Both the position numbers and the translations under genes were made by a program. A stretch of DNA of 64,000 nucleotides from Planctomycetota bacterium (GTDB taxonomy: Bacteria; Planctomycetota; UBA8108; SXIK01): NCBI GenBank assembly GCA_965223265.1, contig OZ244999.1, positions 2,848,001 through 2,912,000 of the forward strand. The letters are read 5' to 3'. The notes under the pieces are model-generated. The model saw only the letters and a program-made list of their open reading frames with translations, made no database searches and was not told where the DNA came from. This document shows, piece after piece, positions 1-64,000 of the stretch (positions are counted from its first letter, which is position 1; every line of letters begins with the position of its first letter).

Positions 1-41
1 CCGTAGCGGTGGGACTGGCTTCGCGAATTCTAGACGCCTAG
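1..41 (+). CDS. pilM: 3' end of type IV pilus assembly protein PilM (partial)
   Basis: Frame from nt 3 reads VAVGLASRILDA*, matching the typical PilM C-terminal 'AVAVGLAxR'; lies directly upstream of pilN. Confidence 0.6.
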   Translation, partial: VAVGLASRILDA

Positions 42-51
42 GAGACAGTTC

Positions 52-714
52 ATGATTCGCATCAATCTACTTCCACCGGAGCTGCAGCGCGCGGCGAAGA
101 CGCCGCCGAAGTTCTTTCTGTCTCTTGTGCTCTCAGTCGCGTTGGTCGCAGTGACGGCATGTGTGTACGTGTACATCTGCTTCAACGTGATCGTTCTGAA
201 CGAACGCGTAGAGCGTAAAAGGGCCGAGGTTGAACACGTTGAGAAAAACGCCCAAGAAGTGGATACGCTTCTCGACGAGATCGCGGACTACAAGTCTCGA
301 GAAAAAGCGATTATCTCAATCAAGACCAATCGCATCATTTGGTCCAAGAAGCTCGAGATGTTGTGCGACATTACTCCGCCGTTCATTTGGATTATCCGCT
401 TGGAGATGCGTGAGAGTGATGGCGCTCCCGCCAAAGGCGGCGGCGCTCAGCCCGGGGGGCTGCTCGCGCTTCACTGCTACTCGTCGGGAGACGAAGTTGA
501 CCGTATGACGAACTATCGCCAGCGGCTCAAGAATGTCGACGAGTTTTATCTCCGCTTTCTTGACGAGAGCGTCAAGCCTGGAAACTTCTATTCCGACTTC
601 AACAACATCACCCCACCGGAATGGAAGTTCGTCAAGTTGAGCGAATACCTCGAGCCGAACAACATTCGCTTCGCAGTGAAGCTCGATCTGCGTCCATTCA
701 TCACCAAAAAATAG
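52..714 (+). CDS. pilN: Type IV pilus assembly protein PilN-like
   Basis: N-terminal MIRINLLP motif (PilM-binding INLLP), one TM helix, coiled coil; GGAG RBS upstream. Confidence 0.85.
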   Translation: MIRINLLPPELQRAAKTPPKFFLSLVLSVALVAVTACVYVYICFNVIVLNERVERKRAEVEHVEKNAQEVDTLLDEIADYKSREKAIISIKTNRIIWSKKLEMLCDITPPFIWIIRLEMRESDGAPAKGGGAQPGGLLALHCYSSGDEVDRMTNYRQRLKNVDEFYLRFLDESVKPGNFYSDFNNITPPEWKFVKLSEYLEPNNIRFAVKLDLRPFITKK

Positions 715-731
715 ACTTCGAGGCCACTACG

Positions 732-1364
732 ATGAGACTCAACGACAAACAAAAGATGACTGTCGTTCTATTGGTCATGGGACTTGCTCTCATTGGTCTC
801 GGAACGCTTACGTTCTTCAAGTATCGCGAACGCAGTGAGCGACTCACGGAGATGGATGGCTACGTGAAGCGCGAGAAGGCCGCGAATCAGAAAATCCAGA
901 GGATTCCGGAGCTGCGCAAGGATCGCGATCGGCTCGCATCGACCATCAAGGAGTACGCTGACATCCTGCCGAAGGAGGCTCATGTCGAGCACGATGCCTT
1001 CGTCGACACGATCGACAACTACCGCCAAGACACGAACATCGTGATTAAACGTGCTGAGTACGTCAAGCCCACGGCGGCGCGCGGTAAGAAGAACGCCGCC
1101 CCTACAAGTCCGACAAAGTTCATTCGCCACAAGTACAAGTTCGAACTCGTCGGCACGATTCAGGATTTCATCTCCTTCATCAACAAGATTGAGAATCACA
1201 CTCGGTTCCTGAAGGTCGATGCGTTCAACATTCGCCCGCTCGGAGCTCCGGCCACTGCGCCTCGATTTGATGGCGTCTCGTCGGATCGTGAGCTGGCGAA
1301 CGCAGACAACCCAATCAAGGAAATCGACCTTACGATCAGCACGTACACGTACAAGCAACTGTAA
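732..1364 (+). CDS. pilO: Type IV pilus assembly protein PilO-like
   Basis: N-terminal TM, coiled coil, 'ILPKE', C-terminal 'GTIQDFISFINKIENHTRFLKV' PilO/GspM-like fold; start moved to ATG 732 after the pilN stop. Confidence 0.8.
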   Translation: MRLNDKQKMTVVLLVMGLALIGLGTLTFFKYRERSERLTEMDGYVKREKAANQKIQRIPELRKDRDRLASTIKEYADILPKEAHVEHDAFVDTIDNYRQDTNIVIKRAEYVKPTAARGKKNAAPTSPTKFIRHKYKFELVGTIQDFISFINKIENHTRFLKVDAFNIRPLGAPATAPRFDGVSSDRELANADNPIKEIDLTISTYTYKQL

Positions 1365-1375
1365 AGAGAGATACA

Positions 1376-2923
1376 ATGAAGACTCCAGTCGTTTGTTTGC
1401 TTGCCGTGCTTGTGGGCTCGTTCCACGGCGTCGGTGTATTCTGCCAAGAACCGACGGAGGCTCCTGCGCCAGCGGACGAGGAGGCGTTTGGACTTGAGTC
1501 GGAACTACCCGCCGAGGACGTCCCTGGTGACGAAGCGGCGCCGGATGAAGACGATCCGGAGGAGTTCTCCCCGGCGGACGAAGACGTCGCCAGTGAATCG
1601 AGTGAACCTTTCGTCGTGCCATCTGCAGTTGGCGATGAAACGCTGGATGCCGGCGACAACGAAGCGAGCGCCGCTGATGGCAGCAGTGGGAAAAAGGGAC
1701 TCGTTGGACGTTTGCGGGGCCTCATGGGCATTTTGGGACCGTCGGACGAAGACGCTGAATCCGCAGATGACCCGAGTGAGACGCACGACGAGCAGGACCG
1801 GCGGATCAACGAGCTGCGTCGCAAGGCGACGACGAGTATCCAAAAGAAACGTACCGATGTGGCGATCAGCGCGCTGAACGAGCTGATCAGCTTGAAGCCG
1901 TACGATCCGGACTATCACTTGGCGCTCGGGTTCTGCTACCGCGCCAAAGGGAGCTTCCGCGAGGCCCTCCGAAAGTACGACGACGTTCTCGATCTCGGTG
2001 GCGATAAGGCGTTCGTTGCCCTCATGCGGGCGGAAGCCTTCGCCGTGCAGGGAAGCCGTGCCAAAGTATTCGACACGCTCAAAGAGGCTGCGGTCGCCGG
2101 GCGTAATATTATTAACGACATGCGGCTTCTCAAGCCGCTGAACAAGTATCAGACGGATACGGACTTCATCAAGCTGGCTCTGTCGCTGGAGCGCGTGCAG
2201 GTTGACGTCTCGAAGATTCGTGACCCGTTCACCAACCCGTTTCCGACGAAGGGTGCGGATCCAGGACCGGGTAACGCTGACGTTCCTGTCATCCTCGAGC
2301 CAGAGCAGCAGGAGGAGCTTCTTGAGAGTGCCAAGAAACTCTTCGAGCGCGTGAAGTTCTACATCAAGCTCGAGGACGACACCAAAGCGATGGAGTCCTA
2401 CATCCAGCTGAAGGAGACGCTGGAGCGAGAGCACCTCTTGACGATTCCGAAGATTGTCAGCGAGTTCAAGGTGATCCGCGGCAAGATCCCGAGCGTCGAG
2501 ATCGAGATCGAAGGCATCCGACTCAAGTATTACTACCGCCAGGCGAAGGAAAAACTTGACCAAATGAAGGAGGTCTTCGAGGACGGCGGTTACGACCGTG
2601 TCGCTCGCATCCACGGCGAGGTGCTTCGCCTCACCGAGGAGATGACCGCAACGAACGAAAACTACCAGCCGGTGGCTCAACGGATTCTCGACGCGTCGAA
2701 AGGATGGTTCACGCGTGCCAACATCCGAAAAGAGTTCGAGACAGTGCGCCCGAAGATCGAAGGCATCATCATGTCCGACGACGGTCGCATGGCTGTGCTC
2801 AACGGCACGGTGGTCGCACAGGGCGAGTTCTTGGATGATCTGCGCGTTGAGATGATCGAGAGCAACAAAGTGACTTTTCACTACAAAGGGGAGCAGATCC
2901 CGGTCGTCTTCCGCCGATACTGA
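1376..2923 (+). CDS. Exported TPR protein with PilP/GspB-like C-terminal domain
   Basis: Signal peptide, acidic disordered linker, TPRs, 'RDPF' motif typical of PilP, C-terminal 'IEGII...AVLNG.VV..GE.L..LRV..I' beta domain; sits in the pilP position between pilO and pilQ. Confidence 0.65.
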   Translation: MKTPVVCLLAVLVGSFHGVGVFCQEPTEAPAPADEEAFGLESELPAEDVPGDEAAPDEDDPEEFSPADEDVASESSEPFVVPSAVGDETLDAGDNEASAADGSSGKKGLVGRLRGLMGILGPSDEDAESADDPSETHDEQDRRINELRRKATTSIQKKRTDVAISALNELISLKPYDPDYHLALGFCYRAKGSFREALRKYDDVLDLGGDKAFVALMRAEAFAVQGSRAKVFDTLKEAAVAGRNIINDMRLLKPLNKYQTDTDFIKLALSLERVQVDVSKIRDPFTNPFPTKGADPGPGNADVPVILEPEQQEELLESAKKLFERVKFYIKLEDDTKAMESYIQLKETLEREHLLTIPKIVSEFKVIRGKIPSVEIEIEGIRLKYYYRQAKEKLDQMKEVFEDGGYDRVARIHGEVLRLTEEMTATNENYQPVAQRILDASKGWFTRANIRKEFETVRPKIEGIIMSDDGRMAVLNGTVVAQGEFLDDLRVEMIESNKVTFHYKGEQIPVVFRRY

Positions 2924-3122
2924 CCAAGGAGATTAAGAGTAGGCTCGACGGGAGCGGCGCGGGAGCTCAGACGGGAGGCGATTCGCGGGGATCGCTGACC
3001 AAGATTGTTAGTTAAATGTTAGGAGCGTGGGTTAGGGCGTCGGACGCCCAACCCAACGACAAGGAATCGTGGAACACACAGGGTGGTCCGCCGCGCGCGG
3101 AGTTTACACCGTTGGAGGTCAC

Positions 3123-5021
3123 ATGGGTTGGAAAGAGCGGCGGCATGATTGGCGCTTGCATTGTGTAGTGGCATGTCTCGTCTTTGGTGCCTCGTTTCTC
3201 CAAGCGCAGGACGCGACCGGCGCGGACGAAGGAGACACAACGGCAGCGATTGACGACTACTTCGGTCCGGGTGACGCTGAGACCGTCGGTAGTAGCGAGT
3301 TCATCACGCTCGACGTCCGCGACAAGGATCTGCGTGAGATCCTTAGCTTCATCAGCCGGCGCGTCGGCGTGAACATCATCGCGGATCCTGAGGTCTCTGA
3401 GACCGTGACGGTCCAGCTCGACTCGATCGACTGGCGCGAGGCTCTTGGTGTGATTGCCAATCAGGCTCGCTGCGAGATTGTCGACGTCAGCGACCGTCTG
3501 ATTCGTTTTGCTCAGCCGCCTTCGATCAGCATGGAGTTTCAGGATGCAGACATCAAAGTCGTGCTGGAGCTGCTTGCCAAGCAGGCAGGTGCCAACATCA
3601 TGCTGGCGTCCGACATTCAGGGACAGATTAGTTTGAGCCTTCGCGAAGTGTTCTGGCGCGAAGCGCTGGATGCTATCGTCAAGACCGCCGGCTACGTGAT
3701 TGTCACGGAAGAGACCAAGTCGGCCAAGGAGATCCTGCGCGTCGTGCGGCCGGAGACGCTCAAGCGGCAGCTGGAAACGCGTAGCTTTCAGCTGCGCTAC
3801 GTTCGACCGGACGATCCGTACACCGCGATCATTGCAGACGTAGAAAAGTATGCCAATTCACCCTTCGCGGGCCAGGCTGGTTCCAACGCTTTCGCGAATT
3901 CCGGAGGGGCGGCGAGCCAAGCGAGCTTCAGCCTCGAAGGGGCTCTGCGAGAAGTGGTTTCCGAGGAAGGCTCACTCAACTTCGATTTCAACACCAACAC
4001 GATCATCGTCAAGGACGTGAAGCCGAAGCTCGACGAGATCGCCCACATCATCGAGCTCGTCGACGTCCCACCGCCACAGATCTACGTTGAGGTGAAGTTC
4101 ATTTCGACGAAGAATGCCGACCTCCTCGAGCGCGGTGTGAAGTTCGACCTTCCGAACACGCCGGAGCGCGACGGTTTCCAGGTCATCGCCCGTGGCGCTG
4201 ATCCAGACCCGCTTGCCTTCGATCCTCTCTTCCGCTTCGGCGGCACGTTCCCGTTCGATATCGGCCAGATCGATGACATCCCGGATGACTTCGAAGCCCT
4301 CGGCATTCTCGACTTCACCGAGACGAGACTTCTTCTTCGCCTTCTCAAGGACGACGAGAACAGCCGCATCGTTCAGGAACCGACCTTGACGATGGTCGAT
4401 AACAAGCCTGGCACCATCTTCGTCGGCGAGACGATCCCGTTTGCTGTGCAGCGCGTCAACGTCGACCAGAACGGTAATGCGACGGTGACGATTGACGAGA
4501 ACAAGCGCTCGCCGATCAACGTCGGGTTCACGCTCTATATGATCCCTCACGTCGTTGCGGGCACCGACTCCATCGCCATGACCGTGATTCCACGTGTCTC
4601 GACACTCGTCGGTACGACGTCGACGATTCAGGGTTTCGATCGCTTCGAGTTCAGTCAGGAAGCGACTGGCGCGCAAACTTTCATCGACTTGCCGCGCGAG
4701 TCGTCGCAGACGGTCGTGACGTCTCTGCGCGTCACGGACGGTCACACCGCTGTGCTCGGCGGTCTGCAGACGGAGAGACGCGAAGAGATCCAGACGAAAG
4801 TGCCGATCCTCTCGAGCATTCCGATCCTTGGAAATCTCTTCACTTGGAGGCGCAAAGCGAATGACGTGGAGTCGCTGATCATCATGATCACGCCACACAT
4901 TCTCAAGAGCGTCGAGCAGGACGACAAGCGTTTCGAGCGCGCCATGGAGAAGCACAAAGAGCGTGACTTCTTCTGGAAGAAGTACGAAGACGACACGCCG
5001 GTGAAACGGGACGAAGAGTAA
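3123..5021 (+). CDS. pilQ: Secretin PilQ/GspD family
   Basis: Two STN/N0-like domains (ITLDVRDKDLREIL; ISMEFQDADIKVVL), N3 domain, secretin signature 'KVPILSSIPILGNLF...LIIMITPHIL'; GGAGG RBS before ATG 3123. Confidence 0.9.
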   Translation: MGWKERRHDWRLHCVVACLVFGASFLQAQDATGADEGDTTAAIDDYFGPGDAETVGSSEFITLDVRDKDLREILSFISRRVGVNIIADPEVSETVTVQLDSIDWREALGVIANQARCEIVDVSDRLIRFAQPPSISMEFQDADIKVVLELLAKQAGANIMLASDIQGQISLSLREVFWREALDAIVKTAGYVIVTEETKSAKEILRVVRPETLKRQLETRSFQLRYVRPDDPYTAIIADVEKYANSPFAGQAGSNAFANSGGAASQASFSLEGALREVVSEEGSLNFDFNTNTIIVKDVKPKLDEIAHIIELVDVPPPQIYVEVKFISTKNADLLERGVKFDLPNTPERDGFQVIARGADPDPLAFDPLFRFGGTFPFDIGQIDDIPDDFEALGILDFTETRLLLRLLKDDENSRIVQEPTLTMVDNKPGTIFVGETIPFAVQRVNVDQNGNATVTIDENKRSPINVGFTLYMIPHVVAGTDSIAMTVIPRVSTLVGTTSTIQGFDRFEFSQEATGAQTFIDLPRESSQTVVTSLRVTDGHTAVLGGLQTERREEIQTKVPILSSIPILGNLFTWRRKANDVESLIIMITPHILKSVEQDDKRFERAMEKHKERDFFWKKYEDDTPVKRDEE

Positions 5022-5101
5022 GCTCTTCGGATCTCGGTCGCCGCGGTGCGATCCGGGCGAGAAAATGAGTCGCTCGGATCGCTGAAGTCAGGTAAAATCT
5101 G

Positions 5102-5132
5102 CGAGCGGGAGTCTCTCCCGCTCGATTTTTTT
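5102..5132 (+). terminator. Rho-independent terminator after the pil operon
   Basis: Perfect 10-bp stem CGAGCGGGAG-tct-CTCCCGCTCG followed by ATTTTTTT. Confidence 0.8.
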
Positions 5133-5798
5133 CCGGCGCGGCAGCAAGAGCCCCGCGCGGGAGTGGGCAGGGCAGCGTTCGCGGCTGGTTCGGAAACCGG
5201 GCCGCGGCGTGATCAAAGTCAGTAGAGAACAAGGTTTACGCCCGGACAGTTGGTCCAGGTCTGCACGTCGACCGAAGTGTGCTCACCGCGCCCACTGCGC
5301 AGTGAAACGTTTGAGCGGCGCTGCAAGCAGCGGCACGGCGTCCGGGGCGAGTAGAAGAATCGGTTCGAAGGAAACAAAAGGAGAGTCGCGAAGTTTTCGC
5401 GCGTTCCGGCCATCGCAATAGGGATGCATCTCAGGAGAGTGCCAACGGGGAGATTGCTCATTCAGTAGAGACTGCTCAGGAAGTTGTGCGAATCGGCAGA
5501 GAGCGAGGCGGCGCTGGTGAGCCCTCTAAGCAACGGCGCGCTCGCGGCAGATCAGCGAGCGCCGCGAAGAGCCAGGCCAGCACGCGAAACAGCACATGCA
5601 ATAGCACATGCAATAGCAGAGCGCTGCGCGCCACAGCTGAAGCACAACACATAGTTAGCACCATCTCGGCACCATAATCAGCACCGCCGTCCAGCCAGCC
5701 GTACAGCGATCTGCCCGCAGTTGCAGGGTGCGGAATGCGGCACGACACAGCGACCGCTTGGTTTTGACCTGTGGCCGAGCTGCGAACCGCTGGTTACG

Positions 5799-5880
5799 GA
5801 GGCCGGTCCGTCGCACTGGGCCGCGAAAGTGCCCAATTGCGTCCGACGGCGGTGCCTCTGAGTTGCAGTCAGATTTTTTT
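5799..5880 (+). promoter_or_regulatory. Candidate structured 5' leader element upstream of rne
   Basis: Nested pairings GAGGC/GCCTC, CCGTCG/CGACGG and TGGGC/GCCCA closing on a GAAA tetraloop, then a short TCTGA/TCAGA stem and T7. Confidence 0.35.
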
Positions 5881-6120
5881 GAGCCTCTCTTCGCGCCACC
5901 GCGACGCACGCGCGGTGCCTGCTCACACGCTTGAGTTGTGGACCGCCGAATGACGTTGGCCGCGCGGTGATCGTCCGCCTTTGGCAGTCGTTTGAAGGGC
6001 GCTTTGGCCTCCCCGGGCGAGTAGCGTTCGGATGTCGACAGCAACCGGCGGCGGATCGTCGGCAGCACAGTCCTTGTCGAGGTGCCGGGACGCTTGAATT
6101 CAAGAGCGGCTTGAAAGCCT

Positions 6121-9030
6121 TTGGTGAAAAACGGTTTCGAGATTGAAGGCGTTCGGGGCAAAACCAATCCAGAGAGCTCAAAGGCGGAAGGCGATTCCGG
6201 AGAGAAGCGACCGCGCGCTAAACGGCGCCGTTCGACGGCCGCTTCACGCTCTGGGACACCCCGCGGACGCGCCACGAGTCGCTCGGCGAGCGAGAACGAC
6301 GCTGCGCTCGAAGTTGATGACGGAGCCAAGGCCGCAGGTGTCGTCGCCGATACGCGTCCACGAAGTGGGGCGAAGCGGCCACGGCGTCGCACCGCGCCGC
6401 GCAAGAGTGCCTCTGGAAAGAGGGCGACGAAAGAGCCGTCTGGCGATGGGCCGGAGAAGCCTGAGGTGGCAGCCACTCGTGAGCGTGCCACTCGTGAGCG
6501 TGAAGCTCCTCCGTCTGCACAGAGGGAGCGCGCTGTCGACGCAGGGGACGCAAGATCTGGAGCGCCTGATTCTGCGGATGCAGTCAAGGGCTCACCCGCG
6601 GCTGCCGCGTCGACCCTAGAGGCGGCTCCGCAGTCAGCGGTAGATTCAGCGTCAACGTCAACCGCAGGGCCTAATGACGCATTCGGTGCCGGGCTTCTGA
6701 GCGACCGCGAGCCCCCGAAGCGGGGAGGCTCTCGCCGCCGGGGTGCTCGAGCGTCAGCCGCCGGCGCGACTGCGCCGGCGCCGCGGAAGCGTTCGAGTGG
6801 TCGTGCCTCCCGCGAGTTAACGCGCGACTCTGCCGCCGACGCCTCGGAGAAGCTTCCTGCAGAGCAGGGGCAAGACGACGACGGCGCGAGTGCGCCGATC
6901 GATTCGGAAGCGGGCGATGACTCGCGCACCCCGGTGCGACGTCGGCGCGCAGCTGTTTCGTCGCGCGGCGTGGGCCGCGCCGTCGCGGGGAGAAAACGTG
7001 CCGCCTCTGCCGCACGCAAGACCGCAGACGAGGACCTCGACGACACCGATGCAGGTGATCGCGCCGCGCGCGACACCGGTTCGTCGGAGGATCCCGCTGC
7101 CTCTGCGCCGCCAACGGCGGCGCCGGACGAAGTCACCGCGGCGGAGGAGAGAGGACAAGATGCCGAGTCGACGAGTGGCCCCTCACAAGAGGCAGAGTTC
7201 GTTGACGAGCCCCCAGGACGCGAGCGGCGGCGTTCAAGCCGCGGTCGCCGGCGGGCAAGTTCGCGTTCGCGGGGTGGATCCCGCAGCCCACGCGGTGACG
7301 CGGCGCCACGCCCGAGGCCAGCACCTGCCGATGAGCGGCGCGACTCACCTGCGTCTGTCGCTGCGCCCGAGTCGCGTAGCGGACGCAGCGGCGTCGAGGA
7401 GGTCACGCTCCCGACCTGGGTCGAGCCGTCACATGATCCACCGGCCACCTCGGCGAAGGGGCGAGATCTCATGCTTGCCGGCCGGCCCATCGTCGATGAG
7501 AGCGTCCAGGAGCAGGGCGGTCGGGCGAAGTCACTGCCCAAGCGCATCCTCGTCAACGCCGTCGACCCCGAGGAAGTTCGCATCGCCGTCATTGAGGCTG
7601 GGCGGCTGAACGAGCTGTACTACGACCGCCCGCACGAGAAGAAATACCTCGGCAACATCTACAAGGGACGCATCGTCAACCTCGAGCCTGCCATTCAAGC
7701 GGCGTTTGTCGAGATCGGCATCGGACGCAACGGTTTCCTTCACGTCTCGGACGTTTTACCGGCTTATAAGGACGCCAGCGCAATCCCTATCGATGGGCTC
7801 TCGCAGCGAATTGCAGACCGTCGCCGCCTGAAGATTCAGGACATCTTGCGCGAAGGGCAGGAAGTGCTCGTGCAGATATCAAAGGACGCGATCGGTGCCA
7901 AGGGGCCGAGTCTAACGACCTACGTCAGCGTGCCAGGCAAGTATTTGGTGCTCATGCCCGGCGTCAATCGTTTCGGAGTCTCGAAGAAGATTCATTCCGA
8001 CGAGGTCCGCCACCGCCTCCGCAAAGCTCTCTCTAAGTTGAATCCTCCCAGTGGGTTGGGGTACATCGTCCGGACGGCATGCTACGACGGCACGCAGTTG
8101 GAGTTTGAGAAGGACTTTGACTACCTGATGAAGGTGTGGGGCGATCTCACCTCGAAGGTGCAGGGCTCCGACGCGCCGTGTCTGGTCTACGCCGAGAGCG
8201 ATTTGGTGACGCGCACCATGCGCGACTTGGTGGGCGCTGACGTTGGCGAGGTCCTGATCGACGACCGCGCCGTGCACCGGAGCGCGCGGGCGTTTTGCGC
8301 TGAGATCGACCCGGAGACCGAGAAGAGGGTCAAGCACTATTCGGCCGCCTCGCCTATCTTCACGCGCTTCGGTGTTGAAGAGGAGATCGAGAAAATCTAC
8401 AATCGCAAGGTTCCGCTTCCGAGCGGCGGCCACATCGTGGTCGAGCAGACCGAGGCGTTGGTGGCGATCGACGTCAATTCGGGGAAGTACCGAGATGAGG
8501 ACGACCTCGAGGCGACAGCGCTCAAGACCAATCTCGAAGCGGCTGAAGAGATTGCTCGTCAGCTGCGTCTGCGCGACCTTGGTGGGGTGATCATCAACGA
8601 CTTCATCGACATGGAACGGGAGTCGAACCGCCGCGAAGTGGAGCGTGCCTTTCGAGCTGCGCTGCGCAGCGAACGTGCGAAATGTTGGATCTCGCGCATC
8701 TCGCGCTTCGGGATCATCGAGATGACCCGGCAGCGTGTGCGGCCGAGCTTCGAGAGAGCGCACTACGAGCCGTGCGAGTGCTGCCGAGGCACCGGAGTGA
8801 TCATTTCACCAAGGAGTACAGGAACCGCCATTTTGCGACAGGTTCGAGCTGGTTTGGCACTGCGGCGCAAACGCACTTGCGAAGTCATCGCCGCGGCCGA
8901 GATCGTCGATCACCTGCTCAACGAGCGGCGGCGCTACCTGGTCGAGTTAGAGTCTCAATTTAGAAAGAATATCGTCGTCAGAGCGGATCCGACGTTCGTC
9001 TCTGATCAGTACGTGATACGGTACCAGTGA
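6121..9030 (+). CDS. rne: Ribonuclease E/G (Rne/Rng family) with ~470-aa disordered N-terminal extension
   Basis: Catalytic domain from ~7534: 'GNIYKGRIVNLEPAIQAAFVEIG' S1 domain, 'AIDVNSG', 'DFIDM', Zn-link CECC; upstream of rplU-rpmA. Exact start uncertain. Confidence 0.92.
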   Translation: MVKNGFEIEGVRGKTNPESSKAEGDSGEKRPRAKRRRSTAASRSGTPRGRATSRSASENDAALEVDDGAKAAGVVADTRPRSGAKRPRRRTAPRKSASGKRATKEPSGDGPEKPEVAATRERATREREAPPSAQRERAVDAGDARSGAPDSADAVKGSPAAAASTLEAAPQSAVDSASTSTAGPNDAFGAGLLSDREPPKRGGSRRRGARASAAGATAPAPRKRSSGRASRELTRDSAADASEKLPAEQGQDDDGASAPIDSEAGDDSRTPVRRRRAAVSSRGVGRAVAGRKRAASAARKTADEDLDDTDAGDRAARDTGSSEDPAASAPPTAAPDEVTAAEERGQDAESTSGPSQEAEFVDEPPGRERRRSSRGRRRASSRSRGGSRSPRGDAAPRPRPAPADERRDSPASVAAPESRSGRSGVEEVTLPTWVEPSHDPPATSAKGRDLMLAGRPIVDESVQEQGGRAKSLPKRILVNAVDPEEVRIAVIEAGRLNELYYDRPHEKKYLGNIYKGRIVNLEPAIQAAFVEIGIGRNGFLHVSDVLPAYKDASAIPIDGLSQRIADRRRLKIQDILREGQEVLVQISKDAIGAKGPSLTTYVSVPGKYLVLMPGVNRFGVSKKIHSDEVRHRLRKALSKLNPPSGLGYIVRTACYDGTQLEFEKDFDYLMKVWGDLTSKVQGSDAPCLVYAESDLVTRTMRDLVGADVGEVLIDDRAVHRSARAFCAEIDPETEKRVKHYSAASPIFTRFGVEEEIEKIYNRKVPLPSGGHIVVEQTEALVAIDVNSGKYRDEDDLEATALKTNLEAAEEIARQLRLRDLGGVIINDFIDMERESNRREVERAFRAALRSERAKCWISRISRFGIIEMTRQRVRPSFERAHYEPCECCRGTGVIISPRSTGTAILRQVRAGLALRRKRTCEVIAAAEIVDHLLNERRRYLVELESQFRKNIVVRADPTFVSDQYVIRYQ

Positions 9031-9163
9031 GCGGTCGGTGGACCGCTCAACAGACTGCGCCGCCAAATGGGCTGATCTACAGCTCAGGCCGATCGGCAAC
9101 TGGAACTGATCTGCGCGGCGCTGGAAGAGAAGGTTTTTACAGAGATCCAGAGAGAGCGGAAGC

Positions 9164-9481
9164 ATGGAAGCAATCATTCAGAGCGATGGCCGGCAGTATA
9201 AGGTCGTCGAGGGCGCTACAGTTGACGTCGACTACCGGGAAGAGCTCAAAGAAGGATCGAGCCTCGAGTTTTCGGACGTCCTGTACGTCACGAAGGATGG
9301 CGACTCGACTGTCGGCACGCCAACCATCAGCGGCGCCAAAGTTGTCGGCACGGTCGTCGGACACGTGCGCGGACCGAAACTGGTGGTTATGAACTTTCGT
9401 CGTCGCAAAAACTCTCGCCGCCGCGTCGGCCATCGACAGTCGTACACGCGCGTCAAGATCGATCGCATCGAAGCGTCTTAG
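9164..9481 (+). CDS. rplU: 50S ribosomal protein L21
   Basis: 'AII..DGRQYKV.EG' and 'RRRKNSRRRVGHRQSYT'. Confidence 0.97.
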   Translation: MEAIIQSDGRQYKVVEGATVDVDYREELKEGSSLEFSDVLYVTKDGDSTVGTPTISGAKVVGTVVGHVRGPKLVVMNFRRRKNSRRRVGHRQSYTRVKIDRIEAS

Positions 9482-9571
9482 GGAACCGGGGCGGTGGCGA
9501 CTCGACGAAGAGGCTACACGCCTGAGAGCTGATCAGCAGAGACACGGAATCACTCAAGAGGAACAAGGTTC

Positions 9572-9820
9572 ATGGCACACAAGAAAGGCCAGGGGTCGTC
9601 GAGAAACGGCCGCGACAGCAATCCTCAGCATCGTGGCGTCAAGGTCTACGGTGGTGGACTTGTCAACGCTGGAACGATCATTGTCCGGCAATGTGGCACG
9701 AAGTTTCATCCCGGGATGAACGTTGGTGTTGGCAAAGACTACACGATCTTCTCTCTGATTCCTGGGCGCGTGAAATTTGAGAGCCGCCGCCGGATCAGCG
9801 TTTACCCTGTCGAGAACTGA
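9572..9820 (+). CDS. rpmA: 50S ribosomal protein L27
   Basis: '[16 protein letters not shown]'. Confidence 0.98.
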
Positions 9821-9921
9821 CCTCTCGGGTTCTGCATTTGAGCGCGCCTTTGAGCTGACGCCGAGCGCTTCCGCCTGGATCTGGGTGCCGCGTTGAGCAC
9901 TCCGGCACGCGCACGCTGACG

Positions 9922-10953
9922 ATGTTTATCGACGAAGCTACGATTCTGGTGCGCAGTGGTGACGGCGGCCACGGATGCATCAGCTTTCGGCGTGAGAAGT
10001 ACATCCCGAAGGGCGGGCCGGACGGCGGCAACGGCGGTCGTGGAGGCCATGTCATCTTGCGCGCTAGCCGAGGCTTGAGCACGCTGCTCGATCTCTCTCG
10101 CCGCCGACATTACCGCGCTGAGTGCGGCCGGCCCGGCGGCGGCAATCAGCGTACTGGTCGTCGCGGTGGTGACCTCGTCGTCGACGTGCCGCTGGGCACG
10201 GTCGTGAAGGAGCGAGACGCGGAAACAGGGGAGAGCGTCGCATTCGGGGACTTGCTGCGCGAGGGCGAGACTCTCCGCGTGGCACGTGGGGGTAAGGGCG
10301 GGCTGGGGAACAAAGCTTTCGCAACCAGCACGCACCAGGTGCCGCGCACTGCGACGGAGGGCGGGCCGGGTGAAGAGCGGCGTCTCGACCTTGAGCTCAA
10401 GCTGCTCGCGGACGTCGGTCTCATTGGCCTGCCAAACGCCGGCAAGTCGACGTTCCTGGCGCGGGTCTCGGCGGCGACGCCGAAGATTGCCGCGTACCCT
10501 TTCACGACTCTCCATCCGAACCTTGGCATCGCTGAACTGGACGACTATCGCCGCGTCGTCCTCGCCGACATTCCCGGACTGATCGAGGGGGCACATGCTG
10601 GCCATGGACTCGGCATCGAGTTTTTGCGGCACGTCGAACGTACGCGTGTTCTTGTGCATCTCGTCGCTGCTGAGACGAACGACGTCGACGAGTTAGCTGG
10701 TAATTACCGAACGATCCGCCACGAGCTCGCCAGTTATAGCGAGGAACTTGGTCGCAAGCCTCAGCTTGTCGCGCTGAGTAAGATCGATCTCATCGAGGAG
10801 TCGCAGCGGGACGCGCTCGCGCGCGAACTCGAGGCGCGCCTCGCTGCTCCCGTCGCGACGCTTTCCGCGGTTACCGGAACCGGCGTGCGAGCACTTCTTG
10901 AGGCCGCCGCCCGCGAAGTGGAGAGCGCGAAGACTCGCGACCAGTCGGCCTAG
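9922..10953 (+). CDS. obgE: GTPase ObgE/CgtA
   Basis: 'MFIDEA...FRREKYIPKGGPDGG', G1 GLPNAGKS, YPFTTL, DIPGLIEGA; rplU-rpmA-obg synteny. Confidence 0.97.
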   Translation: MFIDEATILVRSGDGGHGCISFRREKYIPKGGPDGGNGGRGGHVILRASRGLSTLLDLSRRRHYRAECGRPGGGNQRTGRRGGDLVVDVPLGTVVKERDAETGESVAFGDLLREGETLRVARGGKGGLGNKAFATSTHQVPRTATEGGPGEERRLDLELKLLADVGLIGLPNAGKSTFLARVSAATPKIAAYPFTTLHPNLGIAELDDYRRVVLADIPGLIEGAHAGHGLGIEFLRHVERTRVLVHLVAAETNDVDELAGNYRTIRHELASYSEELGRKPQLVALSKIDLIEESQRDALARELEARLAAPVATLSAVTGTGVRALLEAAAREVESAKTRDQSA

Positions 10954-11113
10954 CAGCCCGCCTGAAAAAGTCCTTCGAGCCGAAAACTGGTCTATCGTGT
11001 CCAGATCGGCTGCGGCAAACGCAGGTAATCTCCGAGATTTTTGAGTATTGACGCGGTCGCGCTGGGCGTGAAGAGGCCAGTTTCTCGGCCGAATGACTTT
11101 TTCAGGCGGGCTG
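10954..11113. mobile_element. 160-bp palindromic MITE, copy 1 (IS5/IS1182-like ends)
   Basis: Terminal inverted repeats CAGCCCGCCTGAAAAAGTC / GACTTTTTCAGGCGGGCTG, flanked on both sides by CTAG (10950-10953, 11114-11117); a similar copy lies at 14771-14931. Confidence 0.85.
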
Positions 11114-11321
11114 CTAGTCTTTGCGGCGCTCCTGGTCGTAGACGAAACCGCCCTACGTTCTGGTACTGCCCTGCCAGAGAGCGGTGTGCCCAAAACGTCA
11201 AGCGTTCGTCGCTGTTTCAGCGCCGTTGTATACTCCTCCGACCGCTTCCGCGCCGCGACGCGACCCGTACGTCGCACCCAGGTCGAGAAATCTACGCAAG
11301 TCGATTCAAGCGAGGCTGAGG

Positions 11322-12425
11322 ATGGAATTCCACGAAATGCTCCGGAAGATGGTGATCGAAAAGGCCTCGGACCTTTTCATCAAGGTCGGCACGCCGCCTT
11401 CGCTGCGTATCGATGGTGCGATTCACTTTATCGATACGGACGAGATCACCCCGCAGGACACCCACGAAGTCTTTGAGATCATCGAAGACTCAAAAAAGGA
11501 GCGATTCGTTTTTAAAGGCGACATCGACGTCGCCTACGAGCTTCCTGGCATCGGCCGATTTCGCGTCAATATTCTGCGCTCGAAGGGACATCTCGGATTC
11601 GTGCTGCGTCACATCGAGAGCAACATCCCCGGCTTCGAAGAGCTCTACTTGCCGGGAGTGGTGCTGACGAAGATGGCGACCGCACATCGCGGGCTCGTCC
11701 TCGTTACCGGGCAGACCGGAAGCGGAAAGTCGACGACCCTCGCGTCGATGATCAATTACATCAACGAAGAGTTCAACAAGCACATCATCACGTGCGAAGA
11801 TCCGATCGAGTTCATGTTTAAGGATCGCAAGTCGATCGTCAACCAGCGTGAGATCGGAGCCGACACACCGGACTTCCTCAGTGCCCTGAAAATGGCAGTG
11901 CGGCAGAGTCCCGACGTGATCTTGATCGGTGAGATGCGCGATAGCGAGACGACCGAAGCGGCGCTCTCGGCAGCGGAGACGGGGCACCTCGTCATGAGCA
12001 CGCTGCACACGGTGAACGCGATCCAGACCGTTGAGCGCATTATAAATTTCTTCCCGCCGCATCAGCACCAACTGATTCGTCTGCAGCTGTCGCTGGTTCT
12101 CGTCGGTGTCATTTCGCAGCGGCTCATTCCAAGAAAACAGGGCGGCGGCCGCGTCCCGGCGATTGAGCTCATGATTCAGTCGCCGACGATTCGCGACCTG
12201 CTGCGCACCGGGCAGACCCAGGATCTCTACAATGCGGTCAAGCAAGGCGAGTACTACGGCTGCCAGACGTTCAACCAGTCCCTGAAGGGGCTTTATCAGG
12301 AAGATCTGATCAGCCTCGAGAGTGCCATGGCTGCCTCCGACTACCCGGATGAGCTCAAGCTCGACTTGAAGGGCATCTTCAAGGGCGGCATGGCGAACCA
12401 CGAAGACTTCAACTTCAATTACTGA
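11322..12425 (+). CDS. pilT: Type IV pilus retraction ATPase PilT/PilU family
   Basis: 'ASDLFIKVG', Walker A GQTGSGKST, 'EDPIE', 'RQSPDVILIGEMRD', 'AETGHLVMSTLHT'. AIRNLIRE motif is degenerate (TIRDLLRT), so it may be PilU-like. Confidence 0.9.
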   Translation: MEFHEMLRKMVIEKASDLFIKVGTPPSLRIDGAIHFIDTDEITPQDTHEVFEIIEDSKKERFVFKGDIDVAYELPGIGRFRVNILRSKGHLGFVLRHIESNIPGFEELYLPGVVLTKMATAHRGLVLVTGQTGSGKSTTLASMINYINEEFNKHIITCEDPIEFMFKDRKSIVNQREIGADTPDFLSALKMAVRQSPDVILIGEMRDSETTEAALSAAETGHLVMSTLHTVNAIQTVERIINFFPPHQHQLIRLQLSLVLVGVISQRLIPRKQGGGRVPAIELMIQSPTIRDLLRTGQTQDLYNAVKQGEYYGCQTFNQSLKGLYQEDLISLESAMAASDYPDELKLDLKGIFKGGMANHEDFNFNY

Positions 12426-12533
12426 TTCATAGACCGCGTTTCAGAGCTCTTCTGCAGCTGAGCCGTGGTCATCGTGGGCAAACTCTAAGGCGCTTCGCCG
12501 GCGAGCGCTGGCAGCGGCAGGGGGCCTCTGGGA

Positions 12534-12539
12534 TATAAT
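12534..12539 (+). promoter_or_regulatory. -10 element TATAAT 6 nt upstream of the coaX ATG (probable leaderless transcript)
   Basis: TATAAT at 12534-12539, ATG at 12546, no room for a Shine-Dalgarno leader. Confidence 0.5.
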
Positions 12540-12545
12540 CCCGGA

Positions 12546-13337
12546 ATGCTCGCGCTTCTACTCGGCAACACCACACTGCGTTTCGCGTGTCTCCGCGACG
12601 AGTTACTTCGTGGCGACGTTCTTTCCCAGAACTCGCCGCCGATGCGGATCGAATCGCGCCGCATCGCGTGGGAGGACTTGCGGGCGCAGCGCGAAGTGGT
12701 GCGCCGCGAGTGGCGTGCGGCGGCGGGGCAGGGAGTCATCGCCGCGTCCGTGCGCGACGATCGAGTCGAGCTCGTCGAGGCACTCTTGCCGCCCGGGACA
12801 GGTCTCGTCCTGGCCGGGCGAGATTTTGAGGTGCCTGTTCGGAACCGCACCGACGCGCCGCAGCAAGTGGGTGTTGATCGGCTGCTCAATGTCCTTGCGG
12901 CGCGGCGCCGAGCCGGTGGGCGTGCCGCCATCGTCGTTGACTTTGGCACGACGGTGTCGATTTCCGCGATGTCTGCCGAAGGCGACTTTATTGGCGGTGC
13001 GATCGCGCTCGGCGTTCCAGCCGCGCGGCATGGCCTCAGCGCGGGCACACCACGCCTTCCGCGTCTCGAGCTCGCGGCAGAGTCGAGTCATGTGGGCAGA
13101 ACGACGGAGACGGCACTGAGCCGAGGCGTTTATTGGCAGCTGGCTGGCGGGACGCAGGAACTGCTGCGCGGCCTTTCCCGCGAACTGATGTTGAGTGATC
13201 CGCTCGTACTCGCGACGGGAGGTGATGCGGAGCTGTTCGCGGCCGCCGTCGACTCCATCGACGAGGTTGTGCCCGAGCTGACCTTCGAAGGCTTGGTTTT
13301 AGCGCATAGGACCCGTCCAGACGTGGCGTCGCGGTGA
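12546..13337 (+). CDS. coaX: Type III pantothenate kinase
   Basis: 'GNT', 'ASV', 'VGVDR', 'VVDFGTT', 'GGAI', 'ATGGDA', 'LTFEGL'. Confidence 0.88.
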   Translation: MLALLLGNTTLRFACLRDELLRGDVLSQNSPPMRIESRRIAWEDLRAQREVVRREWRAAAGQGVIAASVRDDRVELVEALLPPGTGLVLAGRDFEVPVRNRTDAPQQVGVDRLLNVLAARRRAGGRAAIVVDFGTTVSISAMSAEGDFIGGAIALGVPAARHGLSAGTPRLPRLELAAESSHVGRTTETALSRGVYWQLAGGTQELLRGLSRELMLSDPLVLATGGDAELFAAAVDSIDEVVPELTFEGLVLAHRTRPDVASR

Positions 13338-14545
13338 ACGCGGCAGCAGATTTCACGTTTCATCTCGCAAGTCCCGCCGGCGAAGGCGCGATCGCACTCA
13401 TTGAGATTTACGGCGCGGGGGGCGAGTCGGCGGTGAGGGCGTGTTTCAAGTCACCTAAGGGGGCACTGCCGCGCGTCGGGCGGGCGCGCTACGGCGACTT
13501 TGTGCAGCCGCACGGCGACGTGATCGACGACGTCGTCGTCCAGCGCATTCCCGCGGCGGCGATGTGGAGCGGCCGCGAAGCATGGGTCGTCGAACTACAC
13601 GGCGGTCAGTGGCAGCAGGCGCAAGTGCGAGCGACGCTCCGGCGCGTCGGAGGCGTCGAGCAGTCGCTTCGCGAGGTGTTGGTTTCGTCGGTTCGAGAGC
13701 AGACGCTGGACGCGATCCAAGCCGCAGCGTATGAGTGTTTGGTCGAGGCCCGATCTGAAAAGGCGGCAAGGTTTTTTCTTCGGCAACACAGAGGGGAGCT
13801 GTCGCGCCTTGTCCGCACAGAGCTTGACCAGCTCACAGCGGAGACGCTCGAACGACTTGCATCGCGCGCGGCGCCGTGGCTCGAGCGTTCGCGTGCGGCA
13901 CGGCATCTCGCAGCGCCGCTCCGTGTCCTGATCGCTGGACGTCCGAATGCCGGCAAATCAACGCTATTCAACCGTCTGGTCGAAGAGGAGCGTGCTGTGG
14001 TCTCGGACGTCGCCGGCACGACGCGCGATGTGCTTGTAGCGCAGATCGATCTGTTTGGCTATCCCGTCGTTCTACACGATGGCGCAGGGTTGCGGCCCGA
14101 GGGGGAAGGCGATCTTGTCGAAGAACTCGGGATCCGAAAGGTCATCGCAGGCGAGTGGGATGCGGTCATTCACCTCGTCCGCTACCCTTGGAGGCTCGAC
14201 AGCGCAGAGATCGAACTACTCCAGCGCGTGCCAGCCGGACGTCGTCTGATGGTTGCCTCCGGAGCCGATTTGGCCGTCGACAACTCGTCCGATGTTGACG
14301 CCACTTTCGATCTGAAAGTTTCTGCGCACAGTGGTGAAGGTGTTGATGAGCTGCGGCAACTCATAGCCGAGCGTTGGATCTGCTCCGGGCTCGGTGCGGA
14401 CGACGAAGTGCCCTGTGCTCCGTTCAGCGACCGGCAAGTCGCGCTCTTTCAGGCTGCGATCACGGCATCGGCGAGCCGCGAGGATGACGCCCTTGACGCG
14501 ACTCGGGCTGCGTTCTTACAATGCCTGCGTTCCTCCTGGCCGTGA
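13334..14545 (+). CDS. MnmE/TrmE-like GTPase (divergent, C-terminally short)
   Basis: TrmE N-domain 'SPAGEGAIALI...ELHGG', G1 GRPNAGKS, 'VSDVAGTTRD'. G4 reads SGAD and the C-terminal FCxGK is absent. Confidence 0.75.
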   Translation: MNAAADFTFHLASPAGEGAIALIEIYGAGGESAVRACFKSPKGALPRVGRARYGDFVQPHGDVIDDVVVQRIPAAAMWSGREAWVVELHGGQWQQAQVRATLRRVGGVEQSLREVLVSSVREQTLDAIQAAAYECLVEARSEKAARFFLRQHRGELSRLVRTELDQLTAETLERLASRAAPWLERSRAARHLAAPLRVLIAGRPNAGKSTLFNRLVEEERAVVSDVAGTTRDVLVAQIDLFGYPVVLHDGAGLRPEGEGDLVEELGIRKVIAGEWDAVIHLVRYPWRLDSAEIELLQRVPAGRRLMVASGADLAVDNSSDVDATFDLKVSAHSGEGVDELRQLIAERWICSGLGADDEVPCAPFSDRQVALFQAAITASASREDDALDATRAAFLQCLRSSWP

Positions 14546-14770
14546 GAGTGATTTGGGTGCGTTTGCCATCGTCGAGCGACTGCCAACGGCAAGATTCGAC
14601 GTCTTAGCAGCCGGCGCTTCACTCGTGCGGCAGGCTAGGACGTGCAGCCGGAAGATTCAGCTGTGTCGGCGCCGGGCCAGCGCGTTAGACTTCAATGACG
14701 GTCGCGCCAGTGCCGACGATTCGGAGGTGAGGAGAGTGATCGCGCTACTTGAGAGCGGAGCGGGCGTTAA

Positions 14771-14931
14771 CAGCCCGCCTGAAAAAGTGCTTCGAGTCGA
14801 AAACTGGTCGCTTCGCGTCCAGATCGGCCGCGGCGAACGTAGGTAATCTCCGCGATTTTCGAGGCTCGCCGCGATCGATCTGGACGTGAAGAGGCCAGTT
14901 TCTCGGCCGAATGACTTTTTCAGGCGGGCTG
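14771..14931. mobile_element. 161-bp palindromic MITE, copy 2
   Basis: Same termini as copy 1, flanked on both sides by TTAA (14767-14770, 14932-14935); arms pair over most of the element. Confidence 0.85.
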
Positions 14932-14980
14932 TTAAGCCCGAAGTACGTTTTCAGGCACGCGACCGACGCCAAATGGGCCT

Positions 14981-15571
14981 ATGAGTGTACCTCCAGACAC
15001 CTCCGACGCGAGTGAGTCGCTGCCAGACGGGCGACTCTTCGACGCGTCTGTATTTGCGGGTACGTTCGAGTCGTGGCGACTTGCCATACAGGAGGCGATT
15101 GAAGCCGATCGTTCGTCTCCGGCCGAATGCAGCTGGGCGCTGGTGGGGATCAAGCGGCGTGGCGCAGTCCTGGCGCATCGGCTCCGCGATTGGCTCGAGT
15201 CACAGGGAACGCCGGTACGCTACGGTGAAGTCGACATCTCGCTCTACCGCGACGACTACCATTTGCAGGTTGCCAATCCTCGCGTCCTCGGCACAGAGAT
15301 ACCGTTCAACGTCGACGGCGTCAAAATCCTCCTCGTCGACGACGTTCTCTTCACTGGAAGGACGGTTAGGGCAGCTCTTGACCTCCTACTTGATTTCGGG
15401 CGGCCGAAGGTGATCCAACTGGCGGTCTTCATCGACCGCGGTCACCGCGAGTTGCCCATCGCAGCCGATCTCGTCGGCAAAGTGATTCCGACGCGCGCGG
15501 GGGATCGGGTGCGTGTACGGCTGAAAGAGATCGACGGCGAGGATTGTGTATTCTTGGAGGGGCGAGCCTAA
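14981..15571 (+). CDS. pyrR: Bifunctional pyr operon regulator / uracil phosphoribosyltransferase PyrR
   Basis: 'VGIKRRG', 'DISLYRDD', 'LVDDVLFTGRTVRAALD', 'DRGHRELPI'. Confidence 0.95.
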   Translation: MSVPPDTSDASESLPDGRLFDASVFAGTFESWRLAIQEAIEADRSSPAECSWALVGIKRRGAVLAHRLRDWLESQGTPVRYGEVDISLYRDDYHLQVANPRVLGTEIPFNVDGVKILLVDDVLFTGRTVRAALDLLLDFGRPKVIQLAVFIDRGHRELPIAADLVGKVIPTRAGDRVRVRLKEIDGEDCVFLEGRA

Positions 15572-15586
15572 TCGTCGTCGGCAACC

Positions 15587-16552
15587 ATGCAGTGGACTCG
15601 AAAAGACTTGATCGGGCTTGACGAGCTGAGCGCAGAGGAGATCGAGTTCATCCTCGATACGGCGACCGGCTTCACCGAGGTTTCTACACGCAGCGTGAAG
15701 AAGGTGCCGGCGCTCCGCGGTAAGGTCATCGTCAACCTCTTCTTCGAAGTGTCCACGCGCACGCGGATCTCGTTTGAGCTTGCTGGTGCGCGCCTCTCGG
15801 CCGACGTGATCAACTTCACGGGGTCGATCAGTTCGACGCTCAAAGGTGAAACACTCAACGACACGGCTCGAAACATTGAGGCGATGGGGGTCGACATCGT
15901 CGTGCTACGCCATCCCTGCTCCGGTGCCGCTTATCAGCTGTCACGGGTTTTGAAGGCGAGCGTCGTGAATGCCGGCGACGGTTCGCACGAGCACCCCACA
16001 CAGGCGCTACTCGATATCTTCACGATTCGTAAGGCGCTCGGGCGCATCGCGGGATTGAAGGTCGCCATCGTTGGAGACATCGGGCATAGCCGCGTCGCGC
16101 GGTCGAACATTTGGGGCCTGCAAAAACTGGGGGCCGACGTCTACGTTGTCGGGCCGCCAACTTTGGCCTCGCGCGGTCTCTCGAAGCTGGGGGTGAAAGT
16201 TTGTCACCATTTCGACGAGATTTTGCCCGAGATGGACGTATTCAACATGCTGCGAATTCAGCGTGAGCGTCAGGATCCGGGACTGTTTCCGACGCTGCGG
16301 GAGTACTCGCGTCTTTTCGGCCTCACAAAACAGAGAATGCGCCACGTCAGACCGGATGCGCTCATCTTGCACCCAGGGCCCATCAACCGAGGCGTGGAGA
16401 TCGCGCCTGAAGTCGCGGACGGCCCGCAGTCAGTCATTTTGGATCAGGTGGCGAACGGCCTGGCTGTGCGCATGGCTGTGCTCTACCTGGTCGGGGCGAC
16501 ACGTTCCGAGCAGCCCTCCGACGCACCGCTTAGCGCGGGAGGTGGCGTATGA
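15587..16552 (+). CDS. pyrB: Aspartate carbamoyltransferase catalytic subunit
   Basis: 'FFEVSTRTR', '[10 protein letters not shown]', 'RIQRER', '[11 protein letters not shown]'. Confidence 0.97.
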
Positions 16553-17865
16553 CCCGTCGTCTCTTGATCCGCGGCGGCCGTGTCGTCGACCCTGCGACGG
16601 GGCGGGACGAGATCGCGGACGTCTTTGTCGAAGGCGCGAGAATCGTCTCGATCGGTCACGCCAGTGCACCGACTGACGACACCGTTGACGTCTTCGACGC
16701 GTGCGGTCTCGTGGTGACGCCCGGGCTCATCGATATGCACACGCATTTGCGGGAGCCAGGTAACGAAGAGGTTGAAACCATCCTCAGCGGCGCACGCGCC
16801 GCTATCGCTGGCGGCGTCACGAGCGTCGCGTGCTTTCCGAATACCGACCCCGCGATCGACAACGAGGCGGCCGCCGAATTCGTCATCATTCAAGGTAAGC
16901 GGGCTGGCTATGCCAATGTCCTGCCGGTCGGCGCCGTGACCCTCGGCCTCGAAGGGACGCAGCTTGCTGAAATGGCCGGACTGGCTCGCGCCGGCGCGGT
17001 GGCGTTCACGGACGCGGATCGCACGCTACGCTCGGCGGAGATGATGCGCCGCGGTCTGCTCTACGCCAAGATGTTCGACCTGCCTCTCATCGCGCACTGC
17101 GAGGACGAGGATTTACGGCGCGGCGGTGTCATGAACTATGGACGCGTCGCGCTGCGCCTCGGGCTTGCCGGAATTCCGGAGGTTGCAGAAGACATCGTTG
17201 TCGCGCGCGACATTCGTCTCGCCGCCATCACGCAAGCACAGTTGCATCTCGGCCACATGAGTACGGAAGACGCGGTCGCACAGCTGCGGGCGGCGAAGGC
17301 GAGTGGCGTCGCGGTCACCGGCGAAGTGACCCCACCGCACTTCACTCTGACAGAGGACGAGCTCACCACCTACGACCCGAACTTTAAGATGCTGCCGCCG
17401 CTGCGAACTCGTCAGGACGCAGATGCGCTGATCCAAGGATTGGCCGATGGTGTGATCGACGTGATCGCTTCCGGCCACGCGCCTCATGCGCCTGAGGATA
17501 AGGACGTCGAATTTGTCTACGCACCTCCGGGGGTCGTCGGGCTGGAGACTCTCTTCTCGGTGGCTTACACGGTACTCGTTCTCAAGCACGGATTTTCGCT
17601 GCCATCGGTGCTCGAAAAGATGACGATCAACCCGGCGCGGATTCTCCGGCAAGATCAGGAGCGCGGTAGCCTCGCGCCCGGTAAACTCGCGGATATCGCC
17701 GTGTTCGACCTGTCCACGGAATACACGGTCGACGCCTCGAAGTTTCAATCGAAGAGCCGCAACACGTGTTTTGGTGGCATGCCGGTCTTTGGGCGGGCCG
17801 TGTTCGTCGTCGTTGGTGGCCGTCAGGTTCTGCGCGACGACCAGTTGGTACCTGTGCTGCAGTAG
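16549..17865 (+). CDS. pyrC: Dihydroorotase (type I), possibly inactive PyrC'
   Basis: '[10 protein letters not shown]', 'PNT', 'HCED', 'KMLPPLR', 'SKSRNT'; overlaps the pyrB stop. The usual 'TDHAPH' reads 'SGHAPH'. Confidence 0.88.
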
Positions 17866-17974
17866 TGCTCCGTTTGCATTCGCCCCCGCTGGTACATGGG
17901 GAGTTCCCATAAACTGTTGCGGAGAGGGAGAACCTTGGGAAAGGTAGTGTTCCGGCGAAATCTGTCTTGGTAAC

Positions 17975-19159
17975 ATGCTACCCGGCCCAGAGGAGACCGC
18001 GCGTATGGGAGGAATGACCCCACCGAGGGGCTACACCAAGGAACATACCGAAAAGCGTATTCGGTGGTTGGCAGAAAAGACCGGGTTTCACGTCAGGAAT
18101 GGTGAACCCGATGATCCGGCGAAGCTCAAGGGCATCATTGAGAATCACCTTGGCTTTGTCCCCATACCTCTCGCTGTCGCGGGTCCCCTGCTGATTCATG
18201 GCGACTATGCGGAGGGGCAGTTCTACGTGCCGCTCTGTACGCTCGAGGGAACGCTGACGATCTCGATGACACGCGGGCTCTACTTGACCCAGCTCGCTGG
18301 AGGCATCAAGACCCGGCACATCAAGCAGGAGTTGTCGAGGAGTCCCCTCTTCGTCTTCAACGACATCGATGAAGTGGAGCCGTTTCAGGAGTGGGTGGAC
18401 GCTTCGTTCGAGTCGATCAAGGCTGCAGCGGAATCAACGACACGCTATGGGCGCCTACTACGGATTGATCAATACACCGTACGTAACAGCGTCATACTGG
18501 ATTTCATCTACAATACTGGCGAGGCGGCCGGTCAAAACATGGTGACTCTCGCGACGTACGAGGCGTGCGCGTACATTCGCCAGAACTACACCTCGGGACG
18601 ACCGCGAAACTACTACATCGAGTGCAACTTCAACTGCGACAAGAATCCAGCGTACAAGTCCGTGCTTCATGGCCGAAGCCATCAAGTCATCGCCAGTGCG
18701 CTCATCCCCGGCCGTTTCTTGAGGCGCGTGCTTCGTACCACCGCGCAGGAATACTGCGAAGCATGGTCTCACTGCACCCGCAGCGGGCAGATCGCGGGCG
18801 TCGTTGGCAACAACCTTCATGTCGCCAACGCGTTGGCCGCCATCTATCTTGCCACCGGGCAGGACGTGGCCTGCGTCGCCGAGAATGCGGTCGGCAACGT
18901 TGAGTTTGAGGTGCGAGACCAGGAGAATCTGTTCGTCACGTTGACGATGCCGTCGATCAGCGTCGGCACCGTAGGTGGTGGAACGACCTTGTCACATCAG
19001 AAATCGAATCTTGAAATGCTCGGCTGTAGCGGTAAGAACTCCTCTAAGAAACTTGCCGAGATCGTTTGTGCGTCTGCTTTGGCGCTGGAGCTCTCTTTGG
19101 GAGGCGCCATCGTCAGTGATGAGTTTGCCCAGGCTCACGCGATGTTCGGTCGGCGCTAG
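17975..19159 (+). CDS. Class I HMG-CoA reductase-like protein (NAD(P)H-dependent CoA-thioester reductase)
   Basis: 'IENHLG', 'PLCTLEGTL', 'TGEAAGQNM', 'NFNCDKNP', 'ATGQDVA', 'VGTVGGGT', C-terminal catalytic His in 'AHAMFG'. Confidence 0.85.
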   Translation: MLPGPEETARMGGMTPPRGYTKEHTEKRIRWLAEKTGFHVRNGEPDDPAKLKGIIENHLGFVPIPLAVAGPLLIHGDYAEGQFYVPLCTLEGTLTISMTRGLYLTQLAGGIKTRHIKQELSRSPLFVFNDIDEVEPFQEWVDASFESIKAAAESTTRYGRLLRIDQYTVRNSVILDFIYNTGEAAGQNMVTLATYEACAYIRQNYTSGRPRNYYIECNFNCDKNPAYKSVLHGRSHQVIASALIPGRFLRRVLRTTAQEYCEAWSHCTRSGQIAGVVGNNLHVANALAAIYLATGQDVACVAENAVGNVEFEVRDQENLFVTLTMPSISVGTVGGGTTLSHQKSNLEMLGCSGKNSSKKLAEIVCASALALELSLGGAIVSDEFAQAHAMFGRR

Positions 19160-19335
19160 CGCCAGTAGCCATGCGTCGAACACCGCGCGAGCGTGCCGCG
19201 GCAAACAGTTCGAAAAGCCGTTTCGAAAAGCAGTTCTGAAAAGACACGTGAAGTAGGACCGATCCAGATTGACGACGCTGCCGACTGACCATCTCCAGTT
19301 GAGTGGCGCACTGAACTACGAACGGAGCGAGAGTC

Positions 19336-20094
19336 ATGGTGAAAAGTCTTCAGTATGAGCTGGAGCATGCGACAACCGAGCCCCAGGTGACGTCGCCGCA
19401 TCACGATTCACCGCTCTTCGTGCGCTGCACGCAGCGTTTGTTTCAGTCCTTCAGTCAGTTCGTGCTGAAGTTCTACTGCCCCATGCAGGTCGACGGCCGT
19501 GAGTACTTGCCCACGTCGCCGTTTCTGCTTTGCAGCAATCATAACAGTCACATGGACAGCCCCGTCCTCATGACTGCGTCTCGATTGCCGTTTTCGAGCT
19601 TTGGGATGCTGGCAGCGCGAGACTACTTCTTCGAGAATCGCACTCGCCGCGTCGGCTCGCAGATGATCATGAACCTCATTCCGATCGAACGCAACGCCAA
19701 CCGCAAGAGTATTCTGCAGTCCGTTGCTTCGTGTCAAAGTTTCATTCGCGCTGGCGGCCGCGGCTTGATCATTTACCCGGAAGGGACGCGGTCGACGACT
19801 GGCGTGCTGCGTGGCAAATTCAAGAAGGGGCCGGCGATTATCGCAGTCGAGCTCGGCCTGCCGATCGTGCCGGTCTATGTCTCGGGCACGAGCGCGGCGT
19901 GGGGTAAGGGCAAGCGATTCATGCGACCGCGACCCATTCGGGTGACCTTCGGCGCGCCCATCATGCCTGACGAGTTCGCAAGCGATGGGTTCGGGCAAGA
20001 CGGCGGCGGTGACGTGTCGCGCTTCGAAGCCTACCGAGCCATGACGGAGGAGCTCGAGAAGCGTGTGCGGGCCCTCAAACCCTCGGGCGATTGA
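19336..20094 (+). CDS. PlsC-like glycerolipid acyltransferase
   Basis: NHxxxxD (NHNSHMD), 'AARDYFF', 'YPEGTRS', 'FKKG', 'PIVPV'. Confidence 0.9.
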   Translation: MVKSLQYELEHATTEPQVTSPHHDSPLFVRCTQRLFQSFSQFVLKFYCPMQVDGREYLPTSPFLLCSNHNSHMDSPVLMTASRLPFSSFGMLAARDYFFENRTRRVGSQMIMNLIPIERNANRKSILQSVASCQSFIRAGGRGLIIYPEGTRSTTGVLRGKFKKGPAIIAVELGLPIVPVYVSGTSAAWGKGKRFMRPRPIRVTFGAPIMPDEFASDGFGQDGGGDVSRFEAYRAMTEELEKRVRALKPSGD

Positions 20095-21834
20095 GTGTCC
20101 GCGCCGACGCAGATGAAGTGGTGGGGTTGGGGCGACCCGGAGAAGGCGTTCGATCCGGCTGATAAGCCCTACCTGTGGCCGTTCATCGAGACGACACTCG
20201 GGATTTCTTCGCGGGCTCAGACGCCTCCGGTTCGCCTCGACGACATCGACATTCCCCCAAGCCGGTTGCACGAGACGGCGTTCAAGCACCTTCGCTCGGA
20301 GCTCGGCGACGAGCGAGTTTCGTCAGATGACTTCGATCGACTCCTGCACGCCTACGGTAAGAGTTTTCGAGATGTCTGGCGACTGCGCCATGGCATCGTC
20401 GACGTGGCTCCTGACTGCGTTGTCTATCCTGAAACGGAGCGCGACGTCGTCGCGGTTGTGACCGCGTCGCTCGAACACGAGTTCGTTGTGATCCCGTTCG
20501 GTGGCGGCTCGAACATTGCCGGCTGCGTTGAAGCGCGCGACACAGAGCGACCGATTGTCTCCGTCGACATGAAACGGCTGAAGCGGCTCCTGCAGGTTGA
20601 TGAAGAGTCGATGATCGCGCGGGTCGAGACAGGAGTGATGGGGCCTGATCTTGAGGCACAGCTCGCACCGCATCGTGTCACGCTGGGACACTTTCCCGAC
20701 TCGTTCGAGTACTCGACTCTCGGCGGCTGGATCGCAACGCGCTCTGCCGGCATGCAGAGCGATAAGTACGGTAAGATCGAAGACATGGTCATCGCCCTGC
20801 GAATGGTGACGCCGCAGGGGACGATCGCGACGCGGGAGGTGCCGAAATGCTCGAACGGCATCGACGTGAACCACCTTTGCATCGGCAGCGAGGGAATCCT
20901 CGGAATATTGTCCGAAGCGACCATGCAAGTTCATCGTCTGCCCGAGCGGCGGGAGGCGTACGGCTACCTCTTTCCCGACTTCGAGAGCGGTGTGCGGGCG
21001 ATTCGTCGCTGTGTCGAGGACGACTGCATGCCGGTTGTGACCCGATTGAACGACATCGGCAAGACGGCGCTTTCGTTCGCATTCAAGTCACCGTCGACTG
21101 GCTTCAAGACGGTGGCGAGCAAGGCCGTGAAGTCCTACTTGAGCAAGGTTCGTGGTTTTGACTTGCAGGCTTGCTGCCTCATGGTGACGATCCTCGAGGG
21201 CAGCGAACGCGATTTTCGTCGGCAGCGCCGCCGTGTCGAGCGCATCTACCGTGCGAGCGGTGGTGTGTGTCTGGGCACGGAGCCCGGCCGCTCTTTCGAA
21301 CGTGCGAAATACGACTTTCCGTATTTGCGCGATCACGTCATGGACCACAACATCATCGCCGACGTGAGCGAAACCTGCACCGTGTGGTCGAATCTCTTGC
21401 CCCTTTATGAGGGTGTTCGCAAGGCGATCGACAGCGCCATTCGTGACACCGGCCGGCAACCGTTTCTCGGTTGTCACGTCAGCCACACGTATCACACGGG
21501 CGCTAGCCTCTACTTCACGTTCGCCTGCGAAGGCGTGCCGGAGCGAGAGCTCGAGCAGTATCTCTACATCAAGAAAGCAGCGCAGGATGCATTCATCGCC
21601 GCCGGGGGCACGCTCTCGCACCACCACGCTGTCGGTTACGAGCACATGCCTTGGATCGAAGAGGATATTTCGCCCGCAGGCGTCGCCGCTGTGCGCGCTC
21701 TGAAGCGCGGCCTCGATCCCCGCGGCCTGATGAACCCGGGTAAGATCCTTCCCGGCGATGCGGCGCGGCGATTCGACGATTGGGGGTTCGGTGCGCAAAG
21801 TCAAGCTCGGTTCGACGAGCAGCGTGAGGCCTGA
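20095..21834 (+). CDS. Alkyl-dihydroxyacetonephosphate synthase (AGPS/ADPS)-like FAD oxidoreductase
   Basis: 'KWWGWG', 'PFGGGS', 'GHFPDSFEYSTLGGWIATRSAG...YGKIEDMV', 'GSEGILG', 'HVSHTYHTGASLYF', 'SHHHAVG', all matching eukaryotic AGPS motifs. Confidence 0.88.
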   Translation: MSAPTQMKWWGWGDPEKAFDPADKPYLWPFIETTLGISSRAQTPPVRLDDIDIPPSRLHETAFKHLRSELGDERVSSDDFDRLLHAYGKSFRDVWRLRHGIVDVAPDCVVYPETERDVVAVVTASLEHEFVVIPFGGGSNIAGCVEARDTERPIVSVDMKRLKRLLQVDEESMIARVETGVMGPDLEAQLAPHRVTLGHFPDSFEYSTLGGWIATRSAGMQSDKYGKIEDMVIALRMVTPQGTIATREVPKCSNGIDVNHLCIGSEGILGILSEATMQVHRLPERREAYGYLFPDFESGVRAIRRCVEDDCMPVVTRLNDIGKTALSFAFKSPSTGFKTVASKAVKSYLSKVRGFDLQACCLMVTILEGSERDFRRQRRRVERIYRASGGVCLGTEPGRSFERAKYDFPYLRDHVMDHNIIADVSETCTVWSNLLPLYEGVRKAIDSAIRDTGRQPFLGCHVSHTYHTGASLYFTFACEGVPERELEQYLYIKKAAQDAFIAAGGTLSHHHAVGYEHMPWIEEDISPAGVAAVRALKRGLDPRGLMNPGKILPGDAARRFDDWGFGAQSQARFDEQREA

Positions 21835-22695
21835 GTGAGCGAAAGCGCTGTGCCCAGCCGTGGTGGACCGTGCGGCGGCCAGGCCGTGGCCATCACCGGC
21901 GCTTCGTCCGGCCTCGGAGCGGCGCTCGCCGAAGAGTTCGCCCGGGCCGGCGCTGACGTAGCGCTCTTCGCACGCCGGCGGCCTGAGCTCGAGGCGGTTG
22001 CCGAGCGATGCCGCCGGCACGGAGCGCGTGCGGTCGTTGTCGCCGGCGACGTGACGCGTTACGAGGATTGCGAGCGACTGATCGAAGACGCCGCGGAGCA
22101 GCTTGGCGGCGTCGACTGCGTCGTCGCCAATTCAGGTATCAGCATGTGGGCGCGCTTCGATGAGGTGGAAGACATTTCCCTCTTCAAGCAGCTGATGGAC
22201 GTGAACTACCTTGGCGTTGTGCATACGGTGCACGCCGCGCTTCAGGCGCTCCTCAAAAGTCGTGGCATGATCGTCGTGGTTTCGTCCGTGCAGGGATGCG
22301 TCGGCGTGCCGTTTCACACGGGCTATGCTGCGAGTAAGTTCGCACTGCACGGATTCGTCGAGTCGCTGCGCCTTGAACTCGAGGGCACGGGTGTCGACAC
22401 CCTCATCGCCATGCCATATTGGATGCGCGGCACGGAACTCAGGGGAAGCGCCCTGTCGGCAAGCGGCGGCGAGGTAGGGACGGCGCGGCGCCAACACTCG
22501 CGCGGCGCCGTCGACGTCCAGGAGTGCGCGCGGCGCATTGTCGCGGCGACCGCGCGGCGTGAACGCCAGCTGACGATTCCCGGCAAGCTACGGTTTCTCC
22601 CGCTCCTCAAGGCGTTGGCGCCGCGGCTGACCGAGTCGATTGTGCGGCGCAAGATGCGGCGCGAGGATGCGCGAGGGCCGGCAGGAAGCGAGTGA
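21835..22695 (+). CDS. Short-chain dehydrogenase/reductase (DHRS7/7B-like)
   Basis: TGASSGLG, ANSG, catalytic S and YAASK; 'ARR' after beta2 suggests NADP(H). Starts at the base after the AGPS stop. Confidence 0.88.
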   Translation: MSESAVPSRGGPCGGQAVAITGASSGLGAALAEEFARAGADVALFARRRPELEAVAERCRRHGARAVVVAGDVTRYEDCERLIEDAAEQLGGVDCVVANSGISMWARFDEVEDISLFKQLMDVNYLGVVHTVHAALQALLKSRGMIVVVSSVQGCVGVPFHTGYAASKFALHGFVESLRLELEGTGVDTLIAMPYWMRGTELRGSALSASGGEVGTARRQHSRGAVDVQECARRIVAATARRERQLTIPGKLRFLPLLKALAPRLTESIVRRKMRREDARGPAGSE

Positions 22696-22855
22696 GGCTG
22701 GCACGTTCTCGGCGGAGCTGAAGAACGTCGGCTTCGACGCCCGGCGCGCGGCGCGGCGGGTGTGGCGATCGCATGATGCGCGCTAGCGCGAACACCAAGA
22801 GCGACGACGTCGACCGATCGCATCGGTGTCGATTCTGCCAGTTTTGGTCGCGCTC

Positions 22856-24034
22856 TCAGTCGTCGGCGTCGCCCGAGTCGCCTAAGACGTCCCCGGTTTC
22901 CGGCGGAGCAAGCTCATCGACGACAAAGTCAACCCGCTGACTGACGAGGACTCCGGGCTTGCTCGGGAGATAAAGCTCGACATCGGCGTACGAGACAAGA
23001 CGAGTTACAGGGTTCGAGGTGTAGAGTAGCTGTAGGCTGATGGTTTCGGGGCCTGAGACACCGAGGGCGGCCCGGTCTATGGCGACGCGTAGTCGCAGCT
23101 GTTGCGCTTGTTGAGGCTTAAACCCAAGGCCGTGGTTGGCGAGAACGGCCGCCTCCGGCGACGGATAGTACGGAATACCGTTGATCCACCAGCGAGCGAG
23201 AATGCGCCTGGCGGCGGCTGAGACTTCGACTCGCGAGGACGACGTGAGCAAAAGGTCTGGACCGTCGACCTTCAACTCGAGACCACTTGCGGGGACGTCG
23301 GCTCCGCTGAGGTTCCGAAGCTGGGGCAAGTGGGTCCGAGAGGCCTGAAGCGCCGCCTGCGTGGCTGAACGCGGGAAGGGTATGGTGCCGTTGCCCCAAC
23401 CGGGAAGGGCGATGCTTGAAGTGGGTCCCGAGACCTGGGCGGCCACAACTCCAGGTTGGGTTCCCTGGGTGATTCGGGTCTCGGCCGGTTCGAATGCTAT
23501 CCACGGATGTGACGGGTGCTCCTCAGCGTGGAGAACGAACTTGAGGATTTCTCGCTGCTCGGAGCTGATTCTGATGGTCTGCTCGCGCGCCTCTGTGACT
23601 GGCACGACGCGGAGAAACAGAAATGGTGGTGCGAGAGTTGAGGAATGCTGATGTATGCCACGGACGAACTGGTTCGAATCGTCGCTACCTGCGACTTCAA
23701 CGGTGAGGGGGCCGAACGGTTGTCCGCGGTTGTGGCGAAATTCATACGACCGAGGACCCTCAAACAGGCAGTAGAGGAGCACGCCAGAGTGAACGCGCGC
23801 ACTCGATGCCTCGACTCCGACGCGCACGCTGTGGCTGTCGCCGACTCGGATTGCCGGCTGGCGTAGAAGGTCGCCCCATGTCCGCACGACGGGGACGCCA
23901 TTCCACCAGTCGCGTAGCTCCACCCGCCGCACGTACGCCAGAGCTGCCGCCAGCAGCGCCGTCACGGTGAGCAGCATTGCCAGCAGCCGCTTCGGTCGGC
24001 GGCGTCCTGAGGGCTCCGATGCGCGCTCGGCCAA
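22856..24034 (-). CDS. Hypothetical membrane-anchored protein
   Basis: 392-aa ORF; basic N-terminus plus one TM (LLAMLLTVTALLAAALAYV), beta-rich remainder; no family recognised. Confidence 0.6.
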   Translation of the reverse strand: MAERASEPSGRRRPKRLLAMLLTVTALLAAALAYVRRVELRDWWNGVPVVRTWGDLLRQPAIRVGDSHSVRVGVEASSARVHSGVLLYCLFEGPRSYEFRHNRGQPFGPLTVEVAGSDDSNQFVRGIHQHSSTLAPPFLFLRVVPVTEAREQTIRISSEQREILKFVLHAEEHPSHPWIAFEPAETRITQGTQPGVVAAQVSGPTSSIALPGWGNGTIPFPRSATQAALQASRTHLPQLRNLSGADVPASGLELKVDGPDLLLTSSSRVEVSAAARRILARWWINGIPYYPSPEAAVLANHGLGFKPQQAQQLRLRVAIDRAALGVSGPETISLQLLYTSNPVTRLVSYADVELYLPSKPGVLVSQRVDFVVDELAPPETGDVLGDSGDADD

Positions 24035-24168
24035 CGTCCGTAAAGCCTTTCTTCGACATGGGTTGAGGATTCGAAGGATTTCGTTGAATGCTGCCTTGGT
24101 GGCGGGCGTCTATTCCGAGAAAAGCGACGCCAGATCACGGTGCAGCGAGCGACAGCTGCGCGTGGTTC

Positions 24169-24177
24169 TGCTAAAAT
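24169..24177 (+). promoter_or_regulatory. Extended -10 promoter candidate (TGcTAAAAT)
   Basis: TG-n-TAAAAT about 90 nt upstream of ATG 24268. Confidence 0.35.
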
Positions 24178-24267
24178 CAGGTCATCTTTCTCTTATTGTA
24201 GACTCCATATGACCGGCGGATTCAACTCAGTCGCATCGTTCCTTGGACGACGAAGGGGGATGATCCC

Positions 24268-26658
24268 ATGACGGGAATTCAAGTTCGATCGCATCGCGGC
24301 GCGTTCTATTTCGCGGTTTTCGCCGCGGCGCTGTTTCTGGCGAGTTTTGTGAGCGCGCCGGTCGAGGCGCAGCGCGCGCGATCGGGCGGTCGTTCTTCCG
24401 GCCGCAGCATGAGCCGGGGCTCGAGTTCCTCGAGCCGTAGCAGTGTGGGTCGCTCCCGCTCGTCCGGTCGCAGCGTCAGCCGTGGTTCTTCCGGCCGTAG
24501 CCGCAGCGTGAGCCGTGGTTCTTCCGGCCGCAGCCGTAGCGTCAGCCGCGGCTCCGCCGGCCGTTCGCGCGCCAGCACGGCGCGGGGCTCTTCGGGCTCG
24601 CGCTCCCGGAGTGCGGTTCGCTCCGGCGGACGGTCCTCCAGTCGATCGCGCCCGTCGGCCAGTGGGACGCGTTCACGCGGCTCGTCTGCAGCTGCGAGCC
24701 GCGGTACGCGTTCGCGGTCGTTTTCGAATCCTCGTGGCCGCGGTGGGGCAACACGATCCCGATCGTTTTCGCCGTCGGCGTCGCGTTCCCGTGGTTTGCC
24801 GTCGCGCTCTCGCTCTCTCGGTCGTTCGCGCCCGGCGAATCGCGGCTTACGTTCCTCACGTGGTGTGACGACGCGTTCGGGCGCGCGGGGAGTGTCACGT
24901 TCCGCCACCTCATCGCGCGCTCTGGGTCGCTCGAGCATTGGACGTAGCAGGATAGGTCGCAGCAGCAACCTCGGCCGTAGTCGCATCGGACGAAGCGTCC
25001 AGCGCGGCACCGGCGGCGCAGTGACGTCGAGATCGCGTGCAGTGGGGCAGCTAGCCCCCTGGAAGGTCGGTGCAACAAGGTCGACGTCAGGTCGCTCTCA
25101 GGTTGCCTCGCGCACGGACGTTTCGCGGCGCGGGATTTCGAGCCGCGCCAGCCAAGCACCATGGCGCGCAGGCACCTCCGTTGCCGCGCGGCAACAGGGG
25201 GCGCTTCGCAATCGCCTCGGTGCGCGCTCGTCAGGCGAGGCCGTGTCACGGACACGGGTTAGTTCAGGTACTGGCGGTGTTGCCTCGGTTGCGACGGGTA
25301 GCCGCAGCGGTACACGTCACCGCTTGCGCTCTGGTGTTCCGTATCTGAGCGAGTCTGCGACGCGTAGCGGTTCCGTACGATCGTTGACGGGCGGCCGTGG
25401 CGGCAACGTGCTGTCAAGTAGCGGTGCGATTTCGTCGCGAAGGGCAATTTCGTCCCGCTCCGCGGTGTCGAGCGCTTCGCTTGGGACGGCCGGGGCGAGC
25501 ACCGCGCTGCGTAGTTCCGCAGGCGTGACTTCGGGTGGCGTTCATTCAGCTGTCGTGCCCAGTCTCGATGCAGCGTCGACGTCAGCGCGCCATTTTTACC
25601 ACGGCCACCGTCGACATCATGGTGATCATCACGATTCCTATCATCACGCCTTCCATCATGGTTTCCACCATGGCCACCACCACCATTTTGGTCACTTCTA
25701 TGGCCACTATGGCTTCGCGCATCACTACCGTCACTATCACCACTTCGGCTATCCGTACTTCTCGTTCGGTATTTCTTTCGGATCACCGTACTACTACGCG
25801 GACGCCTTCTATCACGCCTACCACCACTATCCGTCACACTATTACCGCTACCATTACTGGCGCCCGGACGTCTACTACTACGCGTATCCTTACTACGCGC
25901 CCGTCTACGTCGCTTATCCTCACAACTACGCGTCCGACACGGTGGACTATGAGGTCGCCGAAGTCTCCTACGAGCCGCGGCGCGAAGTCGTACGGCCGCA
26001 GGAGTATGTCGAACCGAGCGACACGGGCGTCGTACCTGTGTCAGCGCCTTCAGACGCGAGCGCGGTAGCGAGTAGCGTCGGCCAAGGTGGCGAGGTCGTG
26101 ACCGACGCGCAGCGGAGTTTCGGACTCGGACTGCTGCACCTGCAGCGAGGCGACTTCAGCGCCGCCTCGGAGTCGTTCTATCTTGCCACGCTGGACGCTC
26201 CCGGAAGCGATCTGGCGAAGGTCGCCCTGGCGGTGAACCTGTTCGCGATCGCTGAGTATGAGCACGCCGCGGAATACTTAAGGGGCGCTCTTGCGGGGTG
26301 GGATGGTTTTCCGAATGCGGGCTTGGATTTGCGTAAATTCTATGGCGACACCGCAGCTTTGGCGCTGCACACACAGCGCTTGAGCGCGGCGCTTGAGCTG
26401 AATCCGTCCGACCGCGACGTGCGCCTCGTTTACGCCTTCGTACTTTTCCACAGCGGCGAGCGGGATGCTGCGGCTGCCCACTGGGACGCTCTCGACGACC
26501 TCCCCTCGAAGGATCCGGCGGAGGCGGCCGTGGTGGCGCGTTACCTAAGAACGTACGATGCCGCGGCGGCCTCGGAGGCCTCGTCTGTCAGTCCCGAGAT
26601 TCGGGCGTTTCTCGACGATCCTGACTTCGCCAAGGTGAGCGCACTGCCACTTGAGTAA
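24268..26658 (+). CDS. Secreted low-complexity protein: Arg/Ser/Gly tract, His/Tyr/Gly tract, C-terminal TPR domain
   Basis: Sec signal peptide ending VEA; ~400 aa R/S/G-rich; His/Tyr-rich segment ~25590-25930; TPR-like helices from ~26110. Confidence 0.75.
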   Translation: MTGIQVRSHRGAFYFAVFAAALFLASFVSAPVEAQRARSGGRSSGRSMSRGSSSSSRSSVGRSRSSGRSVSRGSSGRSRSVSRGSSGRSRSVSRGSAGRSRASTARGSSGSRSRSAVRSGGRSSSRSRPSASGTRSRGSSAAASRGTRSRSFSNPRGRGGATRSRSFSPSASRSRGLPSRSRSLGRSRPANRGLRSSRGVTTRSGARGVSRSATSSRALGRSSIGRSRIGRSSNLGRSRIGRSVQRGTGGAVTSRSRAVGQLAPWKVGATRSTSGRSQVASRTDVSRRGISSRASQAPWRAGTSVAARQQGALRNRLGARSSGEAVSRTRVSSGTGGVASVATGSRSGTRHRLRSGVPYLSESATRSGSVRSLTGGRGGNVLSSSGAISSRRAISSRSAVSSASLGTAGASTALRSSAGVTSGGVHSAVVPSLDAASTSARHFYHGHRRHHGDHHDSYHHAFHHGFHHGHHHHFGHFYGHYGFAHHYRHYHHFGYPYFSFGISFGSPYYYADAFYHAYHHYPSHYYRYHYWRPDVYYYAYPYYAPVYVAYPHNYASDTVDYEVAEVSYEPRREVVRPQEYVEPSDTGVVPVSAPSDASAVASSVGQGGEVVTDAQRSFGLGLLHLQRGDFSAASESFYLATLDAPGSDLAKVALAVNLFAIAEYEHAAEYLRGALAGWDGFPNAGLDLRKFYGDTAALALHTQRLSAALELNPSDRDVRLVYAFVLFHSGERDAAAAHWDALDDLPSKDPAEAAVVARYLRTYDAAAASEASSVSPEIRAFLDDPDFAKVSALPLE
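24469..24567 (+). repeat. In-frame 33-bp tandem repeat x3 encoding RSVSRGSSGRS-like units
   Basis: CGCAGCGTCAGCCGTGGTTCTTCCGGCCGTAGC and two degenerate copies. Confidence 0.75.
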
Positions 26659-26739
26659 AGCACTGTCGTTCGAGTAAAGCACTGTCGTTCGAGTAAAGCA
26701 CTGTCGTTCGAGTAAAGCACTGTCGTTCGAGTAAAGCAC
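26653..26739. repeat. Perfect 19-bp tandem repeat (GAGTAAAGCACTGTCGTTC) x4 plus 11-nt partial
   Basis: Units start at 26653, 26672, 26691, 26710 and 26729; the first unit contains the stop codon of the upstream gene; no spacers. Confidence 0.95.
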
Positions 26740-26839
26740 CGTGCCCGCCGAGTGCGTTTGCGTGCTTTTTCCCTCCTGCGCAGGCTCTGATCGTGGTCGA
26801 ATGATCGCTTGCTGCAAAAGTCGTCGGTGAGATTTGTCG

Positions 26840-27424
26840 TCATCGTTCGTCGCAGCCGTCGTCCGTTGAGCAGTGTGTGCAACCACCTTCACGCTCGAAT
26901 GTCGTGACGTTCCCCCGACGGTCGAAGTCGACATGACAGCAGGAGAGCAGAGTGGTTCTCAGCAACTCTCGGCCCCGTTGAACGCGCGATTTGGCTCCGG
27001 ACAAGGAGAGTCCGAGGCGCTCTCCGACGGCGCGCTGCGTTAGACCTTCGACTTCTGCTAGCTCCAATGCCTCACGGTATTTTTCCGGCAACGACGGGAG
27101 CATGGCGTGAAGACAGCTGCCGACTTGGTCGTTGAGGTCGGATTCCTCTTCGTTTTCATCCGCCTGCGGCTCGTGCTCGAGGGGTTCGAGTCTACGCCGG
27201 GTCCTGAAGTGGTCCGCCACCGTGTTACGTGCGACTCGGAACACCCATGCGACGAGCTTGCGGTCGTCCTCCAGCTCACCGAGCCCTTGGTGTACTCGCA
27301 CAAAGACCTCCTGAACTAGGTCAGCCGCAGTCTCGTCGTCGGCGACACGACGCCGAATGAAGGCGAGAAGGCTACGGCTGAGCTGTTCCCAAGCGTGTTC
27401 GGTCGAGGTGGGCATTTCAGTCAT
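26840..27424 (-). CDS. sigZ: ECF RNA polymerase sigma factor SigZ
   Basis: 'FIRRRV.D...ADLVQEVF', 'AWVFRVARN', 'LPEKYREAL', 'SLSGAKSRVQRGR', 'CC..DFDRRGN'; Cys-rich tail. Confidence 0.88.
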   Translation of the reverse strand: MTEMPTSTEHAWEQLSRSLLAFIRRRVADDETAADLVQEVFVRVHQGLGELEDDRKLVAWVFRVARNTVADHFRTRRRLEPLEHEPQADENEEESDLNDQVGSCLHAMLPSLPEKYREALELAEVEGLTQRAVGERLGLSLSGAKSRVQRGRELLRTTLLSCCHVDFDRRGNVTTFEREGGCTHCSTDDGCDER

Positions 27425-27438
27425 GATAGCATGGGGTC

Positions 27439-28101
27439 CTAGCAGCAGTCTGGACCACAGTTGCAAGCTGCTTCGCACGCCTCCTCGGTGGGATTCTGTC
27501 TGGACGAGACTTTGGCGCTGAAGAACCGTTTCAGGTTGTCGGGCACGTCGTCGGTTCCACCTTCCGGCGGAACGCTCTCCTCGCCTGAGAAGGACTCGGC
27601 GAGAATGGCATGCATGAGGAGAGGGACGGGCGCGGTCGTGTGCTTTTCTCCGTCCCAGTCCCACAGTCGGCATTCGACTCTCGTGGAACCGGAGCAGCAC
27701 AATTCGCCGCACTCGCCGCATTCGTTCGCTTCCCAGTCGGGCTGAACGTCGCGGCCATTGATGCGGACGGTCGGGGATATCTCCAACCTGTGCTTGCGAG
27801 CTTCTTCTTCGTTCTTCACGTGGACCTTCCGAAACGCCAGCTCGACGCCAACCTCGGCGAGTGTGGGCGAGAGCCGGTCGACCGCCGCCTTAAGACTGCC
27901 AGCCGTGCCGATACAGCGGCCGCAGGTCGTGAGATCGAGGTACAGAAACTCGACGGCAAGCGTGCGTTGCGTTCTCATAGATACTTTCCTTTCAATCGAT
28001 GGGCTCTCAGGAGCAAGGCAGCCGGTGAACAGCACTACGGGAACCAGTGCGACTCTCGTAGCGATCGAGGCGGGTCTGAACGACGACTGCTTGTTCCTCA
28101 T
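27439..28101 (-). CDS. DUF2703-like thioredoxin-fold, Cys-rich protein
   Basis: 'FLYLDLTTCGRCIGT', 'SPTVRINGRD', 'CGECGELCC...CRLW', C-terminal CNCGPDCC. Start could be 27978 (MRTQR) or 28101 (lipobox FTGC). Confidence 0.75.
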   Translation of the reverse strand: MRNKQSSFRPASIATRVALVPVVLFTGCLAPESPSIERKVSMRTQRTLAVEFLYLDLTTCGRCIGTAGSLKAAVDRLSPTLAEVGVELAFRKVHVKNEEEARKHRLEISPTVRINGRDVQPDWEANECGECGELCCSGSTRVECRLWDWDGEKHTTAPVPLLMHAILAESFSGEESVPPEGGTDDVPDNLKRFFSAKVSSRQNPTEEACEAACNCGPDCC

Positions 28102-28195
28102 GGCTTTGCCTCTCAGTCACGCCAGTCCGAATTGACTGGCTCTATCCATGCAGTCGGAGAAGTTGCGAAAAGGACGCAAAAAAGTTCGGAAGACG

Positions 28196-28380
28196 CTTTG
28201 GCGTCAATTTGCGGGCGCCGCCGAGGGAGCTGGACTCGAAGGCACTCACCCCCACACCCGCCGGCACGCTTGGGGATCTACGTCGCAAACCGAGGCTACG
28301 ACCTTCAGTTCACCCAAGAGCACCTCGGGCAATGCGACCCGAAGCACGCCGTCCACTCCGCCCGGGTTGCCGGGCAAGGA
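28196..28380 (+). pseudogene. Decayed C-terminal fragment of a FimB/FimE-like tyrosine recombinase
   Basis: 'AGLEGTHPHTRRHA' then a frameshift to 'GIYVANRGYDLQFTQEHLGQCDPKHAVHSARVA', matching box II HPHxLRH...LANxGxDLRxIQxYLGHxxxxHTxxY, with LGH->LGQ and Tyr->Ser. Confidence 0.75.
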
Positions 28381-28568
28381 AGCTTGCTCGGCCCCTCAAG
28401 TTTATCTGCCCCATCAGCCGACGATTCTTCCATAGAGCCGCCGCGGGATGGGACCGCTGCCGCATCAGGAGATGCTGCGGTTGGCTTCGGACGACGGCAG
28501 ATGCGATGACTCGGGAGAGACGCTTGTCGGCACAGACGCGACAGCAGAGCGAACCTCACAGCGCCACG

Positions 28569-30293
28569 ATGGCCGGCCGCGGTCGACGAAGACGACGGCG
28601 GTGGCTGTTTTGGGGTGCGTTCCTCATTGTCGCCATCGTCGCTTGGCGTTTCTTCGCCGCACCGGCGCCGACGGTGCCGGGAACTGTCGTTGTCGTTGAG
28701 CTCGGCGCAGAGATGCGCACTACTCCGCCCTCTCAGCTGCAGGCTTTTTTAGGCGCACCAGAACTGAGCCTACTGTCGCTCCACGAGGCGCTGGATGCGG
28801 CTGGCAAGGACGAGCACGTCGATGCGGTATTGCTTAAGATCGGCGCTCATCGCGTCGGCCGAGGGGTGGCAGAGGAGATTCGAGGTCTGGTAGCGGCGCT
28901 TCGCTCTAGCGGAAAACGGACCATCGCTTTTCTGTCGCAGCCCGACAGTGAATCGTATTTGATCGCATCTGCGGCCGACGAGGTGATCCTCGAGCGCGCC
29001 GCACTTTTTGACGTTAGGGGGATTCGCCTGTCGTCTATGTTTCTCGGAAAGACCTTGGCGCGTTACGGCGTCGAGGCTGATTTTGTCCGCGTCGGCTCAT
29101 TCAAAGGGGCGTACGAGCAACTGGTGCGCTCGACGCCTACGCCAGAGTTCGAAGCAGCGATGGAATCCCTCGTTGACTCACTCTATGAGAGCTTGATCCG
29201 TGCAATTGCTTCGTCGCGCGAACGTCAGCAGGATGCTATTGGCTCGGCGATCGATGCCGCACCGCTGACACCGCAGGAGGCGATCGCGCAGGGGCTCGTC
29301 GATCATGTGCTGTTTGAGGACGAGCTCAAGGCACACATCGATAAGACTCTCGGCAGATCTGAGCTGCACTTCGAATCGGCGCAGTCGTTTCTGTCGCGGT
29401 GGCACCGTGCTGTCGACCGCGACCGAGCGTCGATTGCATTGATTGCGCTTGAGGGGACAATTGTCGATGGGGATTCGGGGAGACTTTCGCTCGTTGGCAA
29501 CGTGAGCGGCGCTGACACGATTGTCGACGCGATCCGTAGCGCCGAGGAGGACGACGCCGTCAGCGCGATCGTCCTTTACATCAATAGTCCGGGCGGCGGT
29601 GTCGGTGCCTCGGAACGCATTTGGCGTGCGGTAACTCAGGCACACAAGCCCGTGGCAGCCTACATCGCTGGCGTTGGCGCGTCAGGGGGATACTACGCAG
29701 CGGCGGCTGCAGATGTTATCTTCGCGCAAGAGATGAGTTTGACCGGCTCGATCGGGATCTTTGGGGGTAAGTTCGTGGCGGCGGAGCTTCTGGATTCGCA
29801 GGAGGTGGGGGTGCACACTTACTCGCGAGGTGCGCGAGCAAGCATGTTTGATCTTTCACGCCGGTTCAACGCCGATGAAAAGACAGCGCTGGCTCGCACG
29901 ATGCAGAAATCCTACGACACGTTCGTCGAGCGCGTCACACGTGGCCGCCGCCTAGAACGCAGTGAGGTTGAGAGGGCTGCGGACGGGCGAGTCTGGAGCG
30001 GGGTGCAGGCGCGGACGCTTGGGCTTGTCGATCACATCGGCGGGCTCGCCGATGCCATCGGCGAACTCGAGGAGCGTGCGGGGGTCTCGGACACTACACT
30101 CGTCGTCTACCCGAAGCCTCCCGGGCTTCTGGCGCCGTTCGTTCAACATCGAGAGCGCCTCGTGCACAACGGGAACCAAGCCGGTGCCGCCATGCGAGCC
30201 GGCGACTTGGCACGGACTCTCATCGAGGAGTTGTCCTGGCTCTCCGACGCTCGCGGCGTCGCCCTTATGCCGCACTTTCTTGAGGTGCGCTGA
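28569..30293 (+). CDS. sppA: Signal peptide peptidase SppA (protease IV, two-domain type)
   Basis: N-terminal TM, 'YLIASAAD', 'VGSFKGAYE', 'INSPGG', 'ASGGYY', 'TGSIG', 'DGRVWSG..A..LGLVD.IGG'. Start moved from 28209 to ATG 28569. Confidence 0.9.
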   Translation: MAGRGRRRRRRWLFWGAFLIVAIVAWRFFAAPAPTVPGTVVVVELGAEMRTTPPSQLQAFLGAPELSLLSLHEALDAAGKDEHVDAVLLKIGAHRVGRGVAEEIRGLVAALRSSGKRTIAFLSQPDSESYLIASAADEVILERAALFDVRGIRLSSMFLGKTLARYGVEADFVRVGSFKGAYEQLVRSTPTPEFEAAMESLVDSLYESLIRAIASSRERQQDAIGSAIDAAPLTPQEAIAQGLVDHVLFEDELKAHIDKTLGRSELHFESAQSFLSRWHRAVDRDRASIALIALEGTIVDGDSGRLSLVGNVSGADTIVDAIRSAEEDDAVSAIVLYINSPGGGVGASERIWRAVTQAHKPVAAYIAGVGASGGYYAAAAADVIFAQEMSLTGSIGIFGGKFVAAELLDSQEVGVHTYSRGARASMFDLSRRFNADEKTALARTMQKSYDTFVERVTRGRRLERSEVERAADGRVWSGVQARTLGLVDHIGGLADAIGELEERAGVSDTTLVVYPKPPGLLAPFVQHRERLVHNGNQAGAAMRAGDLARTLIEELSWLSDARGVALMPHFLEVR

Positions 30294-30487
30294 GGCTTTG
30301 ACGCGTTCTCTTGACGCTCGCGCCCATTTCTCATAAGTTCTGCTGCGGCTGTGGAGGTCGCGTTTCGGTCAAGGCGTTACGACCTTGGCTGCAATGCGTT
30401 TCCCAGCGTCAGTCGGAGCGAAATGGACGAGAAGCGCGCCGTGGCCAAGAACGTGGTCGCAAACGCATTCCTGAACGATAGGAGACG

Positions 30488-32266
30488 TTGCTGGTGTCGA
30501 TCGTGGTGATAAAGGTGGTGACGAAGAGGCGCGGCTGGCAGCGATTTAGGTGGTTCGGACTCTGCTGCATTTTCGCCGCGTCTCTTACATCGTGTGCGCA
30601 TGAGCCAGGCTACTTCCTCGACGTCGCGGAGCGCGACGGAATGGAGTTCGTGAGCTACTCGGGCGATCGTCTGTGGTACCTCATCGACACGCTCGGCGCT
30701 GGGGTGGCGGCCGGAGACTATGACGGCGACGGTGATTCAGATCTGTTCTTTCTTTCTGGCCACGCGATTCTCGACTCGTTCCAGGATGAAGCTGACGAGC
30801 ACAGTAACGCACTTTGGCGCAATGACGGCGGGACCTTTACGGACGTCACAACCGAGACCGGGTTGCATAGAACCGGCTGGTCGAACGGTGCAGTGTTTGC
30901 GGACTATGATGACGACGGTGATCTTGACCTCTACGTCGCCCGTCATGGCCCGAACCTTTTGTACCGCAACGACGGCGGAAAGTTCGTCGAGCGGGCGGCG
31001 GAGGCCGGAGTCGATGATCATGGATTTGGCACCAGCGCTTGTTTCTTCGACTACGACGGTGACGGAGACCTCGATCTCTACGCTGCCAACTACGCTATCT
31101 TCGACGTCGCCGAGCAGAAGGGCAAAGTCAAGTGGTTCACCGACGGCGTCAAGCAGTTCCCGCAGTACTTCGAATCGCAGGACAACGTCCTGTATCGCAA
31201 CGACGGCAACGGCCGATTCACGGACGTCACCGAAGCCGCTGGTGCCGCGGGCACGGGGCGAAGCCTTGGCGTTGTCGCGACTGACTATGATCAGGATGGG
31301 GACCTGGATCTGTTCGTCGCCAATGATGTCGGGTTCAACAATCTTCTGCACAACGACGCCGGAGAATTCCGTGACGTCGCTCTGCTCACCGGAGTCGCGT
31401 GCAACGAGAGAGGTGCCTTCGAGGCCTGCATGGGCGTCGACGCTGCGGATATCGACAACGACGGTGACATGGACTTGATCGTCACGAACTACGGCGGTGA
31501 ACAGAACACGGTGTACCGCAATGAGGGCGACGGGTTTTTCGTCGACGCAACACGAGAACTGGGCCTTGTGAACCAGGCGGTCCTCGATTGCGTCGGGTGG
31601 GGCGTCGGATTTCACGACTTCAACCAAGATCAACATCTTGATCTCTTCGTCATCAACGGACATGTCGTCTCGAATATGGTGGCGTTCTACATGCGACACT
31701 GGAATGACAGTTCGAACGATATTCCGCAGATGGGCGCCGGCTCGTTTCGCCTTGGCGCGAAGCAAACCAAACTGTTTTTCTTTGGCGGGCCAGACGGACA
31801 GTTCCGCGATGCGACGCAGGAGTGTGGCTACGAGGTTTCTAGTCCCCGCATGGGACGGGGAGCGGCGTTCGCTGATCTCGACCTTGATGGAAGCGTCGAC
31901 GTCGCGGTGAGTAACAAGAATGCAGAGGCCCAGGTACTCCTGAATCGATTCCCCAATCGCGGCAATTGGATCGTCTTCGACTTGCGCTCGCCGCCGCCCA
32001 ACCGTTTCGCCATCGGCGCTGTGGTGTCCATTCCGATCGCAGAGGGAAAGAGCCTCACGCGCGAGCTGCACGCTGGTACGAGTTATCTCTCAGCGAGTGA
32101 GCTTGCCGTCCACTTCGGTCTCGGAGAGATGACGCTTGTCGAGCGCGTCGAGGTCCGCTGGCCGGACGGCGTCGTCGAGGTGTTTGAAGACCTCGAGGTG
32201 AATCGACGGCATCAGCTCGAGCGTCGCGTTGGGGCCGCGCCGAGGTCGTTGAGCGTCGACCCCTGA
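30488..32266 (+). CDS. CRTAC1-family protein (FG-GAP/VCBS repeats plus ASPIC/UnbV), probable lipoprotein
   Basis: Repeated DxDxDGDxDL motifs, 'NRFAIGA.V', 'SYLS....VHFGLG', 'VRWPDG'; lipobox LTSC. Confidence 0.9.
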   Translation: MLVSIVVIKVVTKRRGWQRFRWFGLCCIFAASLTSCAHEPGYFLDVAERDGMEFVSYSGDRLWYLIDTLGAGVAAGDYDGDGDSDLFFLSGHAILDSFQDEADEHSNALWRNDGGTFTDVTTETGLHRTGWSNGAVFADYDDDGDLDLYVARHGPNLLYRNDGGKFVERAAEAGVDDHGFGTSACFFDYDGDGDLDLYAANYAIFDVAEQKGKVKWFTDGVKQFPQYFESQDNVLYRNDGNGRFTDVTEAAGAAGTGRSLGVVATDYDQDGDLDLFVANDVGFNNLLHNDAGEFRDVALLTGVACNERGAFEACMGVDAADIDNDGDMDLIVTNYGGEQNTVYRNEGDGFFVDATRELGLVNQAVLDCVGWGVGFHDFNQDQHLDLFVINGHVVSNMVAFYMRHWNDSSNDIPQMGAGSFRLGAKQTKLFFFGGPDGQFRDATQECGYEVSSPRMGRGAAFADLDLDGSVDVAVSNKNAEAQVLLNRFPNRGNWIVFDLRSPPPNRFAIGAVVSIPIAEGKSLTRELHAGTSYLSASELAVHFGLGEMTLVERVEVRWPDGVVEVFEDLEVNRRHQLERRVGAAPRSLSVDP

Positions 32267-32291
32267 CAGCGCCCGCTTGGTCGCCGTGAAT

Positions 32292-33359
32292 TCACTTTCT
32301 TCGACGCTGCGCCGGGCACGTTTTTCTGAGGACGATGCCATAGCGCTGCATGCGGCGATAGAGAGTTGAGCGTGAGACGCCGAGCCTTTCGGCTGCGATC
32401 GTCAGGTTGTTGTTGGCAGCCATCAGCGTTTCGCGCACGACGGGTCCGAGCAGTTGGCGCTCGAGGTCAGCCAGCTTGGCGTGTTTCGACCGCGCGCGGC
32501 GGGGGCGGCGTGTTCCGTTCAGGATGCGCCTTGAGAGTTGTCGTTCTGTCACCGTGCCTCGGTGAGTGCATACCAGACGATGCACCTCGTTTTTCAGCTC
32601 GCGTACGTTGCCGGGCCAGTCGTAGGCGATCAATCTCTTCATGGCTGCTTCGGAGAATCGAAGCGGCGGTGTCCGATCTAGGTGCTCAGCGAAGACGTTG
32701 GCGAAGTAGAGGACCAGGAGGGGGACGTCGGTGGCGCGGGATCGCAAAGGCGGAAGGTGGATTGTGGCGACGTTGAGGCGGTAGTAGAGGTCCTCGCGAA
32801 ACTGTTGCCGTTCGACGAGATCCTCCAGCACCCGATTGGTCGCGGAAATGACACGAAAGTCGACCTTGATCGCCGCGCTGCCGCCGATTCTTCGGACCTC
32901 GCGTTCCTGGAGCACGCGGAGGAGGCGTTTCTGCGTCCCGAGGTCCATCTCGCCGATTTCATCGAGAAAGACGCTGCCTCCCTGGGAACGCTCGAAGATC
33001 CCGGCGTGCCCGCTCGCCGCGCCGGTAAAGGCGCCGCGTTCGTGGCCAAACAATTCAGCCTCGATCAGGCTGGGCGGGATGGCGCCGCAGTTTTCGCTGA
33101 TAAAGGGCTCGTTGCGACGCTGGCTCAGGTTGTGGATGGCCTTCGCCACGAGCTCCTTCCCGGTGCCGCTCTCGCCTTCGATCAGAACCGACAGGTCCGA
33201 CTTGGCCAGTGTCGCGATCGAGTGGTGCACGCCTCGAAGCGCCGAACTGCTGCCGACCAGTTCGTCCACGGCGTCACTCCATGATGATTGTTGTAACGTC
33301 TTTTGGTCTACAGTATTATGTGGCTTCCCCTGCTCCGCTGCGGAGCGGTTGGAGCCCAA
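32292..33359 (-). CDS. Sigma54-dependent enhancer-binding protein (AAA+ and Fis HTH) with no sensory domain
   Basis: GESGTGKE, 'ELFGHERGAFTGA', FLDEIG, 'FREDLYYRL', 'WPGNVREL', C-terminal 'AERLGVSRSTLYRRM'; only ~30 aa precede the AAA+ domain. Confidence 0.92.
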   Translation of the reverse strand: MGSNRSAAEQGKPHNTVDQKTLQQSSWSDAVDELVGSSSALRGVHHSIATLAKSDLSVLIEGESGTGKELVAKAIHNLSQRRNEPFISENCGAIPPSLIEAELFGHERGAFTGAASGHAGIFERSQGGSVFLDEIGEMDLGTQKRLLRVLQEREVRRIGGSAAIKVDFRVISATNRVLEDLVERQQFREDLYYRLNVATIHLPPLRSRATDVPLLVLYFANVFAEHLDRTPPLRFSEAAMKRLIAYDWPGNVRELKNEVHRLVCTHRGTVTERQLSRRILNGTRRPRRARSKHAKLADLERQLLGPVVRETLMAANNNLTIAAERLGVSRSTLYRRMQRYGIVLRKTCPAQRRRK

Positions 33360-33596
33360 GGGATTATTTCTTAAAGTTAAGATTTGTCAAATGATTAACT
33401 GGTGGGCGAGCGCTCACCCAGCGCTGACCAGAGGTGCAGAAGCTACGGGACAGGAGTGGAATCCAAGGAGCGGATCCGCACCGCGTTTGTAGCCGCAGCT
33501 GCAGCGTGGGGCGGCTCCCGGAGCGACACTACACGGCGGTCGCTCCCCGCACCATCGTTTCCGTTTGGCGCGCCGTTTGGGCGCCGGGAGGGAGTC

Positions 33597-34241
33597 TTGG
33601 CTTTCGGACAACATTGGGAGTGGCGAGGATTTGGTGCTCTTCCTATGGAGTCGCGTCGCCGTATCGAGTCTTTGCCGCCACGTTTTCCCCGCGCTCAAGA
33701 GCTCACCGATCGTTATCTCTGGAGTGCGCGGTCGAAGGTCAACGTCAAGCTTCGTCATGGCGACCTCAAATTCAAGCGCCTGGTCCGCCAACTAGACGAC
33801 CTCGAGGAGTGGCTCGAGGATCGGGACGAGAACCATCCCTTTCCGCTCGGTGCGACCGAATGGGCTAAGCTGGCGAGCGTACTCGACGTCGATCTGGGGG
33901 CACCGCCGGCGGTTGAGATCGAGCGCGATGGGTTGCTCGCTGCGATCGAACGGCTCTCTGAGGTCAAAGTCATCGACGTCACGAAGCGCCGGCAGCAGTT
34001 CAGTCTCGACATCTTGATGCGAGACGAGATGCATCCCGTGATTGTTGAGCTGGCTGAGATTTCAGCGCCGGAACGCATCGTCAGCGTTGGTATCGAGAAC
34101 GAAGAGCGTGAGCTCGTCGAGCGAGCTCGCGTGGAGCTCGACCTCGGTCCTGAGGTCGTCGCGCTCAGCTATTTCGACGCTCTGGGGCGCTGGGCGCGCG
34201 GCTTCAAGATCGATGTCGCTGCGGGACGGCAAGCGCCGTAG
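33597..34241 (+). CDS. CYTH-like (triphosphate tunnel) domain protein
   Basis: 'WEWRGFG', 'TDRYL', 'NVKLR..DLKFKRL', 'VTKRRQQF', 'VELAEI...GIE'; GGAGGGAG RBS before TTG 33597. Confidence 0.55.
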   Translation: MAFGQHWEWRGFGALPMESRRRIESLPPRFPRAQELTDRYLWSARSKVNVKLRHGDLKFKRLVRQLDDLEEWLEDRDENHPFPLGATEWAKLASVLDVDLGAPPAVEIERDGLLAAIERLSEVKVIDVTKRRQQFSLDILMRDEMHPVIVELAEISAPERIVSVGIENEERELVERARVELDLGPEVVALSYFDALGRWARGFKIDVAAGRQAP

Positions 34242-34338
34242 CGGGTTTCGTCGTCGAGCGCCGAGACCACGTTCTCCGATTCCGCACGGCGTGGAATGCC
34301 TCTTCGTGCGGTGAGCCTCCGCGAGCTTGAGAGAAGGG

Positions 34339-35439
34339 CTAAAACGCTGAGAAGAGGGCGTTGACGAAAGTGCTGATTGGGGCTTGCTCGCGCAAGTCTT
34401 CAAGCGCCTCGCGGGCTTGCACGAGGATGCTGACGAGCTCGCGCCACGCTTGGTCGTTGTTGACGATCTGCCCCAGCGTGCCGTGACCAGAGTTGACTTT
34501 GTTGACGATGTCACGTGCCGACTCCAGGATCTCCTCGAATGACTTGGCCAGTTCACCGTCGGTGAGAAGCTTTGCGACAACTCCGTCTCCTTGGCGAAGC
34601 GAGTCGGTCACCTCACGCAGGTTGCTGATTGCGACGCGCAGCTCTTCCTTCGCCGCCTCGTCGCGCAGTAAAAACGCGAGGATCCCCTCGCCGGCCCGTA
34701 GCTCCTCTGAAACCTCGGAGAGGTTCGTGATCAGCTTGAGTGCCTCGTCACGCGCTTTCGGATCCTTAATCAACGAACCGAGCAGTCCTTCGGCCTCTTC
34801 GATGGACTTGGCGACGCTACTAAACGTATCGGACATTTCACGAAAGCTGCGGATGGTTTGGCTGAAGTCATCGCCGAGCTCAACGTCATGGATCACGCGC
34901 CCGAGAATGCCGCGGCCGGTCCGCAGCTCTTCAACGACGTTGTGGATGCCCTCGAGGATTTCCGTGATGCGCCCCGAGTTCTCCTGTACGAGATTCTCCA
35001 GCTGTTTGAATAGATCGCCAGCGGCCTCGCCGCGATACTCTCCATCCCTCAACACCGGTGTCACGATTTCGTCTTCCGATCGGCTTGTGATCTCGACGTG
35101 ACGGCCACCGAGCGCCCCGGAGCTTCTGATCTCGAAACTTGGATTTTTGCCGAGTTCGAACTTGTCGTCGAAGATGCGACATTTCACGAGAATCGGGTCA
35201 GCATTGACTTTGCGGTTTAGCTCGATGTCATCGACCATGCCGACTCGAAATCCCTGATAAAAGACACGATCGCCGGGCGAGAGACCATCGACATTCGCAA
35301 ACCTCACCGAAATCGTCTTCGGTGCCGCTGACAGCCATGAAAGTTCGCCCACCTTCAACGTGGCAACGCCAAAGATGAGGAGGCCGCCTAGGAAGGCGAC
35401 GCCGACGATGAAGTTACGGAAGCCAGGCGCTTTCGACAT
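34339..35439 (-). CDS. mlaD: MCE/MlaD family protein with long helical C-terminus
   Basis: N-terminal TM, 'F.NVDGL..GD.V...G..VG.V..I', 'GALGGRHVEI', repeated 'G.G.LG.LI.D' helices. Confidence 0.88.
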   Translation of the reverse strand: MSKAPGFRNFIVGVAFLGGLLIFGVATLKVGELSWLSAAPKTISVRFANVDGLSPGDRVFYQGFRVGMVDDIELNRKVNADPILVKCRIFDDKFELGKNPSFEIRSSGALGGRHVEITSRSEDEIVTPVLRDGEYRGEAAGDLFKQLENLVQENSGRITEILEGIHNVVEELRTGRGILGRVIHDVELGDDFSQTIRSFREMSDTFSSVAKSIEEAEGLLGSLIKDPKARDEALKLITNLSEVSEELRAGEGILAFLLRDEAAKEELRVAISNLREVTDSLRQGDGVVAKLLTDGELAKSFEEILESARDIVNKVNSGHGTLGQIVNNDQAWRELVSILVQAREALEDLREQAPISTFVNALFSAF

Positions 35440-35550
35440 GAGTCGCTCCTTCTAACAGCCTTTTCCTGTCAAGTGTTCGTCGATAGTAGGTCGGAACTGC
35501 TCGGACGACCGCGTGCTGCGTCGCCGAAACACAGATGCTTCGACTGGCTT

Positions 35551-36375
35551 TTAATCATCGCGCGTTAGCGGTCCTTTCGTGCTGCCGGAAATGAACTGCT
35601 GAACAATCGGATCGGACGAACTCCTAAACTCGTCTGGGGATCCGACAGCGATGATGCGTCCTTGGTAGAGCATTGCGATGCGATCCGCGATCATGTACGC
35701 GCTCTCCATGTCGTGCGTCACGACGATTTGAGTCGAACCGAGTGCTTCTCGGGTGTGGATGATGAGTTCGTTGATTGTGTTCGCGATCACGGGGTCGAGT
35801 CCTGAAGTTGGTTCGTCGTAGAGGATGATCTCGGGGTCCAGTACGATCGCCCGAGCGAGGGCTGCGCGCTTCTTCATGCCGCCCGATATGTCACCCGGGT
35901 ACTTGTCACGGGCGCTTTCCATTTCAACGAGGCGGAGTTTTTCGAGCACGCGCTCGTGGCGCTGGGACGCGGTCATTTGGCGTCGATGCTCGAGGAGGGG
36001 CAGTTCGATGTTTTCAGCGACGGTCATCCAGTTGAGCAGCGCCCCCGCCTGAAACAAATAACCCATGCGCAGACTGAGGGCCTGGCGTTCTTTCTTCGTC
36101 AACTGCCTCTGATCGCGTCCGAACACGGTGACGCTTCCTGAGTCTGGTTCGAGCAAGCCGACGATGTGGCGAATCGTGACACTTTTCCCCGTTCCGCTCC
36201 GACCGATGATCACGAGAGTCTCATTAGGGTAGACCTTGAGATCGAGCGAACGTAGGACGTGAAAGCTTCCAAAGCTCTTCGAGACACCCTTCAGCTCGAC
36301 GAGCGGCGCCTCCGCATCGTCGCGTGCTTTCGGTTCAGGGGGGCTGTCGTCTTTGGGCGGATCGGTGGTCAGCAA
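35551..36375 (-). CDS. mlaF: ABC transporter ATP-binding protein MlaF/Mkl
   Basis: GRSGTGKS, 'FQAGAL', 'SGGMKKRAALARA', 'YDEPTSGLDP', 'VTHDM'. Confidence 0.92.
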   Translation of the reverse strand: MLTTDPPKDDSPPEPKARDDAEAPLVELKGVSKSFGSFHVLRSLDLKVYPNETLVIIGRSGTGKSVTIRHIVGLLEPDSGSVTVFGRDQRQLTKKERQALSLRMGYLFQAGALLNWMTVAENIELPLLEHRRQMTASQRHERVLEKLRLVEMESARDKYPGDISGGMKKRAALARAIVLDPEIILYDEPTSGLDPVIANTINELIIHTREALGSTQIVVTHDMESAYMIADRIAMLYQGRIIAVGSPDEFRSSSDPIVQQFISGSTKGPLTRDD

Positions 36376-36378
36376 GGT

Positions 36379-37176
36379 TCAGAGATTCAACCGGAAGAAG
36401 ATGAACGTGATGTAGTAGCCAAGAATGATGATCAGAAGGTAGGAGTAAACGACCGACTTGCGCGTTGCTTGACCAACGCCGATGGCGCCCCCTCGCGCGC
36501 GCAAACCTTGCGAACAACCGACGATGGCGATGACGATCCCGAAGATGACCGCCTTCAAGACTCCGGTGTTGACGTCCTTCAGGGTCAAGTAGTCGAGCGC
36601 GTCCGTGCGGAATCTTTGAAAGCTGACGTCGAATTGCGCGTAGCTGATCACAGCGCCGCCGACGATTCCGACCAGGCTCGTGTAGACGGTGAGCACTGGC
36701 GTCATGATCGCCATGGCGATCAGCCGCGGCAGCACCAAGAAGCGTGCCGGATCGATGCTCATGATCTCGAGCGCGTCGATTTCTTCCGAGACTTTCATGG
36801 TGCCGAGCTCAGCGGCGATCCCTGAGCCAACACTCGCCGCCAGGATCAGCGCGGTCATAAACGGGCCCATTTCGCGCACCATCGAGACGGCCACGATCCT
36901 CCCGATGAGCTCCTCCTGGTCGATCTCTTGTAAGCTGAGGCCGCCGTTGAGCGCCAGAATGACCCCTGTGAAAATGCTGACGACGAGCGTCACGGGAATG
37001 GTCTGAATGCCGCAGATGTACATCTGCCGGTAGACGCTTTCGCGGTAGTGGCGGCGCAAGAGAGCCCCCACCTGGAGCGTCGAATGCGCCAAAAGACTTA
37101 ATCCGTAGCCGGTGCTCTCGGCCGCAGCGGTGAGTACTTCTCCGATTCGGCTGATCGGGGCAGTGAGGAACTTCAT
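36379..37176 (-). CDS. mlaE: ABC transporter permease MlaE
   Basis: 'REMGP', 'GSGIAAELGTMKVSEEIDALEIM', 'GAIGVGQAT..SVV'. Confidence 0.93.
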   Translation of the reverse strand: MKFLTAPISRIGEVLTAAAESTGYGLSLLAHSTLQVGALLRRHYRESVYRQMYICGIQTIPVTLVVSIFTGVILALNGGLSLQEIDQEELIGRIVAVSMVREMGPFMTALILAASVGSGIAAELGTMKVSEEIDALEIMSIDPARFLVLPRLIAMAIMTPVLTVYTSLVGIVGGAVISYAQFDVSFQRFRTDALDYLTLKDVNTGVLKAVIFGIVIAIVGCSQGLRARGGAIGVGQATRKSVVYSYLLIIILGYYITFIFFRLNL

Positions 37177-37225
37177 GGCTCCTTCGTCGACAGGTAGACG
37201 CCGAACGCTCGGACTTCAGAGGTGA

Positions 37226-38713
37226 CTACCACAGTGGAATGTAGAGTAGCTTGAGCGTCACCCCGCCGTCCTGCCGGCCGCACTCCAGCAGCCCGCCGAG
37301 GAGGCTGAACACGCTTTCGCGGCGCGTAGCATCGCGCCGAAACATCACGGCCCCATAAAGTACTTCCCACCCGGAAAGGTCTTGAGTCCACCGGTAGCGA
37401 AAGATGCTGAACCAGCGAGCATAGTGACGCTGGTATGGCTCGGCGTCGAACCAGAGCGGCGAAAACAGGTCGAAGCTGACGTCGTCGCCTCGTCGCTTGT
37501 AGTACCAAAACGGCCACACTTTCCACTTCTCTTCGGTTGCCAGTGTGTCCGTGTCAATGTAGTAGAAATGCCAGAGCAAAGGAAGCAGCCAGAAGCGTGT
37601 CGTCTCCTGGTTGCCGTCGGCGAACCAGTCGTAGCGCTCGATGGGCCAGAGGAAGAAGTGCCGATAACGTCGCCTGGCCGTGGCTCCGTCGCCGATGGGC
37701 CCGGGCTCTTCGAGCTGCTTGACGCCAAAGAACGGCCACAGGTCATAGTGGTTGTCGGTGAACCGGTACGGGATCACGTATCCCATATGGGTCGTCTGGC
37801 CGGTGCGTAGGTCTTCGTGGACTTGATAGAACGGCCACAGATAGGTTCGGGTTTCAGATCGTTCGCCGAGTCGATGACCGTAAAAAGGGAAGGTGAAAAA
37901 CGTTTGCTGCGGGCTGTCGTGCAGGCGATCCTCTCGCTCGATGTAAAACGGCCACAAGACGAAGCGCTGACGGCTCCGCGGCTCGCCATCTTGAGTCTGT
38001 GTGGAGTAGCGGCCATAGAACGGCCAGGCGCGCCAGCCTTCCCAGTTGCGGCCCCACACTGTGTTGACGAACGGCCACAGAACGTGGAGCGAGTGTTTGG
38101 ACTCGTTCTCGCTTTTCCAGTAGATCGGAAAGAGGGCGAAGTGGATTTTGTCTTGACCGAGGAGGCCGCGTAGTTGTCCGCCGACTGGAAAGAAGGCGAA
38201 ATAGCTCCCGGCGCCGGGTTCGTGCCCCCAGAAGAAGAACGGCAAAAGCATCCAGTCGCTGTCTGCGCCCTCTGGGCCACGGCGCTGGCGGTGAAAGAAC
38301 AGGGGCAGGAGCTGCACACGATGTTGGTTGTGTTCAAGTGACACGTCGACCACCGGCGGCAAGGACCGCACGCGTGTCCTTTCCAACTCGGGCGCGACCT
38401 CATCTCGCGGCACCCCGAGCGGTAGTGAGCGCTCGTAGCTGAACAGCGGGCGATAGTACACCTCTCGGCCCGTGGCTGCTTCCGGGCTGCTTGGGCTCGG
38501 GTACTCCTCGTAGAAGGGGGGGACGCCGTAGGTACCCTCGATCGTTCGGCAGCCTGAAACGCTGAGGACAAAAAGAGCGAGAGCCACCCCGCAAGATAGC
38601 GCCGCGCGCTCCGGCGCCGTCAGCGTCAGTCGAGCCGTACCTGCGGGAAGAAGTTGGGGACGATGAATCGCCAAACCAAGTTGCTCTTCTGGCTGTATGG
38701 AAGGAGATGGCAT
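37226..38713 (-). CDS. Aromatic-rich (W/L)PF(F/Y)-repeat putative lipoprotein
   Basis: Lipobox-like VSGC after a hydrophobic stretch; about 15 short repeats such as LLPLFF, LLPFFF, FFPV, LWPFV, AWPFY, LWPFY, LWPFF, VWPFW. Start uncertain. Confidence 0.75.
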   Translation of the reverse strand: MPSPSIQPEEQLGLAIHRPQLLPAGTARLTLTAPERAALSCGVALALFVLSVSGCRTIEGTYGVPPFYEEYPSPSSPEAATGREVYYRPLFSYERSLPLGVPRDEVAPELERTRVRSLPPVVDVSLEHNQHRVQLLPLFFHRQRRGPEGADSDWMLLPFFFWGHEPGAGSYFAFFPVGGQLRGLLGQDKIHFALFPIYWKSENESKHSLHVLWPFVNTVWGRNWEGWRAWPFYGRYSTQTQDGEPRSRQRFVLWPFYIEREDRLHDSPQQTFFTFPFYGHRLGERSETRTYLWPFYQVHEDLRTGQTTHMGYVIPYRFTDNHYDLWPFFGVKQLEEPGPIGDGATARRRYRHFFLWPIERYDWFADGNQETTRFWLLPLLWHFYYIDTDTLATEEKWKVWPFWYYKRRGDDVSFDLFSPLWFDAEPYQRHYARWFSIFRYRWTQDLSGWEVLYGAVMFRRDATRRESVFSLLGGLLECGRQDGGVTLKLLYIPLW

Positions 38714-41700
38714 GGGTTGAGGCTGAGCGTCTTCGTGGCTCCCTGCCCTGTGTCATCGTCCGTAAGTAGCAGACTCAGGCCGAATCGATAGCCTTTCGGC
38801 GGCGGATTCTGCGGCGAGAATTCACCCGAAAACGTCGACCAGGGAAGTGCTACTTCATAGATCGCGCCGGTGTTGTCAAGCTTTCTCTTGACTGCGAACT
38901 TGCCGTCGGGTTTCTCACCTTCTTCTTCGTCCTCCTCTTCTTTCTCGTCCTCGTCTGTGTCCTCGCCAGATTCTTCGTCTTCGTCACTGAGTTTGTCTTC
39001 GTTGCGGCGTTTCGGGACGGTCAGCGCCAAAGTCATGAGGAGGTCTGTACCGTGCTGACGGTAGCCCTTGTCCGCCGTTGGGTCGACGCCAATGATCAGG
39101 CAGTCGCCTTTCCAATTCTCTGCGTCGCGGTCATACGGGTGCAGCACGTCGTCGGTCACGTCAAAGGCAAAGTAGAAGTAGTTCTCATCCCAACCGGTGT
39201 AGAGGGTGCCAGAGAGATCTTCTTCGCCTTCCCAGTGCTGCAGGATTTTAGGGCCAGGAATGGAACCGATGTACCGTGGCGTATTGAGGTCCAAGCGTGA
39301 CCCGATGTCCCACCAATCGTTGAGGCGCCCGTCGATCGTCGGTGGGTGGGGGAGGCGCCGAGAGGTGATCTCGGGCATTGACCGACCTCTTTTGAACTGA
39401 CGCTCCATGTGCTCCTGCTTGAGGCCATCAAGCACGAACTGCGCTAGGAGCTGTTCCTGGCGAGATTGACCGCCAACGGATTCCTCCTCAAGAAGTGAGC
39501 GGTCCACGAGTCGAATGGCTTCTTCGATCTTGTCTTTGCGAAGGAATTCTTGCGCTAGTCTTGTCAGCACCGTGGTGTCGTTCGGTTCGGACAGCCATGA
39601 CTTGAGCAACGGAGTGTCGGTGAAGAACCGCTGCTCAGACTCGGTGTCGGACTCGAACGCGGCGTCGCCGCCGTCACTTAGGACGACGAAACGTCCGTCG
39701 ATGAGTGCACTTGCGAAGCTCCCCTTCTCTTCCAAGAACTGATTGACCTGTTCCGCAACTTCCGGGCGTCCCGTACCCTTCTTGCGGTCAAACACTGAAA
39801 TCGAGTTGTTCGGGTCGTGAAAGATGATCAGTCCAGGCGCCAGGTAGAGGCGCCATTGAGAGCTGTAAAACGTCCCCAGATTCGGCTCCGACGGCCACAC
39901 CTTGCCGATGACCGCTCGATCGACGCCGCCGCCGGGGCGTAGCTCCAGGGCCAGCAGCTCCCAGTGGTCGTCACCGTGCACTACGTAGAGCTGTTGTCCG
40001 TCGCGAAAGATAGAAAACCGCGAACGCCGAGAGGGGAATCCTTCGTAACGCCACCGTTCGGTTCCGGTGGTCGTGGAAATCGACACGAGCGCCGGGTGGT
40101 TGCCCGCTCGGTTGAGCAGAATGATGCACTCGTTGGGGAAATCCTCGAAGTGGTTCAGCGTACGTATGAAGCCTTTGCCGCGGTCGGGGGCGTAGCTCCA
40201 GAGGGTCTGCTCGCTGCGTAGGTCGAAAAGGTCGACTCGCCCGCGGTAGGGTACGAGCAGCCGATGACCCGGCAGCACGATGCGTTCGGGCCGCAGAGTC
40301 GCACGCTCGCCGGCAATGCGCCGCAACAGAGCTCCTGTCGTCGCGTCGTGAACGTGGATGCCCGCCGGTGCCTTGCTGAAGATGAAAATCTTCTCGAGCG
40401 CGAAGACGTGTTTGACGTGATCCGGTTCGTACGTCAGCTGCACCTCCCAGATTCTTTCGCCATCGATCGAGTAGCGAAACAGAGTGCCGCGACTCGTCAG
40501 GGCGAAGAGTCCGCCGGCGTCGATCTCAACGTGGAGCAGCTGCTCGCGTAGCTGACGCAGATTCTTCGTGTTTTCACCGAAGGGCACATGCCACTTGACG
40601 AGCCCGTTCTCCGTGTCAATCGCGAACAGATTGCTCCGATCGAAGAGTATCAATAACGCGTCGACAAAACGGCCGCGGAGGGCCCGTGGCCCGTGACGCG
40701 GTAGCGTCGAGAAATACGTGCCGCTGTTGAGCACAAAGCCAGGGATGAGGCTCAGGTTGACTCGCCACTTGTACAATCCGGTGTCGACGCCTCGAAGGTC
40801 GACCATTTCATTCGATTGCGTCAAGAATGTCCCGTCCAGAGCCGCAGGCGCGTCGCCTTCTGGAACAAGAAAGAGGCGACTCACCGCCTCAAGATTCGCC
40901 GGCGAGCGCCACGCTTTTCGGAGCGGCGCACGGAGCGTTTTAGGAGCGCCCGCTGGCAGCCCAATCAGTCCCGGGTCTCTGAGGCGCGGCTCCAAGTAAT
41001 CGCGGACCGTCTCGCCGCTCTTCATGTTGCCGACGCCATCCACGGTGTCGTCTCCGAATTGCTCAATCACCGCGAGCGAAAGCTCTTTGGCTTTTTGCCT
41101 CTCGCCGCTTTGGAACAAGAGATTAACGAGGTGGAGGTGCACGCGCACGAGTTCGCCTCGATCGATCTGGGGGTCGTCAGCGTAATCGCGAACGTATCCT
41201 TCGAGCGCTCCCGCTGCCTGCTGAAGGCTGAGACGATCACGATATCTTTGCGACAGATCGAGATACGCCGCGGCAGCCGCTCTGGTGAACGGGTAGGTTC
41301 GGATCACTTCCTGGTAGAGAATCGGCGTGCTCTTCTGACGTGCTTCAGCAAGCCGCGCCGCAGCAGCGGTTTCGACTGCTTCGAAGACTCTTTGCGGTTC
41401 CGCGCTCTGACGTCGCAAACGGCGGATCCGGTCGCGTAGATATGCGTCACTGCTGACGGATAGGAGCGGTGTCGGACTATACTCCGTCGCGCCACGATCG
41501 ACCTCCAGCGCAGCGTGGAGGTGAGCGAGAGCCGCTGCGGCTTGCCCGCTCGCCTCGAGCGCGTCTGCAAGCGCGACGGCGGCGCGAATTTTCCGCTCGG
41601 CCGTGTTTTCGAGGCGGACCCGAAACGTGAGTAGTCGCAGGCGTATCGCGTCGACCGCCTCGGTCGTGCTGAGAGCCGCAAGCAAGTCCGCGAGTTCCAA

Positions 41701-43956
41701 ATGCAGGCTGTCTTCGTCGGAGTTCGGAACGGGAGGTTGCGGGTTCGCGCTCCACCATTCATCGAGGTGTTGAAGACCTACGTTCACGGCATTGGCACGG
41801 AACTCGTGCTTGGCGCGCAGGAGATGCTTGACGCGGTTGTCAGCGCCGCGGCCGGAGAGTTTCTGCGCCGCTTTTCCGCGCGTTCCATAGAGGCAGACTG
41901 CTTCGGGCGTTGTCACCACGAGCGCATCCTCGCAGAGCAGCAGATTGCCCGCTCCGCCTCGATCCCAGAAGGTGCGCGAAAGTACCGATCCATCCTTCGG
42001 GGAGAGGACGAGCAGCGACCGGCGGCCAGGGATGAGAATGGAACCTTCCGTGACATGGCCGCGTCCAAATGGAGAAAAGCGGACCTCTTCTCCGTCGAGA
42101 TTCCAAGCGACGTCGCCGCGGTCGGGCCCGGTGAGCTTCACCGCACTGACCGAAGTGCCGCTGAGCACGCACAGATCCTCGGTGGCGCCGACGATAATGC
42201 TGTGGGCCTCGCGCAAAACGCTCCAGTTTAGCGCAGCGCTTCGACGGTCGATTGAAAAGAGGCGCGTGGAGTCCTGAGGTGCAACAACGAGATGTTCTCC
42301 CGAGTGGATGATTGGATTCGGTAGCCATCGATTGGCGGTCCGGATCGCTGCCTGCTGAGCGAGAGCATGCAGGCGGGGGTATTCAATGATCCATTCGATG
42401 ACTCCGTCTTCGCCATCCAAGGCAGCTACGAATCCTTGGTTCGTGACGACGTAGAGGCTTTGACCGATGCTCAGCGGCGGTGAACTGTAGCCGCCGAGCC
42501 CAAGGTAGTTCGAGTTGCCCGAGGAGCCTAGGTAGGTTTGCCACCGAGTACGGCCGTCAGTGTTGAGGCAAATCATGTAGACGAGAAAGTCTTGCCCGTG
42601 GCGCACGGTGATCGGCACGACCAGGTTCTCGGCATGCAGCGCCGGTGGACTGAGTAGGCACAACGGTGGCGTGCTCGCCTCTGATTCAGCTGGTGTTTTG
42701 TCGCTATGCCTGTCCGGCGGGTGCGCCGCGGCGACGATCTCACCATTCGCGGCGTCGTAGTCGAACCAGATACGCCATCGGAGTTGTCCCGAGTCGCGAT
42801 GGACGGCGACCAAGGAACTATCGTAGACGAGGTAACATTCGTCGGTGCCTAGAAGTGGAACGCGGACAGTCGAAAGTGCATTCGGTGCTTCATTTACCTC
42901 GAGCGTCCACAAGAGCGAATTGCGCTTCAAATCCAGAGCGATCGCCCGCCCGGCGTGATGCGTGAGGACGAAATCTCCCTGTGCGGCTGAAAAGTACGGC
43001 AGCGGTACGAGGCCGTCGTGTGGCATTGACGTGCCAATCTGGTCCATCGACGTGCGTAGGCGGCTGTCCGGCAGAGCGAACTGAAAGGTGACGTCTCCAA
43101 GTTCAAACGGCTGCGTTTGCGGCGACGCTGCTGGGGTTTCGGATTGAAATACGCTTCGCACTTCAGAGTCTGAGGTGTCGCTGGCGGACTTCAAAACGCG
43201 CGGTGCAGACTCAAGTGCCGCGGCTACACGTCGGCGCACGTCTTCGGCCAGCGTATCGTACGAGGGTTCTCTCGTGATGCGCTCGATCGCAGCGGTTGCC
43301 TGGCGCAGATCGGACCCGTTTTCGAGAATGATGGCCAGTTGCAAAAGTGCGAGCTGGCACTCAAGCCACTCGAGGAGGCGAGCGTTCGGAATGCGGTTCT
43401 CGGTCGAATTGCGCTGAAGAGTTTCTGCTAGTCGTTTGCACGCCGCGCGAGCTCGGTGCCAGTTTCCTGCTTCGAACGACACATCGACTTCTTCACGCAG
43501 CAGCTCGACGTCCAAGCTGTTGCCCGGATAGTCCCGCAGGAGACGATAACGCAGCAACCCGCGGCGTGCAGGCGAAAGTGTCTCGGCTTGGCTCTCCCAA
43601 AGGGCGCGCAGGGTGGCGTCTCTTCGCTCCACGTATTGCTGACGCATCTCATCTGGGAGCGAGTCAATCACCCGGGCGTAGAGGCGTCGAATGCCCAAGG
43701 CTAGCCCACGCCCGCTCTCGCCGACGCTGTTTTCGGATGCCTCTTGGGCCAGCTCTGCGTGTCGCGTCAGGCCCTCGAGGACGGCTTCCCAGTTTTCGCG
43801 CGTCGCGAACGCTTCGAGGCGCTGCCAGTGGAGCGCGTGGCTGCCACCGGTCGGCAACACCAACGCCGACTCAACGCGCTCCTGCGTCCAGCTCTCCGGG
43901 GCAGCAAAACAGACGCACGTCGCCATGACGACGATTCGAAGGTGCGATCCCGTCAT
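38626..43956 (-). CDS. Giant exported protein: PQQ/BamB-like beta-propellers, TPRs, C-terminal CBM9/DOMON-like domain
   Basis: Signal peptide near M50 of the 1825-aa ORF; many 'A.D..xG...W' propeller blades; TPR helices ('YQEVIRTYP'); 'PTIDGRLNDW...WDENYFYFAFDVTDD...GD...YEVALPW...FGLSLLLTDDD'. Confidence 0.8.
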   Translation of the reverse strand: MTGSHLRIVVMATCVCFAAPESWTQERVESALVLPTGGSHALHWQRLEAFATRENWEAVLEGLTRHAELAQEASENSVGESGRGLALGIRRLYARVIDSLPDEMRQQYVERRDATLRALWESQAETLSPARRGLLRYRLLRDYPGNSLDVELLREEVDVSFEAGNWHRARAACKRLAETLQRNSTENRIPNARLLEWLECQLALLQLAIILENGSDLRQATAAIERITREPSYDTLAEDVRRRVAAALESAPRVLKSASDTSDSEVRSVFQSETPAASPQTQPFELGDVTFQFALPDSRLRTSMDQIGTSMPHDGLVPLPYFSAAQGDFVLTHHAGRAIALDLKRNSLLWTLEVNEAPNALSTVRVPLLGTDECYLVYDSSLVAVHRDSGQLRWRIWFDYDAANGEIVAAAHPPDRHSDKTPAESEASTPPLCLLSPPALHAENLVVPITVRHGQDFLVYMICLNTDGRTRWQTYLGSSGNSNYLGLGGYSSPPLSIGQSLYVVTNQGFVAALDGEDGVIEWIIEYPRLHALAQQAAIRTANRWLPNPIIHSGEHLVVAPQDSTRLFSIDRRSAALNWSVLREAHSIIVGATEDLCVLSGTSVSAVKLTGPDRGDVAWNLDGEEVRFSPFGRGHVTEGSILIPGRRSLLVLSPKDGSVLSRTFWDRGGAGNLLLCEDALVVTTPEAVCLYGTRGKAAQKLSGRGADNRVKHLLRAKHEFRANAVNVGLQHLDEWWSANPQPPVPNSDEDSLHLELADLLAALSTTEAVDAIRLRLLTFRVRLENTAERKIRAAVALADALEASGQAAAALAHLHAALEVDRGATEYSPTPLLSVSSDAYLRDRIRRLRRQSAEPQRVFEAVETAAAARLAEARQKSTPILYQEVIRTYPFTRAAAAAYLDLSQRYRDRLSLQQAAGALEGYVRDYADDPQIDRGELVRVHLHLVNLLFQSGERQKAKELSLAVIEQFGDDTVDGVGNMKSGETVRDYLEPRLRDPGLIGLPAGAPKTLRAPLRKAWRSPANLEAVSRLFLVPEGDAPAALDGTFLTQSNEMVDLRGVDTGLYKWRVNLSLIPGFVLNSGTYFSTLPRHGPRALRGRFVDALLILFDRSNLFAIDTENGLVKWHVPFGENTKNLRQLREQLLHVEIDAGGLFALTSRGTLFRYSIDGERIWEVQLTYEPDHVKHVFALEKIFIFSKAPAGIHVHDATTGALLRRIAGERATLRPERIVLPGHRLLVPYRGRVDLFDLRSEQTLWSYAPDRGKGFIRTLNHFEDFPNECIILLNRAGNHPALVSISTTTGTERWRYEGFPSRRSRFSIFRDGQQLYVVHGDDHWELLALELRPGGGVDRAVIGKVWPSEPNLGTFYSSQWRLYLAPGLIIFHDPNNSISVFDRKKGTGRPEVAEQVNQFLEEKGSFASALIDGRFVVLSDGGDAAFESDTESEQRFFTDTPLLKSWLSEPNDTTVLTRLAQEFLRKDKIEEAIRLVDRSLLEEESVGGQSRQEQLLAQFVLDGLKQEHMERQFKRGRSMPEITSRRLPHPPTIDGRLNDWWDIGSRLDLNTPRYIGSIPGPKILQHWEGEEDLSGTLYTGWDENYFYFAFDVTDDVLHPYDRDAENWKGDCLIIGVDPTADKGYRQHGTDLLMTLALTVPKRRNEDKLSDEDEESGEDTDEDEKEEEDEEEGEKPDGKFAVKRKLDNTGAIYEVALPWSTFSGEFSPQNPPPKGYRFGLSLLLTDDDTGQGATKTLSLNPCHLLPYSQKSNLVWRFIVPNFFPQVRLD

Positions 43957-44383
43957 CGAGTACCTGCTGAGCGCGGCCGCGCGCTGTGTTGAAATGTCGC
44001 CGCGATCTAGAGTTTGGTCGCGCTCTAAAGTGTTGCCGCGATAAGTGTTGTATTGATTGCTTCGAAGGTCCGGCATTGTAGGTCGACGGCCGGAGAACGT
44101 CAAGAATCCGGCGGTGTGGTGCGCTGCAACACACGTGGCGCAACCACCTCTTCTCTACAACTATATACAGTGAATCGTCTCGATCGCACGTGCGGCTTGC
44201 GTGCATCTTGGCGAGTGTGCTGATTTGTCCCACCTTGCCGCGTTGACATCCGGCGCCCGTCTGACGTGCGACAGGCGTCTTGATTACCGGGCGTCGTTTG
44301 CGACGCTCGCGAGCATCCGGTGGGAGCAAAGATCGGCTTCCGAGAGCCAGGGCGAGTCGTCGAAGGCCGCCCTCAGTACGCGA

Positions 44384-45349
44384 TTATCCGACCCGCGAGC
44401 TGACTCGTTGGGGCACCGCGTTCCTGGCGACAAGACGCAGCAGATGGAGCGGCCTGGGTGTCGCATCTCCTTCGCCAGAGCAGCGAAAGATCAGCAGACT
44501 CACGCTCTCGTCGGCGCTGTCATCAGCAGTTCTGAGGGGCACTCGAAGTACTTCAAGCGGTTCCGTGCGGTCGCCGAGAATCGACGGCGGAAGCGATCGT
44601 CCTGGCGAGACCGTTCTCCAGCTGTTGCTTGCAGACCTCAGAAGTGGCGACCAGAACGCCCCTCCGGAGGTCGCCGTCGCTATGAACTGCTCGTCGTAGC
44701 CACCAAAGAGGCCCCAGCCGTAGCGGAGCACCAGCGACGTCGACGAATGCTCGACGAAAACGCCACCGAGAGCAGCGAACTGTTCGCTCAAAAAACCCTG
44801 CAGCTGGCGCAAGCGAGTGCGTCTCTCCGCGTCTGAAGATGCGTCGCCGCAACTGCCGGCGAGGTCTTCGAGGAGGTCATAGTATCGGTCATTCTTCGCC
44901 CCCGGGTTGGGGGCGGTCGTGCACTCCTTGGCGGTGTTCTCGGCTCGGCGAGATACAGCTTTGCGAACGACGGTGAGCAGATCTTTGTCGAAATCGACGA
45001 TGGGCTTCGTGATGTAGTCGAATGCTCCCATACGCAGCGCCTCGATGGCGCTGTTCATACTGCCGCAACCGGTTGCGATGATGACTTCGACCAGCGGGTC
45101 CTCTTCCTTCAACTGGCGTAGCACTTCTAGCCCATGGATTCCCGGCATAACCAAATCCAGGAGGACGGCGTCGGTCGGCTGCGAAGCGTCGCGAAACATC
45201 TCGAGAGCTTCGTCGCCACGTTCACACGACGTGACCTCGTAGTCATGAGTTTCCAGGTAGAGTTTGAGGGCATTGCGGATGAACGGTTCGTCGTCAACGA
45301 CGAGGACGCGAGGTCGTTCCGGATGCGCCTGGGCGAGTTCTTCTGGCAT
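44384..45349 (-). CDS. Response regulator receiver protein with unrecognised C-terminal domain
   Basis: 'VLVVDDE', 'LLDLVMPGIHG', 'ATG', 'GAFDYITKP'; no HTH seen. Confidence 0.85.
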   Translation of the reverse strand: MPEELAQAHPERPRVLVVDDEPFIRNALKLYLETHDYEVTSCERGDEALEMFRDASQPTDAVLLDLVMPGIHGLEVLRQLKEEDPLVEVIIATGCGSMNSAIEALRMGAFDYITKPIVDFDKDLLTVVRKAVSRRAENTAKECTTAPNPGAKNDRYYDLLEDLAGSCGDASSDAERRTRLRQLQGFLSEQFAALGGVFVEHSSTSLVLRYGWGLFGGYDEQFIATATSGGAFWSPLLRSASNSWRTVSPGRSLPPSILGDRTEPLEVLRVPLRTADDSADESVSLLIFRCSGEGDATPRPLHLLRLVARNAVPQRVSSRVG

Positions 45350-45357
45350 GGTCGTCT

Positions 45358-46161
45358 TCAGTCCAATCCGCTCAACTGATCGATCATCGCTGCTACATCG
45401 TCGATTGGGATGCGTTTGGCTTCCTCGACTCGCAGAGGCTCATCCGGCCGTGAAGTCGAGTCAGACGGTGCTCCCTGGCCGCTCGTCTTGAGCGTCTCGA
45501 CGACGCTTTCCTTAACGCGACCTGCAACCTCCCTGGCGATCGCGAGAGTCAGGTTCTTCGGCAGCTCACCACTTGGTTGGCCGCCGTCGTTTGAGTTCGC
45601 GATGTGCTGCTTGAGCAGCGAGACCATCTCGGCGAGCCTCTCTTTGATCTCAGGATCGGTGGACGTCACCGGGGCCGCCGTGTGCTCTATGGATACGGGG
45701 TGCGCTGGCGAATCTGAAGCCTCTTCGGCGAGCGAAGCGTCGGCAGCGGACGCCGCCTCTTCGGGTTGTCGGGCCGGGACGGGTGCTTCAGCAAGCGGCT
45801 CTGCTGCTTTTGGGGTGAATCGTGGCTTGGCGCTGGAAGGGTCTCGCGTGTCGGAGGCGTCCCTGATCTCCATCTTGCCTGCGCTCTGAACCGAGGCGGT
45901 TGCCGGGTGCTCGCGGGCGAGCACCGCGCGAGCGGATTCCCACTCCTGCTGAACTTCTTTCAGGTCGGGAATGCGGAGATGGCGAAGCGCCGTCTGAAAC
46001 TCTTCTGGCTCCAAGGCCCGCTTCAAGTCGTGAAGGGAAGCCGAGAGTTCGCTCCACTCATGGGCGGCTTCGTCGAAGAGCTGGCGGATTTCCGTCATCT
46101 CTTCGAGCTGCTCGCTGCTTGATTCGATTCGAGTTTTCGCTGGGCGTTCGATGTCTTTCAT
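45358..46161 (-). CDS. Hypothetical helical/disordered protein
   Basis: N-terminal coiled coil, Ala/Pro/Glu/Ser linker, helical segment, terminal amphipathic helix IPIDDVAAMIDQL; 8 nt upstream of the response regulator. Confidence 0.7.
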   Translation of the reverse strand: MKDIERPAKTRIESSSEQLEEMTEIRQLFDEAAHEWSELSASLHDLKRALEPEEFQTALRHLRIPDLKEVQQEWESARAVLAREHPATASVQSAGKMEIRDASDTRDPSSAKPRFTPKAAEPLAEAPVPARQPEEAASAADASLAEEASDSPAHPVSIEHTAAPVTSTDPEIKERLAEMVSLLKQHIANSNDGGQPSGELPKNLTLAIAREVAGRVKESVVETLKTSGQGAPSDSTSRPDEPLRVEEAKRIPIDDVAAMIDQLSGLD

Positions 46162-46524
46162 GTCTCGAAAGTACGTCGATTCGGAGTGTTACGTAGATGC
46201 GACCTAAAAAGGTGTCTTTTTAAATGTACAGTGCTCTCCGGCATTTGTCACAGAGGGGGACGAACTGTAAAAGATGTAGACGAAGCTTCTCCGCCCACTG
46301 GTGTGTGCGGCGTAGGGCAGCCCTCTGCGAAAGCGGGAAAAGTTGGCGTTTGCGTAACACTGGTCGCGTGTGTACTTTTTTTTCTCGCTCGATCGTCCAG
46401 AAGGCGTGCATGTTGCGGAGGCAATCGTTACCGGACGCGCACTGCTCTCTGAGGGCATCGCCGTCCTCAATCTGAACGAAGAACCTCCACGTCGCTTCCG
46501 CTACACACACGATCGAGATTCCGC

Positions 46525-47049
46525 ATGAAAGACCAAGAAAACTCCTCAGTGTCTGCGATCTACTTCAAGGAAACGAGTTCGAAGGCGGGCGACTTTCTGC
46601 ACGAACTCAACGACCCGAAACTATTGAAGAATCGCGACATACCGGATACCGCGAAGATCGAGCTGCGGCGTCACCAAGTCGCACGACTGCGGTCCACGAT
46701 CGACGTTCTGAAGGCGAAGCGAGATGAGTTCAACCGCCGCATGGACGACTATATCGGTAATCTGACGAAGCTGGCGAACGAGCTCAGCTCTGGAGTGACA
46801 AACGGTGACACCGAAAACGACGCCGACGGTGAGGCGACGGATAGCCACTGCATCTTGACGCGTGTCCATTGCCTCCACTGTAGCGCCGAGAAGTGCTTCG
46901 AGCAGATCAAAGTCGTATTTGCTCGCGAGTCCGAAGAGTCCCTCTCAACGCCAACGGAGCTCTACGTCCTCGACCATGGAGCCTTCAAGAAGGGACATTT
47001 CTGCTGCGAGAAGTGCGGCACCGAAGGCCTCGTCATTAAGGCCAACTAA
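46525..47049 (+). CDS. Hypothetical coiled-coil / zinc-ribbon protein
   Basis: Coiled coil, then CLHC...CEKC pairs. Confidence 0.7.
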   Translation: MKDQENSSVSAIYFKETSSKAGDFLHELNDPKLLKNRDIPDTAKIELRRHQVARLRSTIDVLKAKRDEFNRRMDDYIGNLTKLANELSSGVTNGDTENDADGEATDSHCILTRVHCLHCSAEKCFEQIKVVFARESEESLSTPTELYVLDHGAFKKGHFCCEKCGTEGLVIKAN

Positions 47050-47193
47050 CTCGTCTTCTGCTCCTCGTGTCGCTCTGAATTGCGGACTGGCAGGCGGGCG
47101 CCGTACGGTCCGTTTCTGCATGCTTCTTAGGTCGTCCCGCGTCGAAGACGCGAAACGCGAAACGCGAAGACACGAAGCAAGCCGAGCTGTGCC

Positions 47194-48795
47194 TCAGGCG
47201 TGACAGGCTTCCCAGCTCAGGTTCAACAGCTTGGCGAGGTCTTGTAGCTTGAACGGCTTCAGTAGGTGTCCGTGTGCGCGTCGAATGTACGATTGAAACG
47301 TCTCGTCAGGGAAGCGTCCCGACGAGAAGATGATTTTGGGCGGCGGAGAAAAGCGTTGGAAACGCTCGAATGCCTCAAAGCCGTTCGCGGGTCCAGGAAG
47401 ACAAACGTCGAGGATCACGTAATCGAACGGCTCGACCGCGAAGGCCTCCACCGCGGGTTCGACCCGCGAGCAGCAGACCACGTCATGGCGATTGAGAAAC
47501 TCCCGAACCGAGTCCCGCGTGGCGGACTCGTCGTCGACGATGAGAATGCGAAGTTCCTTTTCCGGGACGACAATCGCGGAAGATTCTATCGCCGTGCCTG
47601 ATTCGATCGCGACTGGACAGGGATCCTTCGAGATAGGGAGTGTCACTGAAAAGATCGTGCCGGTCTCACCGGTCGTGACGTCGATCCTGCCGTGATTGGC
47701 ATTCACCATGTTGTAGCAGACGGTCAAGCCTAGCCCAGTGCCCTGGGCATTGCCGCCTCCCAGAGCGCCTTTTGTTGTGAAGAACGGGTCGAAAATCCGC
47801 TCGAGATTCTCGGGAGAAATCCCTTTGCCGTTGTCTTGCACGTCGATGCGCACTGCGTCGTTGGTGGCGTCTCTCGAGGCTTTGATCACGATCGCTCCGA
47901 CGCCCGATTCGACTGCGTGAATAGCGTTCAGAACGAGATTGAGAATGATTTCCTGTAGATTGCCGGCGCTGATCTTTGCGTAGAGGTCCGATTCGACGTC
48001 GTCCGACACACGAACCCCGTTCTTTTCGACCTCCTTGGCTGTAAGTCGTAGGGTGTCTTCAATCACTTCGCCGACGTTGCAGCCACCTGCGTCGATACCC
48101 TGCGTGCGGTTGTAGGTTGAAAGGCTGCGTGTCAACTCGAGCGCCCGAGTTGTCTGGGTCAGAGCGACGTCAATGAGTGCATCGCACTGTGTCGCGTCCC
48201 GCTTTGCTAGCTGGGCGTATGCAGAAATTCCCGCCATGATGTTGTTGAATTCGTGCGCGATCCCGGCTGCCAGCAGTCCGATCGTCGCCATTTTTTCTGC
48301 ACGGACGAGGTCACGCTGACTCTTGATCAGAAGCTCGTTCTGCGCTTCCAAGTCGTCTGTCAAGTGCTTGAGCCGCATCGCGGTCCGGGTGCGTGCGAGT
48401 AGCTCAGGTACATGAAACGGCTTCGGGATATAGTCGTCCGCGCCGGCGTCGAAACCCTGGACTCGATGATCCACTGAGGCTCGTCCAGTGACTAGAATGA
48501 TCATGATCCCTGCCGTCGACGCGTTTGCTTTGAGGCGGCGACACACCTCCAGCCCGTCGATTTTCGGCAGCATGATGTCGAGAAGGAGAAGGTCCGGACG
48601 AAGTGCCTGCACTTTTTCTATCGCTTCAGCACCGTCAGTCGCCTCCGAGATCTGGTAGTCCTGCGTCGAGAGAATGCGGTGGATCACTTTGACGATGTCT
48701 GGATTATCGTCGACGATGAGGACATGACCTGCGGAAGCGGATGGCTTCGGTGCGATCCGTGTCGCGTCGGAGTTTGCCCGCAGTTCTGTACTCAT
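47194..48795 (-). CDS. Cytoplasmic hybrid histidine kinase (REC-HisKA-HATPase-REC)
   Basis: REC 'LIVDD...LDIMLP', H-box 'AGIAHEFNN', N-box 'NLVLNA', 'DNGKG', 'FDPFFTTK', 'GTGLGL', second REC; no TM segments. Confidence 0.92.
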   Translation of the reverse strand: MSTELRANSDATRIAPKPSASAGHVLIVDDNPDIVKVIHRILSTQDYQISEATDGAEAIEKVQALRPDLLLLDIMLPKIDGLEVCRRLKANASTAGIMIILVTGRASVDHRVQGFDAGADDYIPKPFHVPELLARTRTAMRLKHLTDDLEAQNELLIKSQRDLVRAEKMATIGLLAAGIAHEFNNIMAGISAYAQLAKRDATQCDALIDVALTQTTRALELTRSLSTYNRTQGIDAGGCNVGEVIEDTLRLTAKEVEKNGVRVSDDVESDLYAKISAGNLQEIILNLVLNAIHAVESGVGAIVIKASRDATNDAVRIDVQDNGKGISPENLERIFDPFFTTKGALGGGNAQGTGLGLTVCYNMVNANHGRIDVTTGETGTIFSVTLPISKDPCPVAIESGTAIESSAIVVPEKELRILIVDDESATRDSVREFLNRHDVVCCSRVEPAVEAFAVEPFDYVILDVCLPGPANGFEAFERFQRFSPPPKIIFSSGRFPDETFQSYIRRAHGHLLKPFKLQDLAKLLNLSWEACHA

Positions 48796-48914
48796 GCCGT
48801 CTCCACCGTCCGTGTCATGCCGCGCGCTGCAAGTGACTGATGAAGAATACGATGGCGCTGCTCGGGAGCCCAGCTGGGGTGGTGTGCCCGCCGGTCCGAG
48901 TGCCGGCAAATAGA

Positions 48915-49925
48915 CTACCGCGCCGCTCGTCTTACCGGGCGTAGCGATTCGAGTGTGGCTTCGAAGTCAGCTGGCAGAGCGGCGTCGAGTTCCACCATGG
49001 ACTTGCAGCGTGGATGGAAGAACCGAACGCGACGGGAGTGTAAGAGGTAGCGGTCCGGAAACATCTCGTCAGGCTCCCGTCCGCAGCCGTAGCGGTCGTC
49101 GCCGACAACTGGGTATCCTAACGCCGCGAGGTGCACTCGGATCTGATTCTGCCGGCCGGTAAGGGGACGGCAAGAAAGTAGCGTGTAATCATCAAAGCGT
49201 TCGAGCACGCGAACGTCTGTTCGCGACACTTTCAACGTCCGGTGACTGAGGCAGCTTCTGAGATCGTTTCCTTCGCCGAGCGGAATGTCGATGACAGTTT
49301 TTGCCTCCTTGGGTGGTCGGTCATTCGTCGGCAAGTGCGTTTCAGTGTGGTGACGCGGGAATTGGCCGCGCACGAGCGTGGTGTACTCCTTCTCGACATG
49401 ACGTCGCTCGAACTGCCACTGAACCGCACGGTGGACGAAGGAGTCCTTGGCGATGACGAGGGCCCCGGTGGTGTCGCGGTCGATGCGATGGCAGAGGCGT
49501 GGCACGACGCAGTGTCCGTCTGGAGTTTTTTCGCCGTGGTACTCGTGGTGCAGATAGTTGATGAGCGTGTCATAGACATGTCGGCCTACCGGATGGACGA
49601 GAATCCCTGGTGGTTTGCTGACGACAACGAGCCAAGGGTCTTCGTAGAGGCGTGGAAACTCGCGGTCCGCAAACGTCTGTGGGATTCCCGTGCCGTCGGA
49701 GAGATGCAAGGTCACCACGTCACCGGTCGATACCTTGCGTGACGCCTTCGTGGCTTCGCCGTTGACTCGTACGTGGCCGCTCCGTATGAGCCGCTGGATC
49801 CGGGAGCGGGATTTCCAGTCGAGGTGGTGCAGAACGTAGACGTCGAGGCGAATCGCTGTCTCGGAGCGTACGTCGAGGTCGATCTGTTCGCGCCGCAGCG
49901 CGAGGTTCCTGCCTCGACCGATCAC
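48915..49925 (-). CDS. rluD: RluA-family pseudouridine synthase (RluD-like, with S4 domain)
   Basis: S4 'RLD.Y...SRSRIQRLI..G.V.VNG', 'KPPG..VHP', catalytic 'HRIDRDTTG', 'TGRQNQIRVH'. Confidence 0.88.
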   Translation of the reverse strand: MIGRGRNLALRREQIDLDVRSETAIRLDVYVLHHLDWKSRSRIQRLIRSGHVRVNGEATKASRKVSTGDVVTLHLSDGTGIPQTFADREFPRLYEDPWLVVVSKPPGILVHPVGRHVYDTLINYLHHEYHGEKTPDGHCVVPRLCHRIDRDTTGALVIAKDSFVHRAVQWQFERRHVEKEYTTLVRGQFPRHHTETHLPTNDRPPKEAKTVIDIPLGEGNDLRSCLSHRTLKVSRTDVRVLERFDDYTLLSCRPLTGRQNQIRVHLAALGYPVVGDDRYGCGREPDEMFPDRYLLHSRRVRFFHPRCKSMVELDAALPADFEATLESLRPVRRAAR

Positions 49926-50923
49926 GGATGCGGCTCCAACGGATCGATAGAGGACGAATCGGGCTCATGACTTGTCACTGCGGCTCGCATCGGCAGCGCG
50001 CTCGAGACAGTGTCGGTCGCCGTCGACCAACCGAGCGCAGTGGCCAGATTCCCGGGGAGGGATGACGGACGACCGAACAGTTTCATGAGCTGCAAAGCGT
50101 TGCCGACTGCCTGACCTCGGAAGTGGTTGTTGGTGATCACATAAGCGGTCGTTGTGCGCGACGCGACGCGGGAGATGCGCTCTGCGATCGCATCTAGCTC
50201 TGAATGCGAATAGAGGTAGTCATATTTGGCATCTCTACCGCTCTTCGGATCAAACCACGCCACAGCATTTCGGCCATGCAGGCGGAAATAACCTAGCGGA
50301 CCTGTGTTGATCGAGCAGAGGCCTGGCGATGTCGACGAGTCGGGCATGTCAACGTTGACGAGGTTGGCGCCGAGTCGCTCGAAAAACCGGAGCGCACCGT
50401 CAGCGGTGCCGTCAATGAAGGACTGATGTCGTACTTCGACAAAGACGGGAAGCGGTTCCAGGCACTCGATCGAACGCTGCAGGTGAACGCGATTTTGTGG
50501 GCGGTCTTCGAAGTACCACGGGAACTGCAAGAGAACTCCGCCGAGCTTGCCTGCTTGGGCGAGTGGCGTCACTCCACCGCGAAGCTCCGATGCAATCGCT
50601 TTTGTCTCGTCCCGGCTTGCTTCTTGAACGTGAGTCAGCGCCTTGGGTGCCTTGACGGTAAAGGAGAAACGTGTCAAATCTAAGACCGTCTCGGCCCAAC
50701 GAGCCGACGTGCGCTCGTCGACCGGTCGATAGAACGTGCAGTTGATCTCGATTGTGTCGACGAGTTCAGCCAGATAGCGAAGTTCAGAGAATCCTCGCGG
50801 GCGTTTGGATGGATACACGACACCGCGCCAGTCAGGGTACGACCAACCCGCGACGCCGAAGCGGACATGGGCGAAGCGCCGAGAGGTGCTGTCGGCTTCT
50901 GAGGCTGTCATCGGATTCGACAC
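49922..50923 (-). CDS. DUF72 domain protein
   Basis: 'GVAGWSYPDWRGVVYP', 'EINCTFY', 'LLQFP', 'EVRH', 'YFRLHGRN', 'YDYLYS', 'NNH'. Confidence 0.9.
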   Translation of the reverse strand: MSNPMTASEADSTSRRFAHVRFGVAGWSYPDWRGVVYPSKRPRGFSELRYLAELVDTIEINCTFYRPVDERTSARWAETVLDLTRFSFTVKAPKALTHVQEASRDETKAIASELRGGVTPLAQAGKLGGVLLQFPWYFEDRPQNRVHLQRSIECLEPLPVFVEVRHQSFIDGTADGALRFFERLGANLVNVDMPDSSTSPGLCSINTGPLGYFRLHGRNAVAWFDPKSGRDAKYDYLYSHSELDAIAERISRVASRTTTAYVITNNHFRGQAVGNALQLMKLFGRPSSLPGNLATALGWSTATDTVSSALPMRAAVTSHEPDSSSIDPLEPHP

Positions 50924-51024
50924 TCTTTTCCAACTATGGCGAACGTTTGACCCGATCGGGCTGAGCCAGACCTCAGATTGTCCCCGGAAGGACTCTGCAA
51001 CGGGCTGCTAACTCGAGGTTAGGA

Positions 51025-51633
51025 TCACGAGGACTCAGGGCGCCTGAGAGCCGCGACGAACGCCTGATAGCTCCATTCGTAGCCGACCCGCTGTGCAGCG
51101 GTGCGGATGCGAGCATAGTACTTTTCGTACAGAGCTTCCAATGCCTCTCGATACGAGGCATCGCAGAAGTACGTTCTACACCCGAGCGGACGCCGCTCCC
51201 TCTCGGTGCACAAACCGTCTTGCCAGAACGGACACAGGACGCTGCCGTGCGGCCAAGCGAGCGGATGCTTTTGTCGCACAAACGCGATCTCGACGCTGCT
51301 GGCGTAAAGTCGATGGTCGACGCGCTCGAAGTCGCAGCACGCCTTCTTGAGCCAACACTCGACCCCCAGTTTTTCGATCTCAAGGTCGACCTCCGTGTAG
51401 ATCGCGCGCAGCTCCTGCTCGAGCTGCACGGGAAGAGCCGGCGGCAGGGGCGTTCGAGCGTTGGAGGCGGCAGCGTCAGGCGACGCGCCAGAGTTCGGAG
51501 AAGAATGCGGACTTTCCACGGACGCAGTATACCGCTGGAGGGCTGTTTGCCGTGCCGATTTCGACTCACGTCGCGCCGCTCTCGAGGCGCCGAGACGGCG
51601 GCGAGCGAGGTGTCCGTTTTTCTGACGCCGCAC
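51025..51633 (-). CDS. YkgJ-like cysteine-cluster (Fe-S/Zn) protein
   Basis: 'CWLKKACC', 'CPFWQDGLC', 'RPLGCRTYFC'. True start probably near GTG 51429. Confidence 0.75.
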   Translation of the reverse strand: MRRQKNGHLARRRLGASRAARRESKSARQTALQRYTASVESPHSSPNSGASPDAAASNARTPLPPALPVQLEQELRAIYTEVDLEIEKLGVECWLKKACCDFERVDHRLYASSVEIAFVRQKHPLAWPHGSVLCPFWQDGLCTERERRPLGCRTYFCDASYREALEALYEKYYARIRTAAQRVGYEWSYQAFVAALRRPESS

Positions 51634-52042
51634 ACTTTGCTGCGCGCAAGCTGGAAACCTAACTATCAGCGAAAACTTGGTTTGTGTTTCCCGCCCGCTT
51701 GGCTTGAAGATTGCTTTTTCAGTTCCCCGGTCGCCGACCGAGCCTCAACGAAGCTTGGTTTTGGGCGGATTCGCATCTCCCAAACACCTATGATGAACTG
51801 TCCGGTGAGAGCAGCTCGTCGGGAGAGTAGAACAGCTCAAGTCCCCCTTGCTTGGCCTAAAGCCGGGCTCGAGTGCGATGCGGTCGGCGGCCGCTCTCAA
51901 CTTTCGCCTCCTGAAACCGGGGCAGCTCCGTGCGGCGCGAGCTGCGAGTTTCAGGACGACTCACCACGGAGGCGCGCGACTGAATCGTGGGTGCGACGAC
52001 GATCTCTTGAAGTTCACCGTGTTCTCACCAGCTTGGTTGCCG

Positions 52043-55000
52043 ATGCGTTTTGGGGCGGTCGCCGCTGTGGTTTTTGGGATGGCGCTGCCCCTGTGGGCGG
52101 CGCCTCTCGACGCCACCTCGGATGCCCGCCGCCGCGTAGCACAGGCGGAGGCGCGAGGCGACGCCCACTTTCGTAAGGCGGCGAAGCACTACAGCGCTTC
52201 GAGGCAGCGCTGGGCACGAATCGAAAAGGAAGCCGGAGAGAGGCAAGCGCACGACGTCGCTCGCGCCGCGGTCGCAGCGCGCACCGCTCTCGCCGTGCTG
52301 CTCCGCCGCCCACAGCTCCTCCCTCCGGCGACTCCTCCGCCGCCTCCGCCGCCGCTGGCGGCTCGCGCTGACGCCGCCACGCCGGTTGAACTGGAGCGCC
52401 TACTTGGATTCGTCACCACGATTGAGCGAGGATTCCTGGCGCAACAGAATCGCGAGCGTCGCGATGATCTGCTGCTCTTTGAGACCCTCGCACTCCTTTT
52501 ACGTTTGGCCGGCGAGATTCACCATGTGCAGGCAGACGCCGAGTATGCCGCAGCGCTGGCGGTGGTCGAACGTCACGTGGACTCCAAGGTGCCGGCCGCG
52601 GCTGCGGTCGACGCCGGCGCTGCTTGGCGTGATTCAAGCCGCGTTCGTCTTCTCTACAAGCTGCGGCGGTTCGACCGTGCAGCGGCGGTTCTCGAGTCAG
52701 AGAGCATTGACCTCGATGCGCTTGACTCGAAAAACGTGACGCGTCATCTCCGCGTCGTCTTCGGCCTCGCACGCTTTCGCGGCGATTTAGCTGCTGAGGG
52801 CTCGGCTCTCAAGGAGCTCCGTCGGCGCGGCGAGAAGGCAGAAGAGAGTACGCGGCTGGGCGCCCGCTTTCGCTCTTTCGCCCTTGGTCGCAAGGTTGAC
52901 CTCGTGCATGCCGCGGACACGTCGCTAGCGGTCCTTCAAGGGTTTCAGTTGCAGCCGCACGACAGTCGGCTGCTACGTCATTTCGCCGCGCTTTGTGCCC
53001 TGGAGTTGGGGGAGTACTCCCTCGCCGAAGAGATCCTTGCCGGCGGCGATCTGCGGGCGGAACGCGATTCATGGCTCCGGGCCTCTATGGCCGCTCGCCT
53101 TGGGCTCGCACGTTCTCGCCTTGGCGACGACGAGGGTGCTTTGATCGCTTTCGAGTTGGCGCGAGCGAGCACGAAAGAGCTCCACCCGAGCACGTCTTTC
53201 CAGGCTAAGTTGCTCCTCAACGAAGCCCGGGCGGGTCTTGGGCTGTGGAAATTGGAGGACGCCCACAGGCGGGCCGCCGCAGTGCTCTCCCTTGCTGACG
53301 TTTCAGCCGAATACAAAGTGCGGGCGCGTCTACTCATCGCCAACGCTCTCTACGAGCGGAGCAAAGAGGAACCTTCGCTTTTGGCCGACGTCCGGCGCAC
53401 GCACGACGCCGCGCAGCGGGACCTCGACACCGCGACGAATCTCGCGTCGGACGTCGTGGCAGAACTGCGGGCGGCGCTCGCGATTGACCGCGCCAACGCG
53501 CATCGCCTCGAGGTGCTCCGGCTGCGCGGCGGGGCGGCGATCGAGGAGCGCCGTCGTGAATTGTGGAGCGAGGCGATCCGGCTGCAGGACGACGCCTTGC
53601 GGCAAGCGGATGCGGCGAACCTGCCGCGACTTGCATCAGTTGCCGCCGGAAATCTCGGCGAGCTCTACCTCGAGAGCGGCGACATAGAGTCCGCGAAATC
53701 ATTCGTCGACTGGGCGCTCGAGCGCGCGCGTCAGCTCGGACTTTTCGAGACTGAGTGGCGCTGCCATTGGTACCGCGCTCGCATTGCCAGTGCCTCCGGT
53801 GACGAAGAGGGCGCCGACGCGCACTACAGCGCGGCTCTTGATCTGGTTGAGGGGCGGCGGGCTCGGATCGTCGATTTTGGACGCAAGAGCGGCTTCTTGA
53901 ACGACAAGAGTGCTCTCTACCGCGACCTCGTGGCGCGCGAGATCCGTCGAGGCAATGCCGCGAAGGCATTGACAATGGCCGAGCGCGCGAAGGCGCGTGC
54001 ACTCGTCGAGTCGATGGGGTGGCGACACTTTCCACTGCACGATCAGCAGGAGCGAGCTCTCCTCGGGCGATGGATGACCGCCATCGCACGCCACGAGCGC
54101 GCGTCGCAGTCGCGGGCTCCACGGCTTCTTGGGGCGGCAGCGAAGCCACTCGATCTCGACGCGGTTCGTCGGGAGCTCTCTGAGATCAAGAGCGAACTGG
54201 CGAAACGCGTACGACCAGGATCGGCGCTTGCGGCAATCGTCAACGGCGATCCTGCGGACGCCCAGACGATTCGAAACAAGCTGTTGCCTCCCGCACAAAC
54301 ACTGGTTGAGTACTTCGCACTTGAGGATTCATTGGTGGTGTTCGTCGTCAATGGGGTCGGCGTTGACGTGCGCCGTCTCGGCGTCTCCGTGACAGACGTG
54401 CAACGTCAGACGGAATCCTTTCTTCGCGGTGGTGCGGCTGACGTTGCCGCAGCGCGACGTCTCTACGATTGGCTCGTCGCACCGGTTCGGCAGCTCATGG
54501 ATCAACCGCGCGTTGTCGTCGTACCCTATGGTCCGCTGCACCAACTGCCGTTTGAAACGCTTCGCGATCACAAAGGTTCGGCTCTCATCGACGCCTACGA
54601 GATCTCGTACCTGCCGGCTGCCAGTGCGCTCAGATACGTGAACAAGACACGCCCGTGTGCTAATAAGGAGAAACTGCGGTTGCTCGCAGTCGTCGATCCC
54701 GCTACTGACTACGACCGCGACGGCGAGCCGGACCTTGTGCCGCTGCCATTCGCGCGCCAAGAGGTTCAGAGTTTTGCGTGGCGATTCGCTGAGCGCGACG
54801 TTCTCGCGGGAAACCAAGCGATCGAGTCTGAGTGCGTGCGGCGGGCGGGTGACTACGACGTCATCCACTACGCGTGCCATGGCGAGTTTCATGCCTCGCG
54901 GCCTTGGGAGTCACCCCTCTTTCTGGCCGCCGGCGACGGCGAGGACGCCGCAGCGGACGGGCGGCTTCGGGCTGGAGAGATCTACGGCTTAGACCTTCGC

Positions 55001-55300
55001 AAAAGTTGTCTGGTAACGCTTTCAGGCTGCGAGACCGGTAAGAGTGCGGTCGGGCGAGGGGACGATCCCATCAGTTTGTCGACGGCGTTCCTCCACTCGG
55101 GCGCGCGGGCGTTGATCGTCAGTCTATGGCGGGTCGAGGACGAAGCGACATCGGTGCTCATGAATATTTTTTATCGGCGTTGGCTCGAAGAGGGGCAGAC
55201 GAAATCTGCGGCCCTCCGCGACGCAAAGTTAGAAATGGCGGCCGGCAAGTTCTCTCATCCCCGTCAGTGGGGTGCTTTTATCCTCATCGGTGAATCATGA
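52043..55300 (+). CDS. TPR-CHAT caspase-like protease, probably exported
   Basis: Putative signal peptide MRFGAVAAVVFGMALPLWA; TPR array; 'AERAKARAL', 'VPYGPLHQLPFE', catalytic His 'IHYACHG' and Cys 'LSGCETG', 'SLWRVED', 'HPRQWGAF'. Confidence 0.88.
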   Translation: MRFGAVAAVVFGMALPLWAAPLDATSDARRRVAQAEARGDAHFRKAAKHYSASRQRWARIEKEAGERQAHDVARAAVAARTALAVLLRRPQLLPPATPPPPPPPLAARADAATPVELERLLGFVTTIERGFLAQQNRERRDDLLLFETLALLLRLAGEIHHVQADAEYAAALAVVERHVDSKVPAAAAVDAGAAWRDSSRVRLLYKLRRFDRAAAVLESESIDLDALDSKNVTRHLRVVFGLARFRGDLAAEGSALKELRRRGEKAEESTRLGARFRSFALGRKVDLVHAADTSLAVLQGFQLQPHDSRLLRHFAALCALELGEYSLAEEILAGGDLRAERDSWLRASMAARLGLARSRLGDDEGALIAFELARASTKELHPSTSFQAKLLLNEARAGLGLWKLEDAHRRAAAVLSLADVSAEYKVRARLLIANALYERSKEEPSLLADVRRTHDAAQRDLDTATNLASDVVAELRAALAIDRANAHRLEVLRLRGGAAIEERRRELWSEAIRLQDDALRQADAANLPRLASVAAGNLGELYLESGDIESAKSFVDWALERARQLGLFETEWRCHWYRARIASASGDEEGADAHYSAALDLVEGRRARIVDFGRKSGFLNDKSALYRDLVAREIRRGNAAKALTMAERAKARALVESMGWRHFPLHDQQERALLGRWMTAIARHERASQSRAPRLLGAAAKPLDLDAVRRELSEIKSELAKRVRPGSALAAIVNGDPADAQTIRNKLLPPAQTLVEYFALEDSLVVFVVNGVGVDVRRLGVSVTDVQRQTESFLRGGAADVAAARRLYDWLVAPVRQLMDQPRVVVVPYGPLHQLPFETLRDHKGSALIDAYEISYLPAASALRYVNKTRPCANKEKLRLLAVVDPATDYDRDGEPDLVPLPFARQEVQSFAWRFAERDVLAGNQAIESECVRRAGDYDVIHYACHGEFHASRPWESPLFLAAGDGEDAAADGRLRAGEIYGLDLRKSCLVTLSGCETGKSAVGRGDDPISLSTAFLHSGARALIVSLWRVEDEATSVLMNIFYRRWLEEGQTKSAALRDAKLEMAAGKFSHPRQWGAFILIGES

Positions 55301-58300
55301 ATCGTTTGATTTCAATCCGCACAGTCGGCCCGGCGCGGCATCTGTGCCGCGCTACGACACCGCCGACGCGTGCGCGTTCTCGAGTCTGGTCGACGCTCGC
55401 TGACCAGAGCTCGGGCCGCATGCTGCGGTCTTTCGCCCTGGCTCTGAGTTTGACATGCGTTCTCTTGGCGAGTGGCTGCTCTGTGCCGTCTGACGATGTG
55501 GCCGGTGGGGCGCCCGCGGCGTCCTCGGCGGAGCCGCAGCGTGATGACACTCCACCGATCGCTGAGCCCACTTCTCCGCCACTGGTAGAGAAGGATGCTT
55601 CCGGGGACGTGAGCGACACCGAAGCACCGCTCATCTCCAGTCGCGTTGACGTCGACGTTCGCGCCGTGGCCGGTGAGGTCGCCGAGGAGGCGAGCTCGGG
55701 AAGCGCTGTGTCATTGGCCGGTTCTGATGATGAACCACTTGAGTCGGTGGTGTCGACCGACGAGCTGTCGCCTGCGCAAACGGGCGCTACGGGTGAGCGT
55801 TTGACAGACGAGGACGGCTCGGCGTTCGAAGCGGCCACTGAATCCGGCCCCGCGGCGCAGTCGGTGGACGATACCGTGGTTTCGCAAGGTAAAACCGTTG
55901 AACAGAGCCCTGCCGGGAGCGCGGTGTCGTTTCTATCGGAGGGCGATGCCGACGAAGAACCCGCGCTGCGCGACACGGCCCAACGTGTCCCGGCGCCGGG
56001 TGACCCGGCGCCGCGTGACACGGCGGCGCGGCAGCGCCTGCTCACGGCGTTCCTCCGCGGGGAAGATTTGGGCGCACAGGGGCTCGACGACGAAGGGGAG
56101 CGCTCGCAGGGTGATTCTGGCGCTCGATCAACAACCTCTGAGCCTCCTGCTGTCGACCGTCCAAACGACCAGGGCTTGGGAGATCTCCGCGGCCGACTCC
56201 TTCGCTCCGCACGCGAACGATCGGGCAGTTTGCCGCCGCCGCAGTCTCCGGGGGCAACCGAGAACGAGCCGAACCAAGGCGGTTTGCGCCAACTCAGTGA
56301 CCAACGACGCAGTGACTCACAACCCAGTGACGAATCAGCCGGGCGCCGCGACGACGGATACGGGCTTGAGGCGCCGCCACCGAGGCTGCGGTCCGGCGCC
56401 GCGCCGCCGCGTTCTTCCGAGACTCTCGATGTGAGCCCAGGCGGAAACGTACCCGGATCGGAGGGCGAGCCCGCTACCAATGGGTCGACTGCCCGTGCAG
56501 CAAACGTGAAACGTCCCGGTGACGACTTCGAGATCGTTACGCTCCATCACAAGACGGCTGGCGAGTTTCTGCGTTTCGTCCGAGAGCATTTCCCAGTGTG
56601 GATCGAAGCCGGGTATCTGCTCAAGATCGAGGGGAAAGCGCACTCGCTCATGGTGTTCGGAGTTGACGCCGAGGATGCGACGCGGAGGCGAATCATTGCG
56701 ACGCTGGAGAGGTTCGATCTTCTCGAGGTCAAGCCGACGCAAGAGTTTATCCGCCCGCGTTACATCGACGCGAAGATCGCTCTTGATGCCATCGCTATGC
56801 GTGGTCTCGCCAAGATTTGGGTCCTCACCGACGAGACCAAGACCGCTTCGTGGAAGGAAGGCGAGAACACGATGACCGCCAGCTATCGCAAGGAGGTGTA
56901 TGCGCCTCAAGAGCTTGCAGCCGGCGAGGCAGCACCGGTCGACATGCGACCGACGATTCCCTACGTCTACGAGCTCCCCTCCGTTGATCCCTTCGAGATC
57001 CCGGAGTTTTCGGCGGGCGAAGGCAACAACGAGACCAAACTCGTGCGTTTTGACCAAACATCGTCGACCGAGCGGCGCGGAGGTTTCATCGCGGTTGGTA
57101 CCGAAGAGAACATCGCGGAGATCAAAGCCTTCGTTGAGGAGATCGATCAACCTGCGAAGCTTGTGATGATCGAGGTGCAGGTCATCGAGCTCGATGCAAA
57201 CAAGTTCCTTGACCTTGGTATCGACTCGATCCAATTCGGCGAAGGACACACTGTCGGGGGCATCAGTTTGCCCTTGCCTGGTGAGCCGATCGTTCAGCCG
57301 GGTCTCGGCGACGCAGCGCGTGCCGATCCGAACCAGTTCGTCCCGGAGCTGACTCAGGAGGGGCTGTCCGCCATCTTTGATGACACGTCGGTCGATCTGT
57401 CTGGACGCTTCATCGGCAACATCCATGCTCTCGTGCGCGAAGGGAATGCCAAGATCAAAGCGCGGCCGAAGATTTTGACGCTCGACGATCGGATGAGCGT
57501 ACTGCACATCGGTCAGGATGTGCCAGTGTTCGAATCGACCAGCGTGACGCGGGACGCCACCGATGGGAATCTCGTCAGTGAAGTGCAGGAAGTCGGTACG
57601 CAGTATGTCGGATTCACCCTCAACATACGTCCACGCGTCACCGGCGGTGCCGAAGACCGCATCGCGCTTCAGGTGGAGGTGATCGTCAACGCCCTCGGTG
57701 AACGCCAACGGGTCTTCGAGGAGGATCTCGCGGGGATTCCGGCGGTCATCACGCGCCGCTATATTGGCATGCCCCTGGTGAAGAACCACCGCCCGATCGT
57801 TCTCGGTGGTTTGATTCAGGAAGAGGAGGTCGAGTCGATCAACAAGATCCCTCTCCTTGGAGACATCCCGCTGCTGGGTTACCTGTTCCGTCGCACGCAG
57901 AAGACGCAGTCGCGCAACGAGGTGATCTTCGTGCTGACGCCGCACATCCTGTCGCAGAAGGGCGTCGACCGGCAGGGGACGCCGAAGGAAAGTCCGATCT
58001 TCGACACGTTTGATAGCGCGCTCTTCAACGACAAGCACATCATCAAAGGCCGCGACGTGCTCGGTATCGACCCGATCACCGGCAATCCTGCGGTCGTGGA
58101 CGGCAAGCAGTTTTCCAAGGAAGAAGTCGTCGACCTGACGCTCCTTAACATCATCAAACAGCGTGAGCTCATTAGCAAGCTTGGCATTTTGGACGACTAC
58201 TTGAGTGACGCCCTCTCGGATCTTAATTGGCTCCAGCGTAAGTGGCCGGAGCGCACCGTCGGCTGGTGGTCGGCGCGCGACCAGGAAGTTTTCTTTCGCG

Positions 58301-58914
58301 CCTCGGCGATTCTCATTGAGAACATCAAGGAACTAAACTCCGATCTGACTTATGAGGAGCTGACGCTGCCGCGCCGCGAGATCGTGCTGCCGACTACACC
58401 ATTTAGAATCAGTCTTAGCTACGACCAGGTCCACGAGTTGCAGCTCCTCGGCGCACCTCTTCTGCGCGGCGAGCGCGTTGAACTTGACGAAGAAACGCTC
58501 GGTGTGCTGCGTGAGGCAGGCGATCGCAGCCTCTTGGACTTCGCCGAGTTTCTCGAACGCCGCCAAACGAAAGCTGAAGATCATGGCGAGCTCATTGTCG
58601 AGCTCAAGCGCTACTACGGCGGACTGAGGCCAGATAGCTCAAAACTGGAGTCGATTGCGTACGCCGAGATCTACCGCGAATTGGCCGCGGAAAAAGTCAA
58701 CTTCACAGGATTGGCGACGTACCTTCGGGAAAACCTGGCGACGCGCTATCGCGATTTCGGTGCACCCGATGTTGGCTCGTTTGCACAGGACGTGACGCTC
58801 TTCTTGAAATCTTCTGTGACTCTTTTTCATCGCGGCAAGCGGCTGCGCCAGCTTGAGACCAAGTGGATGAAGATTGGCGAACCACCAACGGAGCAAGAAG
58901 ATTCGAACCAGTAG
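55297..58914 (+). CDS. Secretin (type II/III) lipoprotein with long disordered N-terminus and C-terminal extension
   Basis: Lipobox LASGC (alternative start ATG 55420); 'IDQPAKLVMIEVQVIE', 'ARPKILTLD', 'IVLGGLI', 'KIPLLGDIPLLGYLFR...VIFVLTPHIL'; about 310 aa follow the secretin domain. ATGA overlap with the CHAT gene. Confidence 0.88.
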   Translation: MNRLISIRTVGPARHLCRATTPPTRARSRVWSTLADQSSGRMLRSFALALSLTCVLLASGCSVPSDDVAGGAPAASSAEPQRDDTPPIAEPTSPPLVEKDASGDVSDTEAPLISSRVDVDVRAVAGEVAEEASSGSAVSLAGSDDEPLESVVSTDELSPAQTGATGERLTDEDGSAFEAATESGPAAQSVDDTVVSQGKTVEQSPAGSAVSFLSEGDADEEPALRDTAQRVPAPGDPAPRDTAARQRLLTAFLRGEDLGAQGLDDEGERSQGDSGARSTTSEPPAVDRPNDQGLGDLRGRLLRSARERSGSLPPPQSPGATENEPNQGGLRQLSDQRRSDSQPSDESAGRRDDGYGLEAPPPRLRSGAAPPRSSETLDVSPGGNVPGSEGEPATNGSTARAANVKRPGDDFEIVTLHHKTAGEFLRFVREHFPVWIEAGYLLKIEGKAHSLMVFGVDAEDATRRRIIATLERFDLLEVKPTQEFIRPRYIDAKIALDAIAMRGLAKIWVLTDETKTASWKEGENTMTASYRKEVYAPQELAAGEAAPVDMRPTIPYVYELPSVDPFEIPEFSAGEGNNETKLVRFDQTSSTERRGGFIAVGTEENIAEIKAFVEEIDQPAKLVMIEVQVIELDANKFLDLGIDSIQFGEGHTVGGISLPLPGEPIVQPGLGDAARADPNQFVPELTQEGLSAIFDDTSVDLSGRFIGNIHALVREGNAKIKARPKILTLDDRMSVLHIGQDVPVFESTSVTRDATDGNLVSEVQEVGTQYVGFTLNIRPRVTGGAEDRIALQVEVIVNALGERQRVFEEDLAGIPAVITRRYIGMPLVKNHRPIVLGGLIQEEEVESINKIPLLGDIPLLGYLFRRTQKTQSRNEVIFVLTPHILSQKGVDRQGTPKESPIFDTFDSALFNDKHIIKGRDVLGIDPITGNPAVVDGKQFSKEEVVDLTLLNIIKQRELISKLGILDDYLSDALSDLNWLQRKWPERTVGWWSARDQEVFFRASAILIENIKELNSDLTYEELTLPRREIVLPTTPFRISLSYDQVHELQLLGAPLLRGERVELDEETLGVLREAGDRSLLDFAEFLERRQTKAEDHGELIVELKRYYGGLRPDSSKLESIAYAEIYRELAAEKVNFTGLATYLRENLATRYRDFGAPDVGSFAQDVTLFLKSSVTLFHRGKRLRQLETKWMKIGEPPTEQEDSNQ

Positions 58915-58945
58915 ACCATACAGTACGCGGCCCAGTTTCGATGAG

Positions 58946-59761
58946 ATGCATGTGATGGGGTCAACAGTCAGGCTTGCTGGCCCTGGGGCACGCTCGCTTC
59001 GCGGTCCGTCCACGGCGTTCTTCGTGCTGGCGTCTCTCTTTCTCGGCGGCTGCGCAGCGACCGAAGAAGAGCCGGAGTCGTTCAGCGAATTTCTCGAGCG
59101 CAACAGCAACCTTCTCACTGAGCTTGGCAGCTACCAAGTCGAGGTGAGCGCGAACGCGGTGCGCCGCGTCAAAGGCCTTGGTCGCGATCAGGGGCGCGCG
59201 CTCGTCCTGCATCTTCTGCGAGATCCGCAGCTCGAGAATTATCGCGTTGAAGTGGTTTTGGCACGCATCCTTGCCGAGTGGAAAGACCCGCGGGCCATTC
59301 CATATTTGCTCCAGTTCTTGCGCCATCCCGATCGCGGTGCAGCGAAGAATGCTTCGGAGGGGCTCGTCGTCTTCGGCGGCGAGACCGACGTGATCGAGGC
59401 GTTCGAGGAAATCCTTGAAGGCGACGTCGTCGGCGATCGCGAGCTGGTTGCGGACACGCTCGGCGCCATGAAGGGGCCGCGTGCGGTCGAGCTGGCAGTG
59501 CGCCACTATCCGCACGAGCCCGATCGCAACGTCCGCGGAGGCCTCTTCATGGCGGCTCAAAGTGCCAGCGAACCGCAGCGGCAGCGATTCCTCGTCGAAG
59601 TGTTGAACGACGACGATCTCAGCATGCGCGACATGGCGTGGCGGGCGCTCCAGCAGTACCGCTCATTGCCCAAAACTGACTATCGCCCGCAGGCGGACGC
59701 TCAGTCTCGCGCGGCCGCCGTCGCAGCTTTGCGCCGATGGGCAGGGGCGGAGGCGCAGTGA
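58946..59761 (+). CDS. HEAT-repeat lipoprotein
   Basis: Lipobox LGGC; HEAT/PBS repeats ('DPRAIPYLLQFLRHPD', 'ADTLGAM..PRAV', 'LNDDDLSMRDMAWRAL'). Confidence 0.78.
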   Translation: MHVMGSTVRLAGPGARSLRGPSTAFFVLASLFLGGCAATEEEPESFSEFLERNSNLLTELGSYQVEVSANAVRRVKGLGRDQGRALVLHLLRDPQLENYRVEVVLARILAEWKDPRAIPYLLQFLRHPDRGAAKNASEGLVVFGGETDVIEAFEEILEGDVVGDRELVADTLGAMKGPRAVELAVRHYPHEPDRNVRGGLFMAAQSASEPQRQRFLVEVLNDDDLSMRDMAWRALQQYRSLPKTDYRPQADAQSRAAAVAALRRWAGAEAQ

Positions 59762-59873
59762 TTTTCGTTGCGGGCGCGGCGCGGGGACAGCGTCGGATGC
59801 AGAGACAGAAGTCAGAGACAGAAGCACGGTCAGATTCGGAATACCGATACAGAGTCAGATAGAACGCCAGGGT

Positions 59874-59971
59874 ACGCCCACGCCCACGCCCACGCCCACG
59901 CAATCGCCAATCGCCTACGCCAACCCACACCCACGCAATCGCGAATCGCTCAAGCCAACCCACACCCACGC
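59874..59971. repeat. Intergenic simple repeats: (ACGCCC)x4+ and a duplicated AATCGC...GCCAACCCACACCCACGC block
   Basis: ACGCCC units at 59874-59901; CAACCCACACCCACGC at ~59921 and ~59956. Confidence 0.75.
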
Positions 59972-60099
59972 GAACGCAACTTTTGAACGCCCACGGGTCC
60001 CTCGTCCCACAGCCCCAGCCGCTGAGACTTCCCCGTGCCGTGGATTTTGTGTTAGCTTCTAGAATTTGGAGCCGCTGCGTCCGGAGAAGGTGACGGAAG

Positions 60100-61224
60100 A
60101 TGAACGCGCTCGATTACAACTGCGATCTCGTGGCGTTCGACAGCGTCAGTCGACGCTCGAACCAGCCGGTGAGCGACTACGTGCAGGCGGCGCTCGAGCG
60201 ACTCGAGTTCGTCGTCGAACGCCTGGAGTACGAAGTCGCTGGCGAGCGGAAGGTCAGCTTGGTTGCCAAGAAAGGCAGCGGCGCCGGCGGCATGGCCTAC
60301 TTCGCGCACACCGACGTGGTGCCTGCCGATACATGGTTCAGCGACGAGCACGGTCCTTTTTCTCCGACGGTGAAGAACGGTAAACTCTACGGTCGCGGCA
60401 GCTGCGACATGAAAGGGTCGCTTGCCTGCATGCTCGCCGCCGTCGAAGACTTGGGCGTGACCGCGCTGCGGGCACCGGTCTACATCACATGTACTGCCGA
60501 CGAGGAGATCGGCTACGGCGGTGCGGCGCACGTGGCGCGTGAGTCGAAGCTCTATCGGGAGATGGTCGAAGGTGAGAGCCGCGGGATCATCGGCGAGCCG
60601 ACGCAGCTCGATGTCGTGTACGCCCACAAAGGGACCTTTGGCATCGTCGCCACGTCGCACGGACGCGCGGCACACTCGAGTACGCGCGAAGGGGTGAACG
60701 CCAATCTGGCGATGATTCCGTTCCTTGCCGAGATGAAACGTATCCATGACGAAACACTCACCGATCCCGCTTGGCTGAGCGACGAATTCGATCCGCCTCA
60801 CATCAGTTGGAACATCGGCATCAACGATCACACAGCGGCGGTCAACATCACGCCGCCGAAGAGCGTGTGCACGATTTACTTCAGAACGATGCCCGGCCAG
60901 GATGCCGAGATCTTGATCGGACGCGCGCGCGCCGCCGCCGAGGCGGCCGGCCTGGAGTTTGAGGTCCGCGCCAAGGGGACGCCGCTCTACGTCGATCCGC
61001 AGTCGCACTTTGTGTCGGAGCTGCTCGAGCTTGCCGGCGCGGAGCGTCCGAAGACCGTGTCGTACGGTACAGACGCGACCCAGTTCTCCGAGATGAAGCA
61101 TTTGGCGGTCTTCGGCCCTGGCGACATTGCCCAGGCGCACACCGATGACGAGTGGATCGATCTGCGCCAGCTGGAGCTTGGCACGGAAGCCTACACGCGA
61201 CTTGTCCGCGCTTGGTGCTGCTGA
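60100..61224 (+). CDS. argE: Acetylornithine deacetylase ArgE (M20 family)
   Basis: 'AHTDVVP', 'LYGRGSCDMKG', 'ADEEIG', 'IIGEPT', 'AHKG', 'GRAAHSS', 'YGTDA', 'GPGDIAQAHTDDEW'. Confidence 0.88.
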   Translation: MNALDYNCDLVAFDSVSRRSNQPVSDYVQAALERLEFVVERLEYEVAGERKVSLVAKKGSGAGGMAYFAHTDVVPADTWFSDEHGPFSPTVKNGKLYGRGSCDMKGSLACMLAAVEDLGVTALRAPVYITCTADEEIGYGGAAHVARESKLYREMVEGESRGIIGEPTQLDVVYAHKGTFGIVATSHGRAAHSSTREGVNANLAMIPFLAEMKRIHDETLTDPAWLSDEFDPPHISWNIGINDHTAAVNITPPKSVCTIYFRTMPGQDAEILIGRARAAAEAAGLEFEVRAKGTPLYVDPQSHFVSELLELAGAERPKTVSYGTDATQFSEMKHLAVFGPGDIAQAHTDDEWIDLRQLELGTEAYTRLVRAWCC

Positions 61225-61410
61225 CGAGCAGCTCGCGGGCGATTGACGGCGTCTCCGGACCCCAGCGCGGCGCCGACTGTGCTTGATCTCGAGCCGTTTG
61301 GGGGCGGTCGTTACTCTTTGTCTCGCATGGTGTTAAGCTATTCGCTAGAGCGGAGAGCGGCGGTGCCAGCGGCGACGCTCGTTGGCCGGCGTGAATGATT
61401 CGACGCAGGT

Positions 61411-61454
61411 CTTGACAGAAGAAGCGGGTGTGATCACACTAAGATCTTTGTCAG
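61411..61454 (+). promoter_or_regulatory. Promoter/operator candidate with nested palindromes
   Basis: TTGACA at 61412, 17 nt, then CACACT; perfect palindrome GTGTGATCACAC (61428-61439) inside an imperfect TGACAGAAG/CTTTGTCA inverted repeat. Confidence 0.45.
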
Positions 61455-61531
61455 GAACGACTTGCGGCGTAGGTTCGGGCGGCGTCGGGCCGCCGAGCGG
61501 GCGCCTCAGCCGAGAGGAGGTCACCAGGACG

Positions 61532-64000
61532 GTGGCATCGCGAAGCGACATGATCAGTCTCAGTCGAGGTGTGTTGTGTCTGCTGGTGGCCGGCTTGTTG
61601 GCCGTCGGCCCGCAAACCACGCGTGGCGATGTTGCAGCTGCCGCAGCTCTGCCAGCTGCCGTAGCTGCAAAGGTGACAACGGCGTACCACGACGTCCGCG
61701 TTGATCCCGAGCAGGTGGAGTTGATCGGCCCCGTGGCTCGCTACACGCTTCTTGTCAGCGGCGTCCGCGCCGGCGGCGCGCAACGCGACGATCTGACGAC
61801 GACGGCGCGCTTCGACTCGGAGACGCCGGGGGTCGTGGCCGTGGACGAGCGCGGCGTTTTGCGGCCGGTCGCCGATGGCGTCGGCACCGTCCGAGTTGAC
61901 GCCGGCGGCTTCAGCAAACGAGTGACCGTGACGGTCCAGCATGCGGACTCACGGCACGCCTTTAGCTTCGTCAGTGACGTCATGCCGATCCTGGGTAAGT
62001 TCGGCTGCAGCGGTGCGGGTTGTCACGGCAAGGCGGAAGGCCAGAACGGATTCAAGCTGTCGGTGTTCGACTCGGATCCGCGGGCGGATCATCAAGCGAT
62101 CACGTCGGACAGTCGTGGCCGGCGCGTCAACGTGGGCGCTCCCGAGCACAGCCTCATACTTCTCAAAGCTTCGGGGCGTGTGCCGCATGGCGGCGGCAGC
62201 CGCATTCTCGCTTCGACGGAGGAGTACGCGACGCTTCGCGAGTGGCTGCGGGCTGGGGCTCCGTATGGCGCCGACGTCGGGGCGGAGGTTGTGCGCGTGG
62301 AGGTCACTCCCAAGCAGCGGCTCTTGTCGATGGACGATCGGCAACAACTGCGTGTGGTGGCGCATTACTCCGACGATACATGGCGTGACATCACGAACGT
62401 CGCCCGTTACGAGTCGAACAATCCGGTGCTCGCTGAAGTCGCCGAAGACGGATTGGTCACGACGCGAGATCGACCCGGTAGTGCCGCTGTGCGCGCCAGC
62501 TATCTCAATCATTTTGATGTTATGTCGGTGCTGATTCCGCGTCCCGAAGTGATTGCGGACTACCCCGAGCTGCCGGCGCATCACTTCATCGACCGACTCG
62601 TCTACGCGAAGCTCCGGGCGCTGAACATCGTCCCTTCCGAGGTCTCGACGGGCGCTGAGTATCTTCGACGTGTCTACCTTGACGTCATTGGTACGCTCCC
62701 AAGCGCGGACGAGGTGCGCCGCTTCCTTGCCGACGAGCGTCCCGATCGGCGTGCGCGTATCGTCGACGAGTTGCTCACGCGTCCTGAGTATGCGGATTAC
62801 TGGGCGCTTCGCTGGTCCGACATCCTGCGCGTTGAACGCGGCAGCGGCGCGTTGGATCACCGCAGCGCCTACTCCTACTACCGGTGGATCCGTGACAGCT
62901 TCGCGGCGAACAAGCGTCTCGATCAGTTCGCCCGCGAGATCGTGACAGCGCGCGGCGCTCTAGTCGATTCGCCTCAAGGCTTTTTCTACAAGGTGGTGGG
63001 CGATCCTGGGGAGCGCGCGAGCCAACTTTCGCAGGCGTTTCTCGGTATCAATATCTCCTGTGCTCAGTGCCACCATCACCCCACAGACGTCTGGACGCAG
63101 TCGGACTACTACGGCATGCAGAGTTTCTTCACCGCAGTGAGCTTCAAAGGCACACCACGTGGCGAGGCTCTGCGCTCGGCGGGCAACCCACAGACAAAGC
63201 ATCCGCGCACAGGTGAGGTCGTATATCCGCACCCCTTGGGAACCAAGATGCCGCCAGCGCCTCCGTCTGCTGCGCCCCCGATTGAAGATCGCCGCGAGCG
63301 ACTAGCCGAATGGCTGATCGACCCGCACAACCCGTGGTTTGCGCGCAATATGGCTAATCGCATCTGGGCGCACTTCACGGGCCGAGGCCTTGTCCATCCT
63401 GTCGACGATGTCCGCGGATCGAACCCACCATCGAACGCCGCACTACTTGATGCGCTCGCGGCCCGACTCGTCGAGCTCGATTACGACATGCACGGGTTCA
63501 TTCGTGAGATTACCTCGTCACGTGTCTACCAGTCTTCTTCGGTTCCTAACGCGACGAATGCCTCGGACGAGCAGAACTACTCCCGTGCGATTCTCAAGCC
63601 CCTCGAAGCTGAAGTGCTGCTCGATGCCGTCTGCGCCGCTACAGGGGTCTCAGAGAAGTTTCCGGACGTGGCACCAGGCTACCGCGCCATACAGCTTTGG
63701 GACAGTGGCGTGGATCACTACTTCCTGAAGCTATTTGGCCGTCCGGTACGCAAGTCGGCGTGTCTTTGCGAGCGCATCAGTGAAGCCAATGTCGCGCAAG
63801 CTCTTCATCTGATGAACTCGCCGCAGATTCACGCCAAGCTCAAGCATCCCAGCGGCGCCGTGCGGCAGTTGGTGCGACGTCACGCCGACGACCAAGAGCT
63901 CGTGGAAGAGCTCTACTTGCGTTTCTTCGGTCGCTCGACCGACCCGGATGAGCTCGCGACCGCGCTTGCTTACATCGAACGAGTGGGAGATCGCATGCGC
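61532..64000 (+). CDS. Planctomycete DUF1549/DUF1553 protein with Ig-like (Big_2) domains (partial, runs off window)
   Basis: Missing from the ORF track because there is no stop. AGGAGG RBS, GTG 61532/ATG 61550, signal peptide, 'SFVSDVMPILGKFGCSGAGCHG..EGQNGFKLS', 'YLRRVYLDVIG', 'CAQCHHHP', 'FARNMANRIWAHF.GRGLV'. Confidence 0.9.
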   Translation, partial: MASRSDMISLSRGVLCLLVAGLLAVGPQTTRGDVAAAAALPAAVAAKVTTAYHDVRVDPEQVELIGPVARYTLLVSGVRAGGAQRDDLTTTARFDSETPGVVAVDERGVLRPVADGVGTVRVDAGGFSKRVTVTVQHADSRHAFSFVSDVMPILGKFGCSGAGCHGKAEGQNGFKLSVFDSDPRADHQAITSDSRGRRVNVGAPEHSLILLKASGRVPHGGGSRILASTEEYATLREWLRAGAPYGADVGAEVVRVEVTPKQRLLSMDDRQQLRVVAHYSDDTWRDITNVARYESNNPVLAEVAEDGLVTTRDRPGSAAVRASYLNHFDVMSVLIPRPEVIADYPELPAHHFIDRLVYAKLRALNIVPSEVSTGAEYLRRVYLDVIGTLPSADEVRRFLADERPDRRARIVDELLTRPEYADYWALRWSDILRVERGSGALDHRSAYSYYRWIRDSFAANKRLDQFAREIVTARGALVDSPQGFFYKVVGDPGERASQLSQAFLGINISCAQCHHHPTDVWTQSDYYGMQSFFTAVSFKGTPRGEALRSAGNPQTKHPRTGEVVYPHPLGTKMPPAPPSAAPPIEDRRERLAEWLIDPHNPWFARNMANRIWAHFTGRGLVHPVDDVRGSNPPSNAALLDALAARLVELDYDMHGFIREITSSRVYQSSSVPNATNASDEQNYSRAILKPLEAEVLLDAVCAATGVSEKFPDVAPGYRAIQLWDSGVDHYFLKLFGRPVRKSACLCERISEANVAQALHLMNSPQIHAKLKHPSGAVRQLVRRHADDQELVEELYLRFFGRSTDPDELATALAYIERVGDRMR

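Follow-up and report, generated by a model that had tools for sequence, protein, structure and literature searches.

Four adjacent genes at positions 17975-22695 of the window (the whole 64,000-nucleotide stretch of DNA that was analysed), all on the + strand in the ORF list, are likely to form an operon that makes 1-O-alkyl-glycerol-3-phosphate, from which alkyl ether phospholipids are built, by the aerobic, AGPS-type route, and in which an enzyme with the HMG-CoA reductase (HMGR) fold would supply the fatty alcohol. This function of the cassette is a computational prediction, and it is largely supported. If it is true, ether-linked membrane lipids here owe their fatty alcohol to a repurposed relative of HMG-CoA reductase, an enzyme of the cholesterol pathway. 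The locus comprises the following features.

17975-19159, + strand: FcrA-like reductase, longest ORF, 394 aa; PF00368.
19160-19335, no strand: intergenic gap between reductase and acyltransferase, 176 bp.
19336-20094, + strand: PlsC-type acyltransferase, 252 aa, putatively a DHAP (glycerone-phosphate) O-acyltransferase; PF01553.
20095-21834, + strand: alkyl-DHAP synthase (AGPS), 579 aa, a predicted FAD enzyme that would replace the acyl group on acyl-DHAP by a fatty alcohol; PF01565 and PF02913.
21835-22695, + strand: classical SDR, 286 aa, putatively an NADPH-dependent acyl/alkyl-DHAP reductase yielding 1-O-alkyl-glycerol-3-phosphate; PF00106.

The ORFs and these family matches confirm the four co-oriented genes that an earlier note on this DNA had described. 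The same note held that the last three genes abut exactly. A TGA is indeed followed directly by a GTG at 20094/20095 (acyltransferase/AGPS) and at 21834/21835 (AGPS/SDR), but these abutments are a property of the longest ORFs; homologue alignments begin only at residue 5-6 in AGPS and at residue 15 in the SDR, so that translation may in fact begin a few codons further downstream. For the reductase the probable start is the ATG at 18005, giving 384 aa, and its database copy (P0005) has 384 aa. Inside the 176-bp gap there was no Rfam match and no promoter or terminator match on the + strand. Reductase and acyltransferase are -6 to 110 bp apart in related loci, with a median of 31, and with 176 bp separating the reductase from the other three genes here, a single transcript for all four is a prediction.

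The four-gene arrangement is far beyond chance, since the same order returns in every related locus examined. The earlier note had proposed to look in other genomes for a linkage of an HMGR-like gene, an acyltransferase, AGPS and an SDR. As far as the contigs extend, all 10 genome loci and all 80 metagenome loci keep this gene order. All 10 of the genome loci have the acyltransferase, 9 have AGPS and 7 have the SDR, each miss coinciding with a contig end. In the metagenome loci with room downstream, the corresponding counts were 72/72, 57/57 and 45/45, order and strand never varied, and no further gene appeared in over 10 of these 80 neighbourhoods. The 71 linked reductases, together with 6 representatives of unknown context, fall into a single clade with a support of 1.0, in a tree of 219 sequences that includes only one canonical-signature leaf and no characterised FcrA and whose rooting is uninformative. 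The four-gene set thus recurs in many environmental bacteria, and we propose that it is a self-contained module with a patchy distribution across several bacterial phyla.

The reductase matched the HMG-CoA_red family (PF00368) with 338 bits in the profile search. Against TIGR00533, the class-I NADPH model, it reached 280 bits, which is under the model's cut-off of 441.8; the class-II model gave 21 bits. Alignment to 1dq8 (residue numbers being chain numbering plus 421) and 6hr7 showed that the catalytic residues are retained, with E91, K223, D297 and H388 corresponding to human E559, K691, D767 and H866. The pocket contains E216, N224, C267 and F384 at the positions of human S684, K692, K735 and L862. 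In canonical HMGR, S684, K692 and K735 contact the HMG carboxylate, while R590 and D690 form polar contacts with the HMG moiety (PMC9500038). The three carboxylate contacts have become E, N and C in the cassette reductase, which thus lacks the residue set of a canonical class-I HMGR. Among 121 close homologues, the S684 column holds Glu and the L862 column Phe in every case (121/121), Asn replaces K692 in 120, and the K735 column is mixed (Cys in 55, Lys in 30, other residues in 36).

In 2025 a fatty acyl-CoA reductase derived from HMGR was characterised under the name FcrA, with Pb-FcrA of 'Ca. Promineifilum breve' assayed and the N. pharaonis enzyme modelled (Grossi et al. 2025, ISME J, PMC11948995). 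As reported there, FcrA turns acyl-CoA into alcohol and does not reduce HMG-CoA; its distinguishing features are the change of Ser684 to Glu, a bulky residue in place of Leu862 and replacement of the Lys that salt-bridges the HMG carboxylate (human K735, printed there as 'Lys795'). The cassette reductase has a class-I HMGR catalytic domain with all four catalytic residues and Glu, Cys and Phe at these three positions. What is more, the spacings along E216-K223-C267-D297-F384-H388 (7, 44, 30, 87 and 4) are the same as those of E360, K367, G411, D441, W528 and H532 in N. pharaonis FcrA (PMC11948995, section 19). By these signature residues the enzyme is a probable member of the FcrA family. With a Lad-type homologue from Chloroflexi it shares only 37% identity. 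HMGR-like domains were also found fused behind AMP-binding and PP-binding domains, in the position of a thioester reductase, and these fusions, like the cassette, point toward acyl reduction.

Every source that names the reductase annotates it as hydroxymethylglutaryl-CoA reductase, and with its catalytic residues intact it could be thought a true HMG-CoA reductase making mevalonate, the AGPS neighbourhood being fortuitous or serving isoprenoid ethers. We consider this extremely improbable. In the organism's own genome, a single contig of 9.18 Mb, the cassette reductase is the only PF00368 match; no HMG-CoA synthase (PF01154), no mevalonate kinase above cut-off (best 23.5 bits) and no mevalonate diphosphate decarboxylase (TIGR01240) were found there, while Dxr was found with 457 bits and the DXP pathway is present. 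PF01154 was not found above cut-off in any of the genomes searched that carry a non-canonical HMGR-like gene (0/1 for the own genome, then 0/4, 0/5, 0/5 and 0/6), a set that includes 10 other cassette-bearing genomes. As a control within the phylum, both planctomycete genomes with a canonical S684/K735/L862 HMGR hold HMG-CoA synthase (2/2; 51 and 42 bits). The score below the TIGR00533 cut-off, the changes of S684 to Glu, K735 to Cys and L862 to Phe, and a linkage to AGPS that is invariant over 90 loci also argue against mevalonate production. That the cassette reductase does not serve mevalonate synthesis is supported by these results.

The suggestion in the earlier note that mevalonate-derived alcohols might be used is not supported. 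The search for FAR homologues, proposed there alongside that for mevalonate genes, found no canonical FAR in this genome: the best PF07993 match reached 46 bits, and the ORFs concerned are 340-425 aa long. Of three sister-genus genomes examined, two hold a PF07993 FAR-domain protein elsewhere, at about 180 bits, so FcrA is not always the sole possible source of the alcohol.

The change of K692 to Asn does not figure in the description of FcrA in the accessible sections of PMC11948995. Its occurrence in 120 of 121 homologues, together with the Lys at the K735 column in 30 of them, suggests that the substrate preference may differ from that of the characterised FcrA. A different acyl-CoA (e.g. 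3-hydroxyacyl, branched or short) would lead the cassette to an unusual ether-linked product. We think this quite unlikely, even though the Asn is specific to the clade, R590 and D690, the polar contacts to HMG (PMC9500038), are retained, and 12 of the 59 FcrA enzymes modelled may accommodate only smaller molecules (PMC11948995, section 19). The AGPS closely resembles enzymes that use long-chain alcohols, Glu at 684 with a bulky residue at 862 is the signature of the long-chain enzyme (PMC11948995), and the cassette has no conserved neighbours that could serve as accessory genes for making an unusual acyl-CoA.

With a long-chain acyl-CoA as the substrate, the proposed route to 1-O-alkyl-glycerol-3-phosphate would have four steps. 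The HMGR-fold, FcrA-family reductase would convert long-chain acyl-CoA and 2 NADPH to a fatty alcohol, as we infer from its signature residues and the published enzymology of FcrA. The PlsC-type acyltransferase would form 1-acyl-DHAP, AGPS would put the fatty alcohol in place of this acyl group to give 1-O-alkyl-DHAP, and the SDR would presumably reduce the keto group to yield 1-O-alkyl-sn-glycerol-3-phosphate. Housekeeping enzymes would afterwards acylate sn-2 and attach head groups. A search for PEDS1/CarF, in which the control was silent too, found no evidence of it, and on that basis the expected products are alkyl ethers and not vinyl ethers.

The AGPS ORF at 20095-21834, to which the third step is assigned, carries FAD_binding_4 (PF01565) and FAD-oxidase_C (PF02913), and its translation contains the eukaryote-like AGPS motifs noted earlier: MKWWGWG, GHFPDSFEYSTLGGW and SHHHAVG. 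Its best solved matches are Dictyostelium ADPS (2uuu, 437 bits) and guinea-pig AGPS (4bby, 319 bits), and the next family, D-LDH, reached 101 bits. We take Arg419, Tyr578 and the His615-617 loop to be catalytic in the guinea-pig enzyme (positions counted on chain 4bby); in the alignment to 4bby their equivalents are retained within VTRLND, ASLYF and SHHHAVG. These residues are conserved in 45 of 47 cassette rows, the remaining 2 being wrong-strand ORF picks. Strong homology and the catalytic residues thus make a strong case for a predicted alkylglycerone-phosphate synthase.

The two enzymes flanking AGPS could be assigned differently. The acyltransferase matched PF01553 only, with 73 bits, and has the HX4D block NHNSHMD and the EGTR block YPEGTRS. 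Its longer nearest relatives are ElbD-like multidomain proteins (AMP-binding/ACP/FAR/acyltransferase), to whose acyltransferase domain it is 31-38% identical, and one acyltransferase-AGPS fusion (P0278). The SDR matched adh_short (PF00106) with 167 bits and NF004825 with 282 bits (cut-off 215), and contains TGASSGLG (TGxxxGxG) and YAASK (YxxxK); its nearest solved relatives are clavaldehyde dehydrogenase and 11-beta-HSD1. The same ether lipid could be made if the acyltransferase were AGPAT-like, acting on sn-2 of 1-alkyl-G3P with acyl-DHAP coming from another enzyme, and/or if the SDR, instead of acting on alkyl-DHAP, were a fatty aldehyde reductase assisting the HMGR-fold enzyme. The best NCBIfam domain model for the acyltransferase is AGP_acyltrn, and its sole solved relative is a 1-acyl-G3P acyltransferase, T. 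maritima PlsC (5kym, 46 bits). The SDR in turn scores 113 bits against the C-terminal portion of NF005539/PRK07201 (positions 365-619 of 657), and PRK07201 is the profile used in PMC11948995 for the AcrB-type acyl-CoA reductase. Such an exchange of roles is nevertheless unlikely in our view. AGPS requires acyl-DHAP, no other candidate DHAP acyltransferase is known here, and the acyltransferase-AGPS fusion exists. FcrA alone performs the full four-electron reduction (PMC11948995). The SDR follows AGPS in the cassette without exception (45/45), and an SDR directly precedes AGPS in four further planctomycete loci (L021-L024) that have no reductase. Pathway logic and its relatives suggest that the acyltransferase acts on DHAP, its sequence being compatible with either DHAP or 1-alkyl-G3P; the SDR is likewise a putative acyl/alkyl-DHAP reductase, of a sequence that would suit alkyl-DHAP and fatty aldehyde equally.

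In the eukaryotic peroxisomal pathway, ether lipids are made by FAR1, GNPAT, AGPS and DHRS7B/PexRAP (Ayr1 in yeast). This pathway runs through the same chemical steps as proposed for the cassette, and its AGPS is clearly homologous, sharing the catalytic Arg, Tyr and HHH loop, whereas the FAR step would be carried out in the cassette by a non-homologous fold. The ElbD pathway (elbA-E) of myxobacteria makes alkyl ether lipids and, to our knowledge, does not use AGPS. It shares with the cassette a related acyltransferase domain and the (predicted) product, but the cassette has no AMP-binding, ACP or FAR domain.

The Myxococcus xanthus operon MXAN_1676-MXAN_1675-MXAN_1674 encodes AGPS, a FAR-GNPAT fusion and an NAD-dependent epimerase/dehydratase (PMC9131029, PMC13012113). 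Like the cassette, it brings together AGPS, an acyl-CoA reductase activity, an NAD(P)-dependent reductase and an acyltransferase resembling GNPAT/AGPAT in an aerobic, peroxisome-like route. The two differ in several respects: the reductase has the HMGR fold in the cassette and the FAR/NAD_binding_4 fold in M. xanthus, the acyltransferase is a stand-alone protein of 252 aa rather than fused to the reductase (FARAT), the last enzyme is a classical SDR rather than an epimerase-family protein, and the order differs, with the reductase first and AGPS third.

The four-step pathway with alcohol from an HMGR-fold enzyme, as put forward in the earlier note, is largely supported by the absence of mevalonate genes, the FcrA pocket, the linkage, the AGPS residues and the ether-lipid enzymes among the longer relatives of the acyltransferase. 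The idea of the reductase, on the other hand, is not new: an HMGR-fold acyl-CoA reductase is already known in FcrA, and the same paper already speculated that certain FcrA might supply AGPS-type synthesis of ether lipids (PMC11948995). A compact FcrA-acyltransferase-AGPS-SDR cassette was not found in the published literature. The cassette reductase resembles FcrA in its class-I HMGR fold, catalytic E/K/D/H, Glu for S684, non-Lys at K735, bulky aromatic at L862 and equal spacing, as well as in a host genome without the mevalonate pathway. It differs in lacking the N-terminal Lad domain (PF25653, present in P0185 and P0489), in having Phe rather than Trp at position 862 and in its clade-specific change of K692 to Asn. 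The main context of FcrA is wax esters, and AGPS lies nine genes from Pb-fcrA (PMC11948995), whereas the cassette reductase sits tightly in a four-gene set with AGPS.

The analysis confirmed, from the ORF list and the family matches, the four co-oriented genes at 17975-22695 that the earlier note had proposed as an ether-lipid cassette. The genes and their surroundings are listed below, with AGPS standing for alkyl-DHAP synthase and SDR for short-chain dehydrogenase.

Genes of the cassette and its surroundings
13334-14545, MnmE/TrmE-like GTPase ORF, 403 aa (163 bits against an equivalog cut-off of 380)
14981-17865, pyrR-pyrB-pyrC operon, directly upstream of the cassette
17975-19159, + strand, HMG-CoA-reductase-like gene (PF00368, 338 bits; class-I model TIGR00533, 280 bits against a cut-off of 441.8; class-II model, 21 bits)
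19336-20094, + strand, acyltransferase gene (PF01553)
20095-21834, + strand, AGPS gene (FAD_binding_4 and FAD-oxidase_C)
21835-22695, + strand, classical SDR gene
22856-24034, - strand, 392-aa ORF downstream of the cassette (no Pfam or NCBIfam match)
24268-26658, + strand, 796-aa ORF downstream of the cassette (TPR match below threshold, nothing else)

The two TGA/GTG junctions were found as claimed, and the AGPS motifs quoted in the same note are present in the translation. A gap of 176 bp separates the reductase gene from the other three. The start codons may lie a few codons away from those given, since the alignments with homologues begin at residue 10-11 in the reductase, 5-6 in the AGPS and 15 in the SDR. 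In GC3 the four genes (0.71-0.77) are like the pyr genes beside them (0.69-0.74), and composition therefore gives no sign of recent transfer. The scan for promoter-like sites (three, all on the - strand) and terminator-like sites (six against 4.6 expected) was uninformative, and an Rfam search of 17700-23100 gave no match. Within the upstream operon, the scores are 180 bits for PyrR, 402 for aspartate carbamoyltransferase and 383 for dihydroorotase, the last above the cut-off of TIGR00857; there is a 4-bp overlap between pyrB and pyrC. The 403-aa ORF, whose N-terminal and helical domains match weakly, is possibly a divergent or shortened MnmE. Neither the 392-aa nor the 796-aa downstream ORF is conserved beside the cassette elsewhere.

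The assignment of the third gene to AGPS held. Its product scores best against solved AGPS structures, with 437 bits to the Dictyostelium alkyl-DHAP synthase 2uuu over a 510-residue gap-free alignment and 319 bits to guinea-pig AGPS 4bby; the next family, D-lactate dehydrogenase, reaches 101 bits. Positions R419, Y578 and H615-617 of the guinea-pig enzyme, which we take to be its catalytic residues, are R, Y and HHH in 4bby and are all matched by the window AGPS. Judged by these alignments, the third gene is a genuine AGPS.

To place the reductase, its residues were read from alignments to the structure chains 1dq8 (offset +421) and 6hr7 and from a profile alignment. The catalytic positions are E91, K223, D297 and H388, and the His equivalent to H866 of human HMGR, the second His counted on chain 1dq8, is conserved. 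In the pocket, E216 stands at S684, C267 at K735 and F384 at L862 (human HMGR numbering; structure-chain and profile alignments). K735 of HMGR forms a salt bridge with the HMG carboxylate, and S684 and K692 make polar contacts (PMC9500038). FcrA, an HMGR-derived fatty acyl-CoA reductase, keeps the catalytic Glu559, Lys691, Asp767 and His866; Glu takes the place of Ser684, a bulky residue that of Leu862 (in N. pharaonis, Trp528), and a small residue, Gly411, that of the Lys in the salt bridge to the HMG carboxylate (PMC11948995). The spacings along E216-K223-C267-D297-F384-H388 of the window reductase (7, 44, 30, 87 and 4) are identical to those along E360, K367, G411, D441, W528 and H532 of N. 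pharaonis FcrA (PMC11948995); in human HMGR the third and fourth spacings are 32 and 95. The signature supports the assignment of the window reductase to the FcrA type, with clade membership taken from these residues and not from a rooted tree.

Among 121 close homologues in the profile alignment, Glu at 684 and Phe at 862 are invariant and Asn occupies 692 in 120. The K735 column is variable (Cys in 55, Lys in 30, others in 36), and loss of K735 was dropped as a clade-wide signature because Lys is present in 30 of the 121; it is true of the window's protein only. The change of K692 to Asn (motif DKNP; N224 in the window reductase; 120 of 121, homologues P0005-P0124) is clade-specific and accompanies AGPS linkage; most other FcrA-like representatives retain Lys there. 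Neither Asn at 692 nor the Lys kept at the K735 column in a quarter of the clade is described for FcrA in the accessible parts of the published account. A search with P0185, a Lad-type homologue used as representative, gave no named characterised FcrA among the matches listed. A FastTree phylogeny built from 219 HMGR-domain sequences placed the 71 linked reductases and six representatives of unknown context in one clade with support 1.0, divided into two subclades of 39 and 38 members.

The first gene could instead have served a mevalonate pathway. This reading was rejected because the rest of the pathway is missing from the organism's own genome, Dxr is present, and HMGRs with the canonical signature co-occur with HMG-CoA synthase. 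The genome (GCA_965223265.1; 9.18 Mb, single contig) contains one PF00368 match and a clear Dxr (457 bits). The search for mvaS, mvk and mvd that the earlier note had proposed found there no HMG-CoA synthase domain (PF01154), no diphosphomevalonate decarboxylase, and no mevalonate kinase over the cut-off (best match 23.5 bits). As a control, 13 other planctomycete HMGR homologues were sorted by their pocket residues. The canonical S684/K735/L862 set occurs in two of them (genomes G074 and G098), and PF01154 exceeds the cut-off in both (51 and 42 bits), so the search is sensitive enough within Planctomycetota. No genome with a non-canonical HMGR-like gene gave PF01154 over the cut-off, the counts being 0/4 (sister genus), 0/5, 0/5 and 0/6 (further cassette-bearing). 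No PF01154 match was found in G242, a member of the genus of G074 with a fragmentary HMGR in a 670-contig assembly. The mevalonate pathway is reported to be absent from bacteria whose sole homologue is FcrA (PMC11948995). A third HMGR type (loci L114-L118; planctomycete genomes G064, G256, G240, G096 and G089), with Q590, H684, E690, R692, Y735 and F862, fits neither the canonical nor the printed FcrA signature, and its genomes are without HMG-CoA synthase.

A second proposed check, for other alcohol-forming reductases of the FAR family (PF07993), gave no convincing candidate in the own genome, the best match being 46 bits; a 180-bit PF07993 protein lies elsewhere in two of the three sister-genus genomes tested. 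CarF/PEDS1 (PF10520) and WS/DGAT (PF03007) had no match in the own genome and none in the control genomes either, and are therefore uninformative.

Linkage of the four genes elsewhere, which the earlier note had put forward for a neighbourhood search, proved to be conserved in every genome and metagenome locus as far as the sequence reaches. The reductase query against contigs of one genome per species returned 10 loci (59-69% identity), all with the order reductase-acyltransferase-AGPS-SDR on one strand. All 10 have the acyltransferase, nine have AGPS and seven the SDR, each miss coinciding with a contig end. A profile of 26 homologues was then run against metagenome contigs and the best 80 of 446 relatives were kept; wherever the contig extended far enough downstream, each gene was there, in constant order: the acyltransferase in 72 of 72 loci, AGPS in 57 of 57 and the SDR in 45 of 45. 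Outside the four genes each neighbour occurs in at most 10 of the 80 metagenome loci, so that the conserved unit consists of the four genes. Upstream, an aldo-keto reductase (10 loci) or an MMPL protein (7 loci) is found in some cases, neither being conserved across the set. The 80 metagenome and 10 genome loci are not independent, since many are closely related and at least two of the former duplicate genome loci: the contig of L034 is by length the same as that of L011, and L042 shares its contig name with L015.

The distribution is patchy. Among 301 sampled Planctomycetota genomes, the adjacent pair is confined to the own genome and one sister genus, where it lies on one contig in three of four genomes and is interrupted by contig ends in the fourth; the remaining two genomes of the own family in this sample gave no such pair. 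In the phylum of the Caldithrix-labelled MAG, a clade member occurs in 3 of 151 genomes, two of them already known. The sources of close homologues are labelled KSB1, Ignavibacteria, Verrucomicrobiota, Marinimicrobia and Planctomycetota, with one Caldithrix MAG, and the cassette, being present in MAGs so labelled, could thus help to find producers of alkyl glycerol ether biomarkers.

The AGPS of the second subclade is 26-33% identical to that of the window and retains the motifs GHEPDS..ST.GGW and SHHHGVG together with the Arg and the Tyr (among 47 AGPS rows checked over all cassettes, with L041 and L065 disregarded as wrong-strand ORFs). One example of this second version (L076-L113), the AGPS at 7976-9568 of L092, scores 451 bits against the guinea-pig peroxisomal enzyme and 275 against that of Dictyostelium, the reverse of the preference of the window AGPS (319 and 437, respectively). 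Phylogenetic signal for AGPS was insufficient in a 2026 PNAS study of plasmalogen origins (PMC13012113). The animal-like and Dictyostelium-like types may bear on the source of eukaryotic AGPS, and on their sequences the two cassette types may be useful for this question; an ESM Atlas search returned generic FAD-binding oxidoreductase clusters only, with nothing on AGPS ancestry.

Other arrangements of these domains were also seen. Among representatives of the wider HMGR-like family, the HMGR-like domain follows AMP-binding and PP-binding domains in P0132, P0140 and P0178, the place that a terminal thioester reductase takes. It is also fused to an APH/EcKL kinase (P0131, P0143), to PilZ (P0130, P0136), and to DUF3419 and APH together (P0149); the fusions with PilZ suggest that c-di-GMP may control a lipid reductase. 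The nearest longer relatives of the cassette acyltransferase are ElbD-like AMP-binding/ACP/FAR/acyltransferase enzymes of ether-lipid synthesis (31-38% identity) and a single 753-aa acyltransferase-AGPS fusion. Four other planctomycete loci have an SDR immediately upstream of AGPS, with no adjoining reductase or acyltransferase match. An SDR-AGPS fusion in these loci (L021-L024) was rejected: in L021, L023 and L024 the long open frame and the SDR match are in different frames, and L022 consists of two ORFs, so the claim is limited to adjacency. In another planctomycete locus, L032 (G098:C39), a distant AGPS homologue (33% identity) adjoins a 2601-aa ORF with a 236-bit FAR (PF07993) domain, by its domain content a different way to pair AGPS with an alcohol-forming reductase.

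In the proposed pathway, the FcrA-like enzyme would reduce acyl-CoA to a fatty alcohol, as suggested by its signature and by the published enzymology of its relatives. The acyltransferase would acylate DHAP, AGPS, given its strong homology, would swap the acyl group for the alcohol, and the SDR would reduce 1-O-alkyl-DHAP to 1-O-alkyl-G3P. Comparative genomics supports this four-step ether-lipid pathway with an HMGR-fold reductase, the main interpretation of the earlier note, and we consider it likely that the four genes form an ether-lipid operon. FcrA was discovered in a wax-ester context (PMC11948995), and for most of the bacterial ones a pathway has yet to be assigned; constant association with AGPS in one operon would give one FcrA clade a role in ether-lipid synthesis. 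If the reading is true, candidates are also named for two bacterial orphan steps, DHAP acylation and alkyl-DHAP reduction, and the four-gene, cofactor-simple module would be an attractive part for ether-lipid engineering in E. coli. Far more speculative, and in our estimate doubtful, is the view of the cassette as a self-sufficient 'peroxisome-like' module for ether lipids, ancient and horizontally mobile, in two deep versions, a major unrecognised bacterial source of monoalkyl glycerol ethers in marine and sediment samples, which itself or through its relatives marks donor lineages of eukaryotic AGPS and possibly of alkyl-DHAP reductase.

The main interpretation is partly anticipated in print by Grossi et al., who suggest that some FcrA may provide alcohols for ether lipids and report an AGPS gene nine genes after Pb-fcrA of 'Ca. 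Promineifilum breve' and a PlsC-like gene adjoining fcrA in Coxiella (PMC11948995). A compact invariant four-gene cassette, an FcrA subclade of its own and two AGPS types were not found in the searchable literature, and the supplements of PMC11948995 and PMC13012113 may list such neighbourhoods. The nearest described system is MXAN_1676-1675-1674 of M. xanthus, whose products are an AGPS, a protein that fuses FAR to GNPAT, and a member of the epimerase family (PMC9131029, PMC13012113). The cassette is proposed to have the same four activities with different parts: an HMGR-fold reductase instead of a FAR, a stand-alone acyltransferase, a classical SDR and another gene order.
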